A stretch of 64,000 nucleotides of DNA, taken from the NCBI RefSeq assembly GCF_028641065.1, contig NC_073404.1, positions 18,600,001-18,664,000 of the forward strand, written 5' to 3'. Below, in pieces: positions 1 to 64,000 of the stretch. This DNA comes from Leucoraja erinacea. Lineage: Eukaryota. The first letter of the stretch is position 1. Every line of letters starts with the position of its first letter. The position numbers and the translations under genes are program-made. The notes beneath the pieces are model-generated. The model saw only the letters and a list, made by a program, of their open reading frames with translations, was not told where the DNA came from and did not search any database.

Positions 1-179
1 GGCCCATTTCCATGTTGTCTATCTCTGATAAATCCATATACTAGAGAAAAATAACCACGGTTGTCATTTTAGTGCAAAAGACATTAGCACTGTGAAAGCA
101 CTGTGACATTTAGACTGGTAAAAAAATAACTCTGCCCATTCAGATGCCCGTGGACAATTCCACAGAACAATATTCTCAC

Positions 180-240
180 CAGTGCCCTGATCAATATCAT
201 CAAAAATTACGACCTGCTCGTTCCCACGGTACAACTGCAT
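180..240 (-). CDS. Possible first coding exon (MQLYRGNEQVVIFDDIDQGT) of the left-edge gene, perhaps FKBP6
   Basis: Acceptor-like TTTACAG near 272-278, ATG at 240-238, donor G|GTGAGA at 180/179. Identity rests on synteny only. Confidence 0.25.
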
Positions 241-499
241 TGCCAGTGCTCATTCTCTGCCGGTACTTAAACTGTAAAGCTATTTGCCAATTAACAGTTG
301 TTTTTTAAATCGAGGTTTCTTTCCCAAGGTGTATATAATAGGAACCTGGGGCATTTTAAAGTGCACAATTTCACCTGAAAAGCAAGGCGATAATACTAAA
401 GGCAGCCATCAGGGAGATCCTCTGAACCCGTGCTCACAAAATGGACAATGAACCTGTGGTTGCAGTCTTCTCCGACCACAATCACTCCCGCTAAACATG

Positions 500-830
500 G
501 GTCACCGGCGTGCTCATCCCACCGCCCAACCCTTCTGGGAAGCGGCCACGCCACAAAATTGAGGCCGGGGCCTCCAGGCCCAGGCAACAAAGTTAACTTC
601 GCCCCTGATCGTATAAAACAGCGAGCAGGTTCAGCGAAGCCCAGTCTTAACGCGGGGACGGGCAGTGATCCTCCCCGGCTCGCCGACTCACTGACCTGTC
701 GCCAAAGCCCGCTGGCAGCCGCGGCCCACTCTCCGCCAGGCCACAAACCTCCCCTTTAACGGCCCAACGCTCCCGCTTTGTCTCCGCTTCAAGCCCGTGA
801 CGTGGCCGCCATTTAAAGGCGCGAGCCAGC
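500..830 (-). promoter_or_regulatory. CpG-island promoter / non-coding first exon of a minus-strand gene that runs off the left edge
   Basis: GC/CpG-rich stretch. GTGACGTG (CRE/ATF-like) at 797-804 and GCCGCCATTT (YY1-like) at 805-814. Minus-strand donor CAG|GTCAGT at 696/695, with an alternative GTGAGT at 691-686. FKBP6 neighbours TRIM50 in mammals, but no diagnostic protein sequence is visible here. Confidence 0.55.
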
Positions 831-885
831 TACCAGTTTTCATTATTTGCCCGGTGGGGGAAAAATGCGTGGTGCAATAGTATTA

Positions 886-923
886 TTGGGAAGCAAAGAT
901 CCTATAGGATCTTTGTTGGGAAG
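886..923. mobile_element. 22-bp perfect palindrome with 8-bp flanking direct repeats (minimal hAT-like MITE or remnant)
   Basis: TTGGGAAG (886-893) + CAAAGATCCTA/TAGGATCTTTG (894-915) + TTGGGAAG (916-923). Confidence 0.6.
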
Positions 924-1724
924 GGTTCTCAATAAACTTTGGGAAAATGTTGCAATAAAGCAGCGCTTAAGAATTGTTTCATGTCTTTCCTTCCTTAATT
1001 GCTTTTGCTGCATTTAAAATGACAGTAAACAAAATGCTAATAGATATTTCTTCAGAGTCCCTGATGCATTTGCTGGATTCACAAACAGACTCCAAAGCTA
1101 GTGTGCTGGAATTGTATCCATACTCAATGCTTGAAGGGCAAATGTGTTTTCCGTGCGAATTATCAAACAAAAAAAACAAACAAATGTTACCAGTACAAAA
1201 TCAACTGTTTTATTTATAAATTCGTAACGATACATGCAGCATTCAATAAGTTGTCCATATTTATCCAGTACATGTTCCTCAGGTTGATTTATGGATCTGA
1301 TGTTACAAATTAGAAAGAAAATACTTAATTCATCAAAATGTTCTGTAATGATTCTACAAATGGAACTGAACATTCAACAAAAAACTAACAACAATTTACA
1401 ATCAGATTAGATGTTGCGCAACTTTCTAGCACTTTGCAATGAAAGGAAATTTCACATGAGTGCTATTTAGTCGTGTATTCAAGCCTGAATGAAATCAGTA
1501 GATTTAAGATCCAACTACAAATTAAAAAGATGCCCAGGGATCAAGGAAATAAGATTATTTCTGTTGTGTCCAAATATTATTTTGAAAATCAGCATGGTTA
1601 TTTTTTAGAGTACTTAAAATTTCTTCAATGTATCATCAGTTGTAAAAACCATCCACAAAGTACAATTTGTAGACCCATTATCAATTCCTCAGAAAAATAA
1701 ATGTAACTTTGACAAAATTACCTA

Positions 1725-2653
1725 CAGTGCCCTCCATAATGTATGGGACAAAGACCCATCATTCATTTATTTCCTCTACTCCACAATTTGAGATTTGTAA
1801 TGGAGGAAATCACATGTGGTTAAAGTGCACATTGTCAGATTTTATTAAAAGCCATTTTCATACATTTCGGTTTCATCATGTAGAAATTACAGCTGTACAG
1901 CAGGTATAAGAGAGGTCTCAGCACCTAGTATTCCTCCATCCATCACCTTTGGAAATTTTTATTGCTGTTTATCAACATGAGGACCAAAGTTGTGTCAATG
2001 AAAGTCAAAGAATCCATTATGAGACTGAGAAGCAAGAATAAAACTGTTAGATACATCAGCCAAACTTTAGGCTTAGCAAAATCAACTGTTTATAACATAA
2101 TTAAGAAGAAAGAGAGCACCGGTGAGCTTTCCAATCGCAAAGGGACTGGCAGGTCAATGAAGACACATCCTATCTGCTCAAGTTCAAACAAATGCCTCAA
2201 AACGCATTGGCTGGGGGGTTCATTCTACAGAAAGACAACGATCCCAAACACACTGCTAAAGCTAAAAAAAATGGTAAATACTTGAGTGACCAAGTCAATC
2301 ACACGATCGGAACCTAATTGAGCATGCCTTTTATATGCTGAAGAGAAAACTGAAGGGGACTAGCCCCCAAAACAAGCATATGCTAAAGAGGGCTGCAATA
2401 TAGGCCTGGCAGAGCATCACCAGAGAAGACACCCCGCAACTGGTGATGTCCAAGAATCGCAGACTTCAAGCAGTCATTGCATGCAAAGGATATGCACCAA
2501 AATACTAAACATGACTACTTTCATTTACATGACATTGTGCTGTGTCCAAACATTATGGTGCCTTGAAATGGGGGGACTATGTATAAACACTGCTGTTATT
2601 TCTACAAGATAAAACCAAAATGTATAAAAATCGCCTTTATTAAAATCTGACAA
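1725..2653 (+). mobile_element. Tc1/mariner DNA transposon, internally deleted, right TIR truncated
   Basis: TA|CAGTGCCC left end. Paired-like HTH remnant MRTKVVSMKVKESIMRL...ISQTLGLAKSTVYNIIKK...GR. Downstream remnants QKDNDPKH, PSQS.D.NLIEH and RRLQAVIACKGY. ~1830-1895 is an inverted copy of ~2590-2653. Confidence 0.9.
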
Positions 2654-3725
2654 CCCTTCAGGTTCAAATCCTTCCATTTTCACCTTAGCATATGCCCTTC
2701 AGTTCTTGTTTCCCCTTCCCTGGGAAAAATACACTGTGCATTCACTCCTCCCTCCATGGAATCATACAGCACAGAAACAGGCCCTTTGGCCCAACCTGCC
2801 CTGGCCACTTAGATGCTCCATCTACACTAGTCCTACCTGCCTGCATTTGGCCCATATCTCTCTGAACCTTCCCTATATGTGGACCTGTCCAAGTGTCTTA
2901 TAAAATCTTTTAATTTTATACACCACTATAAGATCACCCCACAGCCTTCTGCACTCAAAGGAATAAAATTTGAGCCTATCCAATCTTTCCCTATGGCTCA
3001 GGCCTCAAATCCTGGCAACATGCTCACAAAGCTTGTCTACATTCTTTTCAGAGTAGGGGAAAACATAAAGGACCCTTGTTGAATGGACCAGGGAAATAAG
3101 ACAAATTGGTCAGATCTTTAAAAGAGTCAGCCAAGGCATGATGGACCAAATATCCACCCCACCCCCCCATACAATAAATTTTCAAGATACAAACTTAATA
3201 TGGACAATAACATTTGCATCCATCACTAAATTGTTACATTCCAGACATCATACAAATAAAAACACAAAACAAAATCACTCTTTGTTGGAGATGGAAAAAT
3301 CTTGAAAAAAGATGAGATAGAATGTTATACTTTTCACATTGGGTTCTTTTGACCCAAGTTTGAACATTTTAAAAAATGGTTAATTGTCGTGGATTTGATT
3401 ACAGCACTTTTCATTAAATTTCATGACATTTGGATAATTTATATAAACCAATAAACCCCACAGTTCAATGTCCTAAGCAATTAAGCTCCGTGAAATGAAA
3501 ATCTACTTTACAGCTGAACATTACAAACATATTTCTTGCCAATTCAGGAGATCAGATAGTAAGTTTAAAAGAAAGATTGGGTGAACTAAATGCTGCCACT
3601 TAAATGATGTCGTGTTATAAGATTAGGATAGTATTAATTATGCAACAATAACTGCTAACCAGGGCATTAGATAAGTAGTGGTTTATATTTTTGATTTATG
3701 CCTTTTGCTGTTTGTTGGAATAAAT

Positions 3726-19585
<15,860 letters not shown>

Positions 19586-20103
19586 TTATCTTTGTTTTGA
19601 GCAATTTCAGCAGGGTGGAGGGAGGTACTGTTGAGCACTGTAATCATATGATCTTGATTTTTTAAAAAGGCTGGATATGACACTTTATTTACAATAGATT
19701 CCTTTAGAATTAGGTCAGTATTTGTCATTTCATTGCCTTTGAAATGTCAAACTTTCATCAGACTTGGTATTTTTCTCTTCTATTCTCTCTCTTCAATACA
19801 ATTACTGTGGCTACTCCGATTATTGTGAATTTCAGGACTGCTTTGGATACCATCTTGATTAGAAGTATTCTTATGAAGGGGCAAAACACTACCTGCTAAC
19901 TTTATTTAACTGTACCACCAAGACATTATGTTCTATTGTTTTAGTCATTAAGTTCTGCTCAGACCTTTTGTGCGATGCCAAGCCCAATCCAAAAGCTTCA
20001 GTACAATTGTGTAAACTGACTGCAGCGCATTACTATGGCACTGGTGATTGTATTGCAGTTTTTAGATGAGCGATCAACCTCCACTCTCAAGGCAGGATAA
20101 AAA

Positions 20104-20430
20104 GGGTGGTATCATGGCATAGCTGATGGAGCTACTGTCTCACAGTGCCAGAGTTCTAGGTTTGACCTTCATTTCGGGTGCTGTCTGTGTGGAGTTTGCA
20201 CTTTCTTCTTGTGACGTGGGTTTCCTTGTGATCTAGGTGCTCCGGTTTCCTCCTACATCCTAGAGGTGCACATTTCTAGGTTAATTAGCCTCTGTAAATG
20301 CCCCAAGCATGTAGAAAGTGGATGTGAAAGCGGGATAAAATAGAACAGTGTGGACGGATGATCAATGGTCAGCCTGGATTTGACAGGACGAAGAGCCTGT
20401 TTCCATGCTGTATCTTTCAATCCAATCAAA
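20104..20430 (+). mobile_element. tRNA-derived SINE (HE1/V-SINE-like)
   Basis: TGGCATAGC A-box-like, GGGTGCTGTCTGTGTGGAGTTTGCAC V-domain, GGCC/CTGTTTCCATGCTGTATC CR1-type 3' end. Confidence 0.75.
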
Positions 20431-20635
20431 GAGAACACAGGGCACTATTAGAAGAAAAGCATGAAATTCCCCTGGTGTCCTTGCCATCACTTGTCCTTCA
20501 GACAACACCAACCCCTTACCCAATATGTAAAGGCTATCTGCCAAGTAATCCTAGAGCATCCAAAATGGGTGATCTAGAAAGGCATAGGAGAGGATCACCA
20601 CCACTATTTCAGTAATTTATCCTTCACTTAAAATG

Positions 20636-20780
20636 CAGTTGTGTTGTTTGGTATTCCCTTCTCAGGCTGCTTCAGGATGCCACCGGGAGATCAGGTTGGT
20701 TATTGCGAACCGAGCGAGGTGTTGTGTGAAGCGATCGCCAAGCCTCCACTTGGTCTCACCAATGTAGAGCTGCTGACACC
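20636..20780 (-). mobile_element. Penelope-like element GIY-YIG endonuclease fragment
   Basis: Translates to ..QLYIGETKWRLGDRFTQHL.., the YIGETKRRLGDRFAEHL motif of vertebrate PLEs. Confidence 0.8.
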
Positions 20781-21350
20781 TAGAGAGCAGCTGACTCCAA
20801 CATCGCGGCGTCCCTGGGGCCCTTTGCCGAGGGCCGCCAGTGTGAATCTCCGCCCGGGGATGTGGGAGCCGCGGACTCCGGTAGGAAGCGGCCGATTCAG
20901 AGGCCCAAGCCGCTGAGGTAGACCTCACGTTCCGACGCAGGAGTTCCATCATCCCGGGGAGTGGGCCTGAGCGGCGGACTGCCCGTAGCGGCGACTGCGG
21001 AGGGCTCCGGAGGCCCCGACCACAGGTGAACATCAGAGGAAGAGGACTGACTTTGGTGCCTTCCCTCATAGTGGGAAACTTTTCGATTCTGCTGTGTGGG
21101 GATGTTTTATGTTGGACTCTATTTGTGGGTTGTGTTCTTTATTTTACTGTATGGCTGTATGCAAAAACAAATTTGTCCGCCCTGAATCATGGGGTTTGAA
21201 TCGGCCCGTTTGCAGGGCCTTTCATCGCCCGGCGCGGCTTAAAATTGGCTAGCGGGGGCTTCAACATCGGGAGCCCCGATCGCCTCGATGCAGCAATTTG
21301 ATTTTAAGCCTCGCCGGGCAATGAAAAACCCCGCAAATGGGCCGATTCAG
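20780..21350. repeat. GC-rich interspersed repeat of unassigned family
   Basis: CpG-rich block ending in TGTATGGCTGTATG; no coherent ORF; reads like a dispersed repeat rather than an exon. Confidence 0.4.
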
Positions 21351-22407
21351 CCCTATGAAGCGCCTGATACCCGCTTGAATCTTTCAAAATCTCCAATGTG
21401 ATAAATAACTTAAACAAATAAAACTGAAGCAAATAAAGGCAAACAGAAGAAACAACCTTGGAGGGAGATAGAGAGAGAGATGGGAAAAAATACTAAATAA
21501 GTGACCGTGAATGAGAGACTTACCTGCAAGCCAGCCACTAACCCGTTCAACTGCAGCCCTTAATGACCTGACCCGTTTAAATCCGATACCTGTTTAAATC
21601 TTATCCGTCCACCAATACATCCAAATGGTAATTGGACCCACATCAGACAGCTTTAAGAAATTCTCTGTGAATACCTTTAGTAATACTTGAAGGTCAAAAC
21701 ACAACTGGTGACATATCGTGTTAATACGATGTTAACAGAGACTGTCTCGTGGAAAGCGGAAATTTTAATTAATTTTTTTAACCGAATTTCAAAATCCGAT
21801 TACAAAACATGGGGGAAAATGGTCCCTCACCTTTCAAAACGCGGGCGGGGCGTGTCCCCCTGCCCACACCGGGATTTCCACACATGTCTGGAGAACATCA
21901 ATGTGTGACATTTTGGGTCAGGGCTCTTCTTTTTGTAAAGCAGGGTTTGGGCGTGGAGAGGATGTCACGCTCCTGTTGGATGATTAAAAATGGTGGGGTA
22001 TGGTCTGAGGATGCAGGGTGATACATTGAGGACTGAGGAGAGAGGTGAGCATGTGGAACCCTCCAGCACACTGGCCTGGTGGTTGCGGGAGATAGATGAG
22101 GTGCCTGATGTGGAGGGCACATGGGCCATGGTGGTGCGGAGTGGCGGAAGGGACTCGAAGGGCCGAATGTCCTTGTGCAGCATAGCGTCCACAATGCCAA
22201 TGTTGCCGCCACCGCCGCTTCGGGGGAGTTGTTGTGGTTGCCCGTCCCTGGGACTGGGAGCGGCGGGTCGGGGACAGGAGGCTGTGATTCGAGCCTCCGT
22301 CACCGGCGTCTCCGTCTCAACCAGATCTTTGGTCTCGACGCCAACGGCCGCGCTGCCGTAAATCGGTTGGTGCGCAGCAAAGCTCATAGAGCGGAGCGTC
22401 AGTGTCA

Positions 22408-22622
22408 CTCGGCTCCTCCCGGCGGCTCGGCTCCTCGTGTCCCGGCGACTCGGCCCCACTCGGCGGCTCGGCTCCTCGTGTCCCGGCGACTCGGCCCCAC
22501 TCGGCGGCTCGGCTCCTCGTGTCCCGGCGACTCGGCCCCACTCGGCGGCTCGGCTCCACTCGGCGGCTCGGCTCCTCGTGTCCCGGCGACTCGGCTCCAC
22601 TCGGCGGCTCGGCTCCTCGTGT
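22408..22622 (+). repeat. 41-bp GC-rich minisatellite (~5 units, one extra 18-bp subunit) directly upstream of the NSUN5 ATG
   Basis: Unit TCGGCGGCTCGGCTCCTCGTGTCCCGGCGACTCGGCCCCAC; CCCGGCGA recurs at 22441, 22482, 22523, 22582. Confidence 0.95.
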
Positions 22623-22632
22623 GCCGGCGGCC

Positions 22633-38275
<15,643 letters not shown>

Positions 38276-40869
38276 AGAGAAAATAAACTCCAGATGTTGG
38301 AATGTACGGCAAAACGCAAAATGCTAGAAGATCAAGCAGCATCTGTGGAAGCAAAACGTGAAAGTTGATGCAAAAGTGACCCTTCAACAGAACTGAAAAG
38401 TAGCAGGAAAGTTGGCCTGTGTATAGCAGTACAAAATAAGGGGGGGGGAGGGGAAGAAGAGGCTGGCTAGGTGATAGGTGAAGCTGGATGGGTCGTTTTG
38501 CTGTAAATGTGAATGAACTACTTTTGAACCACGTAAACCAGCTGTCTTGAGTCTCTTTTTATAAAGTTAAAGCAACCAGGTAGCATGTGGGTGATACCAT
38601 CGTGTAGACAAGATCTGGCGATTTATAGAATGCAGACAACCTCCACTCAAACTTGTACTCCGAAGGCTTCAGAGTGGAAAAAATTGTAACAGGGCAGCTG
38701 TGAAGGAAAGCTTAACTCGCCTAACTGGAATATGTATAATAAAAGGTTATCATGGCTTTTGTTCTTTTATCGTCAATATATTTATAGTGATATATTTCAC
38801 CCGATTTGAACTTGAAGAGATCCGGTGGGAGAAGAAGCACGAGGCAAAGTAGTTAAGATATTGAATAGGTACAAAATGTGTTGGAAGGAACTGCAGATGC
38901 TGGTTTAAACCGAAGATAGACGCAAAAAGCTGGAGTAAAATAGGTACACTTGTTTTACCTCTTTCAGTGTCCCCTCCACACGCCAGAGCTATTCAAATAC
39001 ACAAATCAGTAAATGGCAGCTAAATACAACTCGACTTTGCATCATTTGTAATTGAGGGAAGAATAAAAAGCTTATTTGTATAATTTAGGAAAAAAGATAA
39101 ACGATAAAACTCCAGGAGTGAAATGAGTGTCAGATTATTGAAAGATTAGCTCACCTCTAATGAATGTATTAAATCAAAGCAAGAACTTAAAGAGCGGAGA
39201 CTAATTTTGTAAAGAAAAAACATGGAACTGGCGGCATCAGCAACTTGCTGATCACATTTGAGAAAATATTGCACAGCGAAATGGCAGAGGCCCTGGAAAT
39301 AACAAATGTACTAGGCACCACAGCCTCCTGCTGGCTATTTTCTATCACTGCAATAATATTTAGGTACTTCCACTGTTCTAACCACAGTCCAGCTGCTGTC
39401 CTTCTGTTCTCTTCTAATACAGATTACGTACTACCTTTGGCAACTGTTCGGTCTTGTCCTGAAACTCCCATTATTACCTTGATTAGACTCTAATCACTGC
39501 TACAGGTCTTTGGCATTGAAATTTGCTTCTTCAATCGATACACTGAAGTGGTCTGAAAGATGTTTAGTTTCATCGTCATGTGTACAGTGCAGGAGGTACA
39601 GTGAAAAGCTTTTACAAAATGTGAAAGGTCTTACCTATATTTTATAGCCAAAACAAGACTATTGCGAAAAGCAGACTTGAACTTTTTCATTAGCCAATTT
39701 AAATCAGGGAATTAACTTGCCAATTAACTTACTAGCCATAAACATGTCACAAAATGTAGTTTCATCGACTGCTTTAAGGAGGGCTTTTGAAAATACTGCT
39801 AAGCGATCACTAATCAGTTTATTTGTGAAATGTGCAAATTAATGGCATGGTGGTGAACACAAAACCTGGACATTTTGGTTATGAGAAGAGAGTAGATATA
39901 TAAATTACTAGAACACCCGAGTAAGGTTAATTTTAATGCAAACATTTAATTTTTTTTACACCCATGATTAGCACAACAAAAAACCAGGGCATACTGCGGT
40001 TGTGATATGAGACCCAGCTAGCTAATATTACAGTCTATTAATTTGATTGGTTTTACTCCTGATTGGCCTTCATTTGCAATCCTCTGGATTATTTTTAAAT
40101 TGGGATTTTGAGAAAGGAAAATAAATTAAAGCTGGCATCAGGTTTCAATTCACAAAGAATTAAAATTAGTTAATTAAAATCGTTAGTCCTGCATACATAC
40201 CGATCCAACTGATTCGATAGTTTACGCATTTTGTAATTTCACTGGAGCTGTTAAACCCTTGGGATATCCTAAAAGGGAGGTAAAATGCATTACAAATGCA
40301 AGACTTGTAATCTATAAAACAGCAAGTCTAGCATCATTCCTAATTGTTGAGAAGTTGATGGGTCATCTTTGAACACCCTGTCCTCCCATGCTGCTTGCAT
40401 TATGAATCTTTCGGATGCTTTTTCCGAGTAGTTTTGCACCAAATGCTTTGGATTGTTTGGAATCAGCTCTTGCTGTATGGAGTATGGAGAAATGTTTAAA
40501 AAAAGATCCTTGCCATTAAGTTAGTAATGGTGGAAACTTTTTTTCCCCATTCACCACTGCAGAATGGACACAAACCAATGAAACTAAGATCGGCCATCAC
40601 AAACGTCAGATTTTCAGCTGTCCTGCAGCTGGTTTCCTAATACATATTGGGGAGAAAACAACAACATTTTCAACCACTGGACACCTCAAACCTGCCCGGT
40701 TATTCTATAAAATCATGGATAATCTGATTGTAGCCTTAATTCCACATTCTCCTAATTACAAATCTACCTACCTCACTTAATATAAAACTGGACTTCTTCC
40801 TCAAACAGAAGCAAACACTCAGCTCTCAAAGTTTAATCTGATCCCACCCCCTCTTGATAAAGTTCAAGA

Positions 40870-41115
40870 GAGTCAAGATAGAGTTCTATTGTCATATGTA
40901 TCAGGTAGAAGCTGAATGGCTGTAGGGAAGAAGCTGTTCCTGAACCTGGACGTTAGTTATCAGGCTCCTGTACCTTCTTCCCGGTGGCAGGGGTGAAATT
41001 AGTGTGTGATTGAGTGGTGTGGGTCTTTTTGAGGCAGCGACTCCGGTAAATCCCTTCGATGGTGGAGAGGACAGAGCTGGTGATGGACTGGGCAGTGTTT
41101 ACAATGTTTTGCAGT
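40870..41115 (-). mobile_element. Rex/Babar-like LINE 3' fragment
   Basis: Reverse complement of GGAAGAAGGTACAGGAGCCTGA..CCAGGTTCAGGAACAGCTTCTTCCC; related pieces near 11950-12260 and 52935-53265. Confidence 0.6.
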
Positions 41116-44100
41116 CTAGACCTCTCTACAATAGTGCTGCATATTCTTTGACCAGCTGGTTAATATTTTTCCTGTCAAAATGGACAATTCCACATTTTGC
41201 ATTTTCTCTATGCGCTAGATCTTTACCTGCTCACCCCCATTTCCTTTTTGTTCCCACCTCATGTCCTCTTCTCAAATTGCTTTCCTAAGTACATTCCTTG
41301 CTAACCAGCTACTCCTGCTCAAAGTAGGTATGTTTAGACATTGAATGATAGTCGATCACAATGTGGTCTGATCTCACGCAGGCCTGTTATTACTCTTAGA
41401 ACAAAACATGGAAAGAATCACCATTCAGCTGAGGTACAAAGATATTACTGACAAAGGTTGACCTAGAAACCTTAAAAGTTGAATAGATTGCCTAGAATAA
41501 AATCAGTATGCCAAAGTTCCTATTGTTTTAGTTCTAGATAGGATAATTAGGCATTACATGTTCATTTCAGGAGGGGCCCAACGGAGTTCCAAGACTCCAG
41601 TATATGTAATAATGTGTTTATTTTTGTAATATGTATTTCTTACCCATGTTAAAAACAGATAATAGTTGGCAAAGTTTGAGTGCAGTGTTAGAATGCAGTG
41701 CTATAGCAAAACAAGCAGTCTTTATAATCACAGCTTTTTATTTAAAACTATCTCCATTTAATGACATAAGCAAAAAAATCAGATCTTTGCACACTCGCAG
41801 CCAGCTTTACATCTGCACATTCACTCACTAGTTCTATCAACCCAAGTTGCAATGATAGAAGTCTACAACGTTTTTAAAGCATATTAACATCTCCACATCC
41901 ACCCGTTCTAGGATTACTCATCAACATTCATCACTCGCATGTTTGTTGCCATTCAAAGTCATCAGGGACCACTCATGCCATTGGGATCAATGCATTTCTT
42001 GCTGTTTATTTAGTCTTGATGTACATAGGTAGATACTCGTAAAAGCCTTTTCTGGGTCAAAACAGTATGTTTAAGCACGAAACATTATCTTTAAACAGGG
42101 GATATCGGACACGTTTTAAAGGAAGATAACGGGAATTAAGAAATGTAGGCAATTGATAAATTATCAAAAGTCACTGCCTAAATGAAGCTTAAATCTTTGC
42201 AATGAGTCGCAGAATGACATGCCTGCATCTCCCCAACCCATTATTGAGTTTTGGCAGTGATGTGGGATGCTTGCAGATTTAAGTAACCTGGTCAATTATC
42301 AGTTTAAAAAAAAAAATTTAAAGGTGTATTTTGACAATTTTGTTATGCATAATCTGCCCAAACTAAATGTAGTCAGCCTTCTTGAGTTAGTCATGATGGC
42401 CTTTAGATCAGCTATCATACAGATATCATTTATTTCCTCACCAAAGGCATTTTTGCTGCCAAAAGTTCTCCATCCAGTGGCCTGGCAGAAGGCAAACACA
42501 AATGTAAGTGTGACATTAAGGAAATCATCAAAGGGTATTCCAGCAATTTGCTTGTGCAATTTTAATTTGCATTATTTAGGGCAAAAATTGATAATCATTT
42601 ATTGACAATCAGATTTATTGGATTAAAGACCAAAATTTTATTTAAATAAATCCATGCACCTAAATGGAACATGACCTAAATGGAACAAATAGGCTTTGAT
42701 GCAACTAGTGTCCTAACAACTGTTTACGACCAAAGTGATGTGGGATAGTGGTTTCTTTATATCAGGATTTTCTTAAGACCGAGCAGTCTCTACATGTATT
42801 CCGTTGTTTGCCAAATTCCATCCTCCTACCCAAGAGCTTAAGTTGCAGCCACAGCTAGACAAATGGGGAATAAAGGATCTTCACTTTTCCCAAAGGAAAA
42901 CAGTATTTGAGCCTGAACTGCCCCATGTCACCTACATTTCAGAGTGAAGAGTAGCACTGATAGAGACCAGGCAGTTCATCTGATTGGTGAGAGGAACAAT
43001 TCAGGGGAACATATTAAAAACAATGGGATTATATTGTGGTTTTCAGTATTTAATGGATACCTCCCTGTAATCAATTGGTCCACTCTTTATTTTCAGCAGA
43101 TCCTCCACCTCCCTTTGTCACCTTATGCAGGCATGCACAAAATTACGAGTGATAGTTTTGGATAGAATCTTTCATGAGTATTAAATGTTCTATTTGGGAA
43201 GGAAATCTAGTCACTGTTACAAAATCACAATGCTTTAGTAATTCTTACTTTATATTTATAGTTCTGATCAATTTTCCCTGTATTAAAACATGCATTTTGG
43301 GATAAAAGGATCATTATCTCCTTAAGAGACATTATGTAGAAGACTTGGGAGTCGCTTGTTAATTCTCTACTGGAGATACTTGGGTACAAAATGATGCCAA
43401 GTCATTTTGAACTATAAAGAGCGAGCTCAGTATTTTTCTATAATTGCCAAAGCAATGCACCTCAACTTGAGTTTGTTGCCATGGGAATTAAAGTTCCCCA
43501 TCAAAAAGCTAGAAAAAAAACGACACGTTTGTTTGGAAAATAGATTACAATGAGAAATTGGTTCTAACTTAATTTTGGCCTTTCCAAGCTATTTTATCAG
43601 CATCAAATTCAAATAACCAACTCAGATACTGAAATAAATGAGCACAAGTCTTTCAATTTACTTCACTAAGCAGTTATATTGACCTACAAAATCACTTAAA
43701 CAGAAGCCCAGTGAACAGCTTGCAGCAAACCCGGCATCCCACCACTGCCAACCCATTTGTTGTTTTGTTGTAATTATTTGGCTGTGACAGTTTGGAAATT
43801 ACTTTTCAAAATTAATTATCTCTGTTGCAGAAATGCTAAATCATATTAAGGGTTTGTACTATTGCAATTTGAGATATGCGCCAATGAATGGGAACACATC
43901 TGCATGGGAACACATCTGCAAATGATTACACATTGTAAAGGTTAAGTTGCAGCATGCATCTATGTGAACCAAAACTAAACATTAATACCCCTGATTTAAG
44001 TAATCTGGTAAATGGAAAGGAAGTTAGTGTAATGAGCTGTCTTCAGTTAAGCAAAATATTCCATGTGACATTGTAAGGAATTTAGAATGGACCTATCAGG

Positions 44101-47100
44101 TATGTCGCTGTGGCAAGAAGCAAAGCCAAAAGGAACAGTGGCTCAGAATGTTTTGTTCACCAAAGACAAATTGTGCAGAAGTGCCGTTAAAAGTAAGGGG
44201 CATAAACTAAATCAAGTAAATAATCTATTAAATTGAATTTCTCTAGTGCACATCATTTACTAGTCCCATGATCTCATCATTTTTAGAAATGACCTATTTG
44301 TTGCCAAATACAAATGTCAGCTGTATCTTCCACTTCATATTTATTCAGCAGCAATAAAATGTATTTACACATTTATAATTTTAAAGATGTTAATTCTGAA
44401 TAACAACTTAATAACTGAAGGAATGGAGGGAAGAAATCCTGAATGCCATTTTGTTAAGAGCATATCACCCCCCAGAAAACAAATGGCACAATTGGTGTTT
44501 CTAAACTTTTAAATTTACTGTTTTAATGCTTAAATAAAGTGGGTATTTGGAGAAAGAGGCATTTGATCTTGTCAGATTTAAGACTACAGCATGCATAACT
44601 GGCAAGAAAGTATCACCTCAACAAAATCACACCTAGAAATCAAGCTTTTTCTTCCTTCTCTGGAGAACATTTTGACATGATGCAGTCTTTCACAGATCAT
44701 CATATCACTAATACATTGCATATTCTAGAAAGGATCAGCAGTTCAAAGCAACCATAGTTGAGTGCAATCCCATTATCATTCACCCAACAAAAACATGCCC
44801 GAGTAAAGGCATGTGAAAATGATGAGGACAGTCTCGATCACTTGGTTCTCTGGGGTTGCAGCATAGCTACCCCTAGCTGGGAGCAACTAAAACAAAAAAT
44901 ACTAAACAATGAATTGGAGATGTTATTGATTTGTATACTAAGATTTTAGTTAATGTAAGAGATACCACCACCAAATGATTTATTTAGCTATTAAACACAC
45001 TGCTTCATTATATTTAAAATTAAGGCCCTGAGTAACAAAATTAGTTAAATGTGGGTGGGTTGGGGATTCTAAGAACACATTTACCTCATGAGTACATTTC
45101 TGAAGAGAAAAAATCTTGGGAGAAATAGCCAAGTGCAAAGCAATGGAGAAAGTTGCATCTCAAAAGGAAGTTTATAAAAAAAGTGCTCTTATTTGTAAAG
45201 AAGCAGTCTGATTTTTTTGTTCCAAATAGATGTTCAATTTCAAAATTTTAGTGCCTAATCATGTATCACTCGAGATTCCACTGACTCCACAAGTCAGACT
45301 ATTCGCCGTCTAAATTCAGTGTAACTGAATGAAAACACGAGCTGTTGGCAGACACCATTGTTACGTTTTCACTACCATTCTTTTTATAATCAATAGATAA
45401 CAACCAAAGAAAATGTAATTGTTTTTTTTAATAAAAATTTTCACTTCCTTCCATTTCAAACAGAAGCCTGATGATTAATTGCTACCTGGCAATTTGGCAT
45501 CACATCCAAAAGAGTTCTTCCGTTTACACAGTATCCAGACAAAGAGCACTTTCCAGTATATATCAATGGACAGCGATTAGAAATAGAATATATGGGTCAT
45601 TTATTTTCCCTTCTGTAGTTGGGCATCCATAAAGCTAACCCAACTGTGTTCTGCTACCTCAGCAGAAATTGCAAGAGCATTCGCCTCTGCGCTTGGTGCT
45701 AATTCTAGTTTACCCCTCTCTCCAGATGAAGAAAACTGATTAATCCATCTTATTTTCATTTTAACTGTCGTGCAGCAGAAACTTCAAGTGTCAGTGCCCT
45801 GCATTATGATCAGAGAGAACCCTCGTTTCAGATCAGTCATTTTGCATTTAAATCTGGAAACAGATTTATTACAAACATTACAGCTGATTTTCGAATCCTA
45901 TCAATATACATATTAAGCAAACTTATCAGCTGTCAAAAGAAAAATGTAAAAAAGTTTGTAATTAAATGCCATCTAAATTTTTTCAATATTGTTTTGGCCC
46001 AAAGACAGGCGTGGGTATATCAGCCTATGTGCAACTTTCAGCAAGAAAAATAGTATCCCAACTGCTTTTCCACACACCATTGGTTTGTTTCCAAAACATA
46101 CTCACACCAACTTCATTCATAGTTCATATTTAAAAACCAATTTGTACATACAATTGTTTATCAGAAGTATCATACTATTTAACCAGTGTAGCGTTAAGTC
46201 TCAATGAACCAAGCTTGAAGGAACGTAGAAGGCAGTTTTTGCTTAAATATAAAAATAAAATTTATTTAGCTTTTTTTTTTTTTTTAAACAATTTTATCTA
46301 AATTTAGAAGTTGCCAATCACCCGCACACATTCATACTCAGACGTCACAAAATGGCAGCCATTATACCGGGATGAGGAGGATCCTTCAATCTGCCTAGCC
46401 ACTAGGGACCAGCAGAAATATCTTAAAATCATGCATATGGAAATATTACAAACATTCTCTGAAAATGAATTTATAAGTCATTAGATCGTAGTGTCTTCTA
46501 ATGGATAATATATCCAATCAACGATCGGGTGCTGTAAGAGAGATATTAACTTTTCATCTTCTGCAACCACCTCCTCCTAAACCCTCTCTTCATTTGTTCC
46601 CCTTCTATTGTTGCCTTTGATTTGATGAATTATGTGCAGTTCCCCACAAACTGTCTTCACGGAAGGAAGGAGACTCGTTCCAGAGATGAGGGAATGCACC
46701 ATCTCATAAAACAACCTAATGCAAGGCCTTTTCAATTACTGGATGTTTATCCAACGAGAAATATGAAGACTCCTACCAATTAAATATTGTTTGCAACATG
46801 TTAAATACCCTGGGAAGAAGGGACGGAGATAGGGTGGAGGACCAGCAGGTCAGACAAACACATCTTTTGGGGAAAATAAACTATAGAGGGGGCTATAGAA
46901 TCCAGTTTTCTCATTACATGGAGACAGCACCCTCTTCTTTCAAACATAACATTTCCAAGTGATTTAATCAAAAAACGGTGAGAATTGTGCCCTTGTTAAA
47001 TGATCCATCTGTGTGGCATATTGACTTGTATTCCTCTCTGTGCCCTGTGCTACTTTTCCAGCTCACACATGGTCATCCATCCACCAGGAGGTTGGAACAG

Positions 47101-49033
47101 ATTTCACTGGAGCAACCAAACATTCTGCATCAACCTTCTTCCTGCAGTCTGGTCACACATCCTCAAAAAAATGGAATCTATTTATGGAATTCAGGGAGGG
47201 GGGGGGGGGGGGGGGGGGGAAATAGAATAATTTGAAAATCACCGAATATTGAAATTTGAACACCAGAACTTGGGAGCCTTAAGGGATGGGATGAGGCAGG
47301 TTGCTTGCCACAATTCTGGTTTCCAATAACTAAGCCCTGCTCATGGAACAAGACTTACTAAAATTAAATATCTAGTTTTCAAAAAAAAAAATCAGATGTC
47401 ATAACCTAGCAATAAACTGGGCATACAAAGTGTAGAATAATCTCTGGGCTGGTTAAAATGGAACTTTGAAGCTCTACTCATACAAGACTATTGTGGCAAG
47501 AGTTGATAAAGAGTTTCTATAACTCTTTCTACAGTATCCCACCAGTTGTAGAAAGTACTATTTGATGCAATTAGATATACCCAGCTTGGTTATTTCTTCT
47601 AATTAAATCTAAAGACACTAAAGATTATTCAAAAAGGTTGATGAATCACTTTTTAAAAAAGATTTGAAAAATTAACTTGTTTTTCCATAAAATTAAAATA
47701 GGCACATTTCAGAGCTGCACCCAAAATAAGATGCAAATATCTAGTTGCGATTAAAATATACATAGTATACACGTACAATTCTCAACAATGCCAGCCAAAA
47801 TTTTGGTATAAGCTGAAGTAATTTGTATTTTTTCTTTAAACATTATAGCACCAGACTTCTGAAAATCCTTTTTTTTTTGAGAGTCCAACACTGTACAGTG
47901 GGAACCACCTCCAAAACTAGTCATGACTGCCATTTCTCCAGAGAACACTGCTCAATGTGTCACGCAATTATAGAGCAAAACACTATCACAGATTAGCAAG
48001 AGTCAGATTAACATATATCCAATGAACCAGCCAGATCCGGCATTACTAACATGCCGCCACACATACATTGACATTTTTCCTCCAAACTCGATTCACTGAG
48101 TAAAGACATGAGATATACAAGCAAACACTGATAACATTACTGTATGTAAAAAAAAACTGACAGCTTGGGGGAGTGGGGGAGAAAGGGAGGAAAGAGGAGT
48201 TAGGAAAGGAAAGCAATTTGGTTTTGTTTCCCTAACCCAACTAAACAGACTTAAAATCCACTCACAGGAACAAAAAAAAAAGGAGAGGTAGGTTGCTTAG
48301 CAAAAGATGTTGAGAAGAAACTCAAACAGCGTTAACGATTTCTTAGCCCAAAAACAAAAAGGTTACAGAAAGATTTAGATTTCTTGACAGAAATATTCAA
48401 ACTGAATAAGTGTTTTCAAGGGAGGGGGAAAAGGATGAAGAGAATTTAACATCCGCCTCCAGTTCAGTTTGCCTTTTGACCCAGACACCACAGAAAAATG
48501 GTGCTGTTGCAGGGAATTGTGCCCTTAAATGATTCCCCCCCACTCCCTCCCCTCCCAAAAAAAGGAAGTGCAGCAGTACGTACTAAAAAAGGGTCAGTCC
48601 AGAAAAGTTCTCAAATCGCATCTTACAGCAACCTTTAAAATAGAAAATTTCAAGTAAAGCTATGTTTGTTGCTTACGTGTCAACCATTACTGCTGCACCC
48701 TGAACTAAACTCAGATCACCATTCTGCAATGGTTAGTTTTGAAAAAAGTATACAAACTTAAGACAAGGACTTCACTGTAGTCCAATGAGCTTCTCGCATT
48801 GTTGCAGCAATTTTTTTTCAGCAGCCATAAGCCATTTGTTCTGACAGTTCAAGCCCAGAAAAAAAGACGTAAATTTAAACAGAATTTTTCTCAAGTATAT
48901 ATTGTCATCTTTTGAGGTCAGTTGCCTGCACATCCACGACTGGCGTTGTTTAGGGTACAAAAGTAAAAAGTGGTAATTGTTTCAGAATAGTCAACATGTA
49001 ATGTTCATTTGCACTATTCACATTTCCAAATGT

Positions 49034-49128
49034 CTATCGCTTCCGTATGTGCTGCCGTCTAGCCTGCAATCTCTGTCTGCCTCCAGTAGATCGAGATCCA
49101 GCTCCTATAGAAAAGGCCGGTGTTGCTG
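49034..49128 (-). CDS. POM121: POM121 terminal coding exon
   Basis: TCTCTCAG|CAG...[30 protein letters not shown]; NAGNAG acceptor. Confidence 0.93.
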
Positions 49129-52100
49129 CTGAGAGAGAAAGAATTGATGTTGGATGGTTAATAACATGTGGAAATTCTTCTTCCTAGACCCGAAACATTC
49201 CTAGATATTACTTCTGTCTCCTGACAAGAGTGTCTGTGTCTTTTTGTTCCTTATATAAGATGACTTAGGAGAATACAACCAGAGACAATGGATAAGGGAA
49301 CAAAACAGAGCACAGACAGAACAATTGAAAGTTAACTCAGCAAAGATTGAGCAATCCAAGTATACGGTAACAATTGCCACAAAGGCACAACTTGTTTTCC
49401 TCTCATAAATGCATCCGAAATGTTGACCATTTCCAGCATTTTATTGTAGCTGGTTAATGCATTCACGACCCCCTTGCAACCAAGTCTCCGTAATGCCACA
49501 ATTCCATGGTCCCAAGCACTGATCCAGACTCCAGCTGCTTTACCCATAATACTCCTTGCATTGAAATAAACACACACAAGTCCTTCAGTTTCAGCATACT
49601 CTTTAATCTCTCCTGCCTGAACTTCATTTGAGACTTACTGATCATAATTTCTACCTTCCTATCAGTCCAAACATTCACTGACATCCTGCCCTTGTTCCCA
49701 TCCCTCCTGCCAATCTAATTTAAACCCTCCTGAGTAAAGAACCTCTGCAAATATATTGATCCCCCTCTAGCTCAGGTGCAACTGGTCCCTCTTGTACAGT
49801 TCACCCAAACTCAGAAGAGATCCCAATAGACAAAAAATCTGAAACCTTGCACCAACTCCTGAGCCACACATACATCTGTCCTACCTTCCTATTCCTACCC
49901 TCGCTAACACATGGCACCAGGAGATGACTACCTTTGAGGTCCTGCTTTTTAACCGTTTGCCTATCCTAAGTGAACTCCTGAGTGATCCTAAATTTCATGA
50001 ACTTGTTTAATTGTTTCATCACATTTTGATTCCTGCCTAAAGGAATAAAGCAACATCGTTTGATATGAGACAAATTCAGAATACAGATTCAAATCAAACA
50101 AACCGCAAATAAATTTTAAAATAAAATGAATTTCAAAATGTCAAAACCTGACCGATATGCTGGAAGTTTTAAAACCAAAGGACGTGCAGACCGAACCCAA
50201 ACTTGCTTTTACTAATGTGGTGGATGAAACGCCCTTGAATTAACTAGCAAACCACCAAGCAGCATCAAATCTACACCAATTAGTGTAGTGATTCAATGGC
50301 TCGACACCTTTTACAGGACAACAAAAAACAGTCAGTAATTACTAATGTTAGCTACATCCTGAAGATGAACAAAGTGTTTCTAATTACACAAACAAAATGG
50401 TGGATTTTCTCACCAAAAGCCGATGCCGCTGCTGTGCCTGTTCCTGGACTCCCAAAGTTCGATGCTGGAGTATTAGTGGTCCCAAAGGAAAAATTTGCAG
50501 TTGGAGTACTCTGTCCAAACCCAGGTGCAGTAGTCCCTGGAAGAACAACATAACAATGGGAGCATCTGTTAAATATCGACTTTATGCAGAAATAGTAGCT
50601 AGTACTAAAATATCCATTCGAAAACTGCAGTTGCAGATTTCCTACTTTCCAATCCCACTATATCTAGCCTCTTCCTCCAGGTATTTATTCCCTTTTTTAC
50701 ATCATTCAACAAAGTAATGACTTTCCTGCTGATCTCATGATTCCCTCAACATCTAACATTCTAATAATTTCCACTTTTAATGCACACTTTAATGGACACA
50801 ATGATGGATTCTAGCTCTCGAGGGAGAATAGTTCCCAAAATTCACAACCAACGGTAATAAAATTCCTCAGCTTGGAATAAATGGCTGACAAATCTGCAAC
50901 TGAAGAATGAAGTAACTTATTCAGCAAAATGAAATATTGATATGTAAGATATATCCCACAAATGGGAGGATATTAGGTGATGTGAAGAAACAGAGGGTCC
51001 TTGAACAGTACATTCACAGATCCTTGCAAGCAGAACAGATTACTAATGTGGTTTAAAAGGCAGGTAACATGCTTTATTTGTTGAGGCACAAAACCAGGTT
51101 ACATTAGAAACATAAACAACACTAGTTGGGCCATTGCTTGAGCACAGTTGCAGTTATTACATTTCTTACTACTGTAAAAGGACATGAGTGATGTACATAT
51201 AGTAATTATTGGCAACTGGAAGACTGCTGTCGATGGTCAGGGTCCCTGGTTGCTGACTGATAAGGAGGACATGAGAAAAGGCAAGGACAAAGGTCAGCTG
51301 GCTGTGAAGAAGGCCCTGGGGCAACAACGGGATGGAAGTTTCCATTATCTCAGTCCACTGCCTTCAGTTGCAGAGACAGTCAAAGCCAGAATGGGGCTCC
51401 GAAGGCACATCAAAGCATGCTCAAAACTGTTGCGCAAAACATATAATCTGTTGTCCCAGGGGAGTGACGAAATGATGCCACAAGGTCTTTTTTACAGTTC
51501 TGGGCACCATGGCAGGAAACAAGTGATTACCATGAGAGGGAGCAGAATATCTTTGCAAAGATGTTGCCAGGACTGGGAGATTTTAGATACATGGAAAGAT
51601 TGGATAACTGGGGTTTTCCATTGAAACAGAGGAGGAAAAGGCAGACAAACAGAGTTGCTGAAAATATGATATTCCCATTTCCTTTAGCAAAGTAGTCAAA
51701 TAAGAGATACAGTTTTGAAAGAACAGGGCAAAGAATTAGCTTGTGATAGGGCTGTTGACAGCTGGTTGAGGCAGAATGGCTCAGCACATTTTAGAAAAGC
51801 ATTTGACATACAGTTGAAATGCTGTGAACATCAGAATTATGGCCCAAACACTCCATTGTGGGATTAAGTTTGCTCTTTCATCATCAGCAGATATATAATT
51901 ATAGCACCATCATAGTCATACAGCATAGAAACAGAACATTTGGCCCAACTCAAACATGCCAACCAAACTGCCCCAACTAAGCTACTTCAATTTGCCTGCC
52001 TTTGGCCCATATCCCTCTAAACCTTTCCTATTTATGCACCAGTCCAAATGTCTTTTGATTGTTGTTACTTCGTGGGCCTCAACTAATTCCTCTGGCAGCT

Positions 52101-55100
52101 CATTCCATATACCCATCATTCTCAGTATGAAAAAATTGCTCACCAGGATCTGATTAAATCTTAGGTCGACACAAAATGCTGGAGTAACTCAGTAGTAACA
52201 GGCAGCATCTCCAGAGAGAAGGAATGGGTGACGTTTCGGGTCAAAACCCTTCTTCAGACTGAATTTCCTATTAAACAATTTCCTATTAAAACTGAATTTC
52301 CTATTAAATTTTTCTCCCCTCACCGTAAGCCTATATCCTTTCGTCCTCAATCCCCCGATCTTGGAAAAAAGACTAATTGCATTCATACTTTCTATTCCCT
52401 TCATGATCCTAACATAACTTGTGTCCAAAATCTATTTGAAATAATGCATTTCCAAATCCTTATCCTATCCATGATGCTCATTCCAAATTATTGCACCTTG
52501 TGCTAAAGCACTGGACACCCTGGAACAATCAAGCTTTGGAAACTGACATGGTAACACTTTCTATCAATTCTTGTCGAATTTCATCTTCTTCTTGCATATG
52601 GCGTGCACAGCCTAAAGTTGTAGGACAACTTGTTCTATTTGATCTTATTTGACTGTGCACGCCGGGTGGATTGCATTTGTCAAACAGGGCGGACCACGTG
52701 AAGGTTGCAATCTTCCACCCCGTCGAATTTCATGGGGCAAGAATATATTAAAAATGGAAAAAACATTTACACTATTGCTCACATTGTCATTATTGAAATT
52801 CAAGATAATAGTTCTATTGTCTATTTGAAAAAAATTGCAAAGTGAACATACTTCTCTAACATAAATAGCACTAAAGCAAAGAGTACCATATCGAAACAAA
52901 ATAACCTTCCTTCCATCTACACTTCACATTGCTCCTACAAGGCCACATTCGTAATCATGGATCAGTCTCTCCAAGGATACTCCCTCTTCTTCCCTCTCCC
53001 ATCAGGCAAGAGGTACAGACGTGTGAAAACACATACCTCCAGATTCAGGGACAGTTTCTTCGTAGCTGTTATTAGACAACTGAAGTATCCAATCACCAAC
53101 TAGAGAACTGCCCTGACCTACCATATACCTCATTGGAGATCCTCAGACTATCTTTAAGCAGACTTTACTGCACTTTATCTTGCACCAAACATTATTCCCT
53201 TTATCCTGCAACTGTACAGGTTCGATTGTAATCGTGTATAGTCTTTCCACTGACTGGATAGCACTCAACGGGCAGCATGGTGGCATAGCGGTAGAGCTAC
53301 TGCCTTACAGCGCCAGAGACCCGGGTTCGATCCCGATTACGGGTGCTATTTATACGGAGTTTCTACGTTCTCCCCATGACCTGCATGGGTTTTCTCCAAG
53401 ATCTTCAGTTTCCACCCACGTTCCAAAGACGTACAGGTTTGTAGGTTAATTGGCTTGGTGTAAATGTAAATTGTCCCTAGTGCGTGTGGGATAGTGTTAA
53501 CGTGCAGGGATCGCTGATCAGTGCGGACTCGGTGGGCGTGTTTCCACGGTGTATTTCTAACCTAAACCAAAAAAAAAAACTTTTCACTGAACCTCAATAC
53601 TTTTGACAAACTAAAATACCGTAACAAAGATAGAATATCATGAGAACATTCTTCTGTTCAAGGTCAATAAGATCTACATTTCCTGCTAATTCCAAAGTAT
53701 TAACAAGGAAAATAACTAAAGGTCATTGGCCATGCAAAGCATTCCCTAGCAACAAAAGCCCCCACTTCCAAACAGCAGCGAAAAATACCATAAAGAGAGG
53801 TGCAGTTACAACACAGACATAGAATCTGCTTGAACAAATTAAAGCAGCTCAACGTGTGTCACATACAAATTTTGATAATCATTAACTTTGCAGAAAAGCG
53901 TATTTTTCATAAAAGTACTCGCTCATCAGATATATGTGCAACATCAGGTTTGGATTGTTATTCCATATCTGCAGTGACAGTGTAATTAAACATAGTATTT
54001 GAAATTGACTTAAGATCCCATGACCTGCGTGGGTTTTCTCCAAGATCTTCAGTTTCCACCCACGTTCCAAAGACGTACAGGTTTGTTGGTAAATTGGCTT
54101 GGTATAAATGTAAATTGCCCCAAGTGTATGTGGGATAGTATTAATTTGCGGGTATCACTGGTCAGTGCGAGCTCGGTGGGTCAAAGGGCCTATTTCCGCA
54201 TTGTATCTCTAAACTAAAAAAAAAAATCAGTTTACAGGATAAAAATATGGCATTTTCCGTAAGATTCTGTAATGCACAAATGACTGCATTTGCATTGTCA
54301 GATGACGTCTAAACTGTGTCCTTGAAATTAAACTGAGAGCAGCTATCTCAACATTAATACAACCAAATTGGTTTCTTTACAAGTCATGGGTTAATTAATG
54401 CAAGTAATATATTGTCCTGACCAAGGAATTATCATTAAAATGCTATTTTAAATTGACATTCATTTTCAAACAATGCCTACAAAGAATGTGAACTGGCTGA
54501 CAGTTTTAGTTTCAGGACAAAGAGGTAAATTCAGTCAAATATGGCACAAAATTATTTAAAAAAAACTCTTCATGAAGTGTCTCAATCTGAAATATCAACT
54601 CTTTTTCAACAGATTCCACCCTTTGAGTGCTTCTAACATTTTATTTTTATTTCTGCATTCATCAGGTCAAGGCTGATTTGATCACTAGTCTCAACTCTAC
54701 TTTCCTGCTTGGCCTGAAAAACCGTTGATTCCCCCATTGTCCAACAATCTCCCTCAGCTTTCATACCCAGCATCCACAATTCATCCAAAACAGGTTTAGA
54801 AACATAGAAAATAGGTGCAGGAGGAGGCCGTTCGTCCCTTCGAGCCAGCACCGCCATTCGTTGTGATGATGGCTGATCGTCCCCAATCAATAACCCGTGC
54901 CTGCCTTCTCCCCATATCCTTTGATTCTACTAGCCCCCAGAGCTCTGTCTAACTTTGTGGAGATTCAGTTTATAATTATACCCAAGACATATTGATAGAT
55001 TGTTCAAATATTATGGGGGTTAAGAGATATGGGATTATAGAAAGGTGGTGCTGGAATACAAGATAAGTTTCAATCCTACTGACTTGCATGCAAACACAAA

Positions 55101-56936
55101 GATCAATTGGCCCACAATTGTTTCTATTCCTTACATTCTTAATGTGACTTCAGTATTCAAGCAGACAGCAACGTACATTAACAAAATCCTTAGTGTAAAG
55201 CTGGAACTGCAGATAGCTGCTTTGCATCAAGGTAGAATTTCTTCCAATGACAGCTTGTAATTAGCACTTAACTCTACTTAGTCCCTCCCCGATTCCTCTT
55301 GAAGTGCTGGTCAGCTGTCGTCTTGAACCACTTCAATCCATTTGGAAAATGCTGTCTATAGTGTAATATGGTAAAGAGTTCCATGATTTAGACTCAATGG
55401 TGGATAAGAAATGCATTTTTAATATGGGTGATTTGAGATTTAATGAAAATGAGCAGGTGATGCCACTTTCTTGTGCCTGCTATCCTTGACGCTCCTGGAT
55501 CATGGGTTTGAGAATTGTTTTGCATCAAGTCTAGGCAAGCAACCGCAGTGTATTTTGTAGATGACACAGTAACCACTACGCACCTATAGTGGAGAAAGTG
55601 AATGTTTGGGATGATAGCTACGGTGTCAATGAAATATTTTGTTTTGTCCTGGCTTTAAGCAACTTGAATTTTGATCAAGCATTTATCCAGGCACATGGTG
55701 AACATTCTGCCACATTTTTGTTATCTGAAAATGGATGGTTCAAGATGTCAGGGGATAATTCATCCTATATGACACAGCACTCTCACTTCTTACCTTTGTT
55801 TATGGCATGTTTGCCATCACAGTGAGAGGTTTTGAGTATAGGAGCAAGGTGGTCTTACTGCAGTTGTACAGGGCCCTGGTGAGATCACCTATTGTGTGCA
55901 GTTTTGGTCTACTAATTTGAAGGACATTCTTGCTATTCAGGGAGTGCAGCATAGGTTCATCAGGTTAATTCCCAGGATGGCAGGTCTGACATATGATGAA
56001 AGAATGGGTCGACTGGGCTTGTATTCACTGGAATTTAAAAGGACGAGAGGGGATCTTATAGGAACATTAAATTCTTAAGGGATTGGACAGGCTAGATGCA
56101 GGAACAATGTTCCCGATATTGGGGGAGTCCAATACCAGGGGTCACAGTTCAAGAATAAGGGGTAGGCCATGTTGGACTAAGACGAAGAAAAACTTTTTCA
56201 CCCAGGGAGTTGTGAATCTGTGGAATTCTTTGCCACAGAAGGCAGTGGTGGCCAATTCACTGGATGTTTTCAAGAGAGTTAGATTTAACTCGGGGTTAAC
56301 AGAATCAAGGGATATGGGGGGGAAGCCCATATGTACCCAAGCAGGAACAGGGTACTGATTTTTGGATGATCAGCCATGATCATATTGACTGACTCGAAGG
56401 GTCGAATGGCCTACTTCTGGACCTATTTTCTATGTTTCTGCTTACACTTAGAAAGAACCAACTGATTTTCTTCGGCGAATTAAGGCACATACAACAATAA
56501 TGCAACTAAAGCCAACTATTATAAACATGATTTTGCAATAAATCAGTATCTAATATGAAACACAATGATAAAGGTGAGAACGTTTCATCCTCATGTATGC
56601 AAATTCATCCTGTCAATTGTGTTCACATGCTGCACAGCCGTACCTGCGACCTGTGTTAAGTGAAAATCAACTGCCGAAGCAGTAGCTAAAGATGTTAGCA
56701 ACTGCTACTTCTATAGAATCTATGCTGTATTTATTAAGCAACTTGCCTTGTTGGAGTAAACAGCAGAGGTGTTAGAAACACATCAAAAAGATTTTCCAAA
56801 GCGCATATTTCTTTTTGCTTACAAGTTCTCATTGCTAGAAAGCAACTAATAGTGAGCAGCTAAAGCTTACAGAACACTGTAGTATTCATGAACTTACCAG
56901 TTCCAAAATTCAAACTGGGAGTTCCAAAGTTGAACC
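49034..56936 (-). CDS. POM121: Nucleoporin POM121, last three coding exons (gene continues beyond the window)
   Basis: Exons 56936-56898, 50536-50414 and 49128-49034; phase-1 GT-AG introns. FG repeats and the diagnostic C-terminus [26 protein letters not shown]. Convergent with NSUN5 as in mammals. Confidence 0.9.
49440..49970 (-). mobile_element. Old CR1 fragment (ORF1/ORF2 junction)
   Basis: [12 protein letters not shown] on minus strand; LYKRD.LHL-like ORF1 remnant. Confidence 0.75.
50414..50536 (-). CDS. POM121: POM121 penultimate exon (FG repeats)
   Basis: TTCCAG|[41 protein letters not shown]|GTGAGA. Confidence 0.9.
52585..52721 (-). mobile_element. Ribozyme-headed short retroposon, copy C
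   Basis: TSD GTCGAATTTCAT at 52573-52584 and 52722-52733; tail GCAAGAAGAAG on minus strand. Confidence 0.9.
52669..52721 (-). ncRNA. Minimal HDV-like ribozyme (copy C, core intact)
   Basis: GGGGTGG-AA-GATTGCA-ACC-TTCACGT-GGT-CCGCCCT-GT-TTGA-CAAA-TGCAATC. Confidence 0.82.
53270..53570 (+). mobile_element. tRNA-derived SINE (HE1/V-SINE-like), full length
   Basis: A box TGGCATAGCGG, B box GGTTCGATCCC, V-domain, CR1-like 3' end; a partial sister copy lies at ~54018-54218. Confidence 0.88.
55830..56440 (+). mobile_element. CR1 LINE 3' fragment
   Basis: [45 protein letters not shown]; CCTATTTTCTATGTTTC tail. Confidence 0.9.
56898..56936 (-). CDS. POM121: POM121 39-nt FG microexon
   Basis: TTTTGTTTCATTAG|GGTTCAACTTTGGAACTCCCAGTTTGAATTTTGGAACTG|GTAAGT = (G)[12 protein letters not shown](G); phase 1-1. 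Confidence 0.75.
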
Positions 56937-58994
56937 CTAATGAAACAAAATGGTGTGTCACCAGCAACAATGTCTTTTGGTTTAATTGCATTTACACTTT
57001 ATCATATTTACAGCATCTTGAGGGAGTTTCATTGATCTCTAATACAATTTTTATAGCTCATTTATAGGTTTCTATAATGGAGCTGGATTGCATTAAGCTA
57101 GTAAACACTGCAGTGTAATCTTACAGCTATCAAACTATGACAGCTCAGCTTCTAAGAGCTACAAACGGATTAATCAAAATTATGTTGTCTTGGAAATAGA
57201 ATCTGTTAAATTAAGCTCTACTGACTGCTTTGTGTAAATTTGATTATGACCATTCAAGACAATTGGAGTCAGAGATATACACACAAAGTGCTGGAGTAGC
57301 TCAGCGGGACAGGCAGCTTCTCTGGATAAAAGGAATGGGTAACGTTTAGGGTCTTCAAAGGGCCTCGACCCGAAACGTCACCGATTTCATCTATCCAGAG
57401 ATGCTGCCTGTCCCGATGAGTTACTCCAGCATGTCTATCCGTGTCTATCCTCGGTGTAAACCAGCATCTCTAGTTCCTTCCAACATAGTCAGAGAGCACA
57501 GAAGCAGGCACCCTGGCCCACCATATCCATGCCAACCATGACATTCCTATCTGAAACTATCTCATTTGCAGGGATTTGGCCAAGAGTCTGTTATATCTTG
57601 GCAATTCAAGTGCTTGTTCAGGTGCTCTTAAATGTTGAGTATACCCACCCTTCAAACTTCACAAGCAGTGGCATTCCAGATTGCACCCACCCTTTGGTAA
57701 AAAATAAATAAATAAAACATTTTTTTAAAATTGTGTTGTATTTGGAACCCTCTAAACCCCATATTCTTTACTTTAAACCTACACCCTCTGATCAGACATC
57801 TTTGCCATCTGGAAATGTTTTGTATTATTTACCCTATCTATGATATTTTTATATACCTATTGGATCTCCCTTAAGCCTCCTCTGCTTCAGGGAAAACAAA
57901 CAAGGCCCATCCAGTCTCTCCTCTTTACAGAAACGAAATGCAGAAACTGGCCCATCCCAGCCAATAACCTGATGAATCCACTCTGTACCTTTCTAGTGCT
58001 GTTGTGCCTTTCCTATTAGTGTGGAAGTGCAATTTGGGATTAGGATTTCCAGACGTGCAGCTGATCTCATGTCATTACTATGCCCAATTTCTTTAAACTT
58101 GCCAAAAATTATTAGGCAGGGTGGAGAAATACTGCAGAAGTAACATCAATTTGTACTCAGTGATCTTTTGAGATATTACAGATCAACAGTAATGTATCAT
58201 AAGAATTCTTACCCTTCTCTATTCAAATGAATGCATGAGGAACTAGGACAATGATGCATGCAGTCAGCAACTTCACAAAACTTACACATAATTCATTATG
58301 TTTGCTCAAAATGTGGACTGTTGATTAGTTAAAAGATTTAAAAAAGTAGGAATAAACAGATCATTTTAGGGTTTGTGGGCTCTCATTTTGAATTTTACAA
58401 GAATTAGCACCAAAGCCCCAGCTGTTCCTAATCGATATCAATGATGCAGTAAAGGGATCATGTACAATATATCTGAAATTGCTCTTGAAACAATGCTTGG
58501 AGGAGTGCAAATTGAGGAGGATGAAACAGCAAGGATGATATAGGCAGGCAAAGATATGGTAAGATGTGCAGTCATCCACTTCAGAAGCAAAATACAGAAG
58601 TATTCAACGTCTACCAAAAGGTCGACGTAATTTTCTAGCTGGTGTCTAGAACTTAAATAACAGGATGGTCTCTGCCATCAGATAGCAGATATTGATTAGT
58701 GTTTTTACCTACCTTTAAGTTTTCCTCTGCACAAATTTAGCTCAATTACTAGAACATTACTTTTCCAACGCTTGAATAATGAAGAAAGCACAATACGTTT
58801 TTTTTTTAACACCCTCCCCGTCCCACACCCAGGATTCACCAATGCTGAACACTGTCTACGTTAAAGCTGCAAAAGGAACCCAGATTAGTCAAAACATTAC
58901 TGGGCCCAGGGGCTTCTGTATCAACCAACCCCTGGGTTTTCAGCCAAGTCTCACAAAAAAATGCCTTTACAGAAACAAGTATTAAATCATAACA

Positions 58995-60112
58995 TCATAG
59001 AGTGATAGTGTGGAAACAGGCCTTTCGGCCCAACTTGCCCACACCAGCCAACATGTTCTAGCTACACTGGTCCCACCAGTCCAACATATTCTCACTACAC
59101 TAATCCATATCCTTCCAAACCTGTCCTATTCATGTACCTGTCTAACTGTTTCTTAAATGTTGGGATAGTCAACTACCTCCTCTGGCAGATTGTTCCATGC
59201 ACACACCACCCTTTGTGCGGAAAACGTTACACCTCAGATTCCTATTAAATCTTTTCCCCTTCACCTTAAACCTATGTCCTCTGGTCCTCGATTCACCTAC
59301 TCTGGGCAAGAGACTCTGTACATCCACCTGATCTTTTCCTCGCATGATTTTATACACGGCAATAAGATCACACATCATCCTCTTGCGCTCCAAGGAATAG
59401 AGTCCTAGACTACTCAACCTCTCCATATAGCTCAGACCTAGTCCTGGCAACATGCTCATAAATTTTCTCTGTACCCTTTCCAGCTTAACACCTTTCCTAT
59501 AACATGGTGTCCAAAACTGAACACAATACCCTAAATGCAGCCTCACCAACATCTTATACAACTGCACATGACCTCCCAACCTCTATACTCAATACTCTGA
59601 CTGATGAAGGCCCATGTGCCAAAATACTTTTTGACTACCCTCTCTATCTGCGACTCCACCTTCAAGGAACCATGCACCTGCACTCATGGATCCCTCTGCT
59701 CTACAACACTACCCAGAGCCCTGCCTTTCACTGTGTCGATCCTGCCCTTGCAATTCTCGGAATTAAATTCCATCAACCATTCCACATCCTACCTGGTTAC
59801 TTGACTAAGATCCAGCTGCAATTTTTCACAACCATCTTCACTATCTGCAAAACCACCACTTTTGTATCATCTGCAAACTTGCTAATCTTGCCGTGTATTT
59901 TCTCATCCAAATCATTGATATAGATGACAAACACCAATGTGCCCAGCACCAAACCCCGAGGCTCATCACTAGTCAAAGCCACCAACGGAGAAGCAACCTT
60001 CCACCATCACACGCTGCTGCCTTTCATGCAGCCAATTTTCTATCCATCCAGCTATCTCTCCTTAGATCTCCCATGCGATCTAACCTTCCAGAGCAGCCTA
60101 CCTTGCGGATCG
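58995..60112 (-). mobile_element. CR1 LINE 3' fragment
   Basis: YINDLDE..ISKFADDTK and LYKMLVRLHLGYCVQFW..LERVQRKF. Confidence 0.9.
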
Positions 60113-60519
60113 GAACCTTGTTGATTTCTTTGAAGGAATTGAGGAATTCTGTACATACAAGGCGATGTAGTAAAATAAACCATTAGCTACTGAAATAATC
60201 TTTTTCACTTTTCTATTCCATTTAGTATTCATTGGAACAAGCAAGTTTAAGCTAACAAAAATAAAAAATCTATGAGACAATGAGGCTTTACAAAGTTTTA
60301 GCCATTGTGAAGGTTAGTTACTCATTAGGCTGGACATAGAATCAGACCAAGTTGACCCATGCAGTCAGGTTATTCTTTCCAATTCTCGCAAAAACCAAGT
60401 GTTACACAGGGGGATAAAATATGCCAGAAACAGAATACAAAAGATGAAAAACTTACAATGTGATGGAGATGCTAGTTTGAGTTAAAAACTGAGAAAAAAA
60501 ACATTACTTTATTGATTAA

Positions 60520-62115
60520 CCTCGAGATGTTTCTACAACTTGATTGGAGTCCACCAGTGGTAAATTAAATTGATTGGACATGATTTGGAAAGGCATGTCA
60601 GAGCAAAAACCAAGCCATCAAGAAGGATTAATTGTCCGTAGACCTCCGAGACAGGATTGTGTCGAGGCACAGATCTGGGGAAGGGTATAAAACAATTTCT
60701 GCAGCATTGCAGGTCCCGAAGAGCACTGTGGCCTCCGTCATTCTTAAATGGAAGAACTTTGGAACCACCAGGATTCTTCATAGAGCTGGCCGCCCAGCCA
60801 AACTGAGCAATCGGGGGAGAAGGGGCTTGGTCAGGGAGGCGACCAAGAACCCGATGGTCACTCTGACAGAGCTCCAGAGTTCCTCTGTGGAGATGGGAGA
60901 ACCTTCCAGAAGGACAACTATATCTGCAGCACTCCACCAATCAGGCCCTTGTGATCGAGTGTGTAGTGGCCATTTGGCTTGTTTTGTGTGGCATGTGTCT
61001 TTACATTTTAGACTGCCTGTTTAGTTTGGGACCAGCATGGAGAAGGTTTACCCTTTGACCATGCAAAGCGAAACTGAGACACGAGGAGTTTTCTAACCTT
61101 TAATGCAATAATCTGGAATTCGATTAAGATTATAGTGTACGAGTCGAAAGAAGTTTGGATGTACCTTATTGCTTTTCATCAAAAATAAATAATTTATTAA
61201 TCAAAGGGCTGCGTTTTGAAGACTTATCTGTGAAGAAGCTCTGAAGGTCTCGGACGGTGAGCTCACATGCGTATAAAGACATTTCCCTTAACCATGCAGT
61301 CCATTTAGCGGCTAGAGGGAGTAATCTCTTGAACGATATAAAAATCTGCCGCTAGAGAATGGCCAGACGGAAGACACTCCTCAGTTAAAGGCACATGACA
61401 GCCTGCTTGAAGTTTGCCAAAAGGCATGAGAAACAAGATTCCCTGGTTTGATGAAACCAAGATTAAACTCTTTGGCCTGAATGCCAGGCGTCACGTCTGG
61501 AGGAAACCAGGCACCGCTCATCACCTGGCCACGGTGAAGCATGGTGGTGGCAGCATCATGCTGTGGGGATGTTTTTCAGCAGCGGGAACAGGGAGACTAG
61601 CCATGATCGAGGGAAAGATGAATGGAGCAAAGTACAGAGAGATCTTTGATGAAAACCTGCTCCAGAGCATTCTGGACCTCAGACTGGGTCGGAGGTTCAC
61701 CTTCCAACAGGACAACGACCCCAAGCACACAGCCAAGATAACGCAGGAGTGGCTTTATGACAAGTCTGTGTATGTCCTTGAATGGCCCAGCCAGAGCCCG
61801 GACTTGAATCCGATGGAACATCTCTGCAGGGACCTGAAAATAGCTGTGCATCGCCGTTCCCCATCCAATCTGACAGAGCTAGAGAGGATCTGCAAAGAAT
61901 GGAAATTACCCAAATACAGGTGTGCCAAGCTTGTAGCGTCATATCCAAGAAGACTTGAGGCTGTAATCACTGCCAAAGGTGCCTCAAAGTACTTAGTAAA
62001 GAGTCAGAATACTTATGTAAATGTGATATTTCAGTTATTTCTTTGTAATTACTAAGCAAAAAATTATAATCACCTGTTTTTGCTTTTTTATTATGGGGTA
62101 TTGTGTGTAGCATTG
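60520..62115 (+). mobile_element. Tc1 (DD34E) transposon, TIRs truncated, transposase split by a ~400-bp insert
   Basis: LSVDLRDRIVSRHRSGEGYKTIS..GRPAKLS (paired HTH); WFDETK, HGGGSIMLWGCF, QQDNDPKH, WPSQSPDLNPME with 34 residues between the second D and E. Confidence 0.95.
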
Positions 62116-62210
62116 TGGGCAGGGGGGAGGGGGGGGGAGGAAGATAAAGCAAGAGGAAAAGAACTGGAGATGAGACCAGACTAGGATAAATCAGGGACAG
62201 CAACACATGT

Positions 62211-62410
62211 TCAAGAAGGAACTACAGATGCTGAAAAATCGAAGGTAGACAAAAGTGCTGGAGAAACTCAGCGTGTGCGGCAGCATCTATGGAGCGAAGG
62301 AAATAGGCAAAATTTCGGGTCGAAACCCTTCTTTCGGCCTGAAACGTTGCCTATCTCCTTCGCTCCATAGATGCTGCCGCACCCGCTGAGTTTCTCCACC
62401 ACTTTTGTCT
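62211..62410. mobile_element. Penelope-derived fold-back insertion with 14-bp flanking duplication
   Basis: ACAGCAACACATGT at 62197-62210 and 62411-62424; ~80-bp inverted arms (62245-62325 vs 62333-62412). Confidence 0.8.
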
Positions 62411-64000
62411 ACAGCAACACATGTCCTCAGGCAGGGTGGTTCCCTGATACGCCTATTTTTGGTTTGGGAAGGTATGATCTCGAGGGATATATTATTGCAA
62501 ACTGTGGAATTGGTTGGACAAATAGGTGGAGGTAGGAGAGAGGGGAGTGTTTGTAGATGTTACCCCTGGCAACCACTCTGCCAGAGATCATCGGTTGCCG
62601 GTCTTAATTTTCTTGGTCTTTTCTCAACTCCCCAGTTACCCCCCCCCCCCCCCCACTTTCATTTTGAAGAAAGGTCCTAACCCAAAATGGCACATATCCA
62701 TTTTCTCCAGAGGCTCTGCTGCGTTATTACTATGTATCTATCTTTTATATAGAGATTATACGAGTTGTGTGGTTCATTGAACATGCTGCAAAAATTCCAA
62801 TTAGATAAAATACTCCTGTAAATCCTTTTGCTGTCCTTGATTCAGCTGTCTCTCAATGGTGATTTTTTACATATTGCCCCTCAATTTCAATATTTTCACC
62901 AGTACTATTGATATGTTCAATGCCTTTTTTTTTTTACCCCAAGATAGGAATTAGGATACATGTTCTCCTTATTTGCCCACAAAATCTGCCAGCCTACCCA
63001 GCGTTACCCTGGAATTCCCCAAGTTGATATATGCATGCCTTCCTCTTACAAGAGTAAAATCTCAGCTGGGATGCATTCCATTGTCACCTTCCAAAACGCT
63101 CTTTGAAATTGTAATTCATGCCAGCTTCCGACAAGCACAGTCCTTGGCACCGGTGAGCCTCAAGGACCCAGGCACATCCTCAACCACAACCTCTGCAGTA
63201 CTTTCTCCAAGTTACCAGGCTGATGTCATCAGAAATAGTCCTTTTTAGGAGTTGCAGCTAGTGCTGGGGACTTCACTATCTTCACTGCTTAAGTTGATTG
63301 AAATGGGGAGACTGTCATATTATTGTATGTTACATTCGACAAGACAGGGAATTCAGCACAATACTACATTGTCGGCAAGAGTAAAAACTGACCCTACCTG
63401 AGCCACCGCTAGAGAGTTCCATCAGGTATATGCCTTATTTAATTTTCATTATGGAGATTACTACCATCTTTAATCCACACGACACATCACTGTTGATATC
63501 TTCATTTCAATCCAACTCCTGATCAACCACTACCACCTCATCCATTCCTTCATTCCTAAATTGCCCATCTCCTTCCCCAAACAATCTACAAGACATGCCC
63601 TCCCCTGGCCTCAACACAACTCTATCACACCACCCAATCTCACCATTTGCGATCTCATCTTGAAGGGTTTCAACACGAAACATCACCTATTCCTGTTCTC
63701 CAGGGATGCTGCCTGACCCGCTGAGTTACTCCAGCTTTTATTGTCTATCTTCATCGCCTTACATGCTGCACATTTCCCTTACTCCACTCACTGCACTGAA
63801 ATCACATCACCTCTCCCTTCACAATCCATCACCACACTTTCCCTAAATAATGCTTCATTGCTTCCCAAACTTAATTTGTCCTCGACCCTCCCAACCTCCC
63901 ATTCCAAATCCACTCTGTGAAAGTCTCCCTTTCCACATCATAATCCTATCTTCAACATGTCATTCGTAATTAACCCACACTACTCAAAAGATTTGCATCA

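Follow-up and report, generated by a model that had tools for sequence, protein, structure and literature searches.

The 53 nt studied here are very probably the 5′ head of a young copy (copy C) of a 137-nt retroelement in which both ends of a Vingi-like LINE are combined; this head, a predicted HDV-like fold without P4, likely cuts its own RNA just before its first base, G1. Copy C lies in an intron of a POM121 gene, on the strand of that gene, and its position there is likely a chance insertion and not a switch for gene control. In the following, the window denotes the whole 64-kb stretch of DNA that was analysed; it holds two further copies of the element, A and B (Table 1).

Table 1. Features of copy C, its surroundings and the two other copies in the window
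Feature	Position	Strand	Evidence
HDV-like ribozyme fold without P4, 53 nt	52669..52721	-	descriptor; compensatory changes in relative L272; predicted cut between 52722/52721
Whole non-autonomous element, copy C: head and part of LINE 5′ UTR, short middle, LINE 3′ end	52585..52721	-	
5′ copy of 12-bp target site duplication (TSD); last bases able to extend P1 across the cut site	52722..52733	-	
3′ copy of 12-bp TSD	52573..52584	-	
CACCC directly following P2′, able to pair instead with the 5′ strand of P1; sub-lineage marker	52664..52668	-	
Hairpin of the body with an outer stem of 13 bp, its 5′ arm derived from the LINE 5′ UTR and its 3′ arm from the LINE 3′ UTR	52600..52663	-	
3′ end common to partner LINE: ORF end, 3′ UTR, AAG repeat tail (52593-52585)	52585..52623	-	
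POM121 39-nt FG exon (predicted), upstream of the insertion	56898..56936	-	splice borders, FG coding
POM121 FG exon, downstream of the insertion	50414..50536	-	splice borders; RNA-type contig
Copy A, own TSD, L3 changed; sense in intron of NSUN5-like gene	26743..26874	+	
Copy B, ribozyme broken in P3′/P1′, own TSD; sense in intron of NSUN5-like gene	36334..36464	+	

The Fold at the Head of Copy C

The initial annotation had described a complete ribozyme with all helices, L3 and the catalytic C, and direct reading together with a pairing descriptor gave the same parse, i.e., a complete HDV-like nested double pseudoknot without P4. P1 is formed by 52721-52715 and 52692-52686 (7/7 pairs, including G1·U and one U·G), P2 by 52712-52706 and 52675-52669 (7/7, all Watson-Crick), and P3 has three of three pairs and a plain 7-nt L3 (TTCACGT). 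J1/2 is 2 nt long, P1.1 consists of one G at 52685 with a single potential pair, a 5-nt loop takes the position of P4, and J4/2 reads CAAA with its C, at 52679, in the catalytic position. The locus therefore has the nesting of P1, P2 and P3, the G1·U/C pair, the P1.1 G and the catalytic C heading J4/2 and followed by N-A-A that mark HDV-like ribozymes, and also the missing P4 and short L4 of the minimal (theta-type) form. The word “intact”, which had been applied to the locus, is right for the helices, L3 and the catalytic C but not for L4, which is 5 nt long in copy C and 6 nt in the family and the LINE, a loss of 1 nt. Copy C was the sole descriptor match on either strand of the window, in a scan run without shuffle control. 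Rfam, searched with E up to 10, returned eight matches within the window and none at the copy C locus, and nested folding of the isolated 53 nt with ViennaRNA, which cannot model the pseudoknot, was no better than that of shuffles (z -0.08).

The variation among copies and relatives fits selection on the fold, as far as can be judged from sequence. Among 57 copies the second base of J4/2 varies freely, the two A’s that follow are kept in 55 and 56, and the C in the catalytic position is found in 52, the exceptions being attributed to CpG decay. P1′ shows U-A in 13/57 and U·G in 41/57, and helix changes within the family are one-sided only. Compensatory changes come from outside the family: in a metagenome relative with 45% protein identity, L272, the region before the ORF parses into the same topology, and by manual parsing 9 of 17 pairs show two-sided changes (shuffles gave 0 matches). 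Covariation is thus seen in one relative and, by eye, in Vingi-2_Gav. A sequence alignment of L272 with copy C ignored structure and was left unused. The ribozyme descriptor gave one match on 77 metagenome loci, and none in 17 of the 18 with a visible 5′ end, also when relaxed. Positions 2-74 of Vingi-2_Gav, as printed in the supplement of PMC5786205, give an HDV-like parse by eye with the same L3 as the family, the family’s commonest J4/2, a P2 of 8 bp and a longer P4 region; in the main-text passages on this 5′ end it is not termed a ribozyme (PMC5786205).

It is therefore predicted that the heads of the family are self-cleaving ribozymes cutting just before G1. One may instead suppose that an internal promoter determines the 5′ end and that the fold is a vestige across the whole family, and the Pr77 of L1Tc/NARTc, as described, is indeed promoter and ribozyme both. 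We consider this improbable, as L272 and Vingi-2_Gav carry compensatory changes and the catalytic-position C persists, both of which fit selection on the fold.

A 137-nt Mobile Element

The 53-nt head is the first part of a 137-nt insertion with a GAA-type tail, and the 12-bp TSD flanking this insertion ends exactly at G1. In the 2.19-Gb genome the ribozyme core (28 nt) is matched exactly 2,837 times and the tail motif (18 nt) 7,402 times, equally on both strands; reversed-pattern controls gave 0 in both cases. To these counts a sample was added, for which the first 70 loci matching the tail were taken on contig C1 regardless of head; two pairs among them look like local duplicates. A head was present in 57 of the 70 loci, the full descriptor was passed by 14 (20%) and at most one defect was found in 24. 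Scaling 14/70 to the 7,402 tail matches gives about 1,500 copies as intact as copy C. A TSD of at least 8 nt (median 13) flanks 45 of the 57 head-bearing loci; its end coincides with G1 at 25 of them, lies 1-3 nt inside the G run at 18 and falls short of that run at two. That insertions start at the predicted cut site is an indirect sign that the fold works in the family. The 137-nt element thus has dispersed copies, TSDs and a repeat tail, and lacks coding capacity. Copy C differs from the family majority at six positions, which places it among the closest quarter of 58, and its best relative elsewhere in the genome is 98% identical; it is intact because it is young. TA skew as a proxy for orientation bias in genes was 0.003 ± 0.009 in near-intact (n = 24) and 0.008 ± 0.010 in defective copies (n = 33); with its weak and inconsistent calibration this proxy is uninformative.

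Several other forms of the family were seen. Several copies (among L007-L011, L025, L027, L028, L047) have identical flanks and TSD on different contigs, being one insertion multiplied within a larger repeat. At L081, G000:C19:38555674 and C25:23200081 P2′ continues directly into the reverse complement of the element’s first bases, and such copies are fold-back or template-switch products. A shorter version of about 78 nt, in which the ribozyme is joined almost straight to the tail, occurs with a TSD at L088 and L089. At least two further short families (L040/L098, L101; L100, L105-L107, L109, L111, L113, L121, L123, L124) have the same head and tail with other middles, nearer to the LINE 5′ UTR, and are independent internal deletions.

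The Partner LINE

A LINE sharing the element’s tail was found through the tail pattern in non-family upstream context; there are 687 first-look candidates, 30 of which were read. The tail of the element was present in 29 of these 30 LINE 3′ ends, in 28 of them directly after the ORF stop, and is up to 100% identical to that of the element over 40 nt (L136, L161). The corresponding non-family pattern behind the head gave 101 matches, and the 30 read were short-element variants or truncations, with no LINE among them. Ten LINE 5′ ends were fetched; the head stands at the start of six, and head and tail together were found in three. The first ~76 nt of the element match six of the ten at 80-87%, and one LINE copy (L178) sits within an 11-bp TSD. 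The element thus has its 5′ and its 3′ end in common with one LINE, and because both ends are shared it is a bipartite internal-deletion derivative of a Vingi-like LINE, of the NARTc/RIME type.

Pfam recognised an endonuclease, a reverse transcriptase (RT) and a weak zf-RVT in seven open LINE pieces and found no RNase H in them. The nearest database protein (1,019 aa, 72% identical) is encoded on a 3,344-nt contig, and the layout of endonuclease and RT without RNase H is identical in 16/16 aligned homologues; all LINE copies seen carry stops or frameshifts. A single ORF with APE and RT and without RNase H, as in the partner LINE, is the layout of Vingi and is also true of RTE. The sequence motifs of the partner LINE favour Vingi over RTE. 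The RTs in PDB are only those of L1, R2 and a group II intron, with neither Vingi nor RTE among them. The Vingi ORF is described as single, of ~1,000 aa in an element of ~3 kb, with APE and RT and without RNase H (PMC13708176). We call the partner LINE Vingi-like, an assignment that draws on the layout of its domains, on sequence motifs and on a single published 5′ end and not on a tree with named references. RTE had been considered as the partner, a guess from the GAA tail, and was set aside: its layout is compatible, but the motifs and the 5′ end of Vingi-2_Gav favour Vingi.

The LINE copies have some peculiarities of their own. An inverted ribozyme-bearing 5′ piece lies directly upstream in 5 of the 30 LINE 3′-end loci (L135, L145, L147, L150, L163), and also at L128 and L131; one of the five runs into an endonuclease-like ORF start. 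Twin priming would be expected to leave such pieces. At L179:384-632 (+) and in L135 (+, ~2035-2500) the reading frame of the LINE continues open across the ribozyme, with an in-frame ATG that spans J4/2 and P2′ upstream of a second ATG, and it is likewise open across the ribozyme of L272 (54-230), where an in-frame ATG lies in the P4 region. Eight nucleotides of the LINE 5′ UTR can pair with a complementary stretch of the 3′ UTR (L177-L186), and the short element joins both as a 13-bp stem (window 52663-52600), longer in the sub-lineage of copy C. The body hairpin closed by this stem has a folding energy of -29 kcal/mol (z -6.17, reached by 0/200 shuffles). An end-to-end pairing of LINE RNA through this complementarity is possible.

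Flank Pairings and the Activity of Copy C

The five bases after P2′ were said in the initial annotation to be able to pair with the 5′ strand of P1, to differ from those of the other copies and perhaps to damp the ribozyme. Folding predicts the pairing: when copy C is given its native flanks, the nested ViennaRNA ensemble has the 5′ strand of P1 bound to the 3′ flank at 0.78 and P1 formed at 0.21, and the alternative helix is slightly better than P1 (-16.1 vs -15.4). When the A of the family was set in silico, the 3′ alternative fell to 0.01 and P1 rose to 0.94, a shift of ~0.9 kcal/mol. A second competitor, absent from the initial annotation, is the end of the 5′ TSD, which lengthens P1 beyond the cut site and occupies the G of P1.1; with CACCC reverted, the 5′ flank pairs over the cut site at 0.94.

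The supposed peculiarity holds against copies A and B and fails genome-wide. CACCC occurs in none of the 57 head-bearing tail-picked loci, but among 235 non-A variants a count by eye of the first 100 found it in 19, and six other copies at unrelated sites carry it together with four further markers of copy C. These six, which start at G1 and in five cases have an exact TSD ending there, come from 102 copies that were parsed and among which close relatives of copy C are over-represented. A private change of copy C was therefore rejected. CACCC is an inherited sub-lineage marker and no adaptation of the POM121 locus, and its source still made RNAs starting at G1. What stands of the proposed damping is the folding prediction; as a feature specific to this locus it does not hold, since the six copies share the motif. 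Damping by flank pairing is plausible in the folding model, and silencing of copy C by CACCC alone is not.

Within its native flanks copy C could still have little or no catalytic activity, with CACCC, the 5′-flank extension of P1 and the short L4 turning it into a misfolded passenger. The low P1 probability, the better alternative helix and the pairing over the cut site that remains after reversion all speak for this, and flanking sequence is described as inhibiting Pr77 ribozymes in vitro (PMC4035085). On the other hand, the gap between native fold and ensemble in copy C, estimated at -3.3 kcal/mol without pseudoknot penalty or tertiary term, ranks ninth of 15 intact copies, an equally strong 3′ alternative exists in 3 of the 14 others, and the CACCC sub-lineage spread with its 5′ ends at G1. 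We regard a dead copy as unlikely, though as a reading that deserves weight. Copy C probably still cleaves, though at a slow rate owing to competition of the two flank pairings with the active fold.

The Host Gene

Sense orientation within a POM121 intron, as originally annotated, agrees with the Pfam POM121 matches on the minus strand and with the exon borders. The Pfam model matched four minus-strand exons 6-14 kb to the right of the window, three of them over the cut-off, and had no match elsewhere in the genome. On single exons Pfam left the N-terminal and FG exons of POM121 unrecognised, and a family search recognised POM121. Both exons bordering the intron have AG/GT borders and encode FG repeats, and the phases of the large FG-rich exon, these two exons and the last exon at ~49130 are consistent. 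An RNA-type contig from another organism joins the downstream exon to the last exon at 49128; the 39-nt exon is absent among the RNA pieces listed. Among raw poly(A) reads of another species, neither starts nor ends accumulate on the stretch, and the exons are left without coverage. Reads on the element stem from other copies, as 69/69 and 133/142 differ at 52668, and are thus uninformative on copy C. Contigs beginning at 52721 mark assembly breakpoints of a repeat rather than starts of RNA.

The position of copy C raised the question of a CPEB3-like role, in which the host would keep the ribozyme active and cleavage of the intron would tune POM121 mRNA output. The CPEB3 ribozyme is a functionally conserved, single-locus ribozyme of mammals located 9,931 nt before the next exon, with a half-life (Cpeb3) of 2-3 min matched to transcription at 3.5-4.1 kb/min (PMC10919898). 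Copy C resembles it in having an HDV-like fold on the sense strand in an intron of a protein-coding gene (PMC10919898), here a gene of the essential type, with all helices kept, and intronic ribozyme cleavage is reported to reduce splicing efficiency (PMC10919898, citing Fong 2009). Furthermore all three copies in the window, two in the NSUN5-like gene and one in POM121, are sense to their hosts, for which the chance is 1 in 8. The CPEB3 ribozyme is, however, one conserved locus (PMC10919898), whereas copy C belongs to a mobile family of thousands; 20% of the tail-picked loci are equally intact, the divergence of copy C is ordinary, the L4 loss included, and relatives 98% identical to it exist elsewhere. 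The predicted cut is also only 2,185 nt from the next 3′ splice site. At the published rates for Cpeb3 this distance corresponds by our own arithmetic to ~35 s and ~13-19% cut transcripts, on a mammalian rate that may not be that of a cold-water host. Nothing marks retention of this one young copy by the host, and the CPEB3-like role that had been suggested is very unlikely. As the splice site is so near, any effect on POM121 mRNA would amount to a minor, incidental reduction.

We favour instead a mobile element that reached the intron by chance. In its life cycle host polymerase II would transcribe through a sense copy, the pseudoknot would fold and cleave to leave a 5′-OH end at G1, and the element would thereby be freed from the host transcript. 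The endonuclease/reverse transcriptase of the LINE would then recognise the common 3′ end and, through target-primed reverse transcription, insert a copy of the element RNA elsewhere in the genome.

Comparison with Known Systems

HDV-like ribozymes at the head of retroelements are well documented, i.e., Pr77 heads L1Tc and NARTc, and R2 and RTE have similar heads (PMC6765202, PMC4035085, PMC5786205); by analogy, the family head may work like these. The closest parallel is found in the NARTc/RIME SIDEs of the L1Tc/ingi clade, which are likewise short and non-coding, contain both ends of a LINE, carry an HDV-like head and TSDs, and have G1 of the fold as their first base (PMC4035085, PMC5786205). 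Their head is 77 nt long, as described, whereas the predicted head of the 137-nt vertebrate element has 53-54 nt and no P4, and the partner LINE here is without RNase H, unlike the L1Tc/ingi partner. In the Vingi clade (Vingi-1_EE derivatives, Vingi-2_Gav) the ORF layout and the existence of bipartite short derivatives are alike (PMC5786205, PMC13708176).

In its fold the head is closest to the minimal or theta ribozymes, which also lack P4, have a short J1/2 and a catalytic C heading a 4-nt J4/2, and measure ~53 nt (PMC10879173). Nearly 99% of these are in Caudoviricetes phages, often after a tRNA, and the theta study, which among eukaryotes searched human, mouse and protist genomes, gives their occurrence there as undetermined or absent (PMC10879173). 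Theta ribozymes cut at the 3′ end of a tRNA in a phage genome, whereas copy C lies in a vertebrate intron; a tRNA search of 50000-57000 found none. The loss of P4 in the family head is likely independent of phages and derived from the LINE ribozyme.

What is new may be the family itself, in which a P4-less HDV-like head, so far almost only seen in phages, has multiplied in a vertebrate genome. The literature on Vingi, HDV-like and minimal ribozymes and retrotransposons, as far as its accessible text goes, describes no such family and no Vingi ribozyme; Repbase/Dfam, Ruminski 2011 and Kojima 2011 may cover either. A wider reading, to which we give somewhat less than an even chance, is that a Vingi-like LINE shrank its ribozyme to the P4-less form and that the 137-nt parasite then seeded ~1,500 active self-cutting RNAs, the sense intronic copies, copy C included, using host promoters and cutting pre-mRNA. 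If this is true, the ~1,500 copies amount to a library of natural mutants and put the tolerance of introns to cleavage to the test across the genome. Thousands of independent insertions could also show whether active sense intronic ribozymes are purged. The 137-nt unit marks the minimal cis sequences needed by such a LINE. That Vingi 5′ ends are ribozymes, as suggested here, bears on Vingi-based platforms for gene insertion in which the native 5′ UTR is kept (PMC13708176). For POM121 itself there is probably no consequence.

Other Features of the Window

Three copies of the element in 64 kb are far more than the genome mean for exact-tail copies (~1 per 300 kb). The window contains a RING/B-box/SPRY gene (3729-19585, minus strand), an RsmB-type methyltransferase gene (22639-37100, plus strand) and POM121 from 49036 onward (minus strand), an order which we take to match that of TRIM50, NSUN5 and POM121 in the human Williams-Beuren region. 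A GC-rich tandem array of 18/23-nt units (22367-22648) closely precedes the NSUN5-like gene’s start codon. Two regions, 1929-2282 and 60536-62052, the latter inside the POM121 gene, are by their motifs presumably Tc1/mariner-like transposase fragments. Another SINE occurs at 62245-62412 as two copies arranged head to head, which make up a hairpin of 81 bp (91% complementary, 6-nt spacer) that yields spurious miRNA matches in Rfam.
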